Shown piece by piece: positions 1 to 64,000 of a DNA stretch of 64,000 bases; the stretch's first letter is position 1; each line of letters starts with the position of its first letter. The notes beneath the pieces are model-generated. The model worked only from the letters and a program-made list of their open reading frames with translations, had not been told where the DNA came from and did not search any database. The DNA comes from Candidatus Cloacimonadota bacterium (lineage in GTDB: Bacteria > Cloacimonadota > Cloacimonadia > Cloacimonadales > WRIO01). The DNA lies in contig JAKPKU010000170.1 of the NCBI GenBank assembly GCA_029553545.1, positions 4,621 to 68,620 of the forward strand, given 5' to 3'. Position numbers and translations under genes: made by a program.

Positions 1-1
1 T

Positions 2-961
2 CTCAACAATACTCAGTATACACTTGCTGACCTTGTGCAACATAAAGTAATATCGCCTGCTGTTTATGTTTATCGTGATAATAAATATATTGCTTCAGAC
101 ATCATTTATGGGCATGAAGCCTTCTTTGTTTATACAAATTTAAATAATGCAACAAGTCTGATCTGTAACTTTACACCATACTATGACGGCGCTCGAGAGA
201 TTAGCAAACCTGAAATTGCTTGGACTGCAAAAATAAATATTATCCAACAAGATAGAGATGAGATTGTATTTGGTGTTAGTAATCACAAAATAGATGGTGT
301 CGATTTTATATTAGACTATCCAGAAGCGCCTGTAAAGAATCTTAACAATAATCTATCCTTCTATTTCCCTGTAGATCCGGAAGAGAATAACTACTCTTTT
401 AGCAGATTAAACCGATATCTCTACACTCCATTTAGCAATACAGATGAAGAAACAAAGGAATGGCACTTTGCTATAGACGTCAATGAATTATCTCCTATTA
501 CTCTGCAAGCAGACTTGTCAGACTTGCCAACTGGCTATTCAGTAAAAATAAATTTAAGTGGACAAACCTATGTGTTAAATGCAAATTCCCCTGAAATAAC
601 TTTTACCCCTGATGAAATTGGAACAATCAATGGTATTCTTATCGTTGGCAATCAATTTGTAAGTAGTGATGAACATATCGCAAAACCTTTCACTGTCAGT
701 GCTTATCCAAATCCATTTAATCCTATTACAAATATTGCCTTCAATCTTGCTACAGCTTCTGAGATTGAGATTAATATCTATAATATCAAGGGGCAAAAGG
801 TCACTACTATTATCAATGATAAATTACGTGCAGGCAATCATGTACTTCAATGGAATGGTAAAGATAAAAATGGCAAAGCATGTGCCTCAAATATCTATTT
901 TGCACAGGTTAAACTCAATGGAAAGCAGAGCGTAATCAAAAAGATAACTCTGCTAAAATAA
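2..961 (+). CDS. T9SS C-terminal sorting domain protein, 5' end cut by the window edge
   Basis: The frame is open from base 2 with no upstream stop, so the GTG at 35 is unlikely to be the true start. The last ~85 aa (YPNPFNPITNIAF..INIYNIKGQKV..LQWNGKDKNGKACASNIYFAQV) resemble a type-A Por/T9SS sorting tail. A hairpin terminator follows. Confidence 0.75.
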   Translation, partial: LNNTQYTLADLVQHKVISPAVYVYRDNKYIASDIIYGHEAFFVYTNLNNATSLICNFTPYYDGAREISKPEIAWTAKINIIQQDRDEIVFGVSNHKIDGVDFILDYPEAPVKNLNNNLSFYFPVDPEENNYSFSRLNRYLYTPFSNTDEETKEWHFAIDVNELSPITLQADLSDLPTGYSVKINLSGQTYVLNANSPEITFTPDEIGTINGILIVGNQFVSSDEHIAKPFTVSAYPNPFNPITNIAFNLATASEIEINIYNIKGQKVTTIINDKLRAGNHVLQWNGKDKNGKACASNIYFAQVKLNGKQSVIKKITLLK

Positions 962-975
962 CATAATTATTAGAA

Positions 976-1000
976 GACGCCCCTTAGTGGGCGTTTTTTA
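976..1000 (+). terminator. Rho-independent terminator
   Basis: Stem acgccc/gggcgt with a 6-nt loop, followed by a T-run, directly after the stop at 961. Confidence 0.7.
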
Positions 1001-1001
1001 C

Positions 1002-1030
1002 TTGACAAATTATCATCTTGAAATTTTAAT
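1002..1030 (+). promoter_or_regulatory. Sigma70-like promoter
   Basis: TTGACA, 17-nt spacer, TTTAAT, located upstream of the RBS aaaggag and the TTG start at 1087. Confidence 0.45.
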
Positions 1031-1086
1031 AATCAATTATAGTGTGAGGAGGTGTTTTTCATAATTATTAGATTAAAGGAGATCTT

Positions 1087-2082
1087 TTGAAACAAAATAT
1101 TTTATTAATCCTATTATTGTTTACTCTAAAAATAATAAGCGCTCAAGTAATAGAAGACCTAAACTTTAGCTGGTATTCACAAACTGATGAAAGATGGAAA
1201 TACGAGAACTTAGGGTATTCACGTTACAATACAATTGGTAGAAGCGGTTGTGTTTTAACATGTTTATCGATGCTATTCAACTCAGAAGCAAGTAATCCAC
1301 ACGTGACACCAGAAGAACTTAATGCTTGGCTTGTAAAAAACAATGGATATGCAGTGGCTGATATGCGCTGGGAAATAGTCGCAAAGTATGATGGAGTCGG
1401 CAAGGGCGTTGAGTTGGTCGGGCAGAGCAATAAACGTAATGATTGGAGCTTTATTTCCAACCACATTGACAAAGGCAATAAGATAATAGTAAAAGTCGGC
1501 TCGGCAAGAGGGCATTGGGTATTGATTACTGATAAAAAAGGCGCATACAACCGCTCAGCATCGTATGAAGTAAATGATCCAGGACTTGCGATTTATCGAA
1601 AAAGAACACTCGCCCATTGGGGTGGTTTTAGAGCTGCAAGAGCCTTCTCTGGCGACTGGGTGACTCGCGATCAGCTCACTATGAGCAATGATACGCAGCT
1701 TATCTCAACTGACAGCCTTGACGCTATTGTCTACAATGTCTATAATGTCATCAATCCAGCTGAGCTCTATGTGAATATTAAAAATAGCCTAAATGCCCCT
1801 ATTACAGGCTTTTTCATGCTGGGCGTTTATACAAATGAAAATAAATTTATCAATACAACTGGCTCGCCTTTACAGCTTACTATCAATCAAAATGAACAAA
1901 AAGAAGTACTGTTCCCAATTGAGGCTATAGATAATTTTTTAAAAAACAACTATCAAATTAAGCTAATCTATGCAAAGTCGCTCGATAAGTCTGGCTCACC
2001 ACAAAATGCATTAGTGTTAAACCCCAATGGAATTAACTCTTTCTCCTTCAATCAAGATAATGCAGAAATTATGACTCATTAG
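1087..2082 (+). CDS. Secreted papain-like cysteine peptidase, C39-like domain, with an uncharacterised C-terminal half
   Basis: Signal peptide (LLILLLFTLKIISAQ). Candidate catalytic Cys in GRSGCVLTCLSM and His in GHWVLITD, as in Peptidase_C39_2-type domains. TTG start preceded by aaaggag. Confidence 0.55.
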   Translation: MKQNILLILLLFTLKIISAQVIEDLNFSWYSQTDERWKYENLGYSRYNTIGRSGCVLTCLSMLFNSEASNPHVTPEELNAWLVKNNGYAVADMRWEIVAKYDGVGKGVELVGQSNKRNDWSFISNHIDKGNKIIVKVGSARGHWVLITDKKGAYNRSASYEVNDPGLAIYRKRTLAHWGGFRAARAFSGDWVTRDQLTMSNDTQLISTDSLDAIVYNVYNVINPAELYVNIKNSLNAPITGFFMLGVYTNENKFINTTGSPLQLTINQNEQKEVLFPIEAIDNFLKNNYQIKLIYAKSLDKSGSPQNALVLNPNGINSFSFNQDNAEIMTH

Positions 2083-2138
2083 CTTGTGAATAAATAATAA
2101 TACCACATAACATTTTCTAAATTTACAAATAAACAATC

Positions 2139-2169
2139 TCGACTCTCAATTCAAGGGTCGAGTTTTTTA
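2139..2169 (+). terminator. Rho-independent terminator
   Basis: Stem ctcgac/gtcgag followed by tttttt, after the stop at 2082. Confidence 0.65.
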
Positions 2170-2332
2170 ATTATCTTAGATCATTATGCCCATTGTTAAA
2201 GCAGAAGACTCTGACCAAAAGCCGCCTTTAATGCCAGCTAACCCTATTTTCTTTACCTATTACTCAAAACAGGTAAAAAATATATTGACTATTTAACCGC
2301 ATTATCTTTATTTACATTAAAGGGGTTTTGTA

Positions 2333-3634
2333 ATGAAAAATTACTATGGTTTTAAGCTTTCTATCATAATAATCAGCGTACTTATGATTATTTCATGCTC
2401 TGCTAAGCAAAAGCAAAAACAAGACAAAATTGAGATTAAGTTCTGGCACGCTTTAGGTGGTCCTTTAGGCGATGCACTCACACAACTCGTTGACGAGTAT
2501 AATCGTGAACAAGACAGCATCTTTGTCCGTGTGATCTCTATGGGCAATTACCAAGCTTTATCACAGAAATTAATGGCATCTTTACAGGCAAGTAATCAAC
2601 CTGAAATCGCTCAAGTCTTTGAGTCGTGGACAGCGAATTTCATCTCAGGCGATGTCTTAGTCCCTATAGATGAATTTATCGATGCTGACCCCGCCTTTAA
2701 AGCTCAAATTGATGACTTTTACCCCGTATTTATCCAGAGCAATACAATCAATGGTAAAATATGGTCTTTCCCTTTCAATAAATCTCTGCGTGTGCTTTTT
2801 TATAATAAAGACGCTTTTTATCGAGCAGGACTCGACTATGAGCGAGGACCCAAGGCTTGGGATGACTTCAAGCATTATGCCAAAGTCATGAGCATAGATA
2901 CCAATAATGACGGTGATTATGATGTGTTTGGCTCCACATTCGCCATTAGCGCTTGGCAATTTGAAAACCTCTTGCTGCAAGCAGGTGGAAGAATTATGAA
3001 TGATCAGTTAACAGAAGCGCGCTTCAATAGCCCTGCAGGCATTGAGGCAATCAAATTTATGGCAGACTTGCTCAATAATGAAAAAACCGTCTATCTCTCA
3101 ACAGGCTATGACGGTCAAAATGACTTCTTATCAGGTAAAATTGCCATGTTAGAGAGTTCCAGCGTCACCTATGCATACTTGCAAGAATCGGGCATCCCCT
3201 TCAATTTAGGCGTGGCTGCTATTCCTGAATACAAAAATAATAAATCAATCGTCAGCGGCACAAATGTTGCCATCTTTAAGATGAAAGATAAAGAAAAAGA
3301 AAAGGCTGCTTGGGAATTTATCAAGTGGTTTACCGACACCAAACAGACAGCAAGATTCTCCGAGATGACCTACTATATGCCTGTGCGTAAGAGCGCTATG
3401 CATGAAGATAATATCAAGGCTATGCTCGCTGAAAATAAAGGACTTGCCGACGTTTACGCAATGCTGGAAACAGCCGACTACGAGCCACAAATACCTGAGT
3501 GGTTTGAACTGCGTAAGTATATCGAAGAACAAGTAATAGAAAAAGTATTTCGTGGCATTTTACAGCCAAAAGAGGCTTTAGACCATGCTGCTGATAAACT
3601 AAATAAAGAAATAAAGAAAAATACAATAGAATAG
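2333..3634 (+). CDS. ABC transporter substrate-binding lipoprotein (sugar/CUT1-type, SBP family 1)
   Basis: Lipobox MIISCS. The length and motif pattern (KFWHALGGP, FYNKDAF, WDDF) are typical of extracellular solute-binding family 1. No permease gene is adjacent. Confidence 0.75.
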   Translation: MKNYYGFKLSIIIISVLMIISCSAKQKQKQDKIEIKFWHALGGPLGDALTQLVDEYNREQDSIFVRVISMGNYQALSQKLMASLQASNQPEIAQVFESWTANFISGDVLVPIDEFIDADPAFKAQIDDFYPVFIQSNTINGKIWSFPFNKSLRVLFYNKDAFYRAGLDYERGPKAWDDFKHYAKVMSIDTNNDGDYDVFGSTFAISAWQFENLLLQAGGRIMNDQLTEARFNSPAGIEAIKFMADLLNNEKTVYLSTGYDGQNDFLSGKIAMLESSSVTYAYLQESGIPFNLGVAAIPEYKNNKSIVSGTNVAIFKMKDKEKEKAAWEFIKWFTDTKQTARFSEMTYYMPVRKSAMHEDNIKAMLAENKGLADVYAMLETADYEPQIPEWFELRKYIEEQVIEKVFRGILQPKEALDHAADKLNKEIKKNTIE

Positions 3635-3642
3635 GAGATTTT

Positions 3643-5562
3643 ATGATTAATATTACCTTTCCAGATAAAAGTATAAAGGAATTTCCAGAAGGGATTACAC
3701 CTGATGAAATAGCAAAAGGTATCAGCCAAAACCTCGCTCTGAGAGTCGTCGCTGCTGAATTCAATGGCAAAATGATCGATTATAATATGCCGCTCAATAA
3801 TGATGGCGAACTTACTCTCCATACATTTGAAACAGATAAAGGCAAAGAAGTCTTTTGGCACAGTAGCTCACACTTAATGGCACAAGCTGTCAAAGAGCTT
3901 TATCCAGACGTTTTGGTTACCATCGGACCTGCTATTGAAAATGGCTTTTACTACGACTTTGATAGAGATGATGCCTTTACTGAGGAAGAACTCGAAGAGA
4001 TAGAAAAAAAGATGTATGATATAGCAAAACAAGACCTTGTCTATACCAGAAAAGAATTGTCAAGAAATGAAACTCTAAAGCTTTTCAGCGATATGGGGGA
4101 GACCTATAAGGTAGAAATCCTCAATGAAATACCTGAAAATGAGACTATCTCTATGTACACACAGGGTACCTTTACTGACCTCTGCCGTGGACCACATGTA
4201 ATACATACAGGCAAACTCAAAGCTTTTAAACTATTAAGAACTTCTGGCGCTTATTGGCGTGGAGACGAAAAGAATAAAATGCTCAAGAGAATATATGGCA
4301 TCAGCTTTCCAACCAAAAAGGAGTTGACTGAGTATTTACAAAGAATAGAAGAGGCTAAAAAGAGAGACCATCGAAAGATCGGTAAAGAATTAGACTTATT
4401 CTCTATCTCTGATAATATTGGCGCTGGCTTAGTCCTCTGGCATCCAAATGGTGCAATGATGCGCCACCTCGTAGAAAGCCACTGGAAGGAAAGACATTTA
4501 CAAGCCGATTATAGCTTAGTAAATACTCCACATATCGGGCGTGGTGATCTATGGGTTACCTCTGGGCACTTAGGCTTCTACAGCGATTCTATGTACTCAC
4601 CAATGAGCATTGACGAGCAAGACTATTATATCAAACCAATGAACTGCCCCTTCCATATCGAGATTTATAATACACAAAAGAGAAGCTACCGTGAATTACC
4701 GCTCAGATACTGCGAATTAGGAACTGTTTACCGCTATGAACGCTCAGGCGTATTGCATGGACTAATGCGTGTCCGTGGCTTTACCCAAGATGACGCACAT
4801 ATTATCTGCACCTCTGATCAGTTGATGGAAGAGATTGAGAGAACTGTTGAGTTTTCTATCTCTATGCTCAATGACTTCGGTTTTAAAGAATTTCAAATCT
4901 TCTTATCAACCAAGCCAGAAAAGTCTGTAGGTGAAGATGCTGACTGGCAACAGGCAACAGAATCTCTTGAAAATGCTTTAAAGAAACTGAATTTAGAATA
5001 TGATGTGGACGAAGGTGGCGGTGCTTTTTACGGTCCAAAGATCGATATCAAAATCAAAGACGCCTTAGGTAGAGCTTGGCAGTGTAGCACAATTCAGTTT
5101 GACTTTAATGAACCTGTGCGCTTTAATATGGAATATATCGGCTCTGACAATCAAGCGCATCGACCATTCATGGTTCACAGAGCACTATTAGGCTCAATCG
5201 AAAGATTCTTTGGCACACTTATCGAGCATTATGCAGGCAATTTCCCAACCTGGCTTTGCCCAGTCCAAGGTATCATCTTAAATATCACTGAAGATACTCA
5301 GCACTATGCACGCCGCATCCAAAAGCGCTTCAAAGAGCAGAATATCCGTATGGAACTCGATGCAAGAAATGAAAAGATAGGCTATAAAATCAGAGAAGCT
5401 GAGATGAGAAAGATACCATATATCCTTATCATCGGCGAAAAAGAAGAAGATTCCAATACCGTCTCGCTCAGACGCCACACTCAAGGTGATTTAGGCTCCA
5501 AAGAAATTAATGATGTCATTGCTATGATGAAAGAAGATATTGACAGTAAAGGAAATAACTAA
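3643..5562 (+). CDS. thrS: Threonine--tRNA ligase
   Basis: 639 aa with a TGS-type N-terminus (MINITFPDKSIKEFPEGITP). Class II core motifs are present (RVRGFTQDDAHI, HRALLGSIERF), plus an anticodon-binding C-terminus. Confidence 0.95.
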   Translation: MINITFPDKSIKEFPEGITPDEIAKGISQNLALRVVAAEFNGKMIDYNMPLNNDGELTLHTFETDKGKEVFWHSSSHLMAQAVKELYPDVLVTIGPAIENGFYYDFDRDDAFTEEELEEIEKKMYDIAKQDLVYTRKELSRNETLKLFSDMGETYKVEILNEIPENETISMYTQGTFTDLCRGPHVIHTGKLKAFKLLRTSGAYWRGDEKNKMLKRIYGISFPTKKELTEYLQRIEEAKKRDHRKIGKELDLFSISDNIGAGLVLWHPNGAMMRHLVESHWKERHLQADYSLVNTPHIGRGDLWVTSGHLGFYSDSMYSPMSIDEQDYYIKPMNCPFHIEIYNTQKRSYRELPLRYCELGTVYRYERSGVLHGLMRVRGFTQDDAHIICTSDQLMEEIERTVEFSISMLNDFGFKEFQIFLSTKPEKSVGEDADWQQATESLENALKKLNLEYDVDEGGGAFYGPKIDIKIKDALGRAWQCSTIQFDFNEPVRFNMEYIGSDNQAHRPFMVHRALLGSIERFFGTLIEHYAGNFPTWLCPVQGIILNITEDTQHYARRIQKRFKEQNIRMELDARNEKIGYKIREAEMRKIPYILIIGEKEEDSNTVSLRRHTQGDLGSKEINDVIAMMKEDIDSKGNN

Positions 5563-5590
5563 ACTGCCGTTTTCTTATACGGAGAAATAG

Positions 5591-6556
5591 ATGAATATAA
5601 AAGAATTTGTAAAAAAGCAAATGAAGCTCGAGGCTGACTCTATCATGAGAGCCTCCGAGCTGATTGACGATAATGTCGAAAAGGCTATCGAACTCATTAT
5701 CAGCTGTTCAGGAAAAGTTGTTGCTATCGGCATGGGTAAGTCTGGTATCATTGCCAAAAAGATATCTGCTACCCTCGCTTCAACAGGCACAACCTCTATT
5801 TTCTTGCATCCAGCTGAAGGCATACATGGCGATTTGGGTATGCTACAAAAAAATGATGTCGTCATAGCTATTTCCCAAAGTGGCAATACGCAAGAAGTTG
5901 TCGCTGTGATTCCCTATATCAAGTTTCTCAAAATCCCCTTGATCGCTATTACAGGCAATCAAAACTCTATTCTCGCTCAAAATGCCGATGTGGTATTAAA
6001 TAGCTCTATACCTGAGGGGTATGAGCCTTTTAATATGGTGCCCACTTGTAGCGCCGTTGTCCAACTGAGCTTGGGCGACGCTTTGGCAGTTGCACTTTTA
6101 GAAAAGAAAGAGTTTAAAATCAATGACTATGCTCTCTTTCATCCTGGCGGCACCATTGGCAAAAAACTCTTGCTCAAGGTATCTGATTTAATGCACAGTG
6201 GAGAAGAAAATCCCACTATCTATCAAGATGAGTGCATGAAAGAAGCAATTGTCTTGATGACCTCAAAGGGCTTAGGCTGTGCAAATGTTATCGATAAAGA
6301 CAAAAAGCTTATGGGCATTATCACTGACGGCGATCTCAGACGTTTTCTCGCCAAGGGTAATATTAGTTTAGATATCTCAGTAAATGATATTATGACCAAA
6401 AACCCCAAACGTATGAAGACAGAACAACTCGCTGTTGAAGCGCTTAATCTCATGGAAAAATATAAAATTACTATGCTACCTATTGTTGACGATGATGACT
6501 GCTCTGTAGGTTTGCTACACATGCACGATCTGATTCGCTCTGGGGTTGTAACATAA
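5591..6556 (+). CDS. kdsD: KpsF/GutQ-family arabinose-5-phosphate isomerase (SIS domain plus tandem CBS domains)
   Basis: SIS motif VVAIGMGKSG, then two CBS-like repeats in the C-terminal third. 321 aa. Confidence 0.85.
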   Translation: MNIKEFVKKQMKLEADSIMRASELIDDNVEKAIELIISCSGKVVAIGMGKSGIIAKKISATLASTGTTSIFLHPAEGIHGDLGMLQKNDVVIAISQSGNTQEVVAVIPYIKFLKIPLIAITGNQNSILAQNADVVLNSSIPEGYEPFNMVPTCSAVVQLSLGDALAVALLEKKEFKINDYALFHPGGTIGKKLLLKVSDLMHSGEENPTIYQDECMKEAIVLMTSKGLGCANVIDKDKKLMGIITDGDLRRFLAKGNISLDISVNDIMTKNPKRMKTEQLAVEALNLMEKYKITMLPIVDDDDCSVGLLHMHDLIRSGVVT

Positions 6557-6572
6557 ATACTTAGGAGGAAAA

Positions 6573-7610
6573 ATGGATAAGGTAAATTTCGCATTAATAG
6601 GCTGTGGACGTATATCTGATAGGCACTTTGAGGCTATTGCAAATATTCCTGAGGCAGAAATTATCGCCTGTTGTGATATCATAGAAAGCAGAGCGATTGA
6701 AGCAAGCAAAAAGTATAAAGTTAGCAAATATTATACTGACTATAAAGAAATGCTCGACAAAGAAGAAGTTCATGCCGTATTAATTTGTGGACCAAGTGGT
6801 TTGCACTCTGAAATGGGTATAGAAGCAGCGAAGAGAAAGATTAATGTTGTCACAGAAAAACCAATGTCAATCAATCTTTCACAAGCAGATGATCTGATAA
6901 AGGCTTGCGATCATAATCAAGTAAATTTATTTGTGGTAAAACAAAATAGATTAAACCCCTCTATCCAATTACTAAAAAAGGCTATAGATAAAGGACGCTT
7001 CGGCAGAATCTTCAGTGTCAATGCAACTGTACGCTGGGCAAGACCTCAGTCATATTATGATATGGCAAAATGGCGTGGAACTTGGGAGTTTGACGGCGGT
7101 GCTTTTCTCAATCAAGCCTCACACTATTTTGATTTACTCTATTGGTTAGTTGGTCCTGTTGACTCTGTCATGGCTATGACAGCCACCCTCAATCACCAAA
7201 TTGAAGTGGAAGATATGGGCAGTGGGCTCATCAGATTCAGAAATGGTGCTATCGGTACAGTTGAAGTTACTATGAATATCTTCCCACGCAATCTCGAAGG
7301 CTCTATCACCATTATGGGTGAAAATGGCACTGTAAAAATCGGCGGTATTGCTGTCAATAAAATCGACCACTGGGAATTTAAAGATTATGATGATGATGAT
7401 CGCTTTGTTACTGACTCATCGACCGCTCCATCAAGCGTTTATGGCTTTGGTCATACAGGCTTCTTAACTAATGTCGTCAATGTCTTGCAAGGGAAAGCTG
7501 AACCCAATACTGATGGAAGAAATGGTCGTAAATCATTAGAAATAATCCTGGCTATGTACGAATCTGCACGCATCGGTGAAAAGGTCTCATTGCCTTTAAA
7601 AACAGTATAA
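6573..7610 (+). CDS. Gfo/Idh/MocA-family NAD(P)-dependent oxidoreductase
   Basis: N-terminal Rossmann motif ALIGCGRISDRH and the EKP motif (VVTEKPMS). 345 aa. Confidence 0.8.
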   Translation: MDKVNFALIGCGRISDRHFEAIANIPEAEIIACCDIIESRAIEASKKYKVSKYYTDYKEMLDKEEVHAVLICGPSGLHSEMGIEAAKRKINVVTEKPMSINLSQADDLIKACDHNQVNLFVVKQNRLNPSIQLLKKAIDKGRFGRIFSVNATVRWARPQSYYDMAKWRGTWEFDGGAFLNQASHYFDLLYWLVGPVDSVMAMTATLNHQIEVEDMGSGLIRFRNGAIGTVEVTMNIFPRNLEGSITIMGENGTVKIGGIAVNKIDHWEFKDYDDDDRFVTDSSTAPSSVYGFGHTGFLTNVVNVLQGKAEPNTDGRNGRKSLEIILAMYESARIGEKVSLPLKTV

Positions 7611-7630
7611 ATCAAGAACTTATAATAAAG

Positions 7631-7661
7631 AAAAGGGCAGGTATTAAGCCTGCCCTTTTTT
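7631..7661. terminator. Bidirectional hairpin terminator between convergent genes
   Basis: Stem gggcagg/cctgccc flanked by an A-run on the left and a T-run on the right. It lies between the stop at 7610 (+) and the htpG stop at 7679 (-). Confidence 0.75.
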
Positions 7662-7678
7662 ATATTAAACCGAAATTA

Positions 7679-9490
7679 CTAAATCATGGTGAGTATCTTA
7701 TTAGCCTTTTGAATAAAGGACTGCAATTCCTCGCCTGTAAACCTCTTCTGCTCAAGCATTGCCAAATCATGGATATAGCCTGCAAGCACAGATGCATCCT
7801 CGGTCTTGCCTGCTTCGTTCAGCTCTACTACTTTTTTCACAGTTGGGTTTTCCACATTAATAACTAAGGTATGATTTTTCAACATATCAGCGCCGCCAAG
7901 ACCCTGATTTAATGCATTCATCTCGGTGAAACGACGCATAAATTCATCAAATATCACCATGCCAGGGATACTGTCTGTTTTCAGGTGTTTGGGCTCAATA
8001 GTCACACTCTCATTATTCAATGCCTTCGCAAATTCCTCTTTGATTTTATCTGACTCAGTTTTATTATCAGCGTCAACAATCTCTGTTTTGCTATTGTCAA
8101 TCAAGGTGTCATTTATCTCAGAGTCTATGCGTACAAAGCGGATATCCTGCTTTTTCATCTCAATATGTTGCAATAAGTGCGTGTCTAAAACGCTGTCACA
8201 GAAGATCACTTCCAAGCCTTGCTCTTTGATCAAATTCAACAGAGATACTTGCGTGTTTTCACTTATACCATAGTAAATCTTCTTGGGCTTTTCTTCAGAC
8301 GCATTTCTCTCAAGATACTGATCTACAGTGATATAATCGCCTTTCGATGACTTAAAGATAAGGTAATCGACCATCGATTCAGAAAACTCTTCTTCTGTCA
8401 GCACACCATATTTTACAAACTGATTGACATCTTCCCAATATTCTTCATATTTGCTGCGGTTTTCAGTAAAGGTCTCTTTAAATTGGTCAGCAACTTTTCT
8501 GATGATATATTTCTTAATCTTTTGCACTTCTTTATCATTTTGCAAAAAGCTTCTCGAGACGTTCAATGGAATATCTGGTACATCAATCCCGCCACGTAAC
8601 ATAGTCAAAAACTCAGGGATAAATTCTTTCAAGTTATCTGCCACAAACACATTGTTGCAATATAGCTTGACTAAACCTCGGGTGAGCTCTATCTCATTTT
8701 TTAATTTAGGGAAGTACAGGATACCTTTCAAATTAAAAGGAAAATCAAGGTTCAAGTGTATCTGAAAGAGAGGGTCTTGCCAGTCATGAAAAACCTTTTT
8801 GTAAAACTCTTTGTACTCCTCTTCTGTAACGTCTTTTGGCTTTCTATTCCACAGCGCCTCTTGCTGATTGACCACGTCTTTACCCAAAAGAATCGGATAA
8901 GGCATAAAGTTGCAATACTTTTCAAGTATTTCTTTCATTTTTGCTTCTTCAAGATATTCCTCAGCTTCATCATTGAGATGCATGGTAATTGTCGTCCCAA
9001 TTTTCTTTCTTTTGCCTTCACTAATCTTGTAATCAGTTGAACCATCACACTCCCAAAACGCTGGCTGGCTGCCCTCTGTCATGGAAAGTGAATCTATTGT
9101 TACCTTCTTGGATACCATGAATGATGAATAAAAACCAAGACCAAAGTGTCCAATTATATTATTCTGCTGATCTTTAAACTTCTCTACAAAGTCCTCAGCT
9201 CCTGAAAAAGCAATCTGATTGATATACTTCTCAATCTCTTCCTGAGTCATACCAATACCACTGTCTATTACCTTGATGGTCTTCTTCTTTTTATCAAGCT
9301 CAACTTCCACTCGCAGCTCTTCGTTTTTAACTGATGGATCTATCGCCTTACGCTTATTAAGGGCATCAATTGCATTTGACACAAGCTCACGAATAAAGAT
9401 ATCATGCTCGGAATAAAGCCACTTCTTTATTATCGGAAAAATGTTTTCTGTGTGAATACTTAAATTACCTTGTTTAACTTCTTTAGCCAT
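7679..9490 (-). CDS. htpG: Molecular chaperone HtpG (Hsp90 family)
   Basis: GHKL ATPase N-terminus (RELVSNAIDALNK, DSGIGMT, GHFGLGFYS). 603 aa. RBS ggagg. Confidence 0.95.
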   Translation of the reverse strand: MAKEVKQGNLSIHTENIFPIIKKWLYSEHDIFIRELVSNAIDALNKRKAIDPSVKNEELRVEVELDKKKKTIKVIDSGIGMTQEEIEKYINQIAFSGAEDFVEKFKDQQNNIIGHFGLGFYSSFMVSKKVTIDSLSMTEGSQPAFWECDGSTDYKISEGKRKKIGTTITMHLNDEAEEYLEEAKMKEILEKYCNFMPYPILLGKDVVNQQEALWNRKPKDVTEEEYKEFYKKVFHDWQDPLFQIHLNLDFPFNLKGILYFPKLKNEIELTRGLVKLYCNNVFVADNLKEFIPEFLTMLRGGIDVPDIPLNVSRSFLQNDKEVQKIKKYIIRKVADQFKETFTENRSKYEEYWEDVNQFVKYGVLTEEEFSESMVDYLIFKSSKGDYITVDQYLERNASEEKPKKIYYGISENTQVSLLNLIKEQGLEVIFCDSVLDTHLLQHIEMKKQDIRFVRIDSEINDTLIDNSKTEIVDADNKTESDKIKEEFAKALNNESVTIEPKHLKTDSIPGMVIFDEFMRRFTEMNALNQGLGGADMLKNHTLVINVENPTVKKVVELNEAGKTEDASVLAGYIHDLAMLEQKRFTGEELQSFIQKANKILTMI

Positions 9491-9651
9491 TTTAATTCCT
9501 CCAATTTAATTTTTAATTCTATATACAATATAAATTGAATAGGAAATTTGTCAACAAGAATCTTAGCACTCTGCAAAAAAGACTGCCAAACAAGGGAGAG
9601 CGGCAAGCGTTTATTATTGTAAAAGAGGGGTTTAGATTCGCTTTCAGACCG

Positions 9652-10320
9652 TCATTCAAGCAAATCTATCTCTACAGGCTCACTTTCTTCTTTATTATCT
9701 ATTTTATTGTCATTATCTTTCATAAAATCAAGAGACTTTTTGCTCTCTAAAGGCGTTTTGCTCAGTGATACAAACTTCACATTTTGTGATGAAACACGCA
9801 TACCCAGCGAGTATAAGAGCGATCCTTTCATCAACTTTGCCAGGCTATTAAACTGTTTGAAAATACTCATAATAAACTCAATGCTCATATCCTTAATCAG
9901 CGTCCCATAGCGCTTTTGAGCACGATATACAAAATATATAAACATACTAAATGCAGAGACGCCCTGAGTCCGCTTTTGCCTGGTATTTATCTTATAAATC
10001 TTCGCATAATCGGCAAATAAAGACTTTATCGGCAAGTCCATACCTTGCCACAATGCACATAAATAGGGCTGATTATTTTTGATAGCGATATTTTGCGGCA
10101 AAATAGCCCTCTTCACGGGCTTACGTAGGATCACCACATTATTATTGGCATAATACGCTAAGATACTCTCGCCGATCCTCTTCGGAAACTTATGGTCTCC
10201 CGTCAAATAAACTCTCAATTTCCCTCCCTTTCTTCTGATAAAACACTTTTTTTCTACTCTAATTCCCTTGACATTCCCCTTGCTATCTTGGAGAATGAAC
10301 GGAAAACTAAAGGACATCAA
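9652..10320 (-). CDS. Hypothetical basic protein; gene status and start uncertain
   Basis: 222-aa ORF with no recognisable family. It has a TTG/ATG start without a Shine-Dalgarno site, unlike its neighbours. Its first ~25 codons overlap copy C of dispersed repeat X. Confidence 0.35.
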   Translation of the reverse strand: MMSFSFPFILQDSKGNVKGIRVEKKCFIRRKGGKLRVYLTGDHKFPKRIGESILAYYANNNVVILRKPVKRAILPQNIAIKNNQPYLCALWQGMDLPIKSLFADYAKIYKINTRQKRTQGVSAFSMFIYFVYRAQKRYGTLIKDMSIEFIMSIFKQFNSLAKLMKGSLLYSLGMRVSSQNVKFVSLSKTPLESKKSLDFMKDNDNKIDNKEESEPVEIDLLE

Positions 10321-10340
10321 ATAGTAATGTAAAGAGATTA
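10262..10340 (+). repeat. Dispersed repeat X, copy C (partial and degenerate)
   Basis: It shares the core cccttgacattccccttgctatcttggagaatgaa and the distal aatgtaaagagatt with the copies at 63133-63207 and 43994-44065 (the latter in reverse orientation). Confidence 0.7.
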
Positions 10341-10402
10341 ATAGCTATCTTTTAAAAGATACTTTTAATATAATAATCAGATTTTTATTCTTTGCCAATA
10401 AA

Positions 10403-10576
10403 TTAGTTACCTGTTTTTTTTACGCTTCTGATTATTACATCATCATTTGGATATTTACTCTTTGCGATTTCAATTGCTGAACTGTCTGATTCTGCCTGCG
10501 TAGATATGATTCTAACTGTCCCGCCGCCTGTCGCTCCCTTTTTTCTTTGAAGTATTGTCACTGAATACTTTGCCAT
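10403..10576 (-). CDS. Small hypothetical protein, 57 aa, absent from the ORF track (below the size cut-off)
   Basis: ATG at 10576 preceded by the RBS gggaga and a consensus-like promoter. It translates as MAKYSVTILQRKKGATGGGTVRIISTQAESDSSAIEIAKSKYPNDDVIIRSVKKTGN. Confidence 0.5.
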   Translation of the reverse strand: MAKYSVTILQRKKGATGGGTVRIISTQAESDSSAIEIAKSKYPNDDVIIRSVKKTGN

Positions 10577-10608
10577 TGTCTTATCTCCCTTCTTTCAATA
10601 CTATCTCA

Positions 10609-10637
10609 ATACTAAAAGAAATTTTTTATCTTGTCAA
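10609..10637 (-). promoter_or_regulatory. Sigma70-like promoter for the 57-aa ORF
   Basis: On the minus strand: TTGACA, 17 nt, TAGTAT, about 30 nt upstream of the ATG. Confidence 0.55.
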
Positions 10638-10673
10638 GAAAAATATTGTTTGCTACTGCATTATCTTTTGCCT

Positions 10674-10760
10674 TTAGCTTCGCTGCGGGTATCGTTTAAA
10701 AAAATCGGTAGATTTTTTTAAACGTACCCACAACTATCCCTAGTTGTGCAGCGAAGCTAA
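10674..10760. repeat. REP-like composite palindrome, left copy
   Basis: The outer stem agcttcgctgc/gcagcgaagct encloses two inner hairpins: gggta.cgtttaaaaaaatc/gatttttttaaacgtaccc and acaacta/tagttgt. Confidence 0.85.
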
Positions 10761-10825
10761 TTTCCAGTTTTGAATTCCTATTCAGTGCAACCAGCGATAG
10801 TTGTTCATATGCTTGCTGTACAGTA

Positions 10826-11476
10826 TTACAGAAAAATATCATCTAAGTTCATCACATAAACGCCTGGCCAGTCATTATAATCTTCGACTAAGCCAGCCTT
10901 TACAGGATTATTTAGGATATAGTTCAATTGATTAAAATAATCCTTTTCATTTCTTATTACATGATCATAGTATTCTTCTTGCCAAAAGGGTTGCACGTAA
11001 TGTGGGAGCTCCGTAAATGCTCCAGAGGTATGTCTTTTGAATGAGAAGATAATTGTCGATAACGGATGATAGGACTTCTCATTAAGTTTTAATGGCTTAA
11101 GCAATATATGAACATGATTCGACATGACACAAAAGGCTATTAAACGATATTTATCTCCATCCATAAAGAATAAAGTCTCTTTAATAGTATTCAAATAAAT
11201 GGGTTCAAGTAGGTTAATTGGGTTTTTATGTCTCGCCAAAAAATTGTCATATTTCTCGAAGTTTTCTCTATGTTTCTTCCTCTTTAACTCATTAACTTCA
11301 TTTTCTTCTTCATCTAATTCTTTGGTATCGTTATACTGTTGTAGCAATTTAATTGATTCAATTATATGGCGGGGCAGGGTAAAGTTCAATCTGATCGTAA
11401 GAGCCAAAACAAAGCCCTCACGCTGCATATGCGGAAGCTTCCTCTTAAAATAATTTTTAAACTTAAATTTACTCAT
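10826..11476 (-). CDS. REP-associated tyrosine transposase (RAYT, IS200/IS605 TnpA-like, HUH Y1 family)
   Basis: HUH motif in VMSNHVHILLKP. C-terminal Tyr helix in DYFNQLNYILNNPVKAGLV. 216 aa, which is longer than a classical IS200 TnpA, as is typical of RAYTs. Confidence 0.85.
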   Translation of the reverse strand: MSKFKFKNYFKRKLPHMQREGFVLALTIRLNFTLPRHIIESIKLLQQYNDTKELDEEENEVNELKRKKHRENFEKYDNFLARHKNPINLLEPIYLNTIKETLFFMDGDKYRLIAFCVMSNHVHILLKPLKLNEKSYHPLSTIIFSFKRHTSGAFTELPHYVQPFWQEEYYDHVIRNEKDYFNQLNYILNNPVKAGLVEDYNDWPGVYVMNLDDIFL

Positions 11477-11511
11477 TTAAAACACATTCCTCTTTTTTTT
11501 TACTCAACGAT

Positions 11512-11540
11512 TTATTAACATGTTTAATGTTATTTGTCAA
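11512..11540 (-). promoter_or_regulatory. Sigma70-like promoter of the RAYT gene
   Basis: On the minus strand: TTGACA, 17 nt, TAATAA, followed by the RBS agagga. Confidence 0.5.
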
Positions 11541-11620
11541 GATAATATTTTTGCTTTTTATCAAATATGTTAGCCTAAATATGCTGATAACTAAGCTGAG
11601 TTGATGGCGGTAGAGCAATT

Positions 11621-11676
11621 TGCTTCGCTGCACAACTAGGGGAAGACAGAACTGAGAGCTGAGAACTGAGAGCTGA
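11621..11676 (+). repeat. Partial REP copy followed by a 2 x 14-nt tandem repeat
   Basis: tgcttcgctgcacaactagggg matches the first ~22 nt of the right REP. It is followed by gaactgagagctga twice, and gaactgagagct recurs at 57217. Confidence 0.7.
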
Positions 11677-11779
11677 GTTGGCTGGTAATTTCATTTCATG
11701 AAATTGTTAGGTTGCTTTTGAGCGCGGCCGAGACGGGCGCACCCAATTCTGTCAATAAGCGATAGATTTTTTTCTGAAA

Positions 11780-11866
11780 TTAGCTTCGCTGCACAACTAA
11801 GGATAGTTGTGGGTACGTTTAAAAAAATCTGCCGATTTTTTTAAACAATACCCGCAGCGAAGCAAA
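11780..11866. repeat. REP-like composite palindrome, right copy (inverted relative to the left copy)
   Basis: ttagcttcgctgcacaactaaggatagttgtgggtacgtttaaaaaaatctgccgatttttttaaacaatacccgcagcgaagc is the reverse complement of 10674-10760, apart from about 4 substitutions. Confidence 0.85.
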
Positions 11867-11913
11867 AGCTCCCTCCAATTTCACTGCGTGAAATTGAAGA
11901 TTGACTCTATTTA

Positions 11914-12083
11914 CTTGTTCGTAGTTGTCCATCGCACGTATACAAATAAGGCTATTTGTATTTACAAAGCCAGATTATTGGGAATGAGAGATTTCTTTTT
12001 GGCTTGTTCGTAGTTATCCATCGCACGTATACAAATAAGGCTATTTGTATTTACAAAGCCAGATTATCGTGAATGAGAGATTA
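11914..12083 (+). repeat. Direct tandem duplication, 2 x 89 bp
   Basis: cttgttcgtagtt(g/a)tccatcgcacgtatacaaataaggctatttgtatttacaaagccagattat.. occurs at 11914 and again at 12003. Each copy contains the hairpin tacaaata/tatttgta. Confidence 0.85.
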
Positions 12084-12116
12084 TTAAAAAGAAGTCGCAA
12101 CATCCTTTAAAAAAAC

Positions 12117-12239
12117 CTTTCACAAATGTGAAAGCTCCTAACCCGCAGCGAAGCGAGGACCCTAACCTTCGACGAAGTCGAAGTACCTAACCTTTACGAA
12201 GTAAAGTACCTAACCCGCAGCGAAGCGAGGACCAAAAGG
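12117..12239 (+). repeat. Mini-array of short GAA-loop hairpins punctuated by CCTAACC
   Basis: CCTAACC occurs 4 times (12137, 12161, 12186, 12209). The copies are separated by 16-18-nt units: cgcagcgaagcgagga (twice), ttcgacgaagtcgaagta and tttacgaagtaaagta. The hairpin ctttcaca/tgtgaaag precedes the array. Confidence 0.75.
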
Positions 12240-12569
12240 TGTGTTGTTCAAAAAAAAGTTGATTGTCTTGGTCTGTGTGCCATGGAACTGTTTGCCAAAG
12301 ACTTTAAACCTAAGTGTGTTGCAGTGTGTTGTTAAAAAAAAAGTTGATTGTCTTGTTCTGTGTGCCATGGAACCGTTTGCCAAAGACTTTAAACCTAAGT
12401 GTGTTGCAGTGTGTTGTAGTGTGTTGCAGTGTGTTGTTAAAAAAAAAGTTGATTGTCTTGACCTGTGTGCCATGGAACTGTTTGCCAAAGACTTTAAACC
12501 TAAGTGTGTTGCAGTGTGTTGTTAAAAAAAAAGTTGATTGTCTTGACCTGTGTGCCATGGAACTGTTTG
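12238..12569 (+). repeat. Tandem array of about 85-bp units, 4 copies (76, 85, 105 and ~66 nt)
   Basis: The unit is gtgtgttgcagtgtgttgttaaaaaaaaagttgattgtcttgNNctgtgtgccatggaacYgtttgccaaagactttaaacctaa. Unit starts are at 12238, 12314, 12399 and 12504. The third unit carries a 20-nt internal duplication. Confidence 0.9.
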
Positions 12570-12707
12570 TGTTTTGTTATAGTGTGTTACCGTGAGTTGT
12601 AAAATAAAAAATCACCTCTAAACCCGCTTGTAATAGTCATCTGCTGATTTAGGTGAAAATAGTTTTCAAAAAACACCATTTTTTAAGCCCTATATATATA
12701 GAGGGTG
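12570..12707 (+). repeat. Dispersed repeat Y, copy 1
   Basis: The core cacctctaaacccgcttgtaatagtcatctgctgatttaggtgaaaatagttttcaaaaaacaccattttttaagccctatatatatagaggg recurs at 63339-63430. Its 5' half recurs at 57300-57337. Confidence 0.8.
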
Positions 12708-12814
12708 TTGTTCCGAGATGAGAATATTTCTGAGCATGTTCATCATTATATAAAAAGTGTTGACAAAAAATGATGATTTAATATTTTAAACACAATACTT
12801 GAATAAGGGATAAT

Positions 12815-13633
12815 ATGAAAAAGAGTTTTTTTATAGTAATATTGGCAGTATGGATTTCATATTCTTTTGCAGACATGATTATCACACGCCAGGAGGGTAA
12901 TAATTTGTCGCAGGAGATCTATGCTAAAGGAAGGTTTGCAGAGGTAATAAACAACCGTGTAGTATCAGTTTGGGATTTTAGAAATATGCAGCTGACCTTA
13001 GTTAATTATGATATCAAGTCTTATACGCAGATTAGTTTTGATAACTTAAAAGCTGAGATTGCCAGACAGACAGATGCAGAGATACAGATTGAATTAGAAA
13101 ATCTCGATGATGAGACTAAAAGATTGATGATTGAGTCCACTAATACGCTATTTGCAGGACTTATACCACGTCTTGACATTATTAGAGACACTGTTATGAT
13201 AGCAAATTATCCAAGCCTTGAATACAAAGTATTGAACGACACTTTATTAATTCAAAGAATATGGATTTCTAAAAAAGCGAGAGAAGATATTGCAAAGGAA
13301 ATACCGATAGAATCAATGAAGCATGTGGAAAGCATTTTTAAAGAAAAAAGATCAAAACACCTTGGTGCATTGGGCTTGCATGTTGATGGAATTACGCAAT
13401 TGGTAGAGGCTGTCGAGCAGAATGGATATATCATGAAACGCTTTGATTATGGGATAAGAACCAAATCTAATCCCAGCATTTATAAGACAATTGAATCGAT
13501 TCAAAATGAGATCACAGATATAAGTCATATGACAGTTGATGAGGCAATCTTCCTGCCACCGAGGAATTTTAAGAGTTTAAAATACAATGACTATCAGATT
13601 AGATTGATGAAATATTTAGAATCACTTGAATAG
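12815..13633 (+). CDS. Hypothetical secreted protein
   Basis: Signal peptide (FFIVILAVWISYSFA). 272 aa. No family recognised. Confidence 0.6.
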   Translation: MKKSFFIVILAVWISYSFADMIITRQEGNNLSQEIYAKGRFAEVINNRVVSVWDFRNMQLTLVNYDIKSYTQISFDNLKAEIARQTDAEIQIELENLDDETKRLMIESTNTLFAGLIPRLDIIRDTVMIANYPSLEYKVLNDTLLIQRIWISKKAREDIAKEIPIESMKHVESIFKEKRSKHLGALGLHVDGITQLVEAVEQNGYIMKRFDYGIRTKSNPSIYKTIESIQNEITDISHMTVDEAIFLPPRNFKSLKYNDYQIRLMKYLESLE

Positions 13634-13789
13634 ATTTACAGATTTTTCAGATCTTTAAACTCTTTCATTAGTGTATTGATAGTATGATGAAAAGTTTTTT
13701 AAAGATTTTAATACAATTTGTTGACAGAAATGACTAAAAATAAAATATTGATTATGAAAAAGATAAAACAATGATGCAACGGGGGAAAG

Positions 13790-15844
13790 ATGAAAAACTA
13801 CGAAATGAATGCTCTTAGAAATATTGCTTTTATAGGCTCAAGTGGAGCTGGTAAAACAAGCTTGATTGAACAAATGCTTTATGTAGCAAAAATGACTAAT
13901 CGCCTTGGCAAAATCACAGACGGAAACACAGTGATGGACTATGACCCAGACGAAATTGAAAAGAATATCTCATTAGGCATGGCTATTGGATATGCTGATT
14001 GGAAAAACAAAAGAATTAATATAATTGACACCCCTGGTTATGGTGATTTTATCGGCGATCAAATAGCAGCAACAACTGCAGCAGATACTGTTGCAATCAT
14101 TGCCAATGCAGTTGGTGGATTTGAAGTTGGATTAGAAAAGTCTTTAGAAATACTTGAAAACAGAAAATCTGCAAAGGCAATTATCGTTAATAAAATGGAT
14201 TCAGAACATGCAGACTTTTTTAAAGTATTAGACAGCATTAAAGAAAATACAGGCATACACATTGCTCCTGTTATGGTACCAATGGGCAAAGAAGCGACCT
14301 TTAAGGGCGTAATTGATGTGATCAAAGGTAAAGCAATTATCGATGGCAAACTTGCTGATGTGCCTGCAGAATTTGCAGATGAATTGGAAGAAGCTAAAAT
14401 GGCTTTGATGGAAGCTGTTGCAGAAACAAATGAAGAATTACTTGAAAAATTCCTCGATACAATGGAATTATCAAACGATGAATTAGCAAATGGCTTGAAA
14501 TCAGCTCTTGCTAATGCAAATATCGTACCTGCATTCTGCTGCTCTGCAAGCACTGGCTATGGTGTTGATGCGCTCATGGACGCAATTATTGAATATTTCC
14601 CATCTCCAGAAGATAAAAAAGAAATGACCTTCTCTGAAAATGGTCAAGCAAAACAAATCATTTGCTCACCAAGTGGCGACTTATTGGCTTATGCATTCAA
14701 ATCAGTAGTTGATCCAAATATGGGCGAAGTTGCTTTTGTACGTATTTATTCAGGTACACTCAAATCAGGTATGGATATTTTTATCCCAGAAAGAGATCAG
14801 AAAGATAAAGTCTCTTCTATGTACTTTTTCCAAGGCAAAAACAGAGCAGATGCAAGTGAATTGAAAGCTGGTGAAATTGGCGGTTTGGTTAAATTAAAAG
14901 TAGCACGTGGACTCAACTCCATCGTCGCTGTTAATAGCAAACTCTCATATCAAAAAATCGAATTACCAAGCGCTGTTTATTGGCAGTCAATCAGAGCTGC
15001 AAATCAAAGCGACGAAGATAAAATAGGACAAGCATTGTCTAAACTCTTAGCAGAAGACCCAACCGTGCAAGCTAATATTAATACAGAAACACATGAAAAC
15101 GTTCTGTCTGCAATGGGTGAACAACAGGTTGCCTTGATTCAAAAGAGATTAAAAAGCAGATATAAAGTTGATGCACTATTAAAAGCACCTAAGATTCCAT
15201 ATAAAGAAACAATTATGGGCAAAGCTGATACTAAGTATCGTCATAAAAAACAATCTGGCGGTAAAGGACAATACGGTGAAGTTTATTTCCGCGTAGCTCC
15301 AACTGGCAGAGGCGAAGGTTATCAATTTATCAACTCAATCGTCGGTGGTGTGATCCCTGGCAACTTTATTCCTGCTATCGAAAAAGGTATTGCAGAGACT
15401 ATGGAAAAAGGTATTATTGCAGGCTATCCAGTCGTAGATATCAGTGTTGACTGCTATTTTGGTAGCTATCACGATGTTGACTCTTCAGAAATGGCATTCA
15501 AAATCGCATCATCAATGTGTTTGAAAGACGGTTTCTCACAAGCAAAACCTATCCTTCTTGAACCTATCCATGAAGTTGATATCATAATCCCAACAGAATA
15601 TATGGGCGACGTTATGGGCGATATTTCAACCAGACGCGGCAAGATTAATGGTATGGAACAAGATGGTAAAAAACAAATCTTGAAGGCAAATGTGCCACTA
15701 TCTGAGTTGTTTGCATATTTTCCAACTCTTAAGTCTCTCACTCAGGGTCGCGGTATGTTTACACAAAAGTTTTCACACTTCGAAAAGGTTCCTGATGAAA
15801 TAGCTAAGACAGTTATTGAGGCATTTAAAAAAGAGGAAGAATAG
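13790..15844 (+). CDS. Elongation factor G paralogue (EF-G2-like translational GTPase)
   Basis: EF-G domain order is present, but the G1 motif is atypical (GSSGAGKTS instead of AHIDAGKTT). The gene stands alone rather than in a str-operon context. 684 aa. Confidence 0.8.
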   Translation: MKNYEMNALRNIAFIGSSGAGKTSLIEQMLYVAKMTNRLGKITDGNTVMDYDPDEIEKNISLGMAIGYADWKNKRINIIDTPGYGDFIGDQIAATTAADTVAIIANAVGGFEVGLEKSLEILENRKSAKAIIVNKMDSEHADFFKVLDSIKENTGIHIAPVMVPMGKEATFKGVIDVIKGKAIIDGKLADVPAEFADELEEAKMALMEAVAETNEELLEKFLDTMELSNDELANGLKSALANANIVPAFCCSASTGYGVDALMDAIIEYFPSPEDKKEMTFSENGQAKQIICSPSGDLLAYAFKSVVDPNMGEVAFVRIYSGTLKSGMDIFIPERDQKDKVSSMYFFQGKNRADASELKAGEIGGLVKLKVARGLNSIVAVNSKLSYQKIELPSAVYWQSIRAANQSDEDKIGQALSKLLAEDPTVQANINTETHENVLSAMGEQQVALIQKRLKSRYKVDALLKAPKIPYKETIMGKADTKYRHKKQSGGKGQYGEVYFRVAPTGRGEGYQFINSIVGGVIPGNFIPAIEKGIAETMEKGIIAGYPVVDISVDCYFGSYHDVDSSEMAFKIASSMCLKDGFSQAKPILLEPIHEVDIIIPTEYMGDVMGDISTRRGKINGMEQDGKKQILKANVPLSELFAYFPTLKSLTQGRGMFTQKFSHFEKVPDEIAKTVIEAFKKEEE

Positions 15845-15869
15845 TATTCCCTATGATAATTATACAAGA

Positions 15870-15909
15870 AACACTCCCCTCTTTATAATAATTGGGGAGT
15901 GTTTTTTTT
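15870..15909 (+). terminator. Rho-independent terminator
   Basis: Stem acactcccc/ggggagtgt followed by ttttttt. Confidence 0.75.
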
Positions 15910-15945
15910 AACAATTTAACCATTTTATAAAACAACGGAGGAACG

Positions 15946-16695
15946 ATGTCAGGACACAATAAATGGAGCTCAATTAAGCATAAAAAGGGCGCAGCAGATG
16001 CAAAAAGAGGTAAGATCTTTACCAGATTAGTAAAAGAAATAATTTTGGCAGCACGTGATGGTGGAGGCGATTTATCCACTAATCCACGCCTAAGAACTGC
16101 AGTCCAAGCAGCAAGAGGCGCAAATATGCCAAAAGATAATATCGATAAAGCAATTAAAAGAGGCACTGGTGAAATAGAAGGCGTAAGCTATGAAGAAATC
16201 ACTTATGAAGGCTATGGACATGGCGGCGCAGCAATTATCGTCGATACAATGACTGATAATAAAAATCGTACAGTGGCAGAAATTAGACATGCTTTTTCAA
16301 AGTATGGGGGCACAATGGCAGAAAGCGGCGCTGTGTCTTGGAACTTTGAGCAAATGGGATTGATTGAAATTGATGCTACAGGACTTGAAGAAGATGAAGT
16401 GATGATGAATGCGCTGGAAGCAGGTGCTGACGACGTGCAAAATGATGACGATGTTTTTTCAATCTATACACAAGTTGCAGAATTTAGCAAAGTCATTGTA
16501 GCAATAGAAAATCTCGGTTATAAGATCAATAAAGCAGAATTAACCAGAGTGCCAAAATCAACAATAAATGCAGACGATGTTGCAGAAAAACTGCTCAGGC
16601 TGATTGAAAAGCTTGAAGATTTAGATGATGTACAAAAAGTATACTCTAACTTTGATATCTCTGATGAAATCTTTGAAAAAATCAATCTTGATTGA
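15946..16695 (+). CDS. yebC: YebC/PmpR-family DNA-binding transcriptional regulator
   Basis: Characteristic N-terminus MSGHNKWSSIKHKKG..DAKRGKIFT. 249 aa. Confidence 0.9.
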   Translation: MSGHNKWSSIKHKKGAADAKRGKIFTRLVKEIILAARDGGGDLSTNPRLRTAVQAARGANMPKDNIDKAIKRGTGEIEGVSYEEITYEGYGHGGAAIIVDTMTDNKNRTVAEIRHAFSKYGGTMAESGAVSWNFEQMGLIEIDATGLEEDEVMMNALEAGADDVQNDDDVFSIYTQVAEFSKVIVAIENLGYKINKAELTRVPKSTINADDVAEKLLRLIEKLEDLDDVQKVYSNFDISDEIFEKINLD

Positions 16696-16789
16696 TAGTT
16701 GATAAATTGTGAGTGTTTTTCTGTAGAAGAACACATTTTTAAACAGTTAAACATTCACATTTTTTACTTATTTTAGCAGATTTATTAAC

Positions 16790-17278
16790 ATGATAATCAT
16801 GGGAATTGACCCTGGCAGTCGTAATTGTGGTTATGGGTTTTTAGAAGTAGAAAAGCATAAGATACTTGCTGCAGGCTGTGGCGTGATCAAAAACAAAGAT
16901 CAAAGCCCCCTTTCAGAGCGACTTTTGATAATATATAATAAATTAAAAGCGCAAATTGAAGAAAACAAACCAGATGTGGCAGCTGTTGAAAGTATTTTTT
17001 ATGCAAAGAATATCAAGTCAAGCTTTACTCTCGGGCATGTGAGAGGAGTGATCTTGCTCCTTTTAGCAGAGTATGGCATACCTTGTTATGAGTACTCGCC
17101 GCGCGAGATTAAGCTCTCTGTAGTGGGTTCTGGTAGTGCTTCTAAAAAGCAAGTTTTATATATGATTCAATCAATACTGCAATTAAAACAGACCATTATC
17201 ACTTACGATGCCTCAGATGCACTTGCCATAGCAATGTGTTTGTATAATAGAGAAAAGCTAAACCTTTTTCATAGATGA
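16790..17278 (+). CDS. ruvC: Crossover junction endodeoxyribonuclease RuvC
   Basis: GIDPGS..CGYG N-terminus with an RNase H-like fold pattern. 162 aa. ruvA is nearby. Confidence 0.9.
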   Translation: MIIMGIDPGSRNCGYGFLEVEKHKILAAGCGVIKNKDQSPLSERLLIIYNKLKAQIEENKPDVAAVESIFYAKNIKSSFTLGHVRGVILLLLAEYGIPCYEYSPREIKLSVVGSGSASKKQVLYMIQSILQLKQTIITYDASDALAIAMCLYNREKLNLFHR

Positions 17279-17415
17279 TAAATATTTGTTATTACTGTAA
17301 AAAAGGTTTGACTTAAAAAGAAAAGTGTGTTTAACTAATATTATGAAACATAATAGTAAAAAACGATTATATTTCATAATAGTCGTGGTTTAAGAGTAAA
17401 TTAAAAAGGAGCGCT

Positions 17416-18030
17416 ATGTTTGCATATCTTTCTGGTATATTAGCTGAGAAATCTCCAGGACTGGTAGTTATAGATTGCAATGGTATTGGTTATGAACTTC
17501 GGATTCCAATGAGCACATTTGACGTTTTGCCTGATATAAATGAAAAAGCGAAATTGTTTACCCATGTACATTTTAATACAGAAGATGGTAATCGTCTTTT
17601 TGGCTTTTTTACCACACAAGAAAAAGACCTCTTTAAAATACTTATTACACTCAATCGTGTTGGACCACGCACAGCTCTGTCTATATTGTCAACACTATCT
17701 GTTGTGGATTTTGTGACCTCTATTCACACAAGTAATCACAAACTTTTGGCAACAACACCAGGTTTGGGCACTAAGACTGCACAAAAAATGATAATTGAGT
17801 TAAAAGATAAAATCAATCAAATAGATGTAGGCACTGTTAGTGCTGAGCAAATTGAACAATTAGGCGAAGATAATTATAAAGAAGCAGAAGCAGCATTAAC
17901 AACACTTGGTTTTAAAGCATATGAGATTTCGAAAGCCTTTCGTGAACTAAGATTTGCAAAAAAGGCAACCACACAAGAAATCATCAAACAATCAATCCAA
18001 TATCTTTATCAAAAAAGGAATGAGTTATGA
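17416..18030 (+). CDS. ruvA: Holliday junction branch migration protein RuvA
   Basis: MFAYLSGIL start, OB-fold N-terminus, HhH motifs (VGPRTALSIL, PGLGTKTAQKMI). 204 aa. Confidence 0.9.
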   Translation: MFAYLSGILAEKSPGLVVIDCNGIGYELRIPMSTFDVLPDINEKAKLFTHVHFNTEDGNRLFGFFTTQEKDLFKILITLNRVGPRTALSILSTLSVVDFVTSIHTSNHKLLATTPGLGTKTAQKMIIELKDKINQIDVGTVSAEQIEQLGEDNYKEAEAALTTLGFKAYEISKAFRELRFAKKATTQEIIKQSIQYLYQKRNEL

Positions 18031-19346
18031 ATTTAAGAGAAGAAGCTTTTAATATTATAGTTAAAGTTATCAAGAATAATATGTTCTCTGATAAACTCTT
18101 AAGTCAATCAATAAAGAATATAAAAGGCAAAGAAGAAAACCCTAATTTGCTCTATGTCTTGGTCAGAGGCGTAATCAAAATGAGAGGTAATCTCGATTAT
18201 ATTGTGCAACAATACACAGAACCAGCAAAATATAAAGGCACAGATATTCGTGTCAAATGCCTACTCTACCTTGCTTTTTATCAATTGCTTTACTGCGATT
18301 CAATACCAGAACACGCAGCTGTTTATGAGTCGGTAGAGCTCGCTAAAAAGGTCTTTAATGAATCAATTGCGAACTTTGTAAATGCCGTATTGAGAGAATA
18401 CCAAAGAAATCCAAAGATAAACTACCCAGAAAATCCTGCTGAGAGAATTGCTTATGAACACTCATACCCTGTAGAAATCATAGCAAAATGGCTGCAAAGA
18501 ATGCCTGAAGACCAAGTTGAGTACCTGGCTATGTACTATAATGAACCGCCAAAACTCAATATACGTGTCAATCAATTGGCAACAACAAAGGCTAAGTTAA
18601 TATCGTACTTTGCTAAAAAAGAAGTAATAGTAACAGAGCATAAAGCCTGTGTTAATATGCTAACATCAGAGCAAGCAACGGAAGTATTGAATGATGTGGC
18701 ATTTGATGAGGGCTATTTTACCATACAAGATGTTTCCTCAGCAATGGTCATAGATTTGCTCGATCCACAAGAAAATGAGAGTATTTTAGACATGTTTGCA
18801 GGGCGTGGTGGGAAAGCAGGGTATATTGCAGAATTAATGAAGAATACGGGCGAAGTTGTTGCTGTCGATAAGATTCCAAATAAAGCCAAAGAGATGAAAC
18901 AAACCCTGGAAAGACTTGGTGTGAGTAACTTTAAAATAATAGTTGAAGATGCATTTAAATTCGGTCCTGTGGCACCTGCTTTCAATCGGGTTTTGATTGA
19001 TGTGCCTTGCTCTGGTTGGGGCGTTTTTCAAAAAAAAGCAGAGCTACGATGGCAAGAAAAACAGAATATAGCAGAGCTCATTAAATTACAAGAAAAAGCA
19101 TTACAAACAGCAGCACAATTTGTGAAGCCTGGTGGGTTTTTGGTTTACAGTACATGCACAATTAATGATGACGAAAACGAAGCACAAATAGAAAAGTTCT
19201 TGGCTCAGAATAAGAATTTTACCTTAATTGATGCAAGTAAGTGCATACCAAAAGAATATGTTAATAATAAGTATTTAAAAACAATACCGCATGTGCATCA
19301 TATAGATGGGGCATTTGCTGCTAAAATGCAGAAACAACAAAGCTAA
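18027..19346 (+). CDS. rsmB: 16S rRNA (cytosine-C5)-methyltransferase RsmB/Sun family
   Basis: NusB-like N-terminal domain plus SAM MTase motifs (DMFAGRGGK, IDVPCSGWG, YSTCT). It overlaps the ruvA stop by 4 nt. Confidence 0.85.
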   Translation: MNLREEAFNIIVKVIKNNMFSDKLLSQSIKNIKGKEENPNLLYVLVRGVIKMRGNLDYIVQQYTEPAKYKGTDIRVKCLLYLAFYQLLYCDSIPEHAAVYESVELAKKVFNESIANFVNAVLREYQRNPKINYPENPAERIAYEHSYPVEIIAKWLQRMPEDQVEYLAMYYNEPPKLNIRVNQLATTKAKLISYFAKKEVIVTEHKACVNMLTSEQATEVLNDVAFDEGYFTIQDVSSAMVIDLLDPQENESILDMFAGRGGKAGYIAELMKNTGEVVAVDKIPNKAKEMKQTLERLGVSNFKIIVEDAFKFGPVAPAFNRVLIDVPCSGWGVFQKKAELRWQEKQNIAELIKLQEKALQTAAQFVKPGGFLVYSTCTINDDENEAQIEKFLAQNKNFTLIDASKCIPKEYVNNKYLKTIPHVHHIDGAFAAKMQKQQS

Positions 19347-19359
19347 AAAGGTTGAATTA

Positions 19360-19938
19360 ATGAAGTCTAAAGCGTTTATTATTTCTTTATTAATATTCAT
19401 AATCCTCTTTTTTATAGGCATAGTAATAGCAAATGCACTTATGAGATATATCGTCAGATATCAAAAAGAGGTAGATGTGCCAGCACTGGTAGGCTTGCAC
19501 TACGATGAAGCAAAGGACTTGTGTATTGAGAAAAAATTATACATTGCTGTTGCTGATTATGAGTATAATGAAATGCCAAAGAATATAATTATCTCGCAAA
19601 AACCATATTCTGGAAAAAAGACTTATGAAAATAGAACAATATACGTTATGCTCAGTCTGGGCGAGAAAAAGGTCATTGTCCCTGATTTAACAGGCATGCA
19701 TATTAATGATATAGAAAATGAACTGAAAAAGCATGGGCTCGGGCTCAGTGAAACAGAGTATGAATATTCAGATACTGTCGAACAAAACCATGTAATCTAC
19801 ACCAGCCCGCCATCAGGAGCGCCACTGATGGAAGGAAAAACAGTCAAAGTCATTATCAGTGCAGGTAGAAAATCGTATCAAGATAATAGCGATAATAACT
19901 ACCAATATGACCCAAGTACCGACGATTATATTTATTAA
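19360..19938 (+). CDS. Membrane-anchored PASTA domain protein
   Basis: One TM helix and then two PASTA-like repeats (VPALVG.., VPDLTG..). The start was moved to the ATG at 19360 (MKSKAF) because the track start at 19306 lies inside rsmB. Confidence 0.7.
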   Translation: MKSKAFIISLLIFIILFFIGIVIANALMRYIVRYQKEVDVPALVGLHYDEAKDLCIEKKLYIAVADYEYNEMPKNIIISQKPYSGKKTYENRTIYVMLSLGEKKVIVPDLTGMHINDIENELKKHGLGLSETEYEYSDTVEQNHVIYTSPPSGAPLMEGKTVKVIISAGRKSYQDNSDNNYQYDPSTDDYIY

Positions 19939-20142
19939 AAACAAGCATTTTAATGATGAGCCTATAATAAATAATATAATGCATTTCTATTGAAATAAAC
20001 TCTTTTTATAACTATATGTAAAATAGGGCATTAATAGTGTTATTTATTGCTTGAAAAAAATGAAGAAAAAGTAAAAAAAACATTGACAGAAAAAGAGATA
20101 TGACAGATTGTCTTATATAGAAAAAAGGATATTAACTGTTGA

Positions 20143-22062
<1,920 letters not shown>

Positions 22063-22096
22063 ACTTGCCGATCTAAAAAATGGAGGATAATTAATA

Positions 22097-24697
22097 ATGA
22101 CTGATCTAAAATCGAAAGTAATTACAGTTGAAATAGATGAAGAACTCAAAAAATCCTATATGAATTACTCTATGAGCGTCATCGTCTCTCGTGCACTGCC
22201 TGACGTGCGTGACGGACTAAAGCCCTCACAAAGAAGAATCTTATACTCTATGCACGAATTAAATCTAAACCCAGGAGGGCAATTTAGAAAGTGTGCAAAA
22301 ATTGCAGGCGATACATCAGGTAACTACCACCCACACGGCGAAGCAGTAGTTTATCCAACCTTGGTGCGTATGGCGCAACCATGGGCATTGAGATATATGC
22401 TCGTCGATGGACAAGGTAACTTTGGTTCGATCGATGGTGATCCACCAGCAGCAATGCGTTATACTGAAGCAAGATTGCAAAGAGCAGCAATTGATCTTAT
22501 GGATGATCTTGAAAAAGAGACTGTAGATTTTCGTGGCAATTACGATGATACACGTAAGGAGCCCACTGTTTTTCCATCAAAGTTTCCCAACATGCTGGTA
22601 AATGGCGCATCGGGTATAGCTGTCGGTATGGCAACAAGCATGCCCCCACATAATATCAATGAAGTGTGTAGTGCAATAATCGCTCTGATCGACAATCCAG
22701 AGCTTACTTCTCTCGATTTATTACAATATATTAAAGGTCCTGACTTCCCAACAGGAGGCACAATTTTAGGTACCAAAGGTATTACTGAATACTTCGCAAC
22801 AGGTCGTGGTAAGGTGATTGTACGTGGTAAAGCTGAAATAGAAAAGAAATCTAATGATCAGGAGCTGATAGTAATTAAAGAAATACCTTATCAAGTGAAC
22901 AAAACCCTTCTTATTGAAAGAATTGTCGAGCTTGTTAAGACAAAAAGAATAGAAGGCATTGCCGATATCCGTGATGAATCAGGCAGACAAGGGATGAGAT
23001 TAGTCATTGTCATTAAGAAGACCGCGGATGCACAAACTGTGCTCAATAAACTTTACAAATATTCTCAATTACAAGGAACATTTGGCGTTATCAACCTCGC
23101 TTTAGTCAATGGTGCACCTGAAGTATTACCAATGAAAGACTTAGTTCAAAACTTTATTGACTTCAGACATGAAGTTGTTGTCAGACGTACTCAATTCTTA
23201 CTTAAAAATGCTGAAGCAAGGCTGCATATTTTAGAAGGCTATAGAATCGCATTGGACAATATCGATGAGGTTATTGCAACAATTAGAGCCTCAGAGACAA
23301 CACAAATTGCCAGTGAGCAGCTTCAGTTAAAGTTTGGACTATCAGAAATTCAAGCAAAAGCTATTCTTGAGATGCGTTTACAAAGACTGACAGGCTTGGA
23401 ACGTGATAAAATCGAACAAGAATACAATGAGATTGTAAAAACAGTCCATGAATTAAAAGAGATCCTTGAGAAAAAAGAATTACGTATGAATATTATTAAA
23501 GATGAGACGCAACAAATATCTGATAAGTATAATGATAACCGCAAAACAGAAATAGGCAAAAGTGAAGGCACAGAGATATCTGATCTTGACTTGATTCCAG
23601 ACGAGACTTGCGTAATCACACTGTCTCATGAAGGTTATATTAAAAGAATGCCTATTAATCTATACAGAACACAGGCACGTGGCGGTAAAGGATCATCTGG
23701 CACAAACTTAAAAGAAGACGATTTTGTTCAATACATATTTGTGGCGTCAACCCACGACTATATCTTATTCTTCACAAACCTCGGTAAATGCCTATGGCTA
23801 AGAGTTCACGAAATACCCGAAGCAGGTAAACAAGCACGTGGCAAGGCTATCATCAACTTGCTTGAAATTGAGCAAGGAGAAAAGATCAAAACACTTGTCA
23901 CATGTGATAATCTGAGAGACGACCACTATATCGTGATGGCGACCAAAAAAGGCTTGATCAAAAAGACAGCTTTATCAGCTTACTCAAGACCTCGTTCAAA
24001 GGGTATTATTGCAATTAATCTCAATGATGGTGATGAATTGATTGATGCACGCATTTCTGATGGACAAAGCTTTATTGCTATGGCAACGGCAGATGGCTTC
24101 TGTAATAGATTTGCAGAAACCGATATTCGTGCAACAGGTAGAAATACAGCGGGCGTAACAGGTATTAGATTGAGACCTACTGACGAAGTAATGTCTATGC
24201 TTGTATTGAGCAGCGAAGGCAATCTTCTTACCCTCACCGAAAAAGGTTATGGAAAACGTACAGCTATCTCTGAATACACACAAACAAAACGCGGCTCAAA
24301 AGGTGTAAGCGCTTTTGCTTCTGATAAAACATCAAAAATTGGCAAGCTCGTCACGATGATGGAAGTCGCTGATAGTGATGAGTTGATGATTATTACTAAA
24401 AACGGTATTATTATCAGACAAAAAGTGGAGAATATCAACCTGCAAGGCAGAAGAACTCAAGGCGTTAAACTGATCAATGTTGGCGAAGATGACATGGTTC
24501 ATGATGTAACAAAAATCAGCGAAGAAGACCAAGAAGAGAACTTAGCATTACAAGAAAAACTCGTTTTAGAAAGACAACAGTATGCAAAAGAGATGCAAGA
24601 GGCTTATCCTAATGATGATGAAGAAAACCTCTTAAACCCATTGGAAGAAGACGATGAAGAAAATGATATTCCAAATGAAGACGAGGAAGATGAATAA
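22097..24697 (+). CDS. gyrA: DNA gyrase subunit A
   Basis: Motifs DGLKPSQRRILY, HPHGE, and the AAMRYTEARL active-site Tyr region. It also has a C-terminal beta-pinwheel and an acidic D/E tail. Confidence 0.97.
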   Translation: MTDLKSKVITVEIDEELKKSYMNYSMSVIVSRALPDVRDGLKPSQRRILYSMHELNLNPGGQFRKCAKIAGDTSGNYHPHGEAVVYPTLVRMAQPWALRYMLVDGQGNFGSIDGDPPAAMRYTEARLQRAAIDLMDDLEKETVDFRGNYDDTRKEPTVFPSKFPNMLVNGASGIAVGMATSMPPHNINEVCSAIIALIDNPELTSLDLLQYIKGPDFPTGGTILGTKGITEYFATGRGKVIVRGKAEIEKKSNDQELIVIKEIPYQVNKTLLIERIVELVKTKRIEGIADIRDESGRQGMRLVIVIKKTADAQTVLNKLYKYSQLQGTFGVINLALVNGAPEVLPMKDLVQNFIDFRHEVVVRRTQFLLKNAEARLHILEGYRIALDNIDEVIATIRASETTQIASEQLQLKFGLSEIQAKAILEMRLQRLTGLERDKIEQEYNEIVKTVHELKEILEKKELRMNIIKDETQQISDKYNDNRKTEIGKSEGTEISDLDLIPDETCVITLSHEGYIKRMPINLYRTQARGGKGSSGTNLKEDDFVQYIFVASTHDYILFFTNLGKCLWLRVHEIPEAGKQARGKAIINLLEIEQGEKIKTLVTCDNLRDDHYIVMATKKGLIKKTALSAYSRPRSKGIIAINLNDGDELIDARISDGQSFIAMATADGFCNRFAETDIRATGRNTAGVTGIRLRPTDEVMSMLVLSSEGNLLTLTEKGYGKRTAISEYTQTKRGSKGVSAFASDKTSKIGKLVTMMEVADSDELMIITKNGIIIRQKVENINLQGRRTQGVKLINVGEDDMVHDVTKISEEDQEENLALQEKLVLERQQYAKEMQEAYPNDDEENLLNPLEEDDEENDIPNEDEEDE

Positions 24698-25277
24698 TTA
24701 TAAAACAAATTGCAGGCAGTTTTATTACTGCCTGTCTCTTCTTTTTATATTATTCCTAACTGGCTGTTCAACAAGGTTCCTGCCAATCCAATCGCCAGAT
24801 TTAATCATTGCAGATGATCTGGCAATCTACAAAAGCGAGGGAATCACATTGACAGTCACAGAACAAATGTGGATAAAGGACCCGCAATTCCTCTCTGACC
24901 ACTATACAACGTTTTGGATAAAAGTTCAAAACAATACAAGTCAACCATACAAAGTAAGACCGTCCAGCTTTGCTTTACTCGACGAAGATAGAAATCAAAT
25001 GGATGTACAAGATCAAGAACAGGTATTAGATCTTATGCTGCAAAATGAGACTTTATATATTGACCGCTTTTTAATGTCAACACAGTCACAGCAAGAGATC
25101 TTGCAAAAAAGACAGCTTATCCAAAAGAATATTATGCTTGATTCTTTTTCATTTGGAGACATTTTGCCTCATGCGTCAAAACAGGGCATCATCTTCTTTC
25201 CAAAAGTAAAAGGAAACATCAATCAGCTTGTTTTTGTCTTTAATAATAAAGAAATTACATTTCAAAGAATAAAATAG
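24690..25277 (+). CDS. Hypothetical lipoprotein
   Basis: Lipobox LFLTGCS. The likely start is the ATG at 24690 (MNNYK), which overlaps the gyrA stop by 8 nt. The track start at 24654 lies inside the gyrA tail. Confidence 0.6.
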   Translation: MNNYKTNCRQFYYCLSLLFILFLTGCSTRFLPIQSPDLIIADDLAIYKSEGITLTVTEQMWIKDPQFLSDHYTTFWIKVQNNTSQPYKVRPSSFALLDEDRNQMDVQDQEQVLDLMLQNETLYIDRFLMSTQSQQEILQKRQLIQKNIMLDSFSFGDILPHASKQGIIFFPKVKGNINQLVFVFNNKEITFQRIK

Positions 25278-25289
25278 AATGAGGTTTAT

Positions 25290-27074
25290 ATGTTAAACTT
25301 AATGGGAAATTGGAAGCGAAGCCACTACTGTGGCGATATAAATGAAACCCTTGAAGGGCAAGAAGTTATTCTCATGGGATGGGTGCATCGCCGAAGAGAC
25401 TTAGGTGCCTTAATATTCATCGATTTAAGAGATGTGAAAGGCATAGTTCAGTGTGTGTTCGATCCAGCAAATCAGCAGCCTTATGAAGTTGCAAAAGATG
25501 TCCGTAATGAGTATGTCATTGCTGTGAGAGGCAAGGTCTATCCACGTGGAGAAAAGAATCTAAACTTGAACATGAAAACGGGCAGAATCGAATTACATAT
25601 TACAGAGGCTATGCTTTTAAACCAAAGCGAGCCGCTGCCTATACAGCTCAATGAAAACGTTTTGGCTGAAGAAGATTTACGACTGACCTATAGGTATCTC
25701 GATTTACGACGTGATGTTTTGCAGAAGAATTTGATCATGCGTCACAATATGATTTTTGCTATTAGAGAGTTTTTAACACAAAAATCTTTCTATGAAATAG
25801 AGACACCCATCTTGATGAAAAGCACGCCAGAAGGGGCAAGAGACTATCTTGTTCCAAGCCGTATTCATCATGGCAAATTCTTTGCTTTGCCTCAATCACC
25901 ACAGATTTATAAACAGCTTTTAATGATATCAGGGATGGACAGATACTTCCAAATTGCCCGCTGCTTCCGTGATGAAGACTTACGTGCAGATAGGCAACCT
26001 GAATTTACACAGCTTGACCTTGAAATGAGCTTTGTTACTCAAGATGAGATCTTTGAGCTGATGGAAGAGCTGTTTGCTTATGTTTTTAAAAAGACAATTA
26101 ATTATGAGTTAAAGACGCCTTTCAAGAGGCTTTGTTGGCAAGAAGCAATGGATAAATATGGTATAGACAAACCAGATTTGAGATTTGGTATGGAGTTGAT
26201 CGACGTCTCAGATATTGTTGCAAACTCAGAATTTCAAGTCTTCAAATCAGCTTTTGAAGCAAAAGGTTCTGTAAGATGCGTTGTTGCCCCTAATTGTGCA
26301 CATTATAGCAGAAAACAAATTGACGAACTTACCGCTATTGCCAAGCATCTTGATGGCAAAGGATTAGCTTTTGTCAAAGTCACTGAAACTGGCTTTGATG
26401 GTGGCATAACGAAGTTTTTAAGCGAAACAGAAATCTTAAACATTAAAGAAAAAACACAGGCAAAGGTAAATGATTTAATCTTATTTGCTGCAGATACAAA
26501 TAAAGTCGTTTATAAGGTCTTGGCTGGTATTAGAAATCACTTTGGCAAAGAATTAAAGCTCTATGATGAAAATGATTTTGCCTTCTGTTGGATAACTGAT
26601 TTTCCTCTATTTGAGTACAATGACGATGAGCAAAGATGGGAGCCAGCGCACCATATGTTCTCTTTACCAAAAGAAGAGCACATTCCTTATTTAGACGATG
26701 AAAGCAAGTTTGGCGAGATAAAAGGGCAGCTTTACGACATGGTATGCAATGGCATGGAGCTCTCTTCTGGCAGTATTAGATGTCATCGTTGGGATATTCA
26801 AAAGAAGATATTTGATGTTTTGGGGTTCAAAGAAGAAGAGCTTGCAGACAAGTTTGGTTTCTTTATAAACGCTCTCAAATACGGCACACCACCACATGGG
26901 GGCATTGCACCAGGCATTGATAGACTTGTAATGATCTTAACTAAAGCTGAGTCTTTACGCGATGTGATCGCTTTTCCAAAAACTCTCAAAGCTGTCGATC
27001 TTATGAGTCAATGTCCATCTCATGTAGACGAAAAACAGCTTAAAGAATTAGGCATCAAGCTTACTAAAGAATAA
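25290..27074 (+). CDS. aspS: Aspartate--tRNA ligase
   Basis: OB-fold N-terminus and class IIb motifs (FRDEDLRADRQPEFTQLD, GGIAPGIDRLVM). 594 aa. Confidence 0.95.
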   Translation: MLNLMGNWKRSHYCGDINETLEGQEVILMGWVHRRRDLGALIFIDLRDVKGIVQCVFDPANQQPYEVAKDVRNEYVIAVRGKVYPRGEKNLNLNMKTGRIELHITEAMLLNQSEPLPIQLNENVLAEEDLRLTYRYLDLRRDVLQKNLIMRHNMIFAIREFLTQKSFYEIETPILMKSTPEGARDYLVPSRIHHGKFFALPQSPQIYKQLLMISGMDRYFQIARCFRDEDLRADRQPEFTQLDLEMSFVTQDEIFELMEELFAYVFKKTINYELKTPFKRLCWQEAMDKYGIDKPDLRFGMELIDVSDIVANSEFQVFKSAFEAKGSVRCVVAPNCAHYSRKQIDELTAIAKHLDGKGLAFVKVTETGFDGGITKFLSETEILNIKEKTQAKVNDLILFAADTNKVVYKVLAGIRNHFGKELKLYDENDFAFCWITDFPLFEYNDDEQRWEPAHHMFSLPKEEHIPYLDDESKFGEIKGQLYDMVCNGMELSSGSIRCHRWDIQKKIFDVLGFKEEELADKFGFFINALKYGTPPHGGIAPGIDRLVMILTKAESLRDVIAFPKTLKAVDLMSQCPSHVDEKQLKELGIKLTKE

Positions 27075-28220
27075 TTATAAACCGATAGGCAGTGTTATTG
27101 TAAAGGTCGTTCCTTTTTCTGGTTCTGACTCAAAGGTAGCACTGCCTGACAAATAGTTTTCTGTTAATAGCTTGATACTATATGTCCCCAGCCCTCGGTT
27201 CTTACCCTTTGTTGAATAAACCTTTTTAAAGATATTTGCTTTGATATCTTCATTCATCACTTGTGGATTATGCGTGTAAAAGCTAATTCTATCTTCTTCT
27301 GTAATATTGCAGCCTATTCTCACAATATCACCGCTAACAGCGGCTTCCAGGGCGTTCTTTAGCATATTTCCAAACACTCTTTTAAAGATTGTAGTATCAC
27401 TTTTAAAACTCGTATCAGCAGAGCTTTCATCAATTCTAATCTCTTTATCTTTGCTAATCTTGTGCAATTGATATTTACTTGCCATTATCTTCATCAGATC
27501 TATGCTGGAATCAATTTTAACTTGTTCAGTCTGCAGCTCATTATTTTCAGTTAATATAATCTCACGATGCGATTTAATCTCATCTGTTAGTTGTAAAGAA
27601 ACATTGTAGAGGTTATTAATATAATAATTAATCTGTTCATCTGAAACTAAACTTTTCAGCAAGTCAGTTGTAATTTGAATGATTGTAGCAGTATTTGAAA
27701 TATCATGTATAAATATCTTTTCCATCATATATTGCTGTTTGAACTTTGATATATCTTGCACAGAAAGGCATACATACTTTTTATCTGAAATATCAATTGG
27801 GTTTGAGCTGACTCTAAGTTCAAGAAAATCATACTTTTCATTGACGAGCGTACTTATTCTACAATCCCGTTCATCTGGGATTCCTTCTAAACCACTCATA
27901 ATGGTGGTTAAAGCAGGGCAGTATTTACAAAAGTGATGTGTACCGCATCCAGAGGGTGCCTCTTTGCTGTTCTCACAATTGACTATCTCACCCAAGCGAC
28001 AACCAAGAACACTCTCTTCATCATATTCCTCCAATAAGTCAAAAAAAGCCTTATTGCAATATACGGCTTGCATATTATTATTCAACAATAAAATTGGAGC
28101 AGTGACAGCTTCGAGCAATGTAACCACATTTTTTTGTTCTTTTAGCCATTTATTATATTGAACGATATCTTCCTGCGCATCCCTTACTGGGCTTGCATAA
28201 TAGGTTTTAGCCTCTTCCAT
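27075..28220 (-). CDS. Sensor histidine kinase with a Cys-rich PAS-like N-terminal domain
   Basis: H-box FIHDISN and an HATPase_c C-terminus (GLGTYS, G-rich lid). The Cys cluster is GCRLGEIVNCENSKEAPSGCGTHHFCKYCP. No TM segment and no adjacent response regulator. Confidence 0.8.
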   Translation of the reverse strand: MEEAKTYYASPVRDAQEDIVQYNKWLKEQKNVVTLLEAVTAPILLLNNNMQAVYCNKAFFDLLEEYDEESVLGCRLGEIVNCENSKEAPSGCGTHHFCKYCPALTTIMSGLEGIPDERDCRISTLVNEKYDFLELRVSSNPIDISDKKYVCLSVQDISKFKQQYMMEKIFIHDISNTATIIQITTDLLKSLVSDEQINYYINNLYNVSLQLTDEIKSHREIILTENNELQTEQVKIDSSIDLMKIMASKYQLHKISKDKEIRIDESSADTSFKSDTTIFKRVFGNMLKNALEAAVSGDIVRIGCNITEEDRISFYTHNPQVMNEDIKANIFKKVYSTKGKNRGLGTYSIKLLTENYLSGSATFESEPEKGTTFTITLPIGL

Positions 28221-28223
28221 TAT

Positions 28224-29072
28224 TTACCTCTTCAAAAAATCCTCTAAAGCGTTTTTCCATAGTCTTGGTTTTTCACCAAGTAAAAAGGAGATCTTATTGG
28301 TGTTTAATACTGAATAATCTGGGCGTGGCGTTTTATCTGGATATTCATTTGCCGTTATGGCTTTTATAAAACTCTTTGCTCCCATATTATACTTTTTTAA
28401 AATGCGTTCTATTTCTAAAGCTATAAAATATCTACTTGCAATGCCCTCATTTGCAAAGTGATAAATTCCACTTTCATTTCTTTCAATTAGTTTAGCCAAT
28501 ACATCCGCTGTGTCAACAGTATAAGTAAGCTTTCCAAGCTGGTCTGAAACGACATTTATTTCATCTTTTGTTTTAATAAGCTCTGATATCACAGAGATAA
28601 AGTTTTTACCATGCGGTCCAAACAACCAAGAGACACGCAGTATCAAAGGGTCTTTCGCAATATCTAAAGCATAGGTTTCACCTTTAGCCTTTGATGCACC
28701 ATAAGCATTTACAGGGTCAATCTCATCATCCTCATGCTTTTCAAAAAAGTCTTTACCGCTAAAGACAAAGTCTGTACTTATCTGTATAAGCTTAAAATCA
28801 TAGTTCTTTGATAAGTTTGCCAAATCTCGAATTGCTTCGCCATTTACAGCATTTGCCTTCTCAAATTCTGTTTCTGCTTTTGTCACATCTGTATAGGCAG
28901 CGCAATTGATCAGATACTCTGGTTTATCACGCTTTATCACCGCTTCCATCTGCTCAAAATTAAGTAGATTAAAGTCTTTTGATCCATAACTCGTATGATC
29001 AGCAAAATAAGCATTATTTTTTATCGCATAAGCAAGCATTCCTTCGCTACCAGTAATCAAGAACTTTGCCAT
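28224..29072 (-). CDS. rfbD: dTDP-4-dehydrorhamnose reductase
   Basis: N-terminal motif LITGSEGMLA, and the Y..SK catalytic pattern (YGASKAKGE). 282 aa. Confidence 0.85.
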   Translation of the reverse strand: MAKFLITGSEGMLAYAIKNNAYFADHTSYGSKDFNLLNFEQMEAVIKRDKPEYLINCAAYTDVTKAETEFEKANAVNGEAIRDLANLSKNYDFKLIQISTDFVFSGKDFFEKHEDDEIDPVNAYGASKAKGETYALDIAKDPLILRVSWLFGPHGKNFISVISELIKTKDEINVVSDQLGKLTYTVDTADVLAKLIERNESGIYHFANEGIASRYFIALEIERILKKYNMGAKSFIKAITANEYPDKTPRPDYSVLNTNKISFLLGEKPRLWKNALEDFLKR

Positions 29073-29084
29073 ATTTACCCCTTT

Positions 29085-29804
29085 TTAATTAATAAATAAT
29101 TTCACAAGCTTGGGCAGCACTTCGCCAGATTTACCCAAATGGAATTCTTCGATAAAGCTTCTATTCTCAGGTTCAGTCAGATTTACACCCAATGTTTTCA
29201 CACCGTAAGAGCGTGCAAAGAGTAAAAACTGTGCTGCTGGATATACCTGTCCACTTGTACCGATAGTCATAAAATAAGTTGCCTTTCTCAGAGCTTCGTC
29301 AATTTCATCCATAAAATAAGGCATTTCGCCAAACCACACAATATCAGGACGCAAATCAGCACCACAGGCTATACAACTTGGTACATCTATATTTAAGTCA
29401 ATATCTTTAACAGAATAATGTTTTTTACATCTCGTGCAAAAGCAACTATTTAGCTGCCCGTGCATTTCAAGTATTTTTTTTGAACCCGCCCTGCGATGCA
29501 AGTCATCTACATTCTGTGTAATGAGGCTAAAATTACCTTGCAAGTAGTCTTCCAGCTCTGCAAGTGCATAGTGTCCTGGGTTTGGTTCCACCTCACTCAG
29601 CTGATTGTAACGTTCCTTATAAAATTGCCAAACGAGCTTTGGGTCAGCTCTAAAGCCTTCAGGGGTTGCCACTTTTTCCACAGGGTGATTTTCCCAAAGT
29701 CCATCACTATCTCTAAATGTTTTTATACCAGATTCTGCACTAATTCCTGCTCCTGTAAGGATAACTACAAAGTCCTCTTTTTTAATATGATAATTTGTTT
29801 TCAA
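29085..29804 (-). CDS. cobB: NAD-dependent protein deacylase (Sir2/CobB family)
   Basis: Motifs GAGISAESGI, QNVDDLH and HG. Zn ribbon CTRC...CIAC. TTG start behind the RBS aggagg. Confidence 0.9.
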   Translation of the reverse strand: MKTNYHIKKEDFVVILTGAGISAESGIKTFRDSDGLWENHPVEKVATPEGFRADPKLVWQFYKERYNQLSEVEPNPGHYALAELEDYLQGNFSLITQNVDDLHRRAGSKKILEMHGQLNSCFCTRCKKHYSVKDIDLNIDVPSCIACGADLRPDIVWFGEMPYFMDEIDEALRKATYFMTIGTSGQVYPAAQFLLFARSYGVKTLGVNLTEPENRSFIEEFHLGKSGEVLPKLVKLFIN

Positions 29805-29828
29805 TTTAGCCTCCTAATAATTAATTGG

Positions 29829-30557
29829 TTAAAAAAAAGACAAATACTGCTGAACACTTGCCAGTTCAGACTGTTTAAAGTCATTATAAGTGCCAGCGAA
29901 AACTAAATTTCTATTTTCGAGCATGATAATATCTTCTGCTAGCCTCTCCACACACTCAATATCGTGAGTAATGATGATGCTTGTCATTTGCAATTCTTTT
30001 TGCAGAGAGCCGATTAAATCGATTATTTCAGAGCCAGTAACAGGATCAAGCCCAGTCGTTGGTTCATCATAAATAATATATTTGGGGTTCATGATGATTG
30101 ATCTTGCCAGTCCTACCCTCTTTCTCATTCCACCACTCAAATCTGCAGGCATTTTCATCATCACATCATCTAATTGGACTGCCTCGAGTGTTTGTTTGAC
30201 TTTATTAATAATCTCTCTCTCAGTGCTGTATTTTTTATGTTCAAATAAAGGGAAAGCAACGTTTTGATAAACATTCATAGAATCGAAAAGAGCAGCATTT
30301 TGAAACAAATATCCAATATTCGTTCTAATCTTACTCAATTCTCTTTGCTTTAATTTATTAATTAGCTGTCCATCGATATGAATTTCTCCCTGTTTGGCAG
30401 GAAACAAGCCAATTGCTGCTTTCATCAAAACGCTTTTACCAGAGCCACTTTTACCGACAAGCATGGTATTACAGTTGTTTTGAATAGTAACACTGATATT
30501 TTCTACAATTGGTTTGCCACCTAAATCAACGCTCAAGTTATCAATCTTTATCATCAC
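29829..30557 (-). CDS. ABC transporter ATP-binding protein (MlaF-like)
   Basis: Walker A GKSGSGKS, signature LSGGMRKR, Walker B IIYDEPT. GTG start 1 nt after the mtaB stop. Confidence 0.85.
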   Translation of the reverse strand: MMIKIDNLSVDLGGKPIVENISVTIQNNCNTMLVGKSGSGKSVLMKAAIGLFPAKQGEIHIDGQLINKLKQRELSKIRTNIGYLFQNAALFDSMNVYQNVAFPLFEHKKYSTEREIINKVKQTLEAVQLDDVMMKMPADLSGGMRKRVGLARSIIMNPKYIIYDEPTTGLDPVTGSEIIDLIGSLQKELQMTSIIITHDIECVERLAEDIIMLENRNLVFAGTYNDFKQSELASVQQYLSFF

Positions 30558-30558
30558 A

Positions 30559-31890
30559 TCACCAAATTTCTGCTATGATTTGCTCGCCATCGGCTTTTAT
30601 AGCTTTTAACTTTACCAAATCACCCTTGTTTACAGCCTCTCTATCTGCTTTAAATTGAACTCTTACGAAATGATCAGTCATCCCATAGTAAACGTCATTT
30701 TCACTACCTTCAACAATACAAAGCAAAGGCGCTTTTATGTCAACCAGTTTTTTAGCATATTGTATTATTTTCTCGTGAGATAAGCTTATCAGAGCTTGGC
30801 TTCTCTCTTTAGCTGTATTGCCATGAACCTGATTAGGTAGCTTTGCAGCGACAGTACTTCTTCTTTTTGAGTAAATAAAAACGTGTAAGTATGTCAATGG
30901 CAAGCTTTTTAAAAAATGAAGAGTCTCAGCAAATAACTCATTTGTCTCGCCAGGAAACCCGACTATGACATCAAAACCAAAGGCAGCATCTGCCCTTTTG
31001 CTAATTATCTCTTGCACTAAATTACTGAAGAGGCGAGTATCGTATTTCCTTCTCATTGCTTGCAATATACTGTCAGAACCAGATTGAAGAGGTATATGAA
31101 AATGTGGACAAACTTGTTCATTCTCGCAAATAACTTTGATTAAATCTTCAGTAAAAAGCTGTGGTTCAACAGAACTAAGCCTTATTTTTTTATAACCTGG
31201 GATATCGCATATTACTTGAATAAGCTCTGCAAGGTTGTTAGCAATAGTATTCCTCTCTGAAAAATCTATTCCATATAAGCCCTGATTAATACCAGCCAAA
31301 ACGAACTCATGGTAGCCTTTTTTTATCATCTCTTCGACTTGAGCGATAATGGATTCTGGCATTCTACTACGCGGGTTTCCACGTGCATAAGGGATGGCAC
31401 AATAGGAACAATAGAAATTGCAGCCATCTTGTATTTTTATAAATGCACGGCTCTTCTCCCCCATTGAGCTCGAGGGCAATTCATCAAAATATATAAAGTC
31501 TTGTGCTTGCTGACATGACTCTATCGGCTCAGCATTATGCAAAAGCAACTTTTCAACAAGCTCAGGTATAGCGCTTTTATTGTTATTATCGATAATGGCG
31601 TCAATGTTTCCAAGCTCTTCTGCTTGCGCTTTTTCTCTTTGCACATAACAGCCACTAACAATTACAATCTTATTTGGGTCAGCTTCTTTAAGCTTTAAAA
31701 AATGTCTGATCACATTTCTACTCTTGTAATCTGTACGATTTGTAACGGTACATGAGTTGAGAATCAATACATCGGCCTCGTCTATCTGATTCGTGCTGGC
31801 AAAGCCTTTTTTGATTAACAAATCAAGAATCGCAGCTGACTCATATTGGTTGACCTTACAGCCCAAAGTTTCTATGAATACCTTTTTCAA
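30559..31890 (-). CDS. mtaB: tRNA methylthiotransferase MtaB (radical SAM, MiaB-like)
   Basis: ETLGCKVNQYES N-terminus, radical SAM motif CNFYCSYC, TRAM-like C-terminus. TTG start. Confidence 0.85.
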   Translation of the reverse strand: MKKVFIETLGCKVNQYESAAILDLLIKKGFASTNQIDEADVLILNSCTVTNRTDYKSRNVIRHFLKLKEADPNKIVIVSGCYVQREKAQAEELGNIDAIIDNNNKSAIPELVEKLLLHNAEPIESCQQAQDFIYFDELPSSSMGEKSRAFIKIQDGCNFYCSYCAIPYARGNPRSRMPESIIAQVEEMIKKGYHEFVLAGINQGLYGIDFSERNTIANNLAELIQVICDIPGYKKIRLSSVEPQLFTEDLIKVICENEQVCPHFHIPLQSGSDSILQAMRRKYDTRLFSNLVQEIISKRADAAFGFDVIVGFPGETNELFAETLHFLKSLPLTYLHVFIYSKRRSTVAAKLPNQVHGNTAKERSQALISLSHEKIIQYAKKLVDIKAPLLCIVEGSENDVYYGMTDHFVRVQFKADREAVNKGDLVKLKAIKADGEQIIAEIW

Positions 31891-32134
31891 TTATCATTCC
31901 TTTTTACTTTAATTAATACAATTATCTAAAAGATCTTTTTTAAGTCAATATTTATTTAATTGTTTTATTACAAATCAAAAGAGCAAATCTATTTTGACAA
32001 AGAATAAGACAGGATTGCAGCAAAAGGCTATCTGTTTCAGTTCATGTTCAGGTTATTCATATCAAGTCTTATTTTCTAATATTCCTATGAGATACAGCTT
32101 ACATCTCTCCCGCTGTTTTAATTATTCAATACTT

Positions 32135-32887
32135 TCAAAGAGTAAAAACATCTCCAACACCGTAGTAGTAACTGCCAAACTCATAGTGGAAACGGCTCAA
32201 CACTGAAAAATCAACGCAGTGCATAGGGCACAAATATGTGGGCTTTTCTTTGGTAAAATAATCTATTGTTGAATTAACAATGTCTGTATCTTTTTCTTTC
32301 AAGTGAAAACCACCAATCACAGCATATAGTTTTTGCCCTGTGACTTTTTTGGCATATTCACAGATATTACAAATACCTGAGTGGGAACAGCCAGTTATCA
32401 CCACGACACCTTGATCTGTGGAAATTGCCAGTGCAGTATCATCATTGATTGGCAGTCCTTTATAAGTGCCAGGTTCAAAGTGTGTAACGCGGGGTATTTC
32501 TCCTAAAAAGAAGACATTTTTACTTATCTCTATCGCTCTTTGTGACTCTATTACAGCAAACTTTTCCTGCAAATAAACCTTTTGTTCTACGGGTATTTTT
32601 GTCAGAATATCTGGGTGTAAAAAAAGCTTTTTCTTCTCTGCAAACTCAAAATGCAATAACCCTTCAAGATGATCCCAGTGATAATGCGACAAAGCTACAT
32701 AATCAACTCTGTTCAAGTCGATGCCCATTATCTCAGCATTTTGTGCAATAAAACCTTTATGTCCACTATCAAAAAGGATGTTTTTACCCTCTACTTCAAG
32801 AAAAAAAGACAGACCCCATTCAGCAATACATTGCTTTCTATGACTCATTGCAACGTGATTTTCGCTTATAATATTAATTCTAATCAA
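32135..32887 (-). CDS. MBL-fold metallo-hydrolase
   Basis: Motif SHYHWDH. The probable start is the TTG at 32887, 6 nt after GGAGG. The track ORF extends to 32983 without an RBS. Confidence 0.7.
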   Translation of the reverse strand: MIRINIISENHVAMSHRKQCIAEWGLSFFLEVEGKNILFDSGHKGFIAQNAEIMGIDLNRVDYVALSHYHWDHLEGLLHFEFAEKKKLFLHPDILTKIPVEQKVYLQEKFAVIESQRAIEISKNVFFLGEIPRVTHFEPGTYKGLPINDDTALAISTDQGVVVITGCSHSGICNICEYAKKVTGQKLYAVIGGFHLKEKDTDIVNSTIDYFTKEKPTYLCPMHCVDFSVLSRFHYEFGSYYYGVGDVFTL

Positions 32888-33064
32888 TTCATTCCTCCAT
32901 ATATAATCTAATCTACAAGAGGCTCTCTTGTCATTTTTTTTTATGGAATATTCTAAAAAATCTTGACAAAATGAAAAAAACAAGTATAATATTACTCAAC
33001 ATAGAGGTGAAAACATTAACAAACAACTTTTTTAGCAAAACATGCCCATATAAAGGAGGAGCAA

Positions 33065-33457
33065 ATGTTTAGTGTAGATCAAACAAGTTATGGCGTAAAA
33101 ATCATGTTTTCAGGTGCAATGAACAAAGAAGAAATGTCTGTTTGGCTTGAAGAATCAAAGAGAATAACATCGAAGTTACCAAGTAAATTTGGAGTCTTTG
33201 TTGATATGCGAAATCTTAAACCTCTTGAAGCTGAGGCTCAAAAAGTGTTAGAAGAAGGTCAAAAACACTACAAAATCAAAGGAATGGAACGATCTGTAGT
33301 TATTGTCAATAATCCTATTGTAAAAATGCAGTTTACCAGGCTGGCAAAGCAAAGCGGCATTTATGAATGGGAAAGGTATATTGATGCTTCGCAACATGGA
33401 GATTGGGAAAAACGAGGCGAGGCATGGCTCACAAGCAGCATCGACCCCGATCATTAA
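33065..33457 (+). CDS. Hypothetical protein, 130 aa
   Basis: Strong RBS aaaggagg and a terminator directly downstream. No family confidently recognised. Confidence 0.6.
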   Translation: MFSVDQTSYGVKIMFSGAMNKEEMSVWLEESKRITSKLPSKFGVFVDMRNLKPLEAEAQKVLEEGQKHYKIKGMERSVVIVNNPIVKMQFTRLAKQSGIYEWERYIDASQHGDWEKRGEAWLTSSIDPDH

Positions 33458-33479
33458 AGTATAATGGTTTTCTAAATAT

Positions 33480-33514
33480 GCTAAAGCCTCGCAATGGGCT
33501 TTAGCTTTTTTTTT
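33480..33514 (+). terminator. Rho-independent terminator
   Basis: Stem gctaaagcc/ggctttagc followed by a 9-nt T-run. Confidence 0.8.
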
Positions 33515-33611
33515 ATCTTTTTTCCCATATAAGAGCAAGAATAAAGATTTTTATTGACTTTTTTACTACTTTTTAATTATATTATCTATATATTAAAATC
33601 AGGAGGAATGC

Positions 33612-35930
33612 ATGAACTTTAGCAATCAAATACCACGCACTTTACCAGTGATATACTTGAATAATATTGTTATGTTTCCATATCTGATGCTTCCTTTAGT
33701 AACTTCAGATGATAGAATAATAAAGATTATTGAACACTCAATGGCAAATGATAAAATACTTGCCTATTTTTTACAAAAAGATAGTAAAAACGCCTCTGAA
33801 ATTGAGGTTTATGAGTATGGTACTGCTGTTCGAATTTTGAGAATGCTGCGTAATAATGATGGATCTCTAAGCTTATTACTTCAAGGAGTAACGAGAATTA
33901 AGCTTGAAAAAGTTACTCAACATCAGCCATTTATGCTTGTTGAAGTAGAAACTATCGCCGAAAATCTCGATAGCAATCCAACCATCTTAGCTAACCGTAA
34001 AATCACACTTGAAATGCTCGATCAATTTGTCTTAGAATCTGAAGAGATGAACAAAGACCTAATCGTCGGCTTAAAGGCTATCAAGCAGCATGGAAGAGTC
34101 AGCGATATTATTGCTGGAAATATTCCTATAGATATAAGAATCAAGCAAAAGATACTGGAAACAAATGATTTAGTTGAAAGATACACTATTTTAAATCAAG
34201 AAATGGCAGAGCTTGTAAAAATCAAAAAAGTTGAGAATACAATTAGAAACAAATTACAGCTCGAGATGACTGAAGATCAGCGTAGATACTACCTCAAAGA
34301 GCAGTTAGAAGCAATAAGAAGAGAATTAGGTGAAGCAGATGAATCTTCTATCGAAGCCGAAGACCAAAGAAAAAAGGTAGAAGATGCCAATTTACCTCCC
34401 TATGTTTATGAAGTCGCCATGGAAGAGCTTAAGCGGCTGAGCATGATACCTCCTGCCTCCAGTGAATACAATGTTGTGCGTACTTATCTTGATTGGCTGA
34501 TAAATATACCATGGACAAAACATAGTAAAGATAGATTAGACTTGAAAGAGATTGAGCAAATCTTAACTAATGATCATTTTGGTTTAGAGCAAGTAAAAGA
34601 AAGAATCATCGAATTTATCGCTGTAAAAAAACTCAAGCAAGAGATAAAGGGACCCATACTATGCTTTACAGGACCTCCTGGCACAGGAAAGACATCCATG
34701 GGTAAATCTATTGCCAAGTCCATGAACCGTGAGTTTATTCGTATTTCTTTAGGTGGTATCCATGATGAAGCAGAGATTAGAGGACATCGACGCACCTATA
34801 TAGGAGCAATGCCTGGCAGAATTATTACAGAGATTAAGCGCTGTAAAACATCAAACCCTCTCTTCATGCTCGATGAAATAGATAAAGTGGGCAAAGACTT
34901 TCGTGGTGACCCTGCCTCAGCTTTATTAGAGGTATTGGATCCCGAACAAAACAGCACATTTGTTGACAATTATATCAATCTACCTTTTGATTTATCTGAT
35001 GTCTTTTTTATTACTACAGCCAATTCACTGGACACCATCCCCCCTGCTTTGAGAGACAGAATGGAAGTCATCAGCTTCTCCAGTTATATTGAAGAAGAGA
35101 AAGTTCAAATTGCACGAAAATATCTCATACCAAAAGAATTAGATAATAATGGACTAACTAAACAGAATGTACAGATTCAAACTTGCGCCATCAAAGAGCT
35201 GATACGCTATTATGTACGCGAATCAGGCGTACGGTCTCTACAAAGAACTATTGCCACTATCATGAGAAAGATAGCCAGAAAGGTTGCTGAAGGTGATGAA
35301 CAAAAAGTCGTTGTCACCAGCAAAAGAGTAAAAGACTATTTAGGAAGAAGAAAGTTTCAATTAGAGCTTGCCAATCGAAAGCCAGAAATCGGAATAGTTA
35401 CAGGGCTTGCCTGGACCTCTTTTGGGGGTGAAATACTCTTTTGTGAAACAACTCAAATGCCTGGCAAAGGGAACCTTATACTTACAGGATTGCTGGGTGA
35501 AGTGATGCAAGAAAGTGCCAAAATTGCACTTACTTATTTAAAGTCAAACTATAAGAAATATAAGATTAATATTGAAGAGTTGGAAAAAACAGATTTACAT
35601 ATCCATTTACCTTCAGGGGCTGTACCAAAAGATGGACCATCTGCAGGCGTGACCCTCACCACGTCGATTGCCTCTGTCCTCCTCAATAGCAAAGTAAGAC
35701 ATGACATCGCCATGACAGGTGAAGTCACGCTTTATGGCAATGTTTTGCCTATCGGTGGCGTAAAAGAAAAGTTCCTTGCAGCCAAGCGAGCAAACATCAA
35801 GAATATCCTTTTGCCCTATGCTAATCAAGACGATTATGAAGAATTACCAAGTGATATTAAAGAAGGGATTAAAGTGAAGTTTATCAAACATATAGATGAT
35901 ATTTTTTCTGAGGTATTTATCAAAGAATGA
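33612..35930 (+). CDS. lon: ATP-dependent protease Lon
   Basis: LON N-domain, Walker A GPPGTGKTS, proteolytic Ser in PKDGPSAGVT. 772 aa. Confidence 0.95.
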   Translation: MNFSNQIPRTLPVIYLNNIVMFPYLMLPLVTSDDRIIKIIEHSMANDKILAYFLQKDSKNASEIEVYEYGTAVRILRMLRNNDGSLSLLLQGVTRIKLEKVTQHQPFMLVEVETIAENLDSNPTILANRKITLEMLDQFVLESEEMNKDLIVGLKAIKQHGRVSDIIAGNIPIDIRIKQKILETNDLVERYTILNQEMAELVKIKKVENTIRNKLQLEMTEDQRRYYLKEQLEAIRRELGEADESSIEAEDQRKKVEDANLPPYVYEVAMEELKRLSMIPPASSEYNVVRTYLDWLINIPWTKHSKDRLDLKEIEQILTNDHFGLEQVKERIIEFIAVKKLKQEIKGPILCFTGPPGTGKTSMGKSIAKSMNREFIRISLGGIHDEAEIRGHRRTYIGAMPGRIITEIKRCKTSNPLFMLDEIDKVGKDFRGDPASALLEVLDPEQNSTFVDNYINLPFDLSDVFFITTANSLDTIPPALRDRMEVISFSSYIEEEKVQIARKYLIPKELDNNGLTKQNVQIQTCAIKELIRYYVRESGVRSLQRTIATIMRKIARKVAEGDEQKVVVTSKRVKDYLGRRKFQLELANRKPEIGIVTGLAWTSFGGEILFCETTQMPGKGNLILTGLLGEVMQESAKIALTYLKSNYKKYKINIEELEKTDLHIHLPSGAVPKDGPSAGVTLTTSIASVLLNSKVRHDIAMTGEVTLYGNVLPIGGVKEKFLAAKRANIKNILLPYANQDDYEELPSDIKEGIKVKFIKHIDDIFSEVFIKE

Positions 35931-37423
35931 AAAACATAGCAAATGAATCCCTCTTTGAAGAAGCAACTAATACCCTTAATATCTTAATAGATGTAGAAAA
36001 GAGCTTTAGACCTAAGGCAGAATATGTATTTCGCACATTTTGCCGTATATTAGGCTTAAATCCGTCTTTTGAATACACTGAAGAGCGCCAAGAAGCACAT
36101 ATTTATTATGGACCTCCCACAAAAAAAGAATACCCTGTGATTATCACTCATAACCCAAATGCTGTCAAGTTCTTTTACGTGGAATTAGATGAGGCAAAAG
36201 ACTATACAATACCAGTTTACCCTAATGAAAAAGTCCGCTTTTTCAAATATGGCAATGAGTATATTCCTTTCTTATTCTCTCCTCCAGGGCAAATATTCTA
36301 CAATAGCGATAGATCTATTCTAATTAATAAAGATATCATTTCATCTGCTTTCTATTTCTTGACTTGTTGGCAAGAGTATACCGATGACAAAGAAATGTTT
36401 CCTGGTGATAGATATGACTTTAAATCCTCAATGCAGCATTATTGGGGTTTTACTGAAATACCTGTAGTTGACCGCTATTGCCACATGTTTGAATTGAGTC
36501 TTGAATACATACTAAAAAAGTTCTCTAAACAGAGGAAATGGCCTAATAAAAGCCTTTTTGCCATGACGATTTCTCATGATATTGACTACTGGAACTTTTG
36601 GACAAAAGATCATCTCAAGAGTAATATCCAATACAATAAAAAGAGAATAAAAGAGCAACCTATCAACTCTCTCTACAAGATTGTCGGACACTATCTTACC
36701 AAGAAATTTTCTTATAACTCAACCAAGATAATAAAAAAAATCAAGATGATGGAAGAAAGATACGAAGCTAATTCTACTTTTTTCCTTTTAGCAGGCTCCC
36801 AAGCCCTTGATAGACGCCAGGAGTACTTGTTTGACGAAAAATTGCTCAATGATGTAAAAGAAACGCTTCATGATAATGAAATTGGCTTGCACGGGACAAT
36901 GACAGCAGCATTTGATCAAGACACAATGAATGAAGAATATAAAAACCTCACTGATGCTGGTTTTGAAGCTATTGGTTATCGAAACCACTATCTGACTTTC
37001 GACTATCAAAAGTCTTTTTCTTTACTGGAAAAGGCTGGATTTAAGTATGATGCAACCCTCGGCTTTTGGGAAAACATCGGCTATCGTGCAGGGGTCTCAT
37101 TCCCTTTTCATCCATTTAATATTAAAGAAAACAAGCCTTTTAAAATCTTAGAAATACCACTCACAGTAATGGATACAACACTGTTTTCACCAAAAGCTAT
37201 GAAGCTCTCTGCAAGAAAGTCTTTCAAAGAAATAAAAAAACATATTCATAATGCCAGAAACAATTATTCGCACATTTCCATCCTTTGGCATAATACCATG
37301 TTCGACCCCATCGATTACCCTCATTGGGCGAAATTATACAATAAAACTCTACAATATGCCTATAAAAAAGATGCTTGGATCTGCTCTCTCAAAGATCTCT
37401 ACAATTTCTGGCAAGAAAACTAA
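35927..37423 (+). CDS. Hypothetical protein, possibly a divergent polysaccharide deacetylase-like (CE4-related) enzyme
   Basis: The start overlaps the lon stop (ATGA). Motifs TISHDIDYW and GLHGT are reminiscent of CE4 metal-binding motifs, but the family call is weak. Confidence 0.45.
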   Translation: MKNIANESLFEEATNTLNILIDVEKSFRPKAEYVFRTFCRILGLNPSFEYTEERQEAHIYYGPPTKKEYPVIITHNPNAVKFFYVELDEAKDYTIPVYPNEKVRFFKYGNEYIPFLFSPPGQIFYNSDRSILINKDIISSAFYFLTCWQEYTDDKEMFPGDRYDFKSSMQHYWGFTEIPVVDRYCHMFELSLEYILKKFSKQRKWPNKSLFAMTISHDIDYWNFWTKDHLKSNIQYNKKRIKEQPINSLYKIVGHYLTKKFSYNSTKIIKKIKMMEERYEANSTFFLLAGSQALDRRQEYLFDEKLLNDVKETLHDNEIGLHGTMTAAFDQDTMNEEYKNLTDAGFEAIGYRNHYLTFDYQKSFSLLEKAGFKYDATLGFWENIGYRAGVSFPFHPFNIKENKPFKILEIPLTVMDTTLFSPKAMKLSARKSFKEIKKHIHNARNNYSHISILWHNTMFDPIDYPHWAKLYNKTLQYAYKKDAWICSLKDLYNFWQEN

Positions 37424-37438
37424 TTTAAAGGAAAACAT

Positions 37439-39553
37439 ATGAAAAGAAAAGCCTTATTATTCGTAAGTTTAGCAATTTTCAGCTATGTAATTGCATTACC
37501 AAAACCACCAGTAGCAACAAAACACCCCCAAGAAAAAGAAATGCACGATGTAAAATGGATAGATAATTATGACTATATGAGCAAAAGCGAAAGCATTAAT
37601 GAAACGGTAAAGTACATAAAGGCAGAGAATAAGTACACAAAGAAGATCAGTAAATCATTTGCCAAACTACAAAAGACTATCTACACGGAAATCAAAAGCC
37701 GCTTCAGAGAAAATGATTTAAGCGTGCCTTATCGCATTGATGACTGGCAGTACTATTATGAAGAGAGAAAAGGCGATGCCTATGGTGTCAGTTATCGAAT
37801 TAATATTTATACTCAAGAGAAACAAGTTCTAATTGACTCAAATAAACTGGCAAAAGGTCATAATTTCTACGATTTAGGGGAGTTTTCAATTAGCCCCAAT
37901 GACTCTATCTTAGCATATTCTGTCGATTATGAAGGCGCTGAACAATACACATTATATCTCAAGGATACAAAAACGGGAAAGCACTATAATGATACGATTA
38001 AAAATGTCGACTCAATTGTGTGGTTTAACGATAGCAAGACTTTTTTCTACACCAAACAAGACGATAAGTATATTCCCAATAAACTTTACAAACACGTTGT
38101 AGGCACAGACCCTGCAGAAGATAAGCTAATATTTGAAGAAAAAGACGATGCCTTTTATCTCTACCCCTCAAAATCAAGGAGTAAAGACATTATTTTTGTC
38201 AATACCAATAGCAAAACAAGCTCTGAAACATGGTATATATCAGCAAATAACCCGAATGATGAGCTAAAAAATATACACTTAAGAAAACCCAATATACAAA
38301 TCTACCCCGCACATTATGACAATAAGTTTTATCTTTATACAAGCGAGTTTGAGCCAAATTATCAGTATTATGAAGTGCAAGGAATTGACTTCAATGATAA
38401 AGAACTACTCTTCTCAGGTGACGAGTTCACTGTGCTGGAAGGCGTTTCACATTTCAAGGACTTCTATGTTTTATCAGAAAGAATAAATGGTCAAAACCGC
38501 ATTAGAGTTATCAATAAGAGCACAAATAATCAGCACTCATTAGATTTCGCAGCAGAAAATTATTCTGTAGAGCTAAGTGTCAATCCTGATGATAAAAGTG
38601 ATAGCCTCAGATTTAGTTATGATTCTTTAACAGAGCCTTCCATCCTCTACCAGATCAATATGAAAGAACTTGGGCAAACCAAAATAAGCGATTATAAGGT
38701 CTTGAGACATTATTTACCACTTGGCAATTACAAAAAAGAAGATTATGAGGAACAGCTTGTCTTTGTCGATCTCGCCGACGGGCAAAGAGTTCCACTGATG
38801 TTGGTATATAAAAAAGACCTCTTTACCGGCAATAATCCCTGCCTACTCACTGCTTATGGCTCATATGGCGACTCCGACGATCCCTACTTTTCTATCTCGC
38901 GTCTAAGCCTCTTGGATAGAGGTTGGATTTATGCTATTGCACAGATCAGAGGTGGTGGCAATTTAGGTAAGAGTTGGCATGATCAAGGCAAGCTTTTAAA
39001 TAGAAAAAACACCTTCGCTGATTTCATTACCTGCGCAGAATATCTAATTAAAAATGGCTATACCTCGCCACAAAAGCTGGCTATTGAAGGTGGCAGTGCT
39101 GGTGGAATGCTGATTGGTGCAGTTATCAATCAAAGACCTGAACTCTTTCGTACTGCCATTGCTGATGTGCCTTTTGTCGATGTGCTCAATACCATGCTTG
39201 ACAGTAGTCAGTCGCTAACTGTGACCGAATACGATGAGTGGGGCAATCCTAATGATAAAAAGTTTTTTGACTATATTGCCTCTTATTCGCCCTATGACCA
39301 AGTTGTAGCGCAGAATTACCCTCATCTCTTGATTACTGCGGGCTTTAGAGATACTCGTGTCACTTATTGGGAGCCTTTAAAATGGACAGCAAAACTGAGA
39401 GAAATGAAGACAGATAAGCATCTTCTCTTATTGAAAATGAATATGAATGAGGGGCATAGCGGGTCTGGTGACAGATATAGCATTTATAAAGACATTGCCT
39501 TTAGCTATGCTTTTTTAATTTGGACTATTGAACAAGAGCGTTTTGAAAAATAG
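37439..39553 (+). CDS. ptrB: S9-family serine peptidase, oligopeptidase B-like
   Basis: Beta-propeller plus alpha/beta-hydrolase layout. Nucleophile elbow GGSAGGML, and distal D and H (RDTRV, EGHSG). N-terminal signal or anchor. Confidence 0.8.
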   Translation: MKRKALLFVSLAIFSYVIALPKPPVATKHPQEKEMHDVKWIDNYDYMSKSESINETVKYIKAENKYTKKISKSFAKLQKTIYTEIKSRFRENDLSVPYRIDDWQYYYEERKGDAYGVSYRINIYTQEKQVLIDSNKLAKGHNFYDLGEFSISPNDSILAYSVDYEGAEQYTLYLKDTKTGKHYNDTIKNVDSIVWFNDSKTFFYTKQDDKYIPNKLYKHVVGTDPAEDKLIFEEKDDAFYLYPSKSRSKDIIFVNTNSKTSSETWYISANNPNDELKNIHLRKPNIQIYPAHYDNKFYLYTSEFEPNYQYYEVQGIDFNDKELLFSGDEFTVLEGVSHFKDFYVLSERINGQNRIRVINKSTNNQHSLDFAAENYSVELSVNPDDKSDSLRFSYDSLTEPSILYQINMKELGQTKISDYKVLRHYLPLGNYKKEDYEEQLVFVDLADGQRVPLMLVYKKDLFTGNNPCLLTAYGSYGDSDDPYFSISRLSLLDRGWIYAIAQIRGGGNLGKSWHDQGKLLNRKNTFADFITCAEYLIKNGYTSPQKLAIEGGSAGGMLIGAVINQRPELFRTAIADVPFVDVLNTMLDSSQSLTVTEYDEWGNPNDKKFFDYIASYSPYDQVVAQNYPHLLITAGFRDTRVTYWEPLKWTAKLREMKTDKHLLLLKMNMNEGHSGSGDRYSIYKDIAFSYAFLIWTIEQERFEK

Positions 39554-39567
39554 AAAAAGAGGATAAT

Positions 39568-40527
39568 ATGAAAATAGGAATTGTTGGGGCAACAGGCGAA
39601 GTTGGACAAATGATGATCAAAAACCTTGAAGAATTCTCTGTGCCAGCTACAGAATTACGACTCTTTGCTTCTGCTCGCTCAGCAGGCAAAGAAGTCTTAT
39701 TTAATAAAAAAAGTTTAACTGTAGAAGAACTCACAGAAGGTAAAATGCGAGAGAAGTATGATTATTTATTATTTTCTGCAGGCTCTGCCATTTCCAAAGT
39801 CTTTGCTCCTATCGCTGCTGAAGCTGGCAATATTGTTATAGATAATTCCTCAGCCTTTCGTCGTGATAAAAATATTCCACTCATTGTACCAGAAATAAAT
39901 GGCGGGCAATTAAAGGGCTATCGTGGCATAATCGCCAATCCCAATTGCTCCACAATTCAAATCGCTTTAGCGCTCAATGTAATAAAGCAGCATTTTGACA
40001 TAAAAAGAGTAATCATCACCACCATGCAATCTGTCTCTGGTGCAGGGCATCACGGTATTGCTATTTTGGAGGAGCAACGCAAAGGCTCAACTGATATAGG
40101 TATCTTCCCGCAACACATTGACTTAAATGTCATACCACAAATCGGCGCATTCGAAGATGATAGTTATTGTGAAGAAGAACATAAATTACAATTTGAAATG
40201 CAAAGAATTCTCTCAGCACCTGATCTTGAGATAAGCTCCACAGTCACACGTGTGCCTGTCATGCGAGGGCACTCAGCCAGCGTTTTTGTTCAGCTTCAAA
40301 AAGAAATTGAGATAGAGAAGCTTCATGAAGCCTTCAAAAACTCTCCAGCAATTCAGTACAATGAAGATTATATGACCCCCTATTATCTGAATAATTCCAA
40401 TGATTCTCATGTCTCTCGCCTGCGTTATGCCTTTGATAAGAGCTCGATACAATTCTGGAATGTGGCAGATAATGTACGCCTGGGTGCCGCTACTAATGCT
40501 GTCAAAATAATGTTAAATATGAGATAG
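39568..40527 (+). CDS. asd: Aspartate-semialdehyde dehydrogenase
   Basis: Motif IVGATGEVG and the active-site motif NPNCSTIQ. 319 aa. Confidence 0.9.
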   Translation: MKIGIVGATGEVGQMMIKNLEEFSVPATELRLFASARSAGKEVLFNKKSLTVEELTEGKMREKYDYLLFSAGSAISKVFAPIAAEAGNIVIDNSSAFRRDKNIPLIVPEINGGQLKGYRGIIANPNCSTIQIALALNVIKQHFDIKRVIITTMQSVSGAGHHGIAILEEQRKGSTDIGIFPQHIDLNVIPQIGAFEDDSYCEEEHKLQFEMQRILSAPDLEISSTVTRVPVMRGHSASVFVQLQKEIEIEKLHEAFKNSPAIQYNEDYMTPYYLNNSNDSHVSRLRYAFDKSSIQFWNVADNVRLGAATNAVKIMLNMR

Positions 40528-40623
40528 AAGCAAAAGAGACGGCAGATTAAATCATCTCGCTCAATGAAATCAGCATAGATTTTCACCATTATAAGCAAGT
40601 AAATCCCTCTTCTATACACATAC

Positions 40624-40653
40624 AAAAACTCGATCCCTGAATGAGGGACCGAG
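40624..40653 (-). terminator. Terminator downstream of the helicase gene
   Basis: Hairpin ctcgatccct/agggaccgag. Read on the minus strand it is followed by ttttt. Confidence 0.6.
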
Positions 40654-40732
40654 TTAAATATCATTAATATTTCTTTGCTTATTTATAACGAGATAAGGTG
40701 ATATTCTTTCTTACTCACATGGTGCGAGAAAG

Positions 40733-42487
40733 CTATTGCATCCTACCTCTTCTTTTATTCTTATTCTTTGTATCGTCAGTCTGTTTCGTTCTATTTTTCT
40801 TAAATTGTTGTCTTTGCTCGTCCTTTGCTGGTCCTTTACGATCAGGTCTTTTTCTATTATCGCCATCGAATCTCTTTTCTTTTTTCCTATCTTTAGTATC
40901 TTCTTCCGATATTTCGACAAATATGCGTCTGCCATTATAGTCTTTCTTTTTAAAGCTGTCGACAACAGTGCCAGCAAAGCTATTTTCTATTTCAAAAAAT
41001 GAGAATATATCAAGTATCTTGATTTTGCCTATTGGTATAGTACGTATGCCTGTAAGCTCATTAATTAATGCTATCAAATCGGGTGGTGTGATATTGTCTT
41101 TTTTACCAAGATTAATAAACATTCTCTCATATTTTACAGTGTTTTTAGCCTTTGGATCGTATGCATTAATATCTTCAGAGTCCTTATAGTATTCAAGAAA
41201 ACGATTGAACTCAACAGATACAAACTTCTTGATCAATTCTTCTCTGTCCATCCACTCAAGTTTACGATAAATAATTGGCAAGAAAGAGTCTATTTCTGCC
41301 TCATTGACGTCTATTTTTTCAATTTTATCTATCTGGTGAAATAGTTGCTTTTCACAGACTTCACGCCCGCTTGGAACTTTTTTAAAGGCAAACTGTTTTT
41401 TAATCTGCCTTTCGATTATTTGAATCTTTCTTTTCTCTCTCAAATTCGCAATGACAACAGAAACACCTGTCTTGCCTGCTCGTCCAGTACGTCCACTGCG
41501 ATGTGTATATATTTCCAATTCATCAGGGATATTATAATTAATCACATGAGTTAAATCGTCGACATCGATTCCACGTGCAGCCACATCCGTTGCTACGAGC
41601 AAGCTGAGCAATCTATTTCTAAATCTACCCATCACATAATCGCGTTGGTTTTGAGATAAATCACCATGCAAGGAGTCGGCATTATAGCCATCTTTAATCA
41701 ATAAATCAGCTACATCTTGCGTTTCTTGTCGTGTGCGACAAAAAACAATGCCATAGATATTTGGGTAAAAGTCAACTATTCTCTTCAAGGCATTATATCT
41801 GTCTTTGGCGCTAACCATATAGCACTCATGTTTAACCCCATCAGCGCCTGAGTTTTTTGTACCAATTCCTATTTGTTCAAAGTTTTTCAAGTATTTACGT
41901 GCAATATCCAGAATTTCATCAGGCATTGTTGCAGAAAACATTAGCGTCTTTTTATCTTTAGGGGTATCAGCTAAAATCACTTCCAAGTCTTCACGAAATC
42001 CCATATCGAGCATTTCATCAGCTTCATCGAGCACAGCAGTGCTAATATTTCTTAAATCCACTTTCTTTCTATTCATCAAGTCAATCAAGCGTCCAGGTGT
42101 TGCGACAACTATTTGCACACCATCCTTTAGGATTTTTATTTGTCTCTCAATATTTGCGCCACCAAAAATAGCAACGACATTGAGGTTCTTGATATATTTT
42201 GCATAAACACTTATATCATCAGCGACTTGTAAACATAATTCACGGGTTGGACACAATATCAAATGCTGAATATGTGTTTTTTTAGTATTTGTTTTTTCGA
42301 TTATAGGTAAGCCAAAAGCTGCCGTCTTGCCTGTTCCTGTCTGTGCTGTTACTACGAGGTCTTGGTTTTGATCATTTAATAAAAAGGGTATTACCTTTGC
42401 TTGTACGGGTGTGGGATTGATAAAACCAAGTTCATCTACTGATTTTAATATTTCCTCGCTTAAGTTCATTTCTTTAAAGTTTGACAT
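40733..42487 (-). CDS. deaD: DEAD-box ATP-dependent RNA helicase (DeaD/CsdA-like) with a basic C-terminal tail
   Basis: Q motif (F..MNL..PTPVQ), AQTGTGKT, DEAD box in VLDEADEM, SAT and HRSGRTGRAG. The start could be 42487 (MSNFKEM) or 42517. Confidence 0.9.
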   Translation of the reverse strand: MSNFKEMNLSEEILKSVDELGFINPTPVQAKVIPFLLNDQNQDLVVTAQTGTGKTAAFGLPIIEKTNTKKTHIQHLILCPTRELCLQVADDISVYAKYIKNLNVVAIFGGANIERQIKILKDGVQIVVATPGRLIDLMNRKKVDLRNISTAVLDEADEMLDMGFREDLEVILADTPKDKKTLMFSATMPDEILDIARKYLKNFEQIGIGTKNSGADGVKHECYMVSAKDRYNALKRIVDFYPNIYGIVFCRTRQETQDVADLLIKDGYNADSLHGDLSQNQRDYVMGRFRNRLLSLLVATDVAARGIDVDDLTHVINYNIPDELEIYTHRSGRTGRAGKTGVSVVIANLREKRKIQIIERQIKKQFAFKKVPSGREVCEKQLFHQIDKIEKIDVNEAEIDSFLPIIYRKLEWMDREELIKKFVSVEFNRFLEYYKDSEDINAYDPKAKNTVKYERMFINLGKKDNITPPDLIALINELTGIRTIPIGKIKILDIFSFFEIENSFAGTVVDSFKKKDYNGRRIFVEISEEDTKDRKKEKRFDGDNRKRPDRKGPAKDEQRQQFKKNRTKQTDDTKNKNKRRGRMQ

Positions 42488-42635
42488 TTTTTCTCTTTCT
42501 GTTTTCATTTTTGGCAAAACAACTAAAAAAGGTAGTTTTATCTTTAAAAGTTATTACTATTGCATCAATATAAAGCATTGTCTTTTTGTCAATAAAAATC
42601 AACGCTTTTATAAATATTTTTTTAAAAGGAGTTTA

Positions 42636-43784
42636 TTATCCTATTGAAATCAATGGAACATAAAGCTCATCATCAGACAATCCGCCGTGAAAGCCGACGA
42701 AGTTACTGGGCTTTTCATTGTAAATTGGGTCGAGTAATACGTAATTTTCGTGCATAAAAATAATATAATCGCCCACGCGATCGATAAGTTTCTGGTTCAT
42801 CTCACCCACCCCAAAGAGTTGCATATCTAAAGCCTCTTTTTGGCTCAATATGCTACAGTACTGAGAAAACTCATTCTTCATAAAGCTTTCAAAAGCATCT
42901 GCCTCCGCGGGGCGTACATAACAAAATGGAACTCTATTTTCGCCACACAAGGGCAATATCAAGGCATCTGATATTTCTGGATAGTCTTTAACATAAAGCT
43001 TTTTGTTTGGTTCAACATCGACCATACCATGATCTGCAGTAATAAGAAAAAGCGTTTTCCCATCTGCATATTGATCTATCAGAGCATTTAACTTATTATC
43101 AATCTTAATAAACAAGTCCTTTGCCTCAGGAGAATTAATCCCATAGACATGGGCAGTTGCATCTAAGAAAGGATAATATGCCAAAATCATATTAGCTCCA
43201 TTTGCACTATCTTTGATCTGTGTTTCTAATGTAGTAAAAAAGTCTTTATGCCCTTCGTAAGCGACTTTATGTGGTGAGTTAAAGCTATGCTTTGAATAGG
43301 CAGAATTAATTGTTTCATTGGGAAAAATCACGCGATAAGGTATATTATTTTTATCAAAAGCATTTTCGTGATTAAAGATATCAGCGCCAAGCACGCCCAT
43401 TTCATCGAAAGGTATTTTACTAAAGCGCGGTGCAAAAGGCAATGAAACAGCAGCTGATGCCAATTCTTTGAAATACATATACCACCCCGTCATCGCATGC
43501 TGCAAAGGCGCTTGGGCGGTGAGAAAGCTTGTCACAGCGCTCGATGTAGTCGTAGGAAATACTGAGCTCAGCTTGCCAACCATTTTTTGGTATAAAAAGC
43601 TGTCTTGCTGCTTACTTAGAAAACTATGTCCCAGTGCATCTATCACAATGCAAACAATGTTTTTATACTTTTTGAGATCGACTTTTAAACTATTCAAAGG
43701 TTGATAGTTATTTTGACAATCAAAAGCACCCAGTATGCTTGACATGAGATTTACAATACTGTTTTGGTAATCAGGTCTATTCAT
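42636..43784 (-). CDS. Alkaline-phosphatase-superfamily protein (type I phosphodiesterase/nucleotide pyrophosphatase-like)
   Basis: Motifs VIDALGHSF, FPTTTSSAVTSFLT..P..HAM (nucleophile Thr region) and TADHGM. Confidence 0.7.
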   Translation of the reverse strand: MNRPDYQNSIVNLMSSILGAFDCQNNYQPLNSLKVDLKKYKNIVCIVIDALGHSFLSKQQDSFLYQKMVGKLSSVFPTTTSSAVTSFLTAQAPLQHAMTGWYMYFKELASAAVSLPFAPRFSKIPFDEMGVLGADIFNHENAFDKNNIPYRVIFPNETINSAYSKHSFNSPHKVAYEGHKDFFTTLETQIKDSANGANMILAYYPFLDATAHVYGINSPEAKDLFIKIDNKLNALIDQYADGKTLFLITADHGMVDVEPNKKLYVKDYPEISDALILPLCGENRVPFCYVRPAEADAFESFMKNEFSQYCSILSQKEALDMQLFGVGEMNQKLIDRVGDYIIFMHENYVLLDPIYNEKPSNFVGFHGGLSDDELYVPLISIG

Positions 43785-43889
43785 TATTCTGTCTCCTATA
43801 AGCCATATAAATCAATTGAATCATTATGTCAAATAAAAATTCTTTATTTAATCAGATTAATCATAAAAGGCATTTTTTGTCTTGAAACA

Positions 43890-44140
43890 TACGAGGCTTT
43901 TGCATAATCTCATAATAAAAATTTGCTCAATCATCATAACAACAAAATATAATAGAGGCTACTCTTTTCTCTTTCAAAAAAATCATAATAAATCTCCTTT
44001 TCACTCCCTTTAGATTCCTATAAGATTACCTTTCATTCTCCAAGATAGCAAGGGGAATGCAAGGGTAGCCCAATAGATAATTTACTGTTAAATAGTCAAA
44101 TACAACAAAGAGAAAAAAAATCAAAGAAAAGAGAGAAAAA
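43890..44140 (-). repeat. Dispersed repeat X, copy A (reverse orientation relative to copy B)
   Basis: The reverse complement aligns with 63050-63310 over about 250 nt. The alignment includes the long hairpin core (43994-44065) and gagattatgcaaaagcctc. Confidence 0.75.
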
Positions 44141-44311
44141 CTGAGTAAAAAAGTGGAAATATTGGATTTTTTTTGCAATTATTTATGTTTAAAAAAAGAT
44201 TTTTAGCCTCTATATTTTTCAAAAAAGGAAGATTTAGCTTTCAGATCTACTGTCACTATATACCGTGAAATGCTTTATTGTTTACGAATTACAAATAATT
44301 AATAATATTTG

Positions 44312-44340
44312 TTGACAATATAATTGCTTTAAAATATAAT
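44312..44340 (+). promoter_or_regulatory. Consensus sigma70 promoter
   Basis: TTGACA, exactly 17 nt, TATAAT. The track ATG at 44339 lies inside the -10 box, so the CDS must start further downstream. Confidence 0.7.
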
Positions 44341-44368
44341 GCTTTACAATAATATTAATGGAGCTTTT

Positions 44369-45502
44369 ATGAAAAAAATACAAACAATAATAAAGCAATT
44401 GGACTTCTTTGCAGACATTTCAGAAGAGGCTTTAAACGAAGTATCTTCAAGATTTACCTTAGAAAAATTTGCACCAGGAGAGACAATCTTTGAAGAGTTT
44501 TCTACAGGAGATAGCTTTTTTATTATTATAGAGGGCGAAGTTGAAGTCAGCAAGCATGTCGGTCAAAGTATTGAAACCACCCAAGCAGAACTTGATGTAT
44601 TAGGACCATACAGTTATTTTGGAGAAATGGCTCTGGTCGATGATTACCCACGCTCAGCGACTATTAGGGCTCGTACCGATATTGTTCTTTTAAAAATGAC
44701 CAAAAGAACTTTTATTGATTTATGTATGCAATACCCAATGTTGCTTTTTAACTTGATGAAGACAATATCTCACCGCCTTCGTAGCACAAACCAAAAGTTT
44801 GTAGAAATAGTTGATCGCTTAATAAAAGAAAGCCGTATGGCAGCAATTGGCACAGCAGCAAGCAAAATTGTTCATGATATCAAGACTCCCATCACTGTGA
44901 TTATACTAACAGCTGAGTTGATTGCCAGTCTTTATGAAGAGTCAGAAGAATTTACGGAAAAAATAATCAGCCAAGCGAAGAATCTTGATGAAATGATTCG
45001 CGAAATACTCGATTATGCCCGTGGAGAGCAGAGCGTTCTTGCACTCAAAGAAATAGACCTTGATGATTTTTTCAATAATTTAATGGTACCTATGCAAGCT
45101 ATTGCTGAAGCGCATGAAGTAAAATTGACTTTTAAAAATAATGTGAAGCAAAAGGTTGTTTTTGATGAAGGTAGAATAAAACGTTGTCTTTCAAACCTAA
45201 TAAAAAATGCGATAGAAGCAATCAATGAAGGAGATTCTGTTCATGTCGATGCAACTGTTGAAACTAATAATCTTGAAATATCAGTTCAAGACACGGGTGC
45301 AGGCATACCATTGGAATTAATAGATTCTTTATTTGAGCCATTTGTCACCAAAGGTAAAAAAGGTGGTACAGGTTTAGGCTTGGCAATAAGCAAAAAAATC
45401 ATCGAAGATCATCGTGGAAAACTTGAAATAACTAATACACCAAATTCGGGTGCATGCTTTACAGTCATTATTCCATTAATAAAATTTAGTAAAAAGAAAT
45501 AA
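44369..45502 (+). CDS. Cyclic-nucleotide-binding domain histidine kinase (soluble, orphan)
   Basis: N-terminal cNMP-binding fold (FGEMALVDD.PRSATIRA), H-box VHDIKTP, HATPase_c (GTGLGLAISKKI). Start at 44369 behind the RBS ggag. Confidence 0.8.
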   Translation: MKKIQTIIKQLDFFADISEEALNEVSSRFTLEKFAPGETIFEEFSTGDSFFIIIEGEVEVSKHVGQSIETTQAELDVLGPYSYFGEMALVDDYPRSATIRARTDIVLLKMTKRTFIDLCMQYPMLLFNLMKTISHRLRSTNQKFVEIVDRLIKESRMAAIGTAASKIVHDIKTPITVIILTAELIASLYEESEEFTEKIISQAKNLDEMIREILDYARGEQSVLALKEIDLDDFFNNLMVPMQAIAEAHEVKLTFKNNVKQKVVFDEGRIKRCLSNLIKNAIEAINEGDSVHVDATVETNNLEISVQDTGAGIPLELIDSLFEPFVTKGKKGGTGLGLAISKKIIEDHRGKLEITNTPNSGACFTVIIPLIKFSKKK

Positions 45503-45569
45503 ATTACTTGCCAAAATAACACGATTTGTTTTTTTGGTTTAAAGATAGAAGTGAAGGAGAAGGTGAACT

Positions 45570-45761
45570 ATGGCAATCATGTGTGATATTTGCGGTAAAA
45601 AACCTTTAAACGGTAATCTTCGCTCTCACTCAATGAGAGCTTCTAAAAGAAGATTTTTACCTAATTTGCAAAAAATTAGAGCAGAAATAGATGGCGAAGC
45701 TAAAAATATTAAAATCTGCACTGCTTGTTTAAAGAAAAACACTATTAAAAAAATTGTTTAA
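45570..45761 (+). CDS. rpmB: 50S ribosomal protein L28
   Basis: 63 aa with CDICGKK...RSHSMRASKRRFLPNLQ and a second Cys pair, CTAC (zinc-ribbon form). Confidence 0.9.
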   Translation: MAIMCDICGKKPLNGNLRSHSMRASKRRFLPNLQKIRAEIDGEAKNIKICTACLKKNTIKKIV

Positions 45762-45767
45762 TTTTTT

Positions 45768-45794
45768 AGACCGTTATTAAACGGTCTTTTTTTT
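45768..45794 (+). terminator. Rho-independent terminator
   Basis: Stem agaccgtt/aacggtct followed by tttttttt. Confidence 0.8.
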
Positions 45795-45831
45795 AAATCT
45801 TGTATTTTGACAAAAATAAATAGGAGGACTT

Positions 45832-46314
45832 ATGGAAATTATTATTGAAAACATTAATTATCCCGAAGGTGCAAATATTATTTATGGGCAATCTCACTTT
45901 ATAAAAACTGTCGAAGATCTCTATGAAGCAATGATAAATTCTGCACCTAATGCTAAATTTGGCTTAGCATTCAATGAAGCGTCTGGTCCTTGCTTGATCA
46001 GAAAAGATGGAAATGACAATGAGCTCACAGATCTCGCTGCACAAATTCAAAAAAAACTCGGCGCAGGACACACTTTTATTATCATTATGCAAAACTGCTT
46101 CCCAATACAAGTCTTACCCGCTATTAAAGAATGTAGAGAAGTGGTGAATATTTTCTGCGCAACAGGTAATCCTGTGCAAGTTATTATGGCTCAAACCGAG
46201 CAAGGACGCGGAGTACTCGGCGTTATTGATGGCAATTCTCCCAAAGGTATCGAGCTCGACTCAGATATCTTTAATAGAAAGAACTTCTTGATAAATATTG
46301 GATATAAAAGATAG
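45832..46314 (+). CDS. Adenosine-specific kinase family protein (former DUF355)
   Basis: 160 aa. GQSHFIKTVEDL, FGLAFNEASGPCL, AGHTF, CATGNPV and GVIDG match my recollection of the Adenosine_kin family pattern. Confidence 0.65.
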   Translation: MEIIIENINYPEGANIIYGQSHFIKTVEDLYEAMINSAPNAKFGLAFNEASGPCLIRKDGNDNELTDLAAQIQKKLGAGHTFIIIMQNCFPIQVLPAIKECREVVNIFCATGNPVQVIMAQTEQGRGVLGVIDGNSPKGIELDSDIFNRKNFLINIGYKR

Positions 46315-46340
46315 AATAGCTCATAAATTATAATAATTAG

Positions 46341-46377
46341 ACAGCCAATTTCACTCTGTGAAGTTGGCTGTTTTTTT
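46341..46377 (+). terminator. Rho-independent terminator
   Basis: 14-bp stem acagccaatttcac/gtgaagttggctgt with one mismatch, followed by ttttttt. Confidence 0.8.
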
Positions 46378-46399
46378 GATTCGTGTCAAAGAGGCAAAT

Positions 46400-46427
46400 A
46401 AAAAAAAGCCGCAGCTGCGGCTTTTTC
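46400..46427. terminator. Palindromic bidirectional terminator
   Basis: Perfect palindrome agccgcagctgcggct with an A-run on the left and a T-run on the right. On the minus strand it closes a ~200-nt untranslated stretch after the porin-like gene. Confidence 0.7.
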
Positions 46428-46627
46428 TTTTGTTACAAAACTCTCCATCCGATCGCTTCTGAATCCTCTTGTTTGATTATATGATTCTATGTGCATACTA
46501 CTTTGTAAATGTGCTTTGGACACTGATGTGCGTATTGTTTTTTGGGATCCAATTATTGGCACATCGTTCTTCATCAGAAGGCGTATTTTGTGACTCTTTC
46601 ACGACTCCTTTTCATCATTTAACCTCT

Positions 46628-47230
46628 TTAAAACACAATATTGAGATTACATGACAATGTTGAATTGGTAGCACCGATAATGCTGTTTTTAAATATGTTA
46701 GTGAGACCTTTTGTATAGTTCACACCTAATATTAGTCTCTTTTGGAGGACAAAATCGACGCCTAAATTCATTCCTAAATCCAATAATTCCACTTCTTTTG
46801 TGATATCGGTACGTTTTTTCTCATACTCTGAGATTCCTTTGAGAAGAATGGCTGGAGATAAGCCAATGAATGGTTGCATCTCTACCTTTTCATGCTTTGA
46901 TCTGATTCTATACTTTGCATGTACAGGGAGCTCTAAATACCTTAATTCGGTAATAGCTGAGCCATCGAGAGTCTTCGATTTGTCTCCTTTGATGGAAAAT
47001 AGCATGTCTATGCCTAATAAAGAGTTGTCCCCGAGCTGCTCCAGCATAAACAAACCAGCGAAATATCCTGTTCGATTATTGGTATCACGATTATCTCCAT
47101 CATATGCTATTCTTGTTATATTTACACCACCTTTTACCCCAATAAGTCTGTATTTTTCATCCTTTGCCTCTTGACAAAATAGATTAGATATTAATGCGAT
47201 CGCTATTAGAAGTAAGATTGTCTTTTTCAT
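46628..47230 (-). CDS. Outer-membrane beta-barrel protein (small porin / PorT-OmpA-like barrel family)
   Basis: Signal peptide, alternating amphipathic strands, and a C-terminal ..LNIVF ending in an aromatic residue. 200 aa. Confidence 0.6.
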   Translation of the reverse strand: MKKTILLLIAIALISNLFCQEAKDEKYRLIGVKGGVNITRIAYDGDNRDTNNRTGYFAGLFMLEQLGDNSLLGIDMLFSIKGDKSKTLDGSAITELRYLELPVHAKYRIRSKHEKVEMQPFIGLSPAILLKGISEYEKKRTDITKEVELLDLGMNLGVDFVLQKRLILGVNYTKGLTNIFKNSIIGATNSTLSCNLNIVF

Positions 47231-47970
47231 GCTACAGCTCCTTTTTGTATTAACCAGTCGAAGAAGAGATCTATCTCAGTGTTGAGGTTGTTTTGGTGGC
47301 GGTCATATATACCTTTGACATAGTTGCTTAGATGGTAATCATCTGAGAGTTTTAACCCCTCTTTTTGCTCGTCGGTGAAATAGTTCATCAAGTCAGCCAC
47401 ATACAAACCATAACGGCTGTACATGTCTAAATGGTCACTGTAAGATGAGTCTTCGCTTGGACAAGAAAAGAAATAGCCTGTATAGCTATTTACCAGGTCT
47501 TCTACCTCTCCTTTTTCAGGCAATCTCGCCCGAAAAAAGAATGCGTCTGTTGATTTCATTATTTGCCTCCATTGTATTTTGGGAACTGCTTTCAGGAGCT
47601 GCTCCTTAGTGTTAATATTAAAATCATCATCAAAAGAAAAGCTTGTGATGATAGTATTATTGGTCAGGTCAAAGATTGAGAATAGATGAGGACTTGAGCC
47701 ACTCTGTACGTCCCTTCGAATCAAAAGAAGATGAAGATATAGAGTGTCTCTATTGATACCTAATATGATATCTCTGCCTGCTTTGCAGATATTATCAAAG
47801 AGCAACTTGTTATACTCGCTGATCTCCATGTCCTCTCCATACTTCTTGTGGTTCCTCATGAGGGTACTCCCATTCTGCTCCCATTTAGCTTTTAATGATG
47901 ACTGGTGAGCTTTTTCTACGATATCTGATCCGATATTCTTTTTATTATATAGCATGTTATTTGTCAACAT
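47227..47970 (-). CDS. Hypothetical cytoplasmic protein, translationally coupled to the barrel gene
   Basis: No signal peptide and no recognised family. Its stop overlaps the next start (ATGA). The likely start is 47970 (MLTNN) behind gaggag rather than 47988. Confidence 0.5.
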   Translation of the reverse strand: MLTNNMLYNKKNIGSDIVEKAHQSSLKAKWEQNGSTLMRNHKKYGEDMEISEYNKLLFDNICKAGRDIILGINRDTLYLHLLLIRRDVQSGSSPHLFSIFDLTNNTIITSFSFDDDFNINTKEQLLKAVPKIQWRQIMKSTDAFFFRARLPEKGEVEDLVNSYTGYFFSCPSEDSSYSDHLDMYSRYGLYVADLMNYFTDEQKEGLKLSDDYHLSNYVKGIYDRHQNNLNTEIDLFFDWLIQKGAVA

Positions 47971-48246
47971 CTTTTTTTGGCTCCTCAAAAGTAATAAAAG
48001 TGGCTCTGCAATTGTGTGATACTACGGTAGAATAGTAGCAAGTTCAGATGTCGGTTTGCCTGCTATGCCATGTATTGCATCTGGATTGGGTAATACATTA
48101 CCTGTCCCTTTGACACTTAAAATTTAGTGGATTATAGTGAGTTATTAACTGTTATAAAAAAATACTGCATTTTGCATTAAACTTTTCTATTGACAAAACA
48201 CAGCTTTTTAACACATAGTAATTAGAGATTATTTTTAGGGGTTTAA

Positions 48247-50709
48247 ATGAAAAATATAAAAAGCGATATCAAAAAAAGCATATTATTTGCATTGCTCTTA
48301 TTGCTTTTGTCTATCTTCTCTTTACATGCAGAAGAGAGGATAGTTCTAAAAGTCTTTGAATTGCCTGATCCACAAAAGACAGATGCCTATACAAAGGCAA
48401 ACAGCAATGTGATAAAAGCCTTTAGAGAAAAGTACCCCTATATCGAGCTACGTGCATTTTCTGGTATCAAGATAGAGAATATGGATCTCGACTCGGGTCC
48501 ATTGATGGCTATTGCTGGCGGTGTAGCGCCTGATATTATCTATGTAAACTTCAGACAGAGCGATACTTATATACAGAATAATTTCTTATATCCACTTGAT
48601 GAATTTATAGCAAAAGAGCCTGCTGAGTCAATGGACTTACGTGTAGAAAAGCCTGTTTGGCAGGTGATCAAGCGTAAGAAAAAGGGGGAATCTGACGAGA
48701 AAGTCTGGATGCTGCCCTATGAGACTCTGGTGCGTGTATTAATGTATCGTAAAGACACGTTCAAGCGGGCAGGGCTCAATGCCAATACGCCTCCGACAAA
48801 TTGGGAAGAGTTTCGTGAATACGCAAAGATACTGAGTAACCCAAGCGAAGGGAATTTTGGGACTGTTTTAGCAGGCGGACCCCAAGCAGCTTATGATTGG
48901 TTGCCTTTCTTGTGGGCGGCGGGTGGTGATGCAGTTGTATTTGACGAAGAAAAGCAGGTTTGGAAAGCATCTTTTGCCAGTGAGGCAGGCATAACTGCAA
49001 TGGAGTATTATCTGAGCCTTTTGACTGAGAAATGGCAAGATAAAAAGGGGCGCACCCAAGAAGGCTATGCAATGCGTGAGGGTGACTGGGGCTATTTGTG
49101 GGAAGAGGGCAAAATTGGCATGCGTATGGACTACCTTTCTCAGCAGAATATGGGTGGTAAATATGATCCCAACCTCTTTGGCTTTGCACCAAGCCCTGCA
49201 GGTCCCTCAGGGGCTGGTGGCAGTGAAATAAACTGCCGTATGATGGGGATATTCTCGCAAGCAGGCATCAGCAATAATGCAGGTATGGGCGACCGAGACC
49301 CAGTAAAGGTCCGTGATGGGGCTTGGAAATTTATACAGTTTTATGATAGTGAAGAGGCACGCCAGATACGCCTCAAAGTGATGATAGAAAATGGCTATGG
49401 TAAAATGCAAAACCCTGTTTTTCTCAAACGCTATGGCTATGAAGATTATTTAAAATACGCCCCACAAGGCTGGTTGGAGACATTTGAAAAAGCAATGAAT
49501 GAAGGCAAGCCTGAACCCTTTGGCGATAATTGTCAAAAGGTCTATGAATTTATGACTTATCCATTGGATGAGTTGGTGAATTTAGACTTAAAAGGAAGAT
49601 TGGGCACCGATCCTGAAGCAAGAAGAAAAAAGATCGCAGAAGTTTTAACAAAAGCTGAAGAACGAACAAATATCGAGATGATTGGCACCTTGCCTGAGAA
49701 TGTCCGCTCGCAAAGGCAAAGGCTCGCCTCTGTCATTGCAGCACTCATTCTATTCTTCTTTGCCTTTACACTCTGGCGTGTGTGGCGAATCTTAGCACCC
49801 CAACAAGAACATTATGAAAACAAAAAGAGTAAGCATTTAGTCTTAATTTCTCTGCTCCTGGCACCAGCAATTATCAGTGTCTTTGTCTGGAAATATGTAC
49901 CGATGGTGACAGGCTCATTGATGGCAGTGCAAGACTTTAAGCTTGTAGGTGATAGCCCCTTTACAGGCTTTGCTAATCTGGCAGAAGTACTATTCGATCA
50001 GACTTGGTGGGCATCTGTCGGTAAAACGCTTTACTATATGTTTTTAAGCCTTGGTTTAGGCTTTTTGCCTCCAATATTATTAGCCATACTATTGCAAGAA
50101 GTATCGCATGGCAAAGTACTCTATCGCGTGATTTATTATTTGCCAGCTGTAATCAGTGGCGTAATAGTTATTTATCTTTGGAAACTGTTGTACAATCCAA
50201 CTGATGCAGGTATATTAAATCAAATCTTGATGAGTATAGGCTTGCCAAAGAGCATGTGGATAAAAGACGAGAGCCTTGCCATGCTCTGCATCGTCATACC
50301 AGGCATTTGGGCAGGTATGGGACCAGGCAGTCTCATCTATCTGGCAGCCTTGAAGAATATTCCCAATGATCTCTATGAAGCGGCGGATTTGGACGGAGCA
50401 GGCTTTGTTCAAAAGATTAGGCATATAGTCTTCCCCAGCCTAAAAGGCTTGATTATCATCCAGTTTATCGCAGCCTTTATAGTTGCAGCACAGACGAGTG
50501 ACTTTATTCTGGTAATGACCTTTGGTGGACCTAATGAGGCTACACGTGTGGCAGATCTTTTAATCTTTGAAAAGGCTTATTTATATCTTAAATTTGGCTT
50601 AGCAACGACCATGGCATGGCTTTTGAGCCTCTTGATGATGGGCTTCACAGTGATGCAGATCAAGTATATCTCAAAAATGGAATTTAGTACAGCGAAAGAG
50701 GATGATTGA
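48247..50709 (+). CDS. Fusion protein: sugar ABC substrate-binding domain plus MalF-like permease domain
   Basis: An N-terminal signal peptide and ~480 aa of SBP family 1-like sequence are followed by 6 predicted TM helices. The permease EAA loop is EAADLDGAGFVQKIRHIVFPSL. It is a single uninterrupted 820-aa frame. Confidence 0.8.
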   Translation: MKNIKSDIKKSILFALLLLLLSIFSLHAEERIVLKVFELPDPQKTDAYTKANSNVIKAFREKYPYIELRAFSGIKIENMDLDSGPLMAIAGGVAPDIIYVNFRQSDTYIQNNFLYPLDEFIAKEPAESMDLRVEKPVWQVIKRKKKGESDEKVWMLPYETLVRVLMYRKDTFKRAGLNANTPPTNWEEFREYAKILSNPSEGNFGTVLAGGPQAAYDWLPFLWAAGGDAVVFDEEKQVWKASFASEAGITAMEYYLSLLTEKWQDKKGRTQEGYAMREGDWGYLWEEGKIGMRMDYLSQQNMGGKYDPNLFGFAPSPAGPSGAGGSEINCRMMGIFSQAGISNNAGMGDRDPVKVRDGAWKFIQFYDSEEARQIRLKVMIENGYGKMQNPVFLKRYGYEDYLKYAPQGWLETFEKAMNEGKPEPFGDNCQKVYEFMTYPLDELVNLDLKGRLGTDPEARRKKIAEVLTKAEERTNIEMIGTLPENVRSQRQRLASVIAALILFFFAFTLWRVWRILAPQQEHYENKKSKHLVLISLLLAPAIISVFVWKYVPMVTGSLMAVQDFKLVGDSPFTGFANLAEVLFDQTWWASVGKTLYYMFLSLGLGFLPPILLAILLQEVSHGKVLYRVIYYLPAVISGVIVIYLWKLLYNPTDAGILNQILMSIGLPKSMWIKDESLAMLCIVIPGIWAGMGPGSLIYLAALKNIPNDLYEAADLDGAGFVQKIRHIVFPSLKGLIIIQFIAAFIVAAQTSDFILVMTFGGPNEATRVADLLIFEKAYLYLKFGLATTMAWLLSLLMMGFTVMQIKYISKMEFSTAKEDD

Positions 50710-52577
50710 TGAGTATAATCAGTAAAGTTGGCAAAAAATCTATTAAGACCAGAACACTAAATAGCATTATCCACTTTGTACTGATAACAGGTACTCTGAC
50801 AATGATTTACCCCTTTTTATTGATGATCTCTTTCTCTTTTAAAAGCGCAGTTGATAGTACTAATCTCAAGCTAATCCCAGCTTTCTTATATCAAGATGAA
50901 GCACTTTATAAAAAGTACATGGAAAGCCGCTACAATGAGGAAAGTAGCAGACTGATGGATAATTATCCTGGCTCGTGGATCTCATTTGCAGAAGTAAGCC
51001 TGCCAGAACACATCAATGAGCGCATCTATCAAGACTTTCAAGAGTTTATCGCTGAGTATCAATATGACACCTACTCTTATTGCATAGCAGAGCATTATGG
51101 GCGTGGCGTTTACCCTTATGCACAGCGACTTTATCGCAAAGAATTGAGAAAAGAAAATAATAATAGCTTAGTTGATTTTAATAATAAATACAATGCAGGA
51201 GCGATGAGCTGGGGCGAAATAGTAGTGGAAGAGAAAGATATTTTTAGCCGCAATTATGTGAGCTCCACTGATAGCTATCTTGGGCGCTTTCGTGAGTTTA
51301 AAGAGCAAAGCCCGCAGTGGATGCGCTATTATATCAACCCTGATGGTTACTTTACCAATGTTTTATTGATACCTGCTTTTGGAGAAGATCTGGAGGCTTT
51401 TAATCTTGAGAATAACACCAATTATGTGAGCTGGAATGAGATTAGACTCAGTTCAGAATGCCCACCTGCTGATGATCCTCTTTATAAGTACTGGCTAAAT
51501 TATGCACGTGACATCATCAATGTGCATCATTTGAGTGTAAAGAAAGAGGCAGAACCTGAATATCAGAGCATGCTACTGGAGAAATATAATTACGTACAAA
51601 CGCTGAATAAAACCTGGAATAGCGACTATCAAAGCTTTGCAGAGATTCACATACCTGAGAAGATGCCTGACACGGGTGCTATGGTAGAAGATCTGACTTT
51701 CTTTATCCAAAACCTTGCACAGCCAGAGCATATTCAGATACATAGTATGGCAAATGATTTTCGTCAGTATATCGCCAATAAATACACAGATCTAAACATA
51801 TTAAACGAGAAGTATAACACACAATATCAGAACTTTAATGAGATTGCTTTTCCTACCGCAGAGCTCGATTATTATAATTTCAAAGAACGTAAATCTGAGA
51901 TAAGACGAGAGTTTTTATGGCGTAATTATGCAATGTCGCTTGATCAAATGCTGTCTGATGCCAAGTCTCTACGTAATACAGGCATTTATGTCCTTTTGTC
52001 TATTCTCTTAGCTATTACAGTAAATCCGCTCGCAGCATATGCTTTGAGTAGGTTCAAGCCACGCTTTTCATATCAAATAATCTTACTTTTTATGCTCACA
52101 ATGGCTTTCCCTGCAATGGTAATGGGCATACCTAATTTCTTACTTTTAAAAAAGTTAAATTTACTCAATACCTTTTGGGCATTAGTATTGCCTGCAGCGG
52201 CTGATGGCTATTTTATCTTTTTACTAAAGGGCTTTTTTGATAGCTTACCACGTGAGCTGTATGAGAGTGCCAGCCTCGATGGTGCGGGTGAATTTCGTTT
52301 ATTTTGGCAATTTACGCTGTATTTAAGCAAGCCTATCCTGGCAGTTATCGCTTTGGGCGCTTTTAATGCAGCATATCGTAACTTTCTTTTTGCCTTCATA
52401 GTCTGTCAAGACCAATCGATGTGGACTTTGATGGTTCATATTTATAACTTGATGCAGAGAGCGTCGAGTGGAGTTGGCTATGCAGCTTTAGTTATTGCCG
52501 CAATACCCACTCTCATGGTCTTTATTTTCTTCCAAAACATAATAATCAAAGGTATTGTAATACCGATGGAAAAATAA
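50706..52577 (+). CDS. MalG-like ABC permease with a ~370-aa insertion between TM1 and TM2
   Basis: TM1 is at residues ~20-45. A long hydrophilic segment follows. The canonical permease core carries the EAA loop ESASLDGAGEFRLFWQFTLYLSKP. The gene overlaps the upstream gene by 4 nt. Confidence 0.8.
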   Translation: MMSIISKVGKKSIKTRTLNSIIHFVLITGTLTMIYPFLLMISFSFKSAVDSTNLKLIPAFLYQDEALYKKYMESRYNEESSRLMDNYPGSWISFAEVSLPEHINERIYQDFQEFIAEYQYDTYSYCIAEHYGRGVYPYAQRLYRKELRKENNNSLVDFNNKYNAGAMSWGEIVVEEKDIFSRNYVSSTDSYLGRFREFKEQSPQWMRYYINPDGYFTNVLLIPAFGEDLEAFNLENNTNYVSWNEIRLSSECPPADDPLYKYWLNYARDIINVHHLSVKKEAEPEYQSMLLEKYNYVQTLNKTWNSDYQSFAEIHIPEKMPDTGAMVEDLTFFIQNLAQPEHIQIHSMANDFRQYIANKYTDLNILNEKYNTQYQNFNEIAFPTAELDYYNFKERKSEIRREFLWRNYAMSLDQMLSDAKSLRNTGIYVLLSILLAITVNPLAAYALSRFKPRFSYQIILLFMLTMAFPAMVMGIPNFLLLKKLNLLNTFWALVLPAAADGYFIFLLKGFFDSLPRELYESASLDGAGEFRLFWQFTLYLSKPILAVIALGAFNAAYRNFLFAFIVCQDQSMWTLMVHIYNLMQRASSGVGYAALVIAAIPTLMVFIFFQNIIIKGIVIPMEK

Positions 52578-52606
52578 AAAAATACCCATATATATAGGAG
52601 ATTTCG

Positions 52607-55600
52607 ATGAGAAACGCAAAAATATATTATGAACGTGCAAAACGCTTGCATGATAGAGTAACAAATGAAATTTACTCACAAGCTCATGGCTTACAAGTAA
52701 AATTTACCCACGATAAAATTGAACCTATACCCGTTTCAAAGCTGAATACCAGAAAATGGAAAGAGCTAAAAGTCAAACAGAAATGGGCAGATACTTGGGC
52801 ATGTGCCTGGTTTATTTTTGAAGGAAAAGTACCTACAGAGCACGCTGGCAAAGAAGTTGGGGTATATATTGACATTCAAGGTGAAGCATGCGTCTTTAAA
52901 AATACTGGCAAAACCTCACCAAATCTCTTTGATTTAAACAAACCACTCACCCCCTATGCAGGACTGACAAATAAGATACACTGGAGCTTGCAATCGGGTA
53001 AGTTTTATCTGCCACTATTTAAAAAAGCTAAAGGAGGAGAGAATATATCCCTCTTAGCAGAGGCTGGTGCTAATGGGCTTTTTGGCAAAGATAAAGACGA
53101 ATACTTGCTGGAACGAGCAGATATAGTGGTATTTGATAGAGAGAAATATCAACTTTTGATGGATTTAAAGGTGCTAATCTCGCTTTATGAAAACCTTGAA
53201 GAAAGTAGTGTGCGTAAAAAAAGAGTACTGCATGCTCTAAACGAGATTGCTAATAATTATCAAGATGGCAATAATATGGATAAATGCCGTGAAATTGCTA
53301 AAGAAATTCTCTCGTCGCCCGCGGTACCAAGTGCCTTGACAGCTTGGTCAATCGGGCATGCACATATAGATCTGGCGTGGCTTTGGCCCATTAGAGAGAC
53401 GAAGAGAAAGGCAAGCCGCACGTTTTCTACAGCACTGAGAATGATGGAAACATACCCAGATTATACATTTGGTGCATCACAAGCACAGCTTTACCAATGG
53501 ACAAAGGATAATTATCCGCAACTCTATTGCGAAATCAAGAAACAAATAGAAAAAAATAGATGGGAAGTGCAGGGGGCAAGCTGGGTTGAGCACGATACAA
53601 ACATGCCGTCGGGTGAGTCTCTCGTGCGACAATATATGTATGGTAAACGCTTTTTTAGAGAAGAGTTTGGCAAAGAATTTGATTACCTATTTTTACCTGA
53701 TTGTTTTGGCTTTACAGGCTCTTTGCCACAGATTCTCAAGCAAGCGGGTGTGAACTACTTTATCTCACAAAAGCTCTCTTGGAACGACACCAATAAGTTT
53801 CCACACAGTAGCTTTATTTGGGAAGGGATCGATGGTTCTAAGATAAAGACTCACTTTTTACCGACTCATGACTATAACTTTTCAAACTTGCCAGGTGATT
53901 TTATTAAGTCAGAAAAACGCTTTGAGCAGGCAGATATCTGCAATGACTTTCTCAATCTCTATGGCATTGGTGATGGTGGTGGAGGACCTTCTTCTGAACA
54001 CATCGAGTTGGCGGTCAGACAGCAAAATTGCGAGGGTGTACCACGCGTAAAGTTTGGCTTTGTCAGCGACTTTCTCAAGACTTTAGACGATAAAGAGGAG
54101 ACCTTGCCTGTGTGGAAAGGCGAACTTTATTTTGAATTGCATCGCGGCACTTATACTACGCAAGGCTTGATGAAAAAGAATAATCGCATGCTTGAGCAAC
54201 GCCTACAACAGCTTGAGTTTATAAGTGTGATTAGTGAGCAAGATATTAGAGAGAAAATTGAGCCTATTTGGAAAGATGTTTTATTAAACCAATTCCATGA
54301 TATAATTCCTGGATCATCAATTGGTTGGGTCTATAAAGATGCAAATGCCCTCTCAGAAAGTAATCTAAAGCTCTGCAAAGAAATTGAAGAAGAGATGATC
54401 TTTGCTGAATTTGAAAAAGGCAACAATGCTTATTTGTTCATAAATAGTCAGCCTTGGCGTCGTCGTGAGCTCATAGAGCTTGATGAAGAAAGCCCTGTAG
54501 TCTTGGTGGATGCTGAGGATAAAGAGATCCCAAGCTTTTGGGCAGATGGCAAGATCAAAGCGCTTGTTGAATGCCAGGCAATGGGTTATCAAGTGGTCTA
54601 TAAAATGGCGTGTCCACTTATTTCTTGCAATGACTATTCTTCGGATGCAAGCGTTTTGGAAAACAATTATCTGATCGTCAAGCTTGATCAAGATGGCTGT
54701 ATAAACAGAATTTTTGATAAAGAAAATAATAGAGAAGTTTTGACAGGGCAAGCAAATAAATTACAAATGTGGGAAGACTTGCCTAATAATTGGGGGGCTT
54801 GGGATATTAATAACTTCTATCGTGAGACAAAGCCAATACAGCCTGTTTTAATCGAGAGAAAACTACTCGAAGCAAATGCCCTGGTAAAAAAGATTAAGCA
54901 GGTTTTTAAAGTAGGCAACTCTACTATCGAACAGATTATTAGCCTCAAGAGTCAATCTAAGCTCATTCAAATTGACAATGTGGTTGATTGGCAGGAAAAG
55001 CATAAAATGCTGAGAGTCGGTGCAGAAACAAATATTCAAAGTATGTATTCAAATGCAGAAGTGCAGTTTGGTTTGATGCAAAGACCAACTCACCAAAACA
55101 CTTCATGGGATGAAGCAAAGTTTGAAATCCTGGCTCATCGCTTTATAGATTTATCTCAAGAGGATTATGGTTTTGCTGTGCTTAATGATTGCAAGTATGG
55201 GCATTCCGTACAAGGAGGAACGATAGAGATAAACCTCTTACGCAGCCCAGCAGATGTCGATCCTGATGCAGATATTCATCAGCATAGCTTTACTTTTGGT
55301 TATTATCCACATATTGGTAATTTGGAAAAGTCAGACACCTTGCAAAAAGCACATAACCTTAATTCACCGTTAGTTGTATATCCGATCTCTACGGATAAAG
55401 GTATCAAAGACACCCCTTATTTCTCAATTGAGGGCAGAAATGTCAAGATCGATACAGTAAAACACAGTGATTTAGAGAAAGATTCTTTGATTTTACGTTG
55501 CTATGAGACAATGGGTACAAGTACACGAATTAATATTACAAGTAAAAAATATAAGATAAAAGAGGCATTCCTTTGCAATCTGCTTGGTGAAAACATACAT

Positions 55601-55684
55601 GCCATCATCTCTTTTGATAATACTTTAATGCTCGATTTTAAACCATTTGAAATTAAGACAATTAAAATTAAAAAGGGTAAATAA
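52607..55684 (+). CDS. GH38-family alpha-mannosidase
   Basis: GHAHIDLAWLWP metal-site motif, and a size (1025 aa) and layout typical of cytosolic bacterial GH38 enzymes. Confidence 0.85.
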   Translation: MRNAKIYYERAKRLHDRVTNEIYSQAHGLQVKFTHDKIEPIPVSKLNTRKWKELKVKQKWADTWACAWFIFEGKVPTEHAGKEVGVYIDIQGEACVFKNTGKTSPNLFDLNKPLTPYAGLTNKIHWSLQSGKFYLPLFKKAKGGENISLLAEAGANGLFGKDKDEYLLERADIVVFDREKYQLLMDLKVLISLYENLEESSVRKKRVLHALNEIANNYQDGNNMDKCREIAKEILSSPAVPSALTAWSIGHAHIDLAWLWPIRETKRKASRTFSTALRMMETYPDYTFGASQAQLYQWTKDNYPQLYCEIKKQIEKNRWEVQGASWVEHDTNMPSGESLVRQYMYGKRFFREEFGKEFDYLFLPDCFGFTGSLPQILKQAGVNYFISQKLSWNDTNKFPHSSFIWEGIDGSKIKTHFLPTHDYNFSNLPGDFIKSEKRFEQADICNDFLNLYGIGDGGGGPSSEHIELAVRQQNCEGVPRVKFGFVSDFLKTLDDKEETLPVWKGELYFELHRGTYTTQGLMKKNNRMLEQRLQQLEFISVISEQDIREKIEPIWKDVLLNQFHDIIPGSSIGWVYKDANALSESNLKLCKEIEEEMIFAEFEKGNNAYLFINSQPWRRRELIELDEESPVVLVDAEDKEIPSFWADGKIKALVECQAMGYQVVYKMACPLISCNDYSSDASVLENNYLIVKLDQDGCINRIFDKENNREVLTGQANKLQMWEDLPNNWGAWDINNFYRETKPIQPVLIERKLLEANALVKKIKQVFKVGNSTIEQIISLKSQSKLIQIDNVVDWQEKHKMLRVGAETNIQSMYSNAEVQFGLMQRPTHQNTSWDEAKFEILAHRFIDLSQEDYGFAVLNDCKYGHSVQGGTIEINLLRSPADVDPDADIHQHSFTFGYYPHIGNLEKSDTLQKAHNLNSPLVVYPISTDKGIKDTPYFSIEGRNVKIDTVKHSDLEKDSLILRCYETMGTSTRINITSKKYKIKEAFLCNLLGENIHAIISFDNTLMLDFKPFEIKTIKIKKGK

Positions 55685-57196
55685 ATGAATGTCATACCAA
55701 AAATCGTAAAGTATCCAGAGAAGGGGAGCCCTTGTTCTATTGCAAGTAACTGGGTGATTGGAGCCCCTTCGGCTTTAAAGAAATATGCTTTGATGCTACA
55801 TGCAGATTTAAAAGACATCTTGGGACTGGAGCTTAAATTTAACAATAGTAAAACCAGCGAGGCAATCAAGCTAAAGTTGAACACGAAAGCTTGCAGCGAG
55901 GCAGAATCTTTCAATATCGCTTTTTATGAAAACTCAATTGAATTAATAGGGCATGATGAGCAAGGCTTATTTTACGCTATACAAACCTTGAAACAAGTTT
56001 TGCTTACGCACGGTAATAATATTGCAGCGTGTTCAATACACTCAATAAAAGGATATTCTTGGCGGGGAATGCACCTCGATGTGAGCCGCCACTTCTTCCC
56101 CATTCCTTATCTCAAAAAGCTCATTGATTTGATGGCATTGTTTAGACTCAATCGCTTTCATTGGCATTTGACCGACGATCAAGGCTGGCGGATTGAAAGT
56201 AAAAAGTTCCCTCTATTACATAAAATTGGCTCTTGCCGTGACGAAGAGGGCTATAGAGAGCCGCAATATTATACGCAAGAAGAGATTAAAGATTTTGTTG
56301 CATATGCAGAAGAACGCTTCGTCGAGGTAATACCTGAAATCGATATGCCTGGGCACACACAATCAGTTTTGGCTGCCTATCCTAACTTGTCATGCACGGG
56401 TGAACCAACACAGACATGGACCAAATGGGGCGTTTCTGAAGATGTTTTGTGTATGGGCAGGGATAGTACATATGAATTTGTAGAAGAGCTCTTAAATGAG
56501 GTGATTCCGCTCTTTAAAAGCAAGTATTTTCATATTGGTGGAGACGAATGTCCTGATACTGCTTGGCAAAGCTGTCCACATTGCCAAAAAAAGAAAGACG
56601 AGCTTGGGCTGCATGACTTCAGGGCTCTGCAACATCAATTTACAAACTTTTTATCTGAAGTATTAAAAAAGCATGATAAAATCATGATTGGCTGGGACGA
56701 AATAACTGAAGGTCAGCTGCCAGATAATACCGTAGTCATGGCATGGCGTGGCAATGCTGGGAAAGCAGCTGTTAATGCGATCTCACAAGGGAAAAATGTG
56801 ATTTTCACACCTAATAGTAGCTATTACCTCGACTGGCGTCAGTCAGATAAAGAAGGGGAGCCTGGCGGCTTTGGCGTCACAGATCTAAAAAAAGTCTTTC
56901 AATATGACCCACAAGAAATTATCAAAATTGAAGAGCTACAATATACTCACAATTCAACAAAAAGTGATTTGAAACTTTATTTTGATATTAATAAATGCAC
57001 AGATTATTTCTTAGGTATTCAGGTTAATCTCTGGACAGAACGCATTCACAATGAAAAAGAGCTGAAATATATGCTTTTCCCACGATTGTTAGCGCTGGCT
57101 GAGCAAGCGGACAGCCGTTCTACAAATAAAGATTATATTGAGTTTAGCAAACGAGCAGAAATCATCATGGAAAAGGTTTTAAATCATTATTTGTAA
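55685..57196 (+). CDS. GH20-family beta-N-acetylhexosaminidase
   Basis: Motifs RGMHLDVSRHF, FHWHLTDDQGWR and HIGGDE. The ATG directly abuts the preceding stop. Confidence 0.85.
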   Translation: MNVIPKIVKYPEKGSPCSIASNWVIGAPSALKKYALMLHADLKDILGLELKFNNSKTSEAIKLKLNTKACSEAESFNIAFYENSIELIGHDEQGLFYAIQTLKQVLLTHGNNIAACSIHSIKGYSWRGMHLDVSRHFFPIPYLKKLIDLMALFRLNRFHWHLTDDQGWRIESKKFPLLHKIGSCRDEEGYREPQYYTQEEIKDFVAYAEERFVEVIPEIDMPGHTQSVLAAYPNLSCTGEPTQTWTKWGVSEDVLCMGRDSTYEFVEELLNEVIPLFKSKYFHIGGDECPDTAWQSCPHCQKKKDELGLHDFRALQHQFTNFLSEVLKKHDKIMIGWDEITEGQLPDNTVVMAWRGNAGKAAVNAISQGKNVIFTPNSSYYLDWRQSDKEGEPGGFGVTDLKKVFQYDPQEIIKIEELQYTHNSTKSDLKLYFDINKCTDYFLGIQVNLWTERIHNEKELKYMLFPRLLALAEQADSRSTNKDYIEFSKRAEIIMEKVLNHYL

Positions 57197-57216
57197 TCTA
57201 AGGGCAATGGTATTTT

Positions 57217-57337
57217 GAACTGAGAGCTTATTTGGTCCTCGCTGCGCAGCGGGTGAGGATCAAAATCGTGCGTTGCAGTGGTTTGTTAAATAATAAATCG
57301 CATCTAAACCCGCTCGTAGTAGTCATCTGCTGATTTA
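57217..57337 (+). repeat. Repeat cluster: gaactgagagct motif, REP-like GC hairpin and the 5' half of repeat Y (copy 2)
   Basis: ggtcctcgctgcgcagcgggtgaggatc is a hairpin related to the acccgcagcgaagcgaggacc units at 12.1-12.2 kb. It is followed by gtgcgttgcagtggtttgttaaataataaatcgcatctaaacccgctcgtagtagtcatctgctgattt. Confidence 0.7.
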
Positions 57338-57424
57338 TAAATATCTTGATTAGAAGTTTATACAGGAAGAACCTCCCCTTTATCATCCTGGTAACAAACG
57401 TTTAAACCGAAGGTATAAAGGACA

Positions 57425-59614
57425 TTACTTTAGTATCATCATTTTCCCTGAGATAATCTCCTGATCAGAATCAGCTCTGTAAAGGTATAGACCACTTGAT
57501 ACTGCCTTACCATTCATATCTTTCTTATTCCAGACAAATTCACTACTACTATCTTTTTTTACCTGATTGCTTATTTTATTAACCAACTGCCCTTTTATAT
57601 TATAGATAGAGATGTTCTTGACTTTGGTATTGTTTTTAATTAAAAATCTTACCTGGTCTGACCTGCATGGATTAGGATAGACAGAGATGGTTGATGGTTT
57701 TACAAGTGTCTGATCATCAGTTGATACAGTATAATCAAAACTGTAGAGATTGACTCCAGAAGAAGCTATACTAACTATTCTTTGTTGATCAAAATATATA
57801 TAGTACATAGCATTACGATTTTCATTGATCTCTCCGACCTGACTAAACATTCCATTTCCAATATAGTAAACTAATGCTGTCTCAGAGTCAAAATCTTTAA
57901 CTACTGATGTTTGGTTATATATTGTTGAAACACTCAATAAATCTTTTGTCATTTGATCAAGAAATGTGATAGAATGATCAGTGTAGTTATATAATTTATT
58001 TATATATTCTGAAATTGTTATAAAAATCTCATCATTCACGAAATATGCTCCATATTCAATACCACTAATTATCGGTGTTTCGTACATAATAGTAACAGGA
58101 TCATGCTTATCTCTAAACTGAAGTTTATTATTGTTTTTAAATATCAATAAGTTATTATGCGAATAAGATTGGTTTGAAATGTGTTGACTTTGTATTGTAT
58201 ATAAGAATTCTAACTCCGTATTATTAAAAGAATAAATATCCGTTGAGAAAATACCATTATTAACTTTGTTAAATAGAATTAAACTATCAATAATAGAGAA
58301 ATCATAATATGAGACATTGAGTTGATTTGAACAAACAAGAGATAAATTTTCTGAGCTAATATTGTAAATGTCAAAAAAGTTAGTGTTATCTATTCTATAC
58401 TTTAAGTATAAAGAGTTGTTTTTAATATCAAAATCGACAATATTAAGATCATTTTTGACATTCTCTTTACTCAGGATGATTTGATTATTATCAAACACAG
58501 AATGAAAAATAAATTGATTATTTGCAACATCATATACTCCAATATAGCCATTTTTATACATAGCTCCTTGTGCATTTAATCCGTACTTAGATAATAATTC
58601 AGTATTGTATTCAATATTATAGGTATTTATGCTCATATAAGCATTTCTGTATAAATAAGGATAGTGAAGGCATAAGCTTCCTGATTGAACATGATATTGC
58701 CCGTCTTCGGTATATAATAATGATTGGTCTGAAATATTGTATACATCAAATCTGTTTTTATGATCGACGGTATAAATATTTCCATCATGTATAAGTGCAT
58801 CTGTATAGTAATCATTACTTTGGGATGGGTTATATTTATGAAAAACAGTGGCAATGGAATCCAAATCACTTATGTTGAGCACCGTAATTTCGTGATGCCC
58901 TAATAAAAAAAGATTATCCCCTTCAATTTTCATATTAAAAAGAACACCTCCATTGCCAGTACTCCCAATAATTTCTTCATGAATATAATTATTATTATCA
59001 AACTGATCTAAATCTTCTATCATATGATAGAATCTTAATGAAAAAAATTCAGTGTTGTTTATAATAAAACTCCCATAACAAACTAATAGTGAATCGCTTA
59101 TAGTAATCAAACCAAATAGATTGTCAATATAACCATCGAAAGATAAATTGTGTTTGTTTATTTTTAATGTCCTCTCATGTTCATTGTCTGCCAAAAGAAT
59201 ATAATGATTAGATATTGATGGTCTAAAATTATTGTTTTTAGAGATATTAGTGTCGATCTTTGCAATAAATTGCATTGGTGACACACTGATATTAAATACA
59301 TTAATAAGATAAGAATCTTCATCTTGGTCAAAGAAATACAAGGAATCCCCTGAAACAAATGCAGTATTAATACCAATACCTTTTTTCTCATAAAACGAAA
59401 TTCTATCCAATGCACCATTAGTGTTTATCTCAAATTCTTCGATCATACCTTCACTTTCAACATACAATCTGTTTTGATACTTATTGATTGATCCTGAGTA
59501 GTTTGAATAGTCCAGTACCCTGCTATGATAATTAACATTACTGATGTTGGCTATATGTTGTGCATTTAACAAAGTAAAGACACCTAAGATGATTATAAAT
59601 ATTATTTTCTTCAT
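57425..59614 (-). CDS. T9SS-sorted large repeat protein, paralogue 1 (possible beta-propeller)
   Basis: Signal peptide and recurring strand-like repeats. The C-terminal tail is VYPNPCRSD..NISIYNIKGQLV..WNKKDMNGKAVSSGLYLYR. Start at 59614 (MKKIIF) behind ggagg. Confidence 0.75.
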   Translation of the reverse strand: MKKIIFIIILGVFTLLNAQHIANISNVNYHSRVLDYSNYSGSINKYQNRLYVESEGMIEEFEINTNGALDRISFYEKKGIGINTAFVSGDSLYFFDQDEDSYLINVFNISVSPMQFIAKIDTNISKNNNFRPSISNHYILLADNEHERTLKINKHNLSFDGYIDNLFGLITISDSLLVCYGSFIINNTEFFSLRFYHMIEDLDQFDNNNYIHEEIIGSTGNGGVLFNMKIEGDNLFLLGHHEITVLNISDLDSIATVFHKYNPSQSNDYYTDALIHDGNIYTVDHKNRFDVYNISDQSLLYTEDGQYHVQSGSLCLHYPYLYRNAYMSINTYNIEYNTELLSKYGLNAQGAMYKNGYIGVYDVANNQFIFHSVFDNNQIILSKENVKNDLNIVDFDIKNNSLYLKYRIDNTNFFDIYNISSENLSLVCSNQLNVSYYDFSIIDSLILFNKVNNGIFSTDIYSFNNTELEFLYTIQSQHISNQSYSHNNLLIFKNNNKLQFRDKHDPVTIMYETPIISGIEYGAYFVNDEIFITISEYINKLYNYTDHSITFLDQMTKDLLSVSTIYNQTSVVKDFDSETALVYYIGNGMFSQVGEINENRNAMYYIYFDQQRIVSIASSGVNLYSFDYTVSTDDQTLVKPSTISVYPNPCRSDQVRFLIKNNTKVKNISIYNIKGQLVNKISNQVKKDSSSEFVWNKKDMNGKAVSSGLYLYRADSDQEIISGKMMILK

Positions 59615-59656
59615 GATTACCTCCAATAAATGTGATTAGTAAAAGATGGCGGTCAA

Positions 59657-59827
59657 TTAGAATTCTCTGTCTATGTAGAAATCAAAACGATTTACATTTT
59701 GCACACTGGCACTTTTTGTTACGCCATGGCATGTAACTGTAACGGTTGAATAGACACATGGGTCGAAGTAATCTTCAACAGGTGTTGTATAAAATCCATC
59801 TGATCCTGTATAGTATAGTATAATCAT
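59657..59827 (-). pseudogene. Truncated copy of the small secreted protein gene, fused to the cassette leader
   Basis: The product, MIILYYTGSDGFYTTPVEDYF..VTVTCHGVTKSASVQNVNRFDFYIDREF, matches only the C-terminal 50 aa of the 130-aa protein at 62219-62611. It lacks a signal peptide. Confidence 0.65.
59808..59822. repeat. Pentanucleotide microsatellite (GTATA)3
   Basis: gtatagtatagtata lies immediately 3' (in the coding sense) of the ATG at 59827. Confidence 0.9.
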
Positions 59828-59887
59828 GATTATCTCCTGCATCACCACTATTTCAAATTATTGCCTGTCCAGTAGGCAACTGTGCTA

Positions 59888-59915
59888 ACAATACATTGGC
59901 AAGCAAAGCTGTCAA
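59888..59915 (-). promoter_or_regulatory. Cassette promoter, copy 1
   Basis: On the minus strand: TTGACA, 16 nt, TATTGT. It is a duplicate of the promoter at 62820-62847. Confidence 0.55.
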
Positions 59916-59969
59916 GAAATATTTAAAATGATTGATATTGTATTGTAAGTATTAAAAGTATAAAGGACA

Positions 59970-62168
59970 TTACTTTAGTATCATCATTTTCCCTGAGATA
60001 ATCTCCTGATCAGAATCAGCCCTGTAAAGGTATAGACCACTTGATACTGCCTTACCGTTCATATCTTTTTTATCCCAGATAAACTCAATGCCATTCCCTT
60101 GTTTTGCTTCATTACCTAATTTATTGACTAATTGTCCTTTTATGTTATAGACAGAGATGTTTTTGACTTTGGTATTGTTAGTAACTGAAAATTTTACAAG
60201 GTCTGACCTGCATGGATTAGGATAGACAGAGATGGTTGATGGTTTTACAAGTGTCTGATCATCAGTTGATACAGTATAATCAAAACTGTAGAGATTGATT
60301 CCGGAAGAAGAACTGCTTATCATTTTGTTAAGATCCGGGTAGTAATAATCACTTGATGCTACTCTGGATTCAAACACACCAATTTCATTTAATGCCCCGT
60401 TTCCTACGTAATAAATATTTCGTGACGAGGAGTTATAATTGTATATACTTAGTATTTCATTATACAATGTCAATAGGGCATCTGAGTATTGATAGTTAGC
60501 AGAAAAAGTGGGGGTTAGATTGTTATTATTTATATTAAAAATCTTTAGGTATCTATATCGGTCACTCAAAGCTATATAATCCTGATTGATAGGAATCACA
60601 CTATGAGTCCCATAATTATTTGGAACCTGAACAGGGTAGGAAAAAAGAATATTTTCAGGGGCATTGATATCTCTGAAGCATAAATACCCATTATTATAAG
60701 TATAAATATATTCATTACTTAAGTAACCAGAGCTTAATTGTTGAGATCCATTGAATGTGCAGTAATATTCGATATCGTTTCCTGTTATCCGATAAACCCT
60801 GGTAATGAAATTCTGCCCTGTATAACAATCAAAATAAATATAATCACCAATAATATCAAACCATGAGGGAGGGTATGTGTCAAATGTAATGGTATTAATT
60901 AATTGTAACTGATTTTCTGAAAAGCCATAAATCTCCAAAAATGTCTGCCCGTTAATTTTTAGTCTGACATATAATTTCCCTTCATAAACATCAATGTTTA
61001 AAAATCTTTCAACTCCTTCTTTATAAATAGAATAATGCATGTTATCGAAAATGGAGTAAAAGTTTAGGTATTTATTGATCGGATCGTATGTCATTGCATA
61101 ATTATCCTTATAAGCAGAATATAAGTAATGAATCCCATACTTTCTTACGCATTGGATGTTATCTTCTATTTGATATTGAGCCAAAAAATGATCATTATTA
61201 CTGTATAAGTAAGGATAATTAAGACAGAATGTCCCATACTGTATATTGCCTGTATTTTGTTCCTGATAAACAAGAGTAGAATTTTGAATATCATAGACTT
61301 TTATCTGAGAATTTATATCTGCTGTAAAAAGCTTATTATTAATCAGTAATGCATCGGTATAGTAAAACCAGTAAGATGGAGTAGAATTATGTAGTGTATA
61401 AATTGTATGCAGATTTGATATATTATGAATATCAAATACCTTGATGTAATCAAAACCTAAAACATATAGCAAATTATCTTTATGTTTTAAATAGACTATA
61501 TCAAGCTCTTCGTTATCTGATAATACTTCCTCGTGAAAGAAACCATTCGGATAATTTATATTCTCCTGATTCAAATTGAAAAAACGAAGACTATAGATTT
61601 CGTTATTCCCGTTATTTATACTACCATATAAAATCAATACAGAATCCACAACCGTAAAGATGCCATAAATATTTTGATGTTCCCCTTCGTAGTCTAATGT
61701 AAATCTGTTTAGTTTTCTGATTTTTTCATGTTCATTGTCTGACAATAAAATATAATGCTTGTATATGGCTTTAGTCATTGAATACCATCTGTTGATTTCT
61801 GTATCAATAGTGCCAACAAATCTCATGGGGCTGACAGAAATATCTATGACTGACATTAAGTAACTATTGTCATCCCTCTCAAAGTAATAAAGGGAATCAC
61901 CTTCAATAAATGAAGTAACTCCAGTTAATTGACCCTTTTCCAGAAAACTGATTCTCTCCAGATTACCGTCAGACATTATATTATATTCTTCAATCTTTCC
62001 TTTATTTTCAACATATAAATGGTTGTTATGCATGTTAACGGCACCATTGTATGAATCATAATCTACGATATGCCGATCAAGACGGATATTGCTTATTTGT
62101 GTAATTTCTGCAGATAATGAGATAATAAATAGAAATATCCAAGCGACACCTATTATGATTTGTTTCAT
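59970..62168 (-). CDS. T9SS-sorted large repeat protein, paralogue 2
   Basis: 732 aa and colinear with paralogue 1. The middle is divergent, and the last ~115 codons are nearly identical at the nucleotide level. RBS aaggag. Confidence 0.75.
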   Translation of the reverse strand: MKQIIIGVAWIFLFIISLSAEITQISNIRLDRHIVDYDSYNGAVNMHNNHLYVENKGKIEEYNIMSDGNLERISFLEKGQLTGVTSFIEGDSLYYFERDDNSYLMSVIDISVSPMRFVGTIDTEINRWYSMTKAIYKHYILLSDNEHEKIRKLNRFTLDYEGEHQNIYGIFTVVDSVLILYGSINNGNNEIYSLRFFNLNQENINYPNGFFHEEVLSDNEELDIVYLKHKDNLLYVLGFDYIKVFDIHNISNLHTIYTLHNSTPSYWFYYTDALLINNKLFTADINSQIKVYDIQNSTLVYQEQNTGNIQYGTFCLNYPYLYSNNDHFLAQYQIEDNIQCVRKYGIHYLYSAYKDNYAMTYDPINKYLNFYSIFDNMHYSIYKEGVERFLNIDVYEGKLYVRLKINGQTFLEIYGFSENQLQLINTITFDTYPPSWFDIIGDYIYFDCYTGQNFITRVYRITGNDIEYYCTFNGSQQLSSGYLSNEYIYTYNNGYLCFRDINAPENILFSYPVQVPNNYGTHSVIPINQDYIALSDRYRYLKIFNINNNNLTPTFSANYQYSDALLTLYNEILSIYNYNSSSRNIYYVGNGALNEIGVFESRVASSDYYYPDLNKMISSSSSGINLYSFDYTVSTDDQTLVKPSTISVYPNPCRSDLVKFSVTNNTKVKNISVYNIKGQLVNKLGNEAKQGNGIEFIWDKKDMNGKAVSSGLYLYRADSDQEIISGKMMILK

Positions 62169-62182
62169 GAATTACTCCTTAT

Positions 62183-62211
62183 AAAAAGGCGGCCAGATTT
62201 ATCTGGCCGCC
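62183..62211 (-). terminator. Intra-operon hairpin terminator or attenuator
   Basis: On the minus strand: ggcggccaga-taaa-tctggccgcc followed by ttttt. It sits between the small gene stop (62219) and the RBS of the 732-aa gene. Confidence 0.7.
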
Positions 62212-62218
62212 GATTTTG

Positions 62219-62611
62219 TTAGAATTCTCGGTCTATGTAAAAATCAAAACGATTTACATTTTGAACAGATTCTGTTCTTGAAATTCCATGACATGTTACT
62301 GTAACATTAGAATAGTCAGCAGGGTTATAGTAAGCTGAAACAGGTGTTGTATAAAATCCATCTGATCCGCTTGCTAATGTTTCTATAACATCTAAGGAAC
62401 TATTAGTTCGGTGTTCGATTACAACAACCACTGCTTCTCCGCTTTTAGCTCTCCATTGTGGGATGCTGGAATGATTTGGGTAATAGGATTGATATACATA
62501 ACCACGGATTTGACCAGGGATATCTCTTGAAGTCTGTACTGTGACTGTATCTGCACTAAGTAAGCATATTGCAAATACAACGATCATAAGGGTAATAAGT
62601 GACTTTTTCAT
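62219..62611 (-). CDS. Small secreted protein, possibly with a carboxypeptidase-regulatory-like (transthyretin-like) fold
   Basis: Signal peptide MKKSLITLMIVVFAICLLSA. The pattern IRGYVY..A.V.V....SGSDGFYTT resembles CarboxypepD_reg-type domains. RBS ggagg. Confidence 0.6.
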   Translation of the reverse strand: MKKSLITLMIVVFAICLLSADTVTVQTSRDIPGQIRGYVYQSYYPNHSSIPQWRAKSGEAVVVVIEHRTNSSLDVIETLASGSDGFYTTPVSAYYNPADYSNVTVTCHGISRTESVQNVNRFDFYIDREF

Positions 62612-62687
62612 TATTCCTCCATTTATAATTTTTTGTTTAAAGAAAGTTTTGGGTAAAATGAAAGCTAAGTAAATTTATTATGCGTTC

Positions 62688-62756
62688 CTATAAATAAATT
62701 ACTTCTAAACGAGCTGATCCCGTATAGTATAGTATAGTATAGTATAGTATAACCAT
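62688..62756 (-). other. 22-codon leader ORF containing the microsatellite
   Basis: The strong RBS aaggag lies 6 nt before the ATG at 62756. It translates as MVILYYTILYYTGSARLEVIYL. Its first 14 codons parallel the start of the fused pseudogene in the other cassette. Confidence 0.4.
62722..62751. repeat. Pentanucleotide microsatellite (GTATA)6
   Basis: Six perfect gtata units begin 2 codons after the ATG at 62756 (in the coding sense, TATAC x6). Confidence 0.9.
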
Positions 62757-62819
62757 GATTATCTCCTTAATCATCACCACTATTTCAAGTTATTGTCTAT
62801 CCAGTAGACAACTGTGCTA

Positions 62820-62847
62820 ATAATACATTGGCAAGCAAAGCTGTCAA
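62820..62847 (-). promoter_or_regulatory. Cassette promoter, copy 2
   Basis: On the minus strand: TTGACA, 16 nt, TATTAT, about 60 nt upstream of the leader ATG. Confidence 0.6.
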
Positions 62848-63049
62848 GAAATATTTTAAATGAATAACATTTTATTGTAATTAAATATATTATTATGTGA
62901 TTTATGCTTTATAATCTAAGAACTTTGAATTAGAAAACAGACAATAAGATGGAATTGCATAAAAAGTTAAAACAACATTTAAAAATGACAGCTTAAAAGT
63001 TGCCTCATTTTCCTATTAAAGAGGGTACAATAAAACACAAAAACGCCTG

Positions 63050-63310
63050 ATATCAGGTCTGTTTTCCCTTCTTTTTATTCATTATCTATTCAATCTTGTA
63101 TATGACTATTTTTCAGATATATCCCTTTGTGACTCCCCTTACATTCCCCTTGCTATCTTGGAGAATCAAAGAAATTCTTATAGGAACCTAAAGGGAATGT
63201 AAAGGAGATTTATTTTGAATATTTAAGGTATAGAAAAAATATGTAAACTTTTAGTAATGAAATGATGATTGTTAAATTTGTAATTTGAAGATTATGCAAC
63301 AGCCTCAAGG
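63050..63310 (+). repeat. Dispersed repeat X, copy B (most complete)
   Basis: It contains a long imperfect hairpin at 63133-63207: ctcc-cc-ttacattccc...gggaatgtaa-a-ggag, with inner stems ctat/atag and agaat/attct. It aligns with the copy at 43890-44140 in reverse. Confidence 0.75.
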
Positions 63311-63430
63311 TGTGTTGTCTTATGTTGTGTTAAAAAAACCACCTCCAAACCCGCTTGTAGTAGGCGTCTGCTAATTTGGTTGAAAATAGTTTTCAAAAAA
63401 CTCCATTTTGTAAGCCCTATATATAGAGGA
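63306..63430 (+). repeat. Dispersed repeat Y, copy 3
   Basis: gtgtgttgtcttatgttgtgttaaaaaaaccacctccaaacccgcttgtagtaggcgtctgctaatttggttgaaaatagttttcaaaaaactccattttgtaagccctatatatagagga. It directly abuts repeat X copy B. Confidence 0.8.
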
Positions 63431-63581
63431 CGATGTTTTTATTTAAGATTCTGCTTTATTCTTTACAAGTTGTTTTGAATTACTGTGTAACAGTCTCATC
63501 TCGTGTTGTTAAATAAATCTAAAGAAAAAAAATGTTGACTTAAAAGAGTTGTTTGTAAAAAATGATTAAGAAGGATGGTTT

Positions 63582-64000
63582 ATGCAAAAGATAAGTATAA
63601 AAGATTATAAGAATTTGAAAAGCTTGACGCAAAAGAAGTACAGAAAGCTCTATAGAAAGCTAATTGTCGAGGGTGAGAATACTATTTTTCAGTTGCTTGA
63701 CAACGACAAATCATTTGATGCAATCTATATTACAGAAGCTTATGCAAAAAACCACTACCGATATTTAGAAAAACATATCACTAAAAGTGAAATAAAAGAG
63801 CGAATTAGGCTAATTGATGAAGCCAAAATAAAAGAAGTCACAGACACTGAAAACCCACAAGATATCATTGCTTGCGTTAGCTTTGAGCCCACACCAATAA
63901 ATGAGAATGGGACTCTTCTATATTTAGATGGCATACAGGATCCTGGCAATATGGGTACTATTTTGCGAACAGCCTTGGCTGCGGGCATTGATGGCGTATT
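63582..64000 (+). CDS. TrmH/SpoU-family RNA 2'-O-methyltransferase, 3' end cut by the window edge
   Basis: The frame is open from the ATG at 63582 to the window end, so it is absent from the ORF track, which needs a stop. The SpoU motif 1 region is LDGIQDPGNMGTILRTA. Confidence 0.75.
   Translation, partial: MQKISIKDYKNLKSLTQKKYRKLYRKLIVEGENTIFQLLDNDKSFDAIYITEAYAKNHYRYLEKHITKSEIKERIRLIDEAKIKEVTDTENPQDIIACVSFEPTPINENGTLLYLDGIQDPGNMGTILRTALAAGIDGV

Follow-up and report, generated by a model that had tools for sequence, protein, structure and literature searches.

To our knowledge, experimental work on RAYT/REP systems has been confined almost entirely to gamma-proteobacteria (Groups 2 and 3). 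In the REPtron of E. coli, a single-copy HUH/Y1 gene is flanked by inverted cognate palindromes, and the BIMEs of this species (REP types Y, Z1 and Z2) are extragenic mosaics in which different hairpin types in opposite orientation are combined with other short motifs. In addition, the REPINs of Pseudomonas, Neisseria, and enterobacteria (Group 2/3 RAYTs) are dispersed, extragenic, and non-autonomous units of ~80-100 nt with terminal inverted symmetry, and they are tied to a single-copy, vertically held RAYT that is flanked by copies of the unit. The REPIN that Bertels and Rainey are said to have defined in 2011 consists of two inverted copies of the same REP with a short spacer, and one school in the literature places REPINs, and the upkeep of their populations, only in Groups 2 and 3. 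Meanwhile, the IS200/IS605 elements, the ends of which are two different subterminal hairpins, carry a multi-copy gene and often tnpB, have the HUH/Y1 fold, recognize DNA by a hairpin-plus-guide logic, and make no target-site duplications (TSDs).

Within this enzyme family, the Y---NP motif defines class-2 TnpA_Y1, as opposed to Y---Q in IS200 (PMC6006769). Subclass 2.7 has the signature [ND]HVH, WQ, YI[LR][NQ]NP and a median length of 213 aa (Quentin et al. 2018, PMC6006769 Table 1). The signature of subclass 2.4, which corresponds to RAYT Group 4 of Bertels et al. 2017, is NH[IFV]H, WQ, YIxNNP (Quentin et al. 2018, PMC6006769). Both subclasses were reported with flanking long or 'double-foot' REPs and a low gene copy number, and Cloacimonadota is not among the taxa listed for them (PMC6006769 and its Table 1). 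Furthermore, the 16-mers flanking Group 4 genes are of low abundance in the RAYT literature (~14 occurrences).

We analysed a window of 64,000 nt from a contig of an uncultured Cloacimonadota bacterium (JAKPKU010000170.1), and found a locus that, apart from the strict REPIN form, shares the above traits with the E. coli REPtron and BIMEs and with the REPINs of Groups 2 and 3. The system is of the known REP/RAYT kind and has an unusually complex repeat. We propose that the locus is probably a REPtron (a RAYT with flanking cognate repeats), in which a single-copy, fixed RAYT lies between two copies, in inverted orientation, of the non-autonomous element presumed to be its cognate. The gene is as follows.

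10826-11476, minus strand: RAYT / TnpA_REP gene, 216 aa, from ORF, profile, structure, and homologue-column evidence
Residues of the protein: HUH motif N120-H121-V-H123; W165-Q166; D171-H172; R175; catalytic Y186 in YILNNP

The translation of this ORF contains NHVHIL and NYILNNPVKAGLV. Judged from its sequence and predicted structure, the 216-aa protein is a RAYT/TnpA_REP, a class-2 HUH/Y1 enzyme. It reached 80.5 bits with the NCBIfam equivalog model NF047646 (REP_Tyr_transpos), a margin of 0.5 bit over the cut-off of 80, and this model matched all 43 members of the RAYT clade (best E = 6.4e-28). The transpos_IS200 model of NCBIfam weakly matched 13 of the 43 clade members, and no IS200 NCBIfam model matched the query protein at E ≤ 0.001. 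The score with Pfam Y1_Tnp was 21.9 bits (E = 2e-4), which is under the gathering score of 23. The closest solved relative in the phmmer search against PDB was 4er8 (E = 6e-8), the structure of E. coli TnpA_REP. In addition, the AlphaFold model (pLDDT 84.8) had 4er8_A as its top Foldseek match (E = 1.5e-8), followed by the structures of IS200/IS605 TnpA, which were ~5 orders of magnitude worse. E. coli TnpA_REP is thus the best match among solved structures in both sequence and fold.

The catalytic residues N120, H121, H123, and Y186 are invariant across 43 homologues, and so are N190 and P191 of the class-2 tyrosine motif Y---NP, which the ORF carries as YILNNPVKAGLV. Furthermore, W165, Q166, D171, H172, and R175 of the query align with W94, Q95, E100, H101, and R104, the GTAG-contact residues of E. 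coli TnpA_REP (PMC6006769). The contact residues W, Q, E/D, H, and R are therefore conserved, and E100 is replaced by D in the query, as in subclasses 2.5 and 2.7. The combination of NHVH, WQ, YILNNP, and 216 aa fits subclass 2.7 best and is compatible with subclass 2.4, an assignment made by motif and length. However, the identity with E. coli TnpA_REP is only 17% over the fold alignment, and in the predicted model a helical segment of ~60 aa lies between strand 1 and the HUH strand.

The repeat search revealed a pair of inverted arms around this gene (93 nt, 96% complementary, 4 mismatches, 1011 nt apart), which sit 62 nt from the RAYT stop codon and 300 nt from its start codon. The two copies and their parts are as follows.

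10672-10764, plus strand: left element copy, core 10677-10757
10677-10686/10748-10757: 10-bp outer stem of the left copy (internal arms reported at 10674-10686/10748-10760)
10687-10729: hairpin B of the left copy, inner arms 10693-10706/10711-10724
10730-10747: hairpin A of the left copy, loop TCCC
11776-11868, minus strand: right element copy, core 11783-11863, inverted relative to the left copy
11783-11792/11854-11863: 10-bp outer stem of the right copy (internal arms reported at 11780-11792/11854-11866)
11793-11810: hairpin A of the right copy
11811-11853: hairpin B of the right copy, inner arms 11817-11829/11834-11846

The element has a core of 81 nt, or 87-93 nt with the conserved edges. 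One part of it is REP-proper, which consists of the foot CGTAC(CC), the 7-8-bp hairpin A (ACAACTA-TCCT-TAGTTGT), and the tail GCAGCGAAGC. Across the palindromic GTAC from REP-proper stands the A/T-rich hairpin B, which is unrelated to hairpin A, and a second arm, GCTTCGCTGC, pairs with the tail GCAGCGAAGC and closes the junction. In the left copy, the CGTACCC foot followed by hairpin A with its TCCY loop reads on the plus strand, and in the right copy, the strand with the foot and TCCT is the minus strand, that is, the sense strand of the RAYT. For the outer-stem motif GCTTCGCTGC, 7 occurrences were counted in the window where 0.08 were expected, and all of them lie inside 10677-12226.

Folded as single-stranded DNA, all four strands of the two copies gave one common three-way junction, in which the outer stem has 10 bp, hairpin A has 7 bp and a loop of 4 nt, and hairpin B has 18-19 bp. 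The folding energies ranged from -31.4 to -37.1 kcal/mol, compared with about -9 kcal/mol for shuffled sequences (z from -8.7 to -13.2), and none of 200 shuffles was as stable. The copies are nearly identical. Only two pairs changed on both sides, slid controls gave covariation scores comparable with those of the element, and paired cells made up 96.8% in the element versus 96.3% in shuffles. Thus, because the copies are too similar, the three-way junction rests on palindromy and folding energy, and not on covariation. One compensated subfamily was seen, in which GGGTA/TACCC is changed to GGTTA/TAACC.

In its architecture, the unit differs from the repeats of the described systems. In it, two unrelated hairpins form a closed three-way junction, whereas the E. 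coli REP is a bulged single hairpin, and the foot of the unit is GTAC instead of GTAG. The canonical 5' GT[AG]G tetranucleotide is absent from the element; a GTAG foot was seen only in one hairpin-A variant (L030) and in related ACAATTA hairpins (CGTAGGT-ACAATTA-KCCT-TAATTGT), which occur in the same genomes and are simpler units that follow the grammar of REP-proper. The REPs reported for subclasses 2.7 and 2.4 are also unlike this element, being single long hairpins with GT[AG]G feet. Compared with a REPIN, only the 10-13-nt ends of the element are inverted copies, and hairpins A and B are unrelated in both sequence and length.

The initial annotation of this DNA, made from the sequence and its open reading frames, had described a 216-aa HUH/Y1 protein between two inverted elements, each a nested palindrome with two inner hairpins, and the ORF, the repeat search, and the folding agree with this description. 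It had further suggested a RAYT-REPIN system with a compound substrate. A RAYT with a compound repeat is indeed found, but the repeat is not a REPIN in the strict sense, as hairpins A and B are unrelated. Of the element fragments that it had named, those near 11621, 12144, and 12216 were confirmed, one as a match of 25 nt (96%) and two as exact 14-mers. However, the one at 57234 is a different module, a match of 28 nt (89%) to the GAGGACC module at 12209-12236 and not to the element.

Which part of this structure is recognized by the enzyme can be read in two ways. It is possible, and we put it forward tentatively, that a RAYT of the subclass 2.7/2.4 type recognizes and moves the whole three-way junction. 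Such a unit may be called a 'hetero-REPIN', with two unrelated hairpins, one palindromic GTAC foot that could be read on either strand, and the closing stem as a clamp. The alternative, to which we give a similar and limited credence, is that the substrate is REP-proper only (CGTAC foot, hairpin A, and tail, ~40 nt), so that hairpin B and the second outer arm would be hitch-hiking modules and the three-stem shape would have no role in recognition. In line with this alternative, there are at least five independent contexts in which hairpin A has a CGTA[CG] foot and hairpin B is missing, and the AAAAATC-nnnn-GATTTTT apex of hairpin B is found in other places as a module of its own, preceded by a TTAGGTA foot. 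In addition, all characterised TnpA_REP enzymes read a single hairpin and a tetranucleotide (PMC8266576). Against it, full three-stem elements make up 34 of the 43 non-redundant hairpin-A contexts, the boundaries lie at the outer stem in about 40 sites, both copies that bracket the RAYT are complete, and relatives likewise use multi-hairpin units.

If the reading of the whole junction is true, evolution in the RAYT clade of Cloacimonadota would have led to branched substrates of single-stranded DNA, which are three-way here and four-way around the relative P0002. BIME-like mosaics would be formed by this clade as well, among them arrays of mini-hairpins with GNA loops, and REPIN-type replicators would extend beyond the proteobacterial systems of Groups 2 and 3.

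Copies of the element that stand apart from the gene are scattered over some 25-40 intergenic positions in this lineage. We obtained 72 full-length matches, which reduced to 40 distinct flank contexts and to 32 clusters at ≥75% flank identity. For instance, assembly Ga0208195 has 17 full copies and 3 partial ones, spread over 11 contigs (8 contigs with full copies only, 1 with full and partial copies, and 2 with partial copies only), and assembly UPXM01 has 6 copies, on 5 contigs whose coverage matches (9.5-11.8x). These counts per genome come from metagenome assemblies, which possibly mix strains or sister species, and not from a closed genome, and the same holds for the single-copy status of the RAYT. 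Two solo copies were found in GTDB representative MAGs, on two contigs in the genome contig scan. One of these matches is labelled Salinivirgaceae; it lies on a 4-kb contig with mosaics of the Cloacimonadota type, and we treat the label with caution.

The median pairwise identity of the cores is 94%. Among the 40 sites, there were 34 distinct cores and no sequence occurred more than twice, in a sample of mixed strains and with a search pattern that fixed hairpin A. No copy of the element was found in the remaining 62 kb of the window, and because of this the population is taken to be small, with tens of copies and not the hundreds of E. coli. It is also much smaller than those of Group 2/3 REPINs and has no evident master sequence.

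All solo copies are extragenic, with none of the 40 sites overlapping an ORF of ≥120 aa. Their flanks are unrelated, and in about 40 sites the element ends with its outer stem. No TSD of ≥3 nt was found in 39 sites with boundary offsets of 0 to 4. On the TCCT strand, 23 of 39 sites have C^T at the 3' boundary of the element and 12 have C^A, and characterised TnpA_REP enzymes cut at these two dinucleotides (PMC8266576). This is only suggestive of cleavage by the RAYT at these boundaries. Some copies arose by segmental or tandem duplication together with adjacent genes, and not by transposition. When the joined flanks were compared with all fetched loci, no orthologous pair of filled and empty sites was found, and since only paralogous mosaics (77-85% identity) were returned, the exact insertion boundaries and target cannot be fixed.

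The element always stands within mosaics of many other conserved hairpin modules that are not tied to the RAYT. In the window, these are as follows.

11617-11641, plus strand: truncated element copy that keeps the 5' outer arm and hairpin A up to a break in its loop (first half), where a AGAACTGAGAGCTG module follows
11642-11775, no strand assigned: other modules of the mosaic, located between the promoter region of the RAYT and the right element; they recur beside solo elements in other contigs
11648-11675: two copies of AGAACTGAGAGCTG
11687-11705: AATTTCAnnnnnTGAAATT hairpin
11727: GCCGAGACGGGCG module
11754-11773: remnant resembling AAAAATC..GATTTTT
11869-12715, no strand assigned: BIME-like mosaic cluster distal to the right element
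11877-11895: AATTTCACtgcGTGAAATT hairpin
11914-12082: two 89-nt units bearing ACAAATAaggcTATTTGT hairpins
12117-12134: TTTCACaaatGTGAAA hairpin
12137-12233: four units of ~24 nt, CCTAACC plus hairpin, two of which are exact ACCCGCAGCGAAGC-GAGGACC copies of the 3' end of the element
12239-12570: GTGTGTTG repeats of 85/105 nt
12579-12715: conserved module of ~135 nt

The type of junction seen in the truncated copy at 11617-11641 recurs in another locus (L044).

This mosaic setting bears on another explanation, in which the element is a structural or regulatory motif of the host (a site for a nucleoid protein or gyrase, an mRNA stabiliser or terminator, or a recombination hotspot) that was spread by recombination and duplication, and the RAYT is its neighbour by accident or has a non-mobilising host function. 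The constant company of hairpin modules not tied to the RAYT would suit such a motif, and so would the copies duplicated together with genes and the changes of mosaics and neighbouring genes between near-identical strains at the clusters. However, the single RAYT has one complete copy within 70 nt and a second, inverted one within 310 nt, and the chance of this is ~1e-4 by a rough estimate that assumes a few tens of copies per genome. In addition, copies with unrelated flanks share sharp boundaries. No T-run follows the outer stem, and no terminator was called at the element in the scan of 10300-12900, where the sole terminator-like site is the TTTCAC hairpin at 12117-12134, outside the element. 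Rfam gave no match at the gathering score in the whole window nor at E ≤ 1 in 10570-12820, and the promoter scan found promoter-like sites not above the expectation from shuffles. We regard a host motif as unlikely.

The RAYT is chromosomally fixed at one conserved locus adjoining htpG and is not a multi-copy IS. The gene order RAYT, 57-aa gene, 221/188-aa gene, and htpG was common to all 10 places listed with the exact protein (21 contigs were read), and the RAYT was present in every metagenome contig that reached upstream of the 57-aa gene. Meanwhile, only 2 of the 38 element-bearing metagenome contigs encode the RAYT, and both come from the htpG locus. No second copy of the element-RAYT-element unit was found in any scan of the metagenomes and genome contigs, and the ORF list of the window contains no tnpB-sized ORF adjoining the RAYT. 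We conclude that the gene is a domesticated, single-copy IS200-like transposase.

These results also speak to the idea that the 1.2-kb element-RAYT-element unit is an autonomous IS200-like IS or a composite transposon with MITE-like derivatives as the solo elements. The Y1/HUH fold, the inverted terminal structures, and the contigs that frequently end beside the RAYT locus could be read in this way. However, the gene is at one locus only with constant neighbours, its motif is Y---NP and not the Y---Q of IS200, and there is no IS200 NCBIfam match, no tnpB, and no second copy of the unit. Furthermore, the ends here are inverted copies of one element, unlike the two different subterminal hairpins of IS200/IS605, and the solo elements far outnumber the gene. 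We therefore consider this idea very improbable. The initial annotation had named three findings that would count against its reading, namely an ordinary multi-copy IS200 TnpA, an element with no copies beyond the locus, and flanks that are IS200/IS605 left and right ends with a lost tnpB, and none of them was borne out. The NF047646 pass, the 4ER8 match, the Y---NP motif, and the single syntenic locus speak against the first, the about 40 gene-free flank contexts in the metagenome and genome scans against the second, and the inverted copies of one element that also occurs alone against the third. Finally, a DDE-transposon-derived MITE unrelated to the RAYT is hardly credible. The terminal inverted repeats, which are perfect over 10-13 bp, and the size of ~85 nt would fit one, but no TSD exists at 39 sites for any k ≥ 3 with offsets 0 to 4, no DDE transposase with matching ends occurs in any fetched locus, and the internal architecture follows REP grammar.

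For the REPtron that we favour, a mechanism may be drawn by analogy with the TnpA_REP enzymes of E. coli, S. maltophilia, and Marinomonas and with IS200/IS605. The RAYT would bind the folded hairpin and foot on transiently single-stranded DNA, and Tyr186 with the HUH-bound metal would cut at a short distance from the hairpin. The strand would then be rejoined elsewhere, so that the element could spread to extragenic sites without TSD, and the RAYT gene itself would stay in place. From its adjacency and from this analogy, we infer that the RAYT is the mobilising enzyme of the element; the strand and nucleotides that it would cut, and the choice between the whole junction and REP-proper as its target, are likewise only to be inferred.

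Other RAYTs of the phylum have compound repeats of their own. For example, P0002 (50% identity) is embedded in an array of its own four-way-junction units, and P0056 (35% identity) lies in an array of 57-nt REPINs with GTAG/GTAA feet. We considered whether one genome might hold two RAYT systems and rejected this; hairpins of the P0002 type were in none of the element-bearing contigs, and P0002 thus belongs to another organism. The relative in locus L063 has a true REPIN (28+28 nt). The RAYT of L063 is also adjacent to a 57-aa ORF, which is dissimilar to the 57-aa gene here and overlaps the L063 repeat array, and the 57-aa gene was therefore rejected as a conserved partner of the RAYT. The more distant relatives L061 and L062 have no obvious flanking inverted repeats, so the association of repeat and RAYT is not universal in the wider protein family.

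In the present locus, a RAYT outside Groups 2 and 3 has a complex repeat on both sides and occurs together with a small dispersed population of this repeat. The case is compact and well delimited, it comes from an uncultured, AT-rich phylum, and two further RAYTs of this phylum each have a compound repeat of their own. In addition, it offers defined substrates for testing how TnpA_REP enzymes read foot, stem, and higher-order structure of single-stranded DNA, namely the full junction, REP-proper, hairpin B, and GTAC versus GTAG. Furthermore, the mosaic content and the neighbouring genes switch between near-identical strains exactly at the repeat clusters. These clusters coincide with assembly breaks and with strain-level junctions in gene content, which matters for assembling and comparing Cloacimonadota genomes from anaerobic digesters. 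The cluster at 11869-12715 itself varies in composition between strains that are otherwise 98.5-100% identical.

A gene for a 216-aa protein, almost certainly a REP-associated tyrosine transposase (RAYT), is bracketed by two inverted copies of a three-stem palindrome (the element):

10826-11476, minus strand: RAYT ORF, 216 aa
10672-10764: left arm of the inverted repeat, 93 nt
11776-11868: right arm, 93 nt, 96% complementary to the left arm, 1011 nt apart
Outer stem of each arm, 10-13 nt: GCTTCGCTGC/GCAGCGAAGC
Hairpin A of each arm: ACAACTA-AGGA/AGGG-TAGTTGT
Hairpin B of each arm, long and A/T-rich: GGGTA-C-GTTTAAAAAAATC-nnnn-GATTTTTTTAAAC-(nn)-TACCC

The HMM search upheld the RAYT assignment of the initial annotation. 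RAYT matched NCBIfam NF047646 (REP-associated tyrosine transposase) with 80.5 bits (cut-off 80) and Pfam Y1_Tnp with 21.9 bits, slightly below the gathering score of 23, and the profile search gave no match of RAYT itself to the IS200 model. All 43 of 43 aligned homologues matched NF047646, and 13 of the 43 matched the IS200 model weakly. E. coli TnpA_REP (4ER8) was the sole real sequence match among solved structures (E=6e-8). In addition, the top structural match of the AlphaFold model (pLDDT 84.8) was 4er8_A (E=1.5e-8), and all IS200/IS605 TnpA structures had E of at least 1.7e-3. The family-invariant positions were H16, N120-H121-x-H123, W165, D171, R175, Y186 and N190-P191. Furthermore, Quentin et al. 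(PMC6006769) attribute recognition of the GTAG foot to E. coli W94/Q95/E100/H101/R104, and these residues align with W165/Q166/D171/H172/R175 of RAYT. In signature (NHVH / WQ / YILNNP) and in length, RAYT fits subclass 2.7 of the same authors and is also compatible with their subclass 2.4, which is Group 4 of Bertels (PMC6006769); the motifs would place RAYT in one or the other. Public records list the identical protein under the name 'transposase' in MAGs of Candidatus Cloacimonadota and under 'REP element-mobilizing transposase RayT' in IMG. Thus, the identity of the enzyme is already annotated, whereas the element carries no existing annotation.

The inverted pair of palindromes reported within 10400-12400 was confirmed by repeat search, in which each arm was also palindromic within itself. 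The nested arrangement of an outer stem and two inner hairpins was recovered by repeat search and by single-stranded DNA folding: a three-way junction was common to all 4 of 4 strands (-31.4 to -37.1 kcal/mol; z-scores -8.7 to -13.2; 0/200 shuffles as good). The outer-stem 10-mer has 7 copies in 64 kb, where 0.08 would be expected, and every copy lies inside 10677-12226. Elsewhere in the window, a sensitive BLAST search with the element as query gave only 10-12-nt chance matches. A fragment listed at 57234 matches the GAGGACC module that neighbours the element, and not the element itself.

In the orientation that shows the TCCT loop, CGTACCC lies 5′ of hairpin A and GCAGCGAAGC lies 3′ of it. 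Hairpin A units without hairpin B occur in at least five unrelated contexts, each time with the foot CGTA[CG], and one variant has a CGTAG foot. Contigs with the element also bear CGTAGGT-ACAATTA-(G/T)CCT-TAATTGT-ACC hairpins with the canonical GTAG foot. Hairpin A together with its foot is, in our reading, the putative REP-proper. Hairpin B likewise has at its apex a module, AAAAATC-nnnn-GATTTTT, that also occurs elsewhere behind a TTAGGTA foot. Because GTAC is palindromic and lies between both hairpins, it could serve each hairpin as a 5′ foot, A and B on opposite strands. In logic the element appears closest to a minimal E. coli BIME, with two different REP types in opposite orientation, here plus a 10-bp closing stem. 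Of the proposed RAYT-REPIN system with a compound substrate, the RAYT and the compound element stand, but the element is not a strict REPIN, since its halves are not copies of each other.

The gene was found at one locus, counted on MAG and metagenome contigs rather than in a closed genome. The identical protein occurs on at least 21 contigs; the order RAYT, 57-aa ORF, 221/188-aa ORF, htpG was kept in 10/10 contigs shown, and RAYT was present on every contig reaching upstream of the 57-aa gene. The expected further copies of the element exist. Searching one genome per species with an element 20-mer gave two solo elements, neither of them close to a RAYT: the first belongs to a Cloacimonadales MAG, the second to a 4-kb contig that had been binned as Salinivirgaceae. 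A hairpin-A 21-mer matched 38 metagenome contigs, and RAYT was encoded on two of them, both from this locus. The 72 full-length matches represent 40 distinct flank contexts, or 32 clusters after flanks at least 75% identical were merged, and their cores are pairwise 85-99% identical (median 94%). Assembly Ga0208195 carries 17 full and 3 partial elements over 11 contigs (8 full-only, 1 full plus partial, 2 partial-only). Assembly UPXM01 carries 6 elements over 5 contigs at 9.5-11.8x, the even coverage expected of one genome. None of 40 element sites overlapped an ORF (at least 120 aa), and direct duplications of 3 nt or longer were absent from all 39 sites compared, whatever the boundary offset. 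The combination of one fixed gene, a repeat dispersed over extragenic sites and a lack of duplications is the signature of RAYT/REP, and it argues against an insertion sequence, a composite transposon and, with 0/39 sites duplicated, a DDE-type MITE. The element population is small and has no master sequence, its copies show little covariation, and part of them arose by segmental duplication. Comparison of joined flanks with the fetched loci found no clean empty site.

What was observed directly is the family of the enzyme, its one fixed locus, the bracket of inverted copies, their fold as single-stranded DNA, the dispersal, the extragenic position and the lack of duplications. By analogy with TnpA_REP and IS200/IS605, RAYT would bind the folded hairpin and foot on single-stranded DNA, cleave close to the hairpin by Tyr186 and the HUH-bound metal, and transfer the strand into new sites. 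We consider it likely that RAYT mobilises the element; that it recognises the whole junction and not REP-proper alone is possible, with at best an even chance. Three independent truncated elements stop exactly after GGGTACG, and the 3′ boundary on the TCCT strand is C^T in 23/39 sites and C^A in 12/39. Characterised TnpA_REP enzymes cleave at CT and CA dinucleotides (PMC8266576). These ends and boundaries are suggestive of possible cut sites.

RAYTs with flanking dispersed palindromes are already well known, so this locus is not a new category. REPs around subclass 2.4 and 2.7 genes were reported by Quentin et al. (PMC6006769), and Bertels et al. found Group 4 flanking 16-mers only at low abundance and state that REPINs occur in Groups 2 and 3 alone. 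Our literature search found no paper joining REP/RAYT to a three-way junction or to Cloacimonadota. The homologue P0002 (50% identical, different organism) lies in direct arrays of TACTTC-[GATAACTG-AGGA-CAGTTATC]-[AGCACG..CGTGCT]-[CGCAATTA-TCCT-TAATTGCG]-GAAGTA units, part of which fold into four-way junctions; on the TCCT strand, GTGCT is the foot of each long hairpin. P0056 (Cloacimonadota MAG, 35% identity) has copies of a true REPIN of 57 nt on both sides, 5 upstream and 2-3 downstream, and their feet are GTAG/GTAA. More distant homologues (L061, L062) had no obvious flanking repeats. Each RAYT examined within Cloacimonadota is thus paired with its own compound palindrome, which is the RAYT-REP co-variation known from other phyla (PMC6006769). 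The Cloacimonadota case is real and tidy, and of moderate interest for specialists.

The element is almost always embedded in mosaics of other conserved modules:

AATTTCAC-nnn-GTGAAATT hairpins
AAAAATCAATTGATTTTT palindromes
AGAACTGAGAGCTG repeats
89-nt units with ACAAATA-AGGC-TATTTGT hairpins
85/105-nt GTGTGTTG repeats
Tandem ~24-nt units, CCTAACC (GGTTAGGTA on the opposite strand) plus a 13-17-nt hairpin

Within the window, every one of these modules is crowded into 11600-12715. The 89-nt unit is repeated 1.9 times at 11914-12082 (96% matches), and the 85/105-nt units, with GTGTGTTG(C/T) decamers and a CCATGGAAC..GTTTGCCAAAG core, lie at 12239-12570; both tandem repeats adjoin the RAYT locus and recur in other contigs. 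The ~24-nt arrays occur at 12137-12233 and likewise in L009, L021, L022, L030 and L045. Their hairpins have GAA, GCA or GGA loops, that is, a G-N-A triloop closed by C:G, as in d(GCGAAGC) and similar DNA mini-hairpins of very high stability. The stems vary between units with both arms altered, and AGGTA stands directly 5′ of the stem in at least 80 non-redundant hairpins of the fetched loci. A second, short REP family with GGTAC as its foot is one possible reading of these hairpins. Two of the window's units exactly repeat the element 3′ end, ACCCGCAGCGAAGC then GAGGACC, and GAGGACC immediately follows several solo copies.

Strains 98.5-100% identical to the window (htpG, RAYT) as far as 11895-12332 diverge afterwards in mosaic content and next genes (compared over window 11895-12815, L001 5480-6540 and L009 1100-1950). 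Past the mosaic, L001 carries an SNF2/PLD-domain helicase and L009 carries Cas6b; the window continues with a 272-aa protein plus EF-G. Thus, the cluster marks a rearrangement or assembly junction, a point at which gene content changes between strains and assemblies break; contig ends are frequent there. In L044 (3000-6900) and L045 (4700-8600), three tandem ~270-aa FGE-sulfatase-like paralogues have one element between each, and L045 has, relative to L044, an extra inverted copy of about 200 nt of flank plus the element. The arrangement points to duplication or recombination involving the element more than to simple transposition. L022 (DAOOBP010000158.1; 4.2 kb, binned as Salinivirgaceae, Bacteroidales), with a solo element, shares CCTAACC and GGTCCTCGCTTCGCTGCGGG modules with Cloacimonadota contigs; it probably comes from Cloacimonadota and was binned wrongly.

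A conserved non-coding module of ~135 nt (..CACCTCTAAACCCGCTTGTAGTAGTCATCTGCTGATTTAGGTGAAAATAGTTTTCAAAAAAC..CCCTATATATATAGAGGG) with internal hairpins occurs at 12579-12715, 57265-57337 and 63306-63440, and follows mosaics in L050, L057 and L058. It had no Rfam match and is possibly a small RNA or regulatory leader. Two adjacent paralogous genes of ~733 aa (57425-59626 and 59970-62168, both minus) look like a recent tandem duplication: their 3′ ends are 89% identical and upstream segments are repeated (57410-57709/59955-60254; 59657-59806/62219-62368; 59840-59951/62772-62883). The gene family of a 222-aa ORF (9652-10320, minus) had no Pfam match. The segment over the start and upstream region of this ORF (63-163 nt) has two more copies in the window at 75-78% identity (10264-10334, 43977-44139, 63062-63224), and looks like the shared 5′ end or leader of paralogous genes.

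Follow-up and report, generated by a model that had tools for sequence, protein, structure and literature searches.

Two tandem cassettes on the minus strand

The window analyzed here comprises 64,000 nucleotides from a Candidatus Cloacimonadota bacterium (GCA_029553545.1, JAKPKU010000170.1:4621-68620) and contains, head to tail on its minus strand, two paralogous genes for T9SS type A cargo proteins. Gene A (57425-59614) encodes 729 amino acids, or 733 if translation starts at the upstream TTG at 59626, and gene B (59970-62168) encodes 732; their stop codons lie at 57425-57427 and 59970-59972. Judged by the curated cut-offs of PF18962 (27 bits) and TIGR04183 (23 bits), both proteins match the two sorting domain models, with 35.5 bits (E 1.3e-8) and 36.5 bits (E 3.6e-9) for A and 35.0 and 36.7 bits for B, respectively. 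The family profile also matched the PorU C-terminal domain (6za2), and T9SS may be present in Cloacimonadota (PMC11285876). Putative N-terminal Sec signal peptides were read from the sequence as hydrophobic MKKIIFIIILGVFTLLNA|Q in A and MKQIIIGVAWIFLFIISLSA|E in B, and residues 2-18 are predicted by AF2 to form a helix. Both proteins are probably located at the cell surface or secreted. The AF2 model of B (pLDDT 78.4, pTM 0.72) is an all-beta tandem propeller whose top Foldseek matches are tandem WD propellers (E ~1e-17), and the bodies of both A and B are predicted to be tandem beta-propellers. These bodies are unusually AT-rich, with a GC content of 27.5% in the case of A. Protein A is 100% identical to family member P0007, which was found on one contig only, and its body is known from one strain. 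A protein search with a profile of 54 sequences gained few further family members, and the survey of paralogue numbers is thin, with 6 stretches returned by metagenome and genome pattern scans.

The leader of cassette B (62737-62883, minus strand) contains the best promoter-like site of the region, TTGACA-16-TATTAT (62847-62820). Its counterpart in cassette A (59808-59951, minus strand) carries the promoter-like site TTGACA-16-TATTGT (59915-59888; promoter scan score 10/12), a hairpin, a Shine-Dalgarno sequence and (TATAC)3 at 59808-59822. The two leaders are 89% identical, in agreement with the high similarity ascribed to them by an earlier note on this DNA. Cassette B includes a small partner gene (62219-62611, minus strand) for a protein of 130 amino acids with a putative signal peptide, predicted to be all-beta. 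This small protein had no Pfam match and its single-sequence AF2 model was unusable (pLDDT 46.6), but it is homologous to a 117-aa protein adjoining family member P0003 (E 1e-16); a 128-aa counterpart located upstream of P0009 in L023 has a sub-threshold match to CarboxypepD_reg. As the note had claimed, all that cassette A retains of the small gene is its last ~50 codons (59657-59806, 81% nucleotide identity). A deletion of ~350 nt between two GGATCAG sites, whose microhomology flanks it, has here fused the start of a leader upstream ORF (uORF) in frame to the remaining codons, and the resulting chimeric ORF (59657-59827, minus strand) is called as a 61-aa gene in contig L016. This deletion explains the different unit lengths of ~2.93 and ~2.54 kb. 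The cassette offset of 2545 bp proposed earlier therefore holds at the 3' ends only, whereas it amounts to 2562 at the 3' end of the small gene and to 2929-2932 in the leader. Between the small gene and B lies a terminator-like hairpin (62188-62211, minus strand; 10 pairs, 8 of them GC, followed by a T run), of which cassette A has the 3' half only; a comparable hairpin occurs in L023. At the tandem junction (59952-59969, minus strand) a post-stop tail of 12 nt runs straight into the second unit, and the 5' ends of both units are 8-19% diverged.

Rfam searches (gathering thresholds for the whole window, E <= 1 for 57000-64000) assigned no family to the leader or to the dispersed repeats, no tRNA or tmRNA genes were found, and the predicted folds of the leader RNA (z = -0.84) and of dispersed repeat R1 (z = -0.22) were not significant. 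A hairpin in the A and B leaders with an apparent compensatory change (TTGCCT..AGGCAA vs TTGTCT..AGACAA) was rejected because it is not conserved in L001. Upstream of the B leader, a presumed remnant of a third cassette tail was likewise discarded, as its local alignment scored at best 34 and thus stayed below the maximum of 41 reached with shuffled sequences.

Convergent to A lies a remnant of an XerD-like recombinase gene (57333-57407, plus strand; tblastn 64% identity, E 5e-6), which comprises the last 25 codons. The gene is intact at the same position in strain C (L001), where its product scores 326 bits against TIGR02225 (XerD) and looks like a housekeeping XerD. As the window holds only the 25-codon remnant, a site-specific tyrosine recombinase cassette system was rejected; no significant common sequence was detected at the upstream cassette boundary. 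A diversity-generating retroelement target was dismissed as well, since the genes called up to 10 kb to either side include no reverse transcriptase, a template-like repeat was not detected, and the divergence spans the whole 620-codon body.

Divergent bodies, a shared tail and variation among strains

Proteins A and B are colinear yet strongly diverged, as had been noted before: they share 41% identity overall and 33% (32.8%) over the body, but 84% (83.9%) over the last 112 residues. At the nucleotide level, the shared tail extends over 353 nt (57413-57765 in A, 59958-60310 in B, both minus strand), including a 28-codon linker, the sorting domain and 12 non-coding nucleotides past the stop, which are identical in A and B. 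Compared in the ungapped register of +2545, the two tails are 90% identical, with two near-perfect blocks flanking a 76%-identical middle. Block 1 (57413-57523), which includes the 12 nt beyond the stop, has 2 mismatches in 111 nt; block 2 (57655-57765) also has 2 in 111 nt and is perfect across the 99 nt of 57655-57753; and the middle (57524-57654) has 31 in 131 nt. The longest perfect run is unexpected by permutation (P = 1.8e-4), which substantiates the two near-identical blocks reported in the earlier note, and the contrast between middle and flanks is pronounced (Fisher P = 5e-11). Only block 1 covers the sorting tail in the way the note had described, however, whereas block 2 consists mostly of the linker and reaches merely the first ~9 codons of the sorting domain. 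At 57766 the identity of A and B drops to background within ~10 nt. Uniform divergence along the genes, an option considered at the outset, does not apply, since dS is saturated in the body (pS 0.72; dN/dS < 1) compared with 0.11 in block 1 and 0.04 in block 2; in the middle it is 0.87. The blocks thus combine a dS far below that of the rest of the gene with sharp boundaries.

Three haplotypes, all from metagenome assemblies, were compared, with L001 representing strain C and L019 strain D. Gene B turned out to be a fine mosaic of C-type and D-type alleles, supported by 303 and 144 informative sites, respectively, with 15 private sites; its identity to L001 is 99-100% over ~1.4 kb, after which ~0.7 kb match L019 at 93-99%. 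Within its tail, the blocks match A and strain D, and the middle (60069-60199) is identical to L001 (0/131 differences). Triplet sites of A, B and L001 support AB|C over BC|A by 16 to 4 in the blocks, where the paralogues group together over the orthologues, and in the middle show 31 BC|A sites and no other pattern. Judged from these alignments, the divergent middle of the B tail is one of many patches imported from the L001 allele. Strain D has the same flanks on both sides (96%) and a single cassette, whose B-like body carries a copy of the A tail (6 differences in 353 nt); removing exactly the 2545-bp unit from the window gives the arrangement of L019. In related strains (L013-15, L018, L020) the contigs break off within the tail. 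Exchange between strains can be read directly from these sequences, whereas repeated conversion within the genome may have occurred as well.

A further level of variation concerns the leader of cassette B. Behind AAGGAGAT, it contains a uORF of 22 codons in the window (62688-62756, minus strand), which encloses the pentanucleotide repeat (TATAC)6 detected by TRF (62722-62751, minus strand). Whereas the window has six copies, contig L016, which represents the same strain and otherwise differs by 1 SNP in 16.6 kb, has nine; the D-type contigs, with 100% identity from the small gene on, have 4, 4, 6, and 7, and C-type contigs have five. The repeat in the leader uORF, first noticed in the present analysis, ranges from 4 to 9 copies among otherwise identical strains, although strain mixtures could distort consensus contigs, repeat counts included. 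Copy number at the 5' end thus varies among near-identical strains, as in contingency loci, and we infer that the length of the repeat changes far faster than point mutation. It is placed downstream of the best promoter-like site and inside the uORF, which ends 53-93 nt before the ATG of the small gene in all three frames; an on/off switch by repeat length, through a frameshift of the gene or altered promoter spacing, is therefore not evident. The repeat may modulate expression, perhaps indirectly.

Probable recombination at conserved ends and its alternatives

The explanation we favor, with a probability of roughly 0.8, is that these are two anciently diverged paralogous cassettes and that recombination at their conserved ends reshuffles the divergent bodies. 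Recombination within the genome, which we infer, and between co-occurring strains would account for the combination of very different bodies with a nearly identical tail. The upstream cassette also encodes a small, putatively secreted partner, of whose gene the downstream cassette has kept little. The conserved ends, namely the leader together with the small gene's 3' part on one side and the 353-nt linker-plus-sorting tail on the other, probably serve as homology anchors for RecA-type recombination, so that bodies are gained, lost, and patched while expression and secretion signals are retained. The shared tail may have arisen by exchange between the tandem tails, either through crossover, with the 2.5-kb unit gained or lost in Campbell fashion, or through conversion, and the resulting diversity might be under selection, for example by phages or substrate. 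Since the leaders are only 89% identical, they appear to have been homogenized less, or less recently, than the tail. Of the two options offered by the earlier note, homogenization of the tail and expression signals by recombination stands in substance, whereas a recent duplication is contradicted by the saturated body and by the closer relationship of A's body to P0009. As for the gene-conversion signature it proposed, the two blocks are probably not tracts of A-B conversion, because the whole 353-nt tail of A matches that of L019 and the middle that separates the blocks in B is that of L001.

How the tail came to be shared allows for different scenarios. It is well possible, though short of probable, that the duplicated tail is the footprint of one event, in which homologous Campbell-type integration at the tail brought the A unit (tail, leader, truncated small gene and A body) into a D-type locus with a single cassette, or in which the reverse deletion made the single-cassette strain. 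Such an event would explain why L019 lacks exactly this unit between the same flanks, why homology begins and ends exactly at the unit boundaries, and why the tail copies differ by only 4 nt outside the imported middle. However, with 5' ends that are 8-19% diverged the whole unit is not a recent copy, no donor of the A unit is known, and neither a circular nor an excision junction was observed.

Strict concerted evolution, by repeated non-reciprocal conversion of the tandem tails and leaders on one chromosome with the blocks as separate tracts, is possible too, if somewhat less likely. It agrees with the 16 block sites at which B sides with A and not with its orthologue in L001. Moreover, A-type sequence reaches further into the middle in the D-type B-like gene (10 AD|B vs 2 BD|A sites), and several A-specific states recur in the leaders of D-type strains, among them a 3-nt deletion in L014. 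If the native B tail simply equalled the A tail, however, a later import of C-type sequence yields the same pattern, and the comparisons fit conversion as well as a single integration or deletion crossover. The perfect match of the middle to L001 and the many other C-type patches in B also speak against separate tracts, and donor and recipient cannot be polarized.

We consider it unlikely that the locus is a dedicated contingency system, in which tail and leader would act as portable homology arms, bodies would be swapped, duplicated, and excised, and the uORF repeat would tune or switch expression of the small-protein and propeller pair. In such a system the 2.5-kb unit would be gained and lost via tail-by-tail crossover among co-occurring strains, plausibly under frequency-dependent selection driven by phages or substrate.

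An assembly artefact, be it that a repeat collapsed or that alleles of two strains were joined into a chimera, is very improbable. All data stem from short-read metagenome assemblies with several co-occurring strains, and other contigs break inside the tail. The JGI metagenome contig L016, however, has the same tandem arrangement across 16.6 kb despite differing at the repeat and at one base, which also speaks against the assembly collapse that had been considered for the identical blocks. These blocks do not exceed 111 nt, and the overlap of the B-A junction with the end of A, the alternative path, is just 12 nt and thus too short for a k-mer misjoin.

Comparisons within the family bear on two further explanations. 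In the body, A is closer to P0009 of another genome (42.9% identity) than to B (32.8%), but in the tail this order is reversed (53.6 vs 83.9%), so that A groups with its genomic paralogue in the tail and with P0009 in the body. Family pairs with 32-43% body identity elsewhere have tail identities of 50-56%, and the other sorting tail of the window reaches just 35% identity. A general homogenization of neighboring sorting tails was ruled out, as cargo genes next to each other in L023 have tails that share 34%. Purifying selection confined to the secretion signal, without recombination, could draw on the functional constraint of the sorting domain, which is the most conserved part of the protein in all family pairs, but it is hardly credible given a dS near zero in the blocks next to 0.87 in the middle of the same domain, the location of block 2 mostly in the linker, the 12 identical non-coding nucleotides, and the 35-56% identity of other tails of the same genome and family. 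Equally implausible is that the tandem duplication is recent and that the body has since diversified at an accelerated rate through positive selection or targeted hypermutation, a scenario that would fit the unit boundaries and the AT-rich bodies, but not the saturated body with dN/dS < 1, its closer relationship to P0009, or the lack of a reverse transcriptase or other diversifier among the neighboring genes.

Comparison with known surface-variation systems

Cloacimonadota are abundant and uncultured in anaerobic digesters, and to our knowledge their surface biology and strain-level dynamics are almost wholly uncharted. The locus indicates that co-occurring strains trade DNA at a very fine scale in genes for secreted proteins, and that a T9SS sorting tail can at the same time serve as an anchor for recombination, by which very different cargo bodies may be moved while secretion is kept. 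Cassette number, allele mosaic and repeat length offer a marker for strain typing, and the locus explains why assemblies break there. The label of a surface-variation locus, attached to this region by the earlier note, has gained support from the inter-strain mosaic, the presence/absence polymorphism of a cassette and the hypervariable (TATAC)n, with surface exposure being predicted. The pattern is a familiar one; new are the phylum and the protein family. If the repeat modulates expression, the logic of contingency loci would reach beyond host-associated pathogens and apply to an environmental anaerobe as well, and if the locus were indeed a dedicated contingency system, it would be the first phase- or antigenic-variation-like system described in Cloacimonadota, with a uORF-embedded repeat as switch and an uncultured, non-pathogenic anaerobe as host.

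In the paralogous surface-protein genes babA, babB, and babC of Helicobacter pylori, the N- and C-terminal domains are conserved and the middle diverges; the genes form chimeras via intragenomic homologous recombination (gene conversion), and possess a short 5' repeat whose length varies by slipped-strand mispairing (PMC4552749). The A/B locus resembles them in its conserved ends, divergent middle, recombination and length-variable 5' repeat. However, the bab loci are dispersed and the A/B cassettes are in tandem; the conserved 3' part encodes an outer-membrane barrel in the former and a T9SS sorting tail in the latter; and the CT repeat of bab lies inside the coding region and switches the frame, whereas the pentanucleotide is situated in a uORF with no on/off switch evident.

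In Porphyromonas gingivalis, the T9SS cargo genes kgp, rgpA, and hagA feature a conserved C-terminal domain, domain rearrangement and allelic exchange between strains, and variants of the surface proteins show a mosaic distribution unrelated to the genome phylogeny (PMC5266723). The likeness lies in T9SS cargo with a conserved C-terminal domain and in exchange between strains. P. gingivalis belongs to a different phylum, though, and its genes encode a protease/adhesin family instead of beta-propellers; it exchanges adhesin modules, whereas the A/B breakpoints are located at and within the linker and sorting tail; and no leader repeat such as that of the A/B locus is described for its genes.

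LVIVD propellers (PF08309) with T9SS tails are a further relative in kind. The LVIVD-like beta-propeller that the earlier note had suggested is supported as far as the propeller-like fold of the B model is concerned, and distant family members (P0094, P0158, and P0160) match PF08309, but A and B themselves do not at E <= 1. In the opa genes of Neisseria, a CTCTT pentanucleotide at the 5' end of a surface gene varies by slippage, and the paralogues recombine. There the repeat lies within the gene, in the part that codes for the signal peptide, and sets the reading frame, whereas at the A/B locus it resides in a uORF of its own, which stops 53-93 nt upstream.

Architecture of the tandem cassettes

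The paralogous T9SS cargo genes A and B are long ORFs that lie head-to-tail on the minus strand, A at 57425–59626 (with a likely ATG at 59614, giving 729 aa) and B upstream of it at 59970–62168 (732 aa). Both products carry hydrophobic signal sequences at their N-termini and exceed the curated thresholds of PF18962 and TIGR04183 (T9SS type A sorting domain), which agrees with an earlier note on this DNA that had described paired cargo cassettes. The offset of 2545 bp proposed there is valid for the 3' ends only, as the whole units measure ~2.93 kb and ~2.54 kb. In a global alignment the two proteins are colinear and 41% identical; in 30-codon windows, nucleotide identity is 0.38–0.67 over the first ~615 codons and 0.76–0.94 over the last ~115. 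The bodies are conspicuously AT-rich, with a GC content of 27.5% (A, 57766–59626) and 30.2% (B, 60311–62168) compared to 36.4% in the window and 39–40% in the neighboring glycosidase genes. The sole other T9SS-like sorting tail in the window ends the ORF at 35–961 (plus strand); because it is 35% identical to the tail of A, the genome encodes additional T9SS cargo proteins whose tails are unrelated.

In cassette B, the large gene is preceded by a small gene (62219–62611, minus strand) encoding a 130-aa protein with a signal peptide. This protein is a conserved partner of the large one: a homolog adjoins the related protein P0003 in contig L007, where it follows the large gene (E 1e-16), and another, with a sub-threshold CarboxypepD_reg match, lies upstream of P0009 in contig L023. 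In a mid-gene patch of ~100 nt (62336–62436), the small genes of the window and of L001 (strain C) are 60% identical to those of the D-type strains, compared to 86–95% in the surroundings, and therefore the partner protein also has a hypervariable segment. The 5' parts of the cassettes are related as previously noted, with similar leaders (59808–59951 in A and 62737–62883 in B, 89% identical) and a small gene reduced in cassette A to its last ~50 codons (81% match between its last 150 nt, 62219–62368, and 59657–59806). The ~350 nt missing from cassette A lie between two GGATCAG sites, both present in cassette B, and through this loss a short ORF of the leader became joined in frame to the remaining small-gene codons. 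A strong, terminator-like hairpin (62188–62211) stands between the small gene and B, just before the ribosome-binding site of B; in cassette A (59640–59660) it is half-deleted and the 3' half alone is kept. A comparable hairpin also occurs in L023. The best sigma-70-like sites of the region are the two in the leaders, at 62847–62820 (11/12) and 59915–59888 (10/12). A 3-nt ATT indel (59829–59856; ~62770–62800 in the B leader) alters the spacing within another promoter-like site, which reads TTGAAA-16-GATAAT in A and has a spacer of 19 in B; this indel is polymorphic among D-type strains, with L014 in the A state.

The source names of the closest proteins identify the organism as a Candidatus Cloacimonadota bacterium. 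A word-indexed search returned a handful of relatives of the large proteins, and a full profile search 128 cluster representatives at E < 1e-30, ~100 of them full-length (720–770 aa); the family is sizeable, fast-diverging and unannotated. The beta-propeller guessed at earlier is upheld as a fold: the AlphaFold2 model of B (7-sequence alignment; pLDDT 78.4, pTM 0.72) is all-beta, in the PDB it most resembles double propellers of the tandem WD type, Utp21 (4nsx) and DDB1 among them (E ~1e-17), and the family profile matches the C-terminal domain of PorU as well as designed and WD-type propellers. Its assignment to the LVIVD family is unproven, since neither A nor B had an LVIVD match; distant family members do.

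Mosaic structure and history of the sorting tails

The tails of A (57413–57765) and B (59958–60310), comprising linker, sorting domain and 12 nt past the stop codon, can be compared without gaps in the register +2545. Block 1 (57413–57523), which includes the 12 post-stop nucleotides, has 2/111 mismatches, the divergent middle (57524–57654) 31/131, and block 2 (57655–57765) again 2/111, with 99 nt perfect; past 57766 identity is at background level. The longest perfect run (permutation P = 1.8e-4) and the difference between middle and flanks (Fisher P = 5e-11) are both significant. Near-identity is thus confined to the 3' blocks, as had been suspected, and divergence is not uniform along the genes.

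Informative sites in the triplet A, B and L001 fall into three runs: six group A with B (57683–57702), 32 then group B with strain C (57654 to 57512), and 10, with one exception, again A with B (57506 to 57433). When strain D (L019) is added, A and D differ at 1, 4 and 1 positions in block 2, middle and block 1, respectively, B and C at 6, 0 and 20, and A and B at 2, 31 and 2. Along its whole length, B combines patches of the C and D alleles: of 466 variable sites, 303 agree with C, 144 with D, and 15 are private, and a run of ~1.4 kb (62436–61036) that is 99–100% identical to C is followed by ~0.7 kb that is 93–99% identical to D. The simplest reading is a history in two steps. On a D-like background, both tails would first have been of one type over all 353 nt; DNA from a co-occurring strain of the C type, imported very recently, would then have overwritten stretches of B, among them the 131 nt that form the middle of its tail. 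The earlier equalization of the tails could reflect repeated conversion or just one crossover by which a cassette was acquired or lost, and either tail may have been the donor. The mosaic reported as a conversion signature is real, but its tracts are better read as inter-strain exchange superimposed on an earlier tail equalization, given that B and C are identical in the middle.

Three haplotypes were recovered. C-type contigs (L001–L006, L018, L021, L022) have a single cassette, with 94% identity between its large gene and B, and 20 nt past that gene an intact, convergent XerD-like gene. In the window, a 25-codon C-terminal remnant of such a tyrosine recombinase gene is found at 57333–57407 (plus strand; 64% identity, E 5e-6); since the gene is intact and convergent in L001, this flank has been rearranged. 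D-type contigs (L013–15, L019, L020) are represented by the single cassette of L019, whose flanks equal those of the window on both sides (96%; SpoU and Dus upstream, GH20 and GH38 downstream). Here, a B-like body (89.5% nucleotide identity) meets an A-like tail at the block-2 boundary, the tail differs from that of A at 6/353 positions, and the downstream sequence of A follows. The third, tandem type comprises the window and L016. Because flanks, body and tail match, the window corresponds to L019 plus exactly one 2545-bp unit, or equivalently L019 to the product of a tail–tail crossover. Several related-strain contigs end inside the tail, as would be expected of a population that varies at this point. 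An assembly artifact is an unlikely origin of the tandem pattern: the JGI metagenome contig L016 shows the tandem pair too, differing from the window by one SNP and one repeat-length change over 16.6 kb, the perfect blocks are ≤111 nt, and the B–A junction has only 12 nt in common with the end of A.

The earlier note had left a choice between homogenization by concerted evolution and recent duplication with a diversifying exposed body. Nei–Gojobori estimates per segment gave a saturated pS of 0.72 (dN 0.71) for the body, and dS of 0.04, 0.87 and 0.11 for block 2, middle and block 1. Furthermore, A and B are 32.8% identical in the body and 83.9% in the tail, while the values are 42.9 and 53.6% for A and P0009, and 31.7 and 50.0% for B and P0009; other family pairs with 32–43% body identity have tails that are 50–56% identical, and the tails of two adjacent cargo genes of L023 are 34% identical. 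Since body and tail identities disagree, A and B are lineages that separated long ago and whose tails became similar recently. Homogenization by recombination accounts for near-zero block dS beside a saturated body; recent duplication is rejected, as this saturation and the closer relation of the A body to P0009 than to B contradict it. Protein constraint is excluded as the source of the tail pattern, because block 2 is mostly linker and the 12 non-coding bases are identical too. No reverse transcriptase was found among the called genes within 10 kb on either side, nor any evidence at the locus for site-specific cassette movement.

Repeats in the leader and elsewhere

Directly past a good Shine-Dalgarno site (AAGGAGAT-N5-ATG), and inside a uORF, the leader contains a (TATAC)n repeat. 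It has six units in cassette B (62722–62751), three in cassette A (59808–59822) and nine in L016, from the same strain (6834 onward); among D-type contigs without a single difference from the small gene onward, the counts are 4, 4, 6 and 7, and all C-type contigs have five. Judged from these contigs, its length appears to evolve far faster than point mutations accumulate. Such a hypervariable 5' repeat is characteristic of contingency loci. A switch of frame or spacing is not evident, however: all three uORF frames occur, and in each the uORF ends upstream, 53–93 nt before the small-gene start. That the repeat influences expression is conjectural. Neither repeat nor uORF is present at the L023 locus, which is more distantly related.

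Other repeats were observed in passing. Copies of a dispersed intergenic repeat of ~110–180 nt, about 80–93% identical, occur in several Cloacimonadota contigs, including the window (63332–63505, 12603–12712, 57281–57337) and L007 (300–474, 10640–10760, 12257–12436); it had no Rfam match, and its fold is not significant (z = −0.22). In a second such repeat (63058–63306, 43893–44144, 10264–10342; copies 74–80% identical), the copy that precedes the B leader contains a long imperfect inverted repeat. The gene-poor, repeat-rich stretch 11648–12712 has tandem units of 85–105 nt (96–97% matches) and 89 nt, and pieces of it recur in L007.

Comparison with known systems

The locus would belong to the recombining surface-protein loci already known, and its repeat gives a testable starting point for the study of repeat-based variation in an environmental phylum that is still uncultured. 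Closest in logic is the bab family of Helicobacter pylori, with conserved ends, a divergent middle, chimeras formed by intragenomic conversion and a slipping 5' repeat (PMC4552749). Among T9SS cargo genes, the closest are kgp, rgpA, hagA and other surface proteins of Porphyromonas gingivalis, in which domain rearrangement and allelic exchange create mosaics that do not follow the genome phylogeny (PMC5266723). The present locus differs from both systems in phylum and protein family, in its tandem layout with presence or absence of a cassette, in breakpoints that fall at the sorting tail and within it, and in the location of its repeat within a uORF.

Follow-up and report, generated by a model that had tools for sequence, protein, structure and literature searches.

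A hypermutable pentanucleotide tract in a conserved leader ORF: a candidate phase-variation switch upstream of secreted-protein genes in uncultured Cloacimonadota

Introduction

SSR phase variation is a textbook property of host-adapted pathogens. In Neisseria opa genes, a (CTCTT)n pentamer lies in the signal-peptide coding region; in Haemophilus influenzae, the frame of lex2A governs lex2B expression; and nadA, vlhA, uspA2, and hmw1A are precedents for control that depends on repeat length. To our knowledge, SSR phase variation is essentially undescribed in uncultured environmental phyla, and in the literature searched no paper joined Cloacimonadota to phase variation and none joined T9SS to SSR switching.

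The lex2A tract of H. influenzae is a highly length-variable tetranucleotide repeat, and in hsdM of the same species pentamer tracts, (GACGA)n, of about four units switch at high rates (PMC2651432). The 5'-UTR of H. influenzae hmw1A carries (ATCTTTC)n, an SSR in the transcribed leader of an adhesin-type gene that acts post-transcriptionally (PMC12721329). Furthermore, uORF-dependent Rho attenuation has been reviewed (PMC12360218).

Here we describe a pentanucleotide tract in the DNA of an uncultured Candidatus Cloacimonadales bacterium from an anaerobic digester, analysed as a single stretch of 64 kb (hereafter, the window). The locus resembles opa in that the pentamer lies just past a start codon, slippage shifts the frame, and surface or secreted products are encoded downstream; it also resembles lex2A/lex2B in having its repeat in a short ORF ahead of the gene of interest. 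However, the opa repeat is inside the structural gene, where frame directly decides the protein, whereas here it occupies a separate short ORF. Likewise, lex2A is a tetramer at a single locus of a host-adapted pathogen, while the Cloacimonadota module is portable across loci, has a conserved tail, and places its stop against the downstream SD or start. The tract is probably a random switch acting on the secreted surface proteins whose genes follow it, and we regard it as fairly probable that an SSR-gated leader ORF controls their translation, an effect on expression that we infer from comparative evidence.

Results and Discussion

The tract of cassette A, (TATAC)6 on the coding strand and (GTATA)6 on the plus strand, occupies positions 62722..62751, and a shorter tract, (TATAC)3, occupies 59808..59822 in cassette B; these and all features described below are on the minus strand. 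TRF recovered both (6.0 and 3.0 units, each 100% pure) directly 3' of an SD-ATG, the coding strand reading ATGGT(TATAC)6 in cassette A and ATGAT(TATAC)3 in cassette B, in agreement with the earlier note on this DNA. When (GTATA)3 was searched with up to two mismatches, matches were confined to the two tract sites in 64 kb, with five overlapping matches against 0.17 expected and five or more in 0 of 100 shuffles. The ribosome-binding sites of the two cassettes, described in that note as identical, proved not to be entirely so (AAGGAGATAATCATG in A, CAGGAGATAATCATG in B), and a 3-nt indel lies just upstream.

Downstream of the cassette A tract are the genes of a 130-aa secreted protein (62219..62611), with a signal peptide and a beta-sandwich, and of cargo protein A (732 aa; 59970..62168), which bears a T9SS type-A C-terminal sorting domain; cassette B encodes cargo protein B (729 aa; 57425..59614), also with a T9SS sorting domain. 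The small protein belongs to a very small family found in Cloacimonadota only. In Pfam, NCBIfam, and PDB searches the big proteins matched the T9SS sorting domain alone and the small protein had no match, and a fold search with a model of the small protein gave generic beta-sandwich matches only (TM 0.4-0.5).

In cassette A the tract is inside a short leader ORF and outside the 130-aa gene. The ORF starts at an ATG (62754..62756) preceded by a Shine-Dalgarno sequence, AAGGAG (62763..62768), 6 nt 5' of the ATG and thus optimally spaced, and this region, AGGAGATAATCATG, is kept in all window-type loci. In the window state, n = 6, the leader has 22 codons, MVILYYTILYYTGSARLEVIYL, and spans 62756..62688, as previously reported; it ends at the stop 34 nt past the tract, out of frame with a conserved tail, and 76 nt (not 77, as first counted) before the ATG of the 130-aa gene. 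The other two frames end elsewhere. At n = 1 mod 3 a TAG ending at +17 (62705..62707) is used, and only at n = 2 mod 3 is the conserved tail read, comprising 18 codons, GISSFRSNLFIGTHNKFT, and a TAG ending at +57 (62665..62721), with the motif CATAATAAATTTACTTAG at 62665-62682. Slippage thus alters how the leader is read, as had been proposed, with three different stops at 17, 34, and 57 nt past the tract, all 5' of the 130-aa gene and 53-93 nt away from it. Because every frame stops before that gene, an opa-type in-gene switch is excluded for cassette A: the analogy drawn in the earlier note does not hold there, since in the window lineage the leader is not joined to the 130-aa gene in any frame. 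Similarity to opa is confined to the degenerate cassette B, whose product is a 56-aa remnant.

The tract proved to be a genuine hot spot of mutation, as the earlier note had suspected. The same locus was found in about 30 independent assemblies with n = 4, 5, 6, 7, 9, or 10, and perfect units numbered 6 in the window and 4-12 elsewhere, all of these lengths being consensus values of short-read metagenome assemblies. Over 2.5-7.8 kb the flanks differed by 0-1 SNP and had no other indel, yet n differed by one to six units. Assemblies of the window lineage, for instance, had n = 6, 9, 6, 7, and 9 with flanks that were gap-free over 2.9-7.8 kb and held 0-1 mismatch, and two contigs identical over 5,673 nt (L007 and L008) had n = 6 and n = 4. 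More than 40 such pairs, with the same flanks and a different n, were found across three lineages, and since their flanks are near-identical without another indel, the tract is truly hypermutable. The high-rate switching of hsdM at about four units supports real mutability for the 4-10 units seen here, although the hsdM repeat lies inside the coding region of an enzyme. The earlier note had named constant length between strains and absence from orthologous loci as grounds for abandoning a switch; between strains we saw 4-10 units, and no orthologous or paralogous locus that we examined lacked the tract.

That the length differences are artefacts of assembly or sequencing is exceedingly improbable. 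The sources are short-read metagenome assemblies, and several contigs start or finish at or near the tract; however, tracts of 20-60 nt are below read length and below the k-mer size (k = 141) with which several contigs were assembled. Particular lengths were also recovered repeatedly from independent samples and assemblers (six assemblies with n = 4, at least nine with n = 9, and five with n = 5), and the compared flanks have no other indel. When metagenomes were scanned for the tract/leader junction, no more than five loci were recovered, two of them duplicates.

The tract was uninterrupted at every locus that reached it, with small-protein divergence down to 66% identity. The +17 and +57 stop positions were kept in 13 diverged leaders, with three exceptions: +20 replaces +17 in L118, +75 replaces +57 in L125, and the +57 TAG has become TTG in L024. 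The stop of the third frame is variable, at +34, +85, +88, +103, or +121. The same architecture occurs in a paralogous leader family, the STF type, which has the tract and both the +17 and the +57 stop as in the window type. At five or more loci of a single MAG, STF leaders precede the genes of various secreted or T9SS proteins, and they were also found in other Cloacimonadota MAGs; one MAG holds both leader types (L040 and L118). In all STF copies, an SD-ATGATG ORF running into the tract stays open, with upstream lengths of 163, 162, and 154 nt; a coding signature was absent from the first 54 codons of this ORF, upstream of the tract. A rule that STF alleles always use the +17 stop, first drawn from six of six, was weakened when more loci and a census of called ORFs gave 7/2/3. 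Across both families the pattern is (TATAC)n-N39-CATAATAAATTYACWTAG, always immediately upstream of a secreted-protein gene and with its 3' boundary exactly at the +57 stop.

This conservation bears on whether the microsatellite is hypermutable but neutral, a relic of recombination at the cassette head. All three frames occur among natural alleles, the majority being out of frame with the tail, as a neutral tract would allow, and (TATAC)n tracts of at least four units occur sporadically across many AT-rich taxa. Nevertheless, point mutations should erode a neutral tract, whereas almost every tract is free of interruptions across diverged lineages, two leader families, and at least five loci in one genome; the flanking SD-ATG, stops, and tail are conserved; and the cassette with a broken leader has the shortest tract, of three units. 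We therefore hold neutrality to be quite unlikely.

The frame that ends at +57 encodes a conserved 18-aa tail (...HNKFT*), with the consensus GxxS[FY]..N[LI].[IF]G.[HY]NKFT common to both leader types. Its coding signature is suggestive. Between leader types, identity by codon position was 13/11/6 of 18 (p = 0.04); L118 differed from the STF consensus by 2/0/6, in six synonymous and two non-synonymous codons; and the variable motif bases, TTY and ACW, are synonymous sites. Within families the signature was weak, with variable columns of 4/3/9 (p = 0.14) in STF and 0/2/2 in the window type. Alleles that read this frame exist in nature, namely in the P1 lineage (n = 5, five assemblies) and in P0011/L163. 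They make up 3 of 24 majority alleles and appear under-represented (p of about 0.02 by our own calculation, in which the alleles are not independent). Selection on the peptide tail would sit uneasily with the fact that the majority of natural alleles are out of frame.

A leader peptide, Met-(ILYYT)n followed by the 18-aa tail, might itself be the phase-variable product, for example as a membrane peptide, and leave the operon unaffected. The synonymous changes in the kept tail, the in-frame alleles, and the hydrophobic N-terminus encoded by the repeat would agree with this. On the other hand, a part that is freely variable in length is unusual for a functional peptide, the module always stands directly 5' of a secreted-protein gene and is bounded at its 3' end by the +57 stop, and that stop adjoins SD-pairing segments or overlaps the next start codon; a peptide function alone is accordingly improbable in our judgement.

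The comparative evidence indicates the segment 57-110 nt past the tract as a possible site of action for leader translation. In the window, CUUUCAUUU (62656..62664) starts 1 nt past the +57 stop and is predicted to pair with AAAUGGAGG (62616..62624), in the SD region of the 130-aa gene; the spacer around CUUUCAUUU runs for 41 nt without any G. The predicted SD helix begins 1 nt past the +57 stop in the window and in L005, L083, and L088; in L153 a perfect 9-bp match joins UUACUCCAA with UUGGAGUAA; in L094 an 18-bp hairpin starts 3 nt past the stop; and in L125 the in-frame leader stop overlaps the next ATG as ATGA. Adjacency of the stop to an SD helix or to the next start is clear in L083, L088, L153, L005, and L125, and weak or absent in the window, L017, L086, and L094. 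When a ribosome was modelled at +57, predicted SD accessibility increased in L083 and L088 (0.01 to 0.54-0.65) and in L005 (0.03 to 0.22); it barely moved in the window lineage (0.25 to 0.29), in whose model a second CUUUC segment can replace CUUUCAUUU as the SD partner, and no effect was seen in L017, L086, and L094. As it fits L083, L088, and L005 and fails in the window lineage, L017, L086, and L094, the thermodynamic model of SD unmasking is not presented here as established.

In this context, leader attenuators of the tnaC/ermCL type offer a likeness, as a short ORF in which the position of the ribosome at or near the stop sets access to an adjacent RNA element, be it an SD helix or a rut site; uORF-dependent Rho termination is alike in this respect. 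Here, by comparison, the tail is conserved and the post-stop spacer is free of G, and while known attenuators sense a metabolite or an antibiotic, the input at this locus would be a heritable SSR frameshift. An Rfam 15 scan of 56000-64000 at permissive E-values returned noise only, with best hits near the leader of 17-22 bits against gathering thresholds of 44-100. The earlier note had also proposed coupling between the leader and a terminator at 62183-62211, for which we found no support. The GC-rich hairpin with a T-run (62188..62211) is terminator-like and shows compensatory changes, but it lies between the small and big genes, about 500 nt downstream and past the small gene, and is a separately conserved element.

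Upstream of the leader, a promoter-like site (62820..62847; TTGACA-16-TATTAT, 11/12 matches) is in a block conserved in both cassettes, which matches 59840-59951 at 90% identity and has a 26-nt core found at these two places only. The corresponding site of cassette B (59888..59915) reads TTGACA-16-TATTGT. Just 3' of the -10 box is a palindrome, TTGTCTA-ctgga-TAGACAA (62793..62811), a possible operator or 5' hairpin, which in cassette B reads TTGCCTA..CAGGCAA. Compensatory evolution of the palindrome between A and B was considered and dropped, because other lineages alter one arm only.

Control might instead depend on length and not on frame, if the tract lay upstream of an internal promoter with CATAAT as its -10 box or acted in the 5' UTR as a spacer or structure of variable length, so that unit number, helical phase, or tract length tuned transcription or mRNA fate. 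In both leader families CATAAT (or TACAAT) keeps a constant distance of 39 nt from the tract despite differing intervening sequence; it lies inside the 18-nt motif that holds the +57 stop, so that a promoter reading would explain the motif too, and the end of the portable module is close to the transcript start expected from such a box. Moreover, a 5-bp unit is half a helical turn, and hmw1A gives a precedent for a 5' UTR SSR that acts post-transcriptionally (PMC12721329). Against this, no -35-like hexamer was seen by eye at 16-18 nt spacing in either leader family, CATAAT is not a recurring promoter motif and is unique in the window, and the observed n show no parity preference; being 20-60 nt long, the tract is also too long for a -35/-10 spacer. 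Nor did structure favour length control, since the transcript offers the tract no complementary partner: the best tract-to-transcript duplex (-6.3 kcal/mol) was weaker than the shuffled mean (-9.0), and folds for n = 3-10 gave weak self-pairing only. An hmw-like hairpin was rejected on these grounds. In hmw1A the repeat RNA is processed by RNase III, and the SSR is upstream of the gene, as here; however, hmw forms a long hairpin with a G-rich arm and its expression falls with repeat number, whereas here no such partner exists and an SD-ATG precedes the repeat. Length control would leave the SD-ATG, the stop positions, the synonymous-site pattern, and the ATGA overlap of L125 unexplained, and we consider it unlikely.

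The frame-dependent alternative can be outlined as follows. A slippage-prone SSR would be maintained in a short leader ORF ahead of an operon for a small beta-sandwich protein and a T9SS cargo, the repeat gating this ORF and not a structural gene or a promoter. Gain or loss of one 5-nt unit would shift the leader among three frames, two of which end early (17 or 34 nt past the tract), and at n = 2 mod 3 the tail would be read through to the +57 TAG. This stop would adjoin the translation control of the next gene, in a form that differs by lineage: a helix that sequesters the SD, a rut-like spacer without G, a strong hairpin, or an ATGA at which stop and start overlap. If the leader is translated, as we infer, only the in-frame leader would bring ribosomes to a point at which they could unmask or couple translation, or block Rho; this would set the direction of the switch, and switching of the operon would be stochastic and heritable. 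With n = 6, the allele of the window is out of frame and one slip from in-frame, and it is predicted to give low expression.

Several traits of SSR contingency loci are found together here: a perfect tract, polymorphic length, a change of frame, and secreted or surface products. The same module appears before several secreted-protein operons. We suggest more tentatively that promoter, SD-start, (TATAC)n, 18-codon tail, and stop could form a portable Cloacimonadota module of stochastic, heritable leader-peptide attenuation, spread to many T9SS-cargo and secreted operons as a multi-locus surface phasome. Such a phasome, if real, would be that of a free-living uncultured bacterium of anaerobic digesters. 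If confirmed, digester Cloacimonadales would diversify their surface stochastically, presumably against phage or other fluctuating pressure, and an SSR-gated uORF would be an added design among bacterial switches. The tracts, which interrupt assemblies and differ from one sample to the next, would also be a caution to annotators and to those who compare MAGs.

Finally, the two cassettes had been taken for a duplication since which repeat number had changed. They are no simple recent duplication; they are two divergent cassette types, each present singly at the same locus in sister strains, that have only the promoter/leader and the C-terminal sorting domain in common. The N-terminal part of cargo B is 99% identical in DNA to single-cassette B alleles (L017 and L018). 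The remnant ORF of cassette B was as previously described (59827..59657): a 56-aa fusion, MIILYYTGSDGFYTT..., of leader ATG, tract, and the last 51 small-protein codons, produced by a deletion between two GGATCAG copies. Cassette B is without the leader region from +17 to +57 and without the 5' arm of the intergenic hairpin, and its tract of three units was of equal length in the sole other assembly with this cassette; the stability of three units is read from two assemblies because the look-up with cargo B gave one other contig. Cassette B is a degenerate derivative in which two microhomology deletions took the regulatory part and a hairpin arm, and the tract shrank to three units. Divergence is far higher in the cassette genes than in the genes that flank them, and the module adjoins hypervariable cassette alleles.

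Leader tracts in the two cassettes

A perfect (GTATA)6 tract at 62722-62751 and a perfect (GTATA)3 tract at 59808-59822 were detected by TRF directly after start codons, and these tracts and the ORFs described in the earlier note were all confirmed. On the minus strand, which carries every gene of this region, they read ATGGT(TATAC)6GGGATCAG in cassette A and ATGAT(TATAC)3AGGATCAG in cassette B. The ribosome-binding sites, previously described as identical, share an AGGAG Shine-Dalgarno (SD) sequence 6 nt ahead of the start but differ by one base and a 3-nt indel. No further such tracts were found anywhere in the 64 kb (5 overlapping matches vs. 0.17 expected; at least 5 in 0 of 100 shuffles), and a window search restricted the 26-nt promoter core TTGACAGCTTTGCTTGCCAATGTATT to the two cassette heads.

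Cassette A comprises, on the minus strand, a promoter-like TTGACA-16-TATTAT (62847-62820), the leader ORF (SD, ATG at 62756, then the tract), a gene for a 130-aa secreted protein (the small gene, 62611-62219), an intergenic GC-rich hairpin plus T-run (62188-62211), and a 732-aa gene (big gene A, 62168-59970), in which a T9SS type-A sorting domain was the sole recognisable domain. In cassette B, the promoter/leader block is about 90% identical to that of cassette A, and the leader ATG and tract are joined in frame to the final 51 codons of a small-protein gene, the fusion junction being a GGATCAG present both after the tract and within the small gene. The 5' arm of its intergenic hairpin has been deleted between two TTGACC copies, and the cassette ends with a 729-aa T9SS protein gene (big gene B). 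A 7-5-7 palindrome right after the -10 box (62793-62811 in A, TTGTCTActggaTAGACAA; 59861-59879 in B, TTGCCTActggaCAGGCAA) could act as an operator or form a 5' hairpin; it shows single-arm changes in other lineages, and the pairing evidence is mixed. As for the small/big intergenic hairpin, its structure is kept while its sequence changes (62188-62211; L007, L017, and other loci), with compensatory changes in the arm pairs GGCGGCCAGA/TCTGGCCGCC, GCGGTCAG/CTGACCGC, and GGCGGTCA/TGACCGCC, consistent with a terminator-like or attenuator element within the operon. The coupling of the tract to this hairpin (62183-62211), put forward in the earlier note, found no support.

Tract length variation

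The same leader was gathered from about 30 independent assemblies by exact-protein look-ups and pattern scans. The number of TATAC units (n) was 6, 9, 6, 7, and 9 in the window lineage; 5 in 5/5 assemblies of the P0001 lineage of this locus; 6, 4, 7, 4, 4, 4, 4, 10, 10, 6, and 4 in P0002; 9, 9, 9, 9, 10, 9, 6, and at least 9 in P0003; and 10 in locus L040. Flanks were near-identical within lineages (window vs. L001, 1 mismatch in 7,752 nt; L007 vs. L008, 0 in 5,673 nt), and more than 40 assembly pairs had 0-6 mismatches and no second gap, yet unequal n. Since n differs between assemblies with essentially identical flanks, the rate of change in the tract exceeds that of an average site by three orders of magnitude or more. 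That the length differences are an assembly artefact is unlikely, given that tracts of 20-60 nt are below read and k-mer length and that identical lengths were found again across samples and assemblers. It is also unlikely that the tract is a neutral remnant, considering that tracts stay uninterrupted in both leader families and at many loci, and that the shortest one belongs to the one broken cassette. In this regard, the comparison of tract lengths and the survey of orthologous loci, both proposed when a slippage-driven switch acting via the leader was first suggested, spoke for that core idea, and we are highly confident that the tract is a maintained, hypermutable element within a leader ORF.

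A second leader family

A (TATAC)4 search across species-representative genomes revealed tracts in many AT-rich taxa, with Cloacimonadota contributing 10 of the 119 listed loci, including one mislabelled contig. The window-type leader was recovered in L040 and L090. A paralogous leader (STF-type), organized as SD-ATGATG, ~54 codons, CCTGTCTCTC, (TATAC)n, and then GGATATGCCTCTTATAATAAAAACATCAACATCGGATGTCATAATAAATTCACATAG, was present at five loci of MAG STF1_208 (L083, L086, L088, L094, L125), in L131 and L118, and in further assemblies (L152-L158, L163-L165); one MAG holds both types (L118, STF; L040, window). In this family n was 6 (L083, L152, L125), 9 (L086), 12 (L153-L158), 8 (L165), 4 (L164), 5 (L131), 7 (L118), or 3 with a TATAT unit ahead (L163), and compound tracts occurred on the reverse strand in L088, (TATAC)4-TATAT-(TATAC)10, and L094, (TATCC)9(TATAC)5. 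In these compound tracts the repeat unit evolves while total tract length preserves the leader frame class. With 162 nt upstream and 14 units, L094 is of the class stopping 17 nt after the tract (+17), as is L125 with 154 nt upstream and 6 units; this class equals that of 163-nt-upstream alleles with n = 0 mod 3. Moreover, the STF-type leader is followed by homologues of the window small and big pair or by unrelated secreted proteins and lipoproteins, and because such varied secreted-protein genes stand 3' of it, the module is portable, with TAG as its 3' boundary.

In L152 and L153, ~200-520 nt 5' of the small gene, 2-3 tandem ~58-nt units, each with a perfect hairpin CTACAAGCATCCTTGCTTGTAG and a widespread-looking segment GTCATTCTGAACGAAGTGAAGAATC, precede the STF-type leader, and this ~400-nt block overall behaves as a portable cassette. 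The label of L090 names an uncultured Gammaproteobacteria MAG, probably through a binning error, and its Cloacimonadales leader and small gene are nearly identical to those of L005. Very long or multiple (TATAC)n arrays were also seen in a Metamycoplasmataceae MAG, a Dehalococcoidia MAG, and Brachyspira genomes (L051, L102, L103, L135, L035/L043/L068/L087), in contexts apparently unrelated to the Cloacimonadota leader.

Reading frames and allele classes

In the window lineage the leader ORF terminates ahead of the small gene at any n, with stops ending at +17, +34, and +57 for n mod 3 of 1, 0, and 2, i.e., 93, 76, and 53 nt before the small-gene ATG, respectively (a gap earlier given as 77 nt measured 76 nt). 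Because no frame reaches the small gene, the element lacks what defines in-gene switches of the opa type, and the analogy previously drawn with them found no support. An SD-start ORF running into the tract, a stop ending exactly at +17, and a 39-nt segment followed by CATAATAAATTYACWTAG with a TAG ending exactly at +57 are common to both families; the third-frame stop is variable (+34, +85, +88, +103, or +121). Exceptions were L118 (+20 for +17), L125 (+75 for +57), and L024, where, as in L023 (both P0003 lineage), TTG replaces the +57 TAG and the 111-nt spacing would let the tail frame continue into the small-protein ATG without a frame change. The third frame of L118 lacks a stop and is joined to the small protein; N-terminally extended proteins could be made from these alleles.

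The 18-codon tails read in the +57 frame, GISSFRSNLFIGTHNKFT (window) vs. GYASYNKNINIGCHNKFT (STF), are identical at 13/11/6 of 18 sites by codon position (Fisher p = 0.04). Against the STF consensus, L118 shows 2/0/6 differences by codon position (6 synonymous and 2 non-synonymous codons), and variable columns within the STF family number 4/3/9 (p = 0.14), a coding signature that is suggestive, not proven. No such signature was seen in the 54 codons 5' of the STF tract; therefore, if these are translated, the act of translation alone would matter.

All three frame classes were found in nature. Counted as distinct lineage-allele combinations, window-type alleles comprised 6 with the +17 stop, 5 in the third frame, and 1 in frame, and STF-type alleles 7, 3, and 2, two STF assignments assuming the usual upstream length. 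In-frame alleles were 3/24 (p ~0.02 for ≤3 at one third each, the alleles being non-independent and unevenly ascertained), and each out-of-frame allele observed is one slip from the in-frame state. As expected for locked states, the tracts of in-frame alleles are mostly short or interrupted (n = 5 in P0001; TATAT plus 3 units in L163).

Possible control of the downstream gene

In the window and L005, a predicted helix of CUU(U/C)CAUUU with AAAUGGAGG, from 1 nt past the +57 stop, sequesters the small-gene SD. In L083, L088, and L153, ACUCCA or UUACUCCAA pairs with the SD region (the 9-bp match of L153 being perfect), and L094 has an 18-bp hairpin from 3 nt past the stop. L125 shows an ATGA overlap between the in-frame leader stop and the ATG of the downstream gene, a classic translational-coupling arrangement. 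The window-type spacer has 41-42 nt without G and with 6-9 C, rut-like but short. In a crude accessibility model with RNA blocked up to 12 nt beyond each stop, SD accessibility under the block at +57 rose in L083 and L088 (0.01 to 0.54-0.65) and in L005 (0.03 to 0.22), and none was gained by the window lineage (0.25 to 0.29), L017, L086, or L094. Because the rise appeared in some lineages and was absent in others, we infer with partial support that a ribosome at +57 would unmask the SD.

A promoter or UTR-length effect of the tract is possible, as a -10-like CATAAT lies at a fixed distance; however, this motif has no -35 box and does not recur, and such a model leaves the SD-ATG, the stops, the synonymous pattern, and the ATGA overlap unexplained. 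An hmw-like hairpin was considered and rejected. On the available sequences we lean, by a modest margin, towards the leader frame governing downstream expression, with the in-frame state presumably ON.

The element is a member of the general SSR contingency-locus class and, by analogy, would work most like leader-peptide/uORF control with a heritable frameshift as input. Its nearest relatives are lex2A/lex2B, the hmw1A 5'-UTR repeat, and uORF/Rho attenuation. The lex2A tract is variable, and in hsdM a pentamer tract of just 4 units is able to switch at high rates (PMC2651432); the hmw1A repeat lies in the 5'-UTR (PMC12721329), and uORF/Rho attenuation has been described (PMC12360218). No matching family was found in Rfam, and the literature search returned no paper tying Cloacimonadota to phase variation, nor T9SS to SSR switching.

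The small protein and the cassette site

The small protein was modelled as a signal peptide plus a beta-sandwich (pLDDT 81), with only generic matches in a fold search. Its family is tiny (5 representatives among 1.84 billion proteins), and all named members are from Candidatus Cloacimonadales or Cloacimonadota MAGs. Identity between lineages was 95.5-99.3% for flanking housekeeping genes, ~92% for the leader, and just 77-84% for the small gene. Furthermore, the big genes are of two types, A and B, with N-terminal parts not alignable to each other, and the SpoU-methylase/GH20 interval holds A or B in sister strains and A and B in tandem in the window lineage. Given this divergence and the A-or-B occupancy, the locus is a hypervariable site for surface-protein cassettes with a common leader in front; a recent simple duplication was rejected on the same grounds, sister strains carrying singly what the window lineage carries together. 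In the P0001 lineage, cassette A lies in another context (L005, 5632-6543), between an SBP/DUF6144 gene pair and an adjoining tyrosine recombinase (phage integrase family) gene, and may be on a mobile element.

A 45-nt direct repeat, 80% identical (57292-57336 and 63333-63377; core AAACCCGCTNGTAGTAG.CNTCTGCT), brackets the two-cassette region, one copy just 3' of big gene B and the other 5' of promoter A; these copies could be boundaries for cassette exchange. Elsewhere in the window, a dense intergenic tandem-repeat cluster (11914-12522) contains 89-nt units (x2), the 24-nt unit CCTAACCCGCAGCGAAGCGAGGA (x3.8), and 85/105-nt units (x2-4) with GTGTGTTGTTAAAAAAAAAGTTGATTGTCTTG...GCCATGGAAC, and a related motif, GTGTTGTTAAAAAAA, occurs near 63313-63345.
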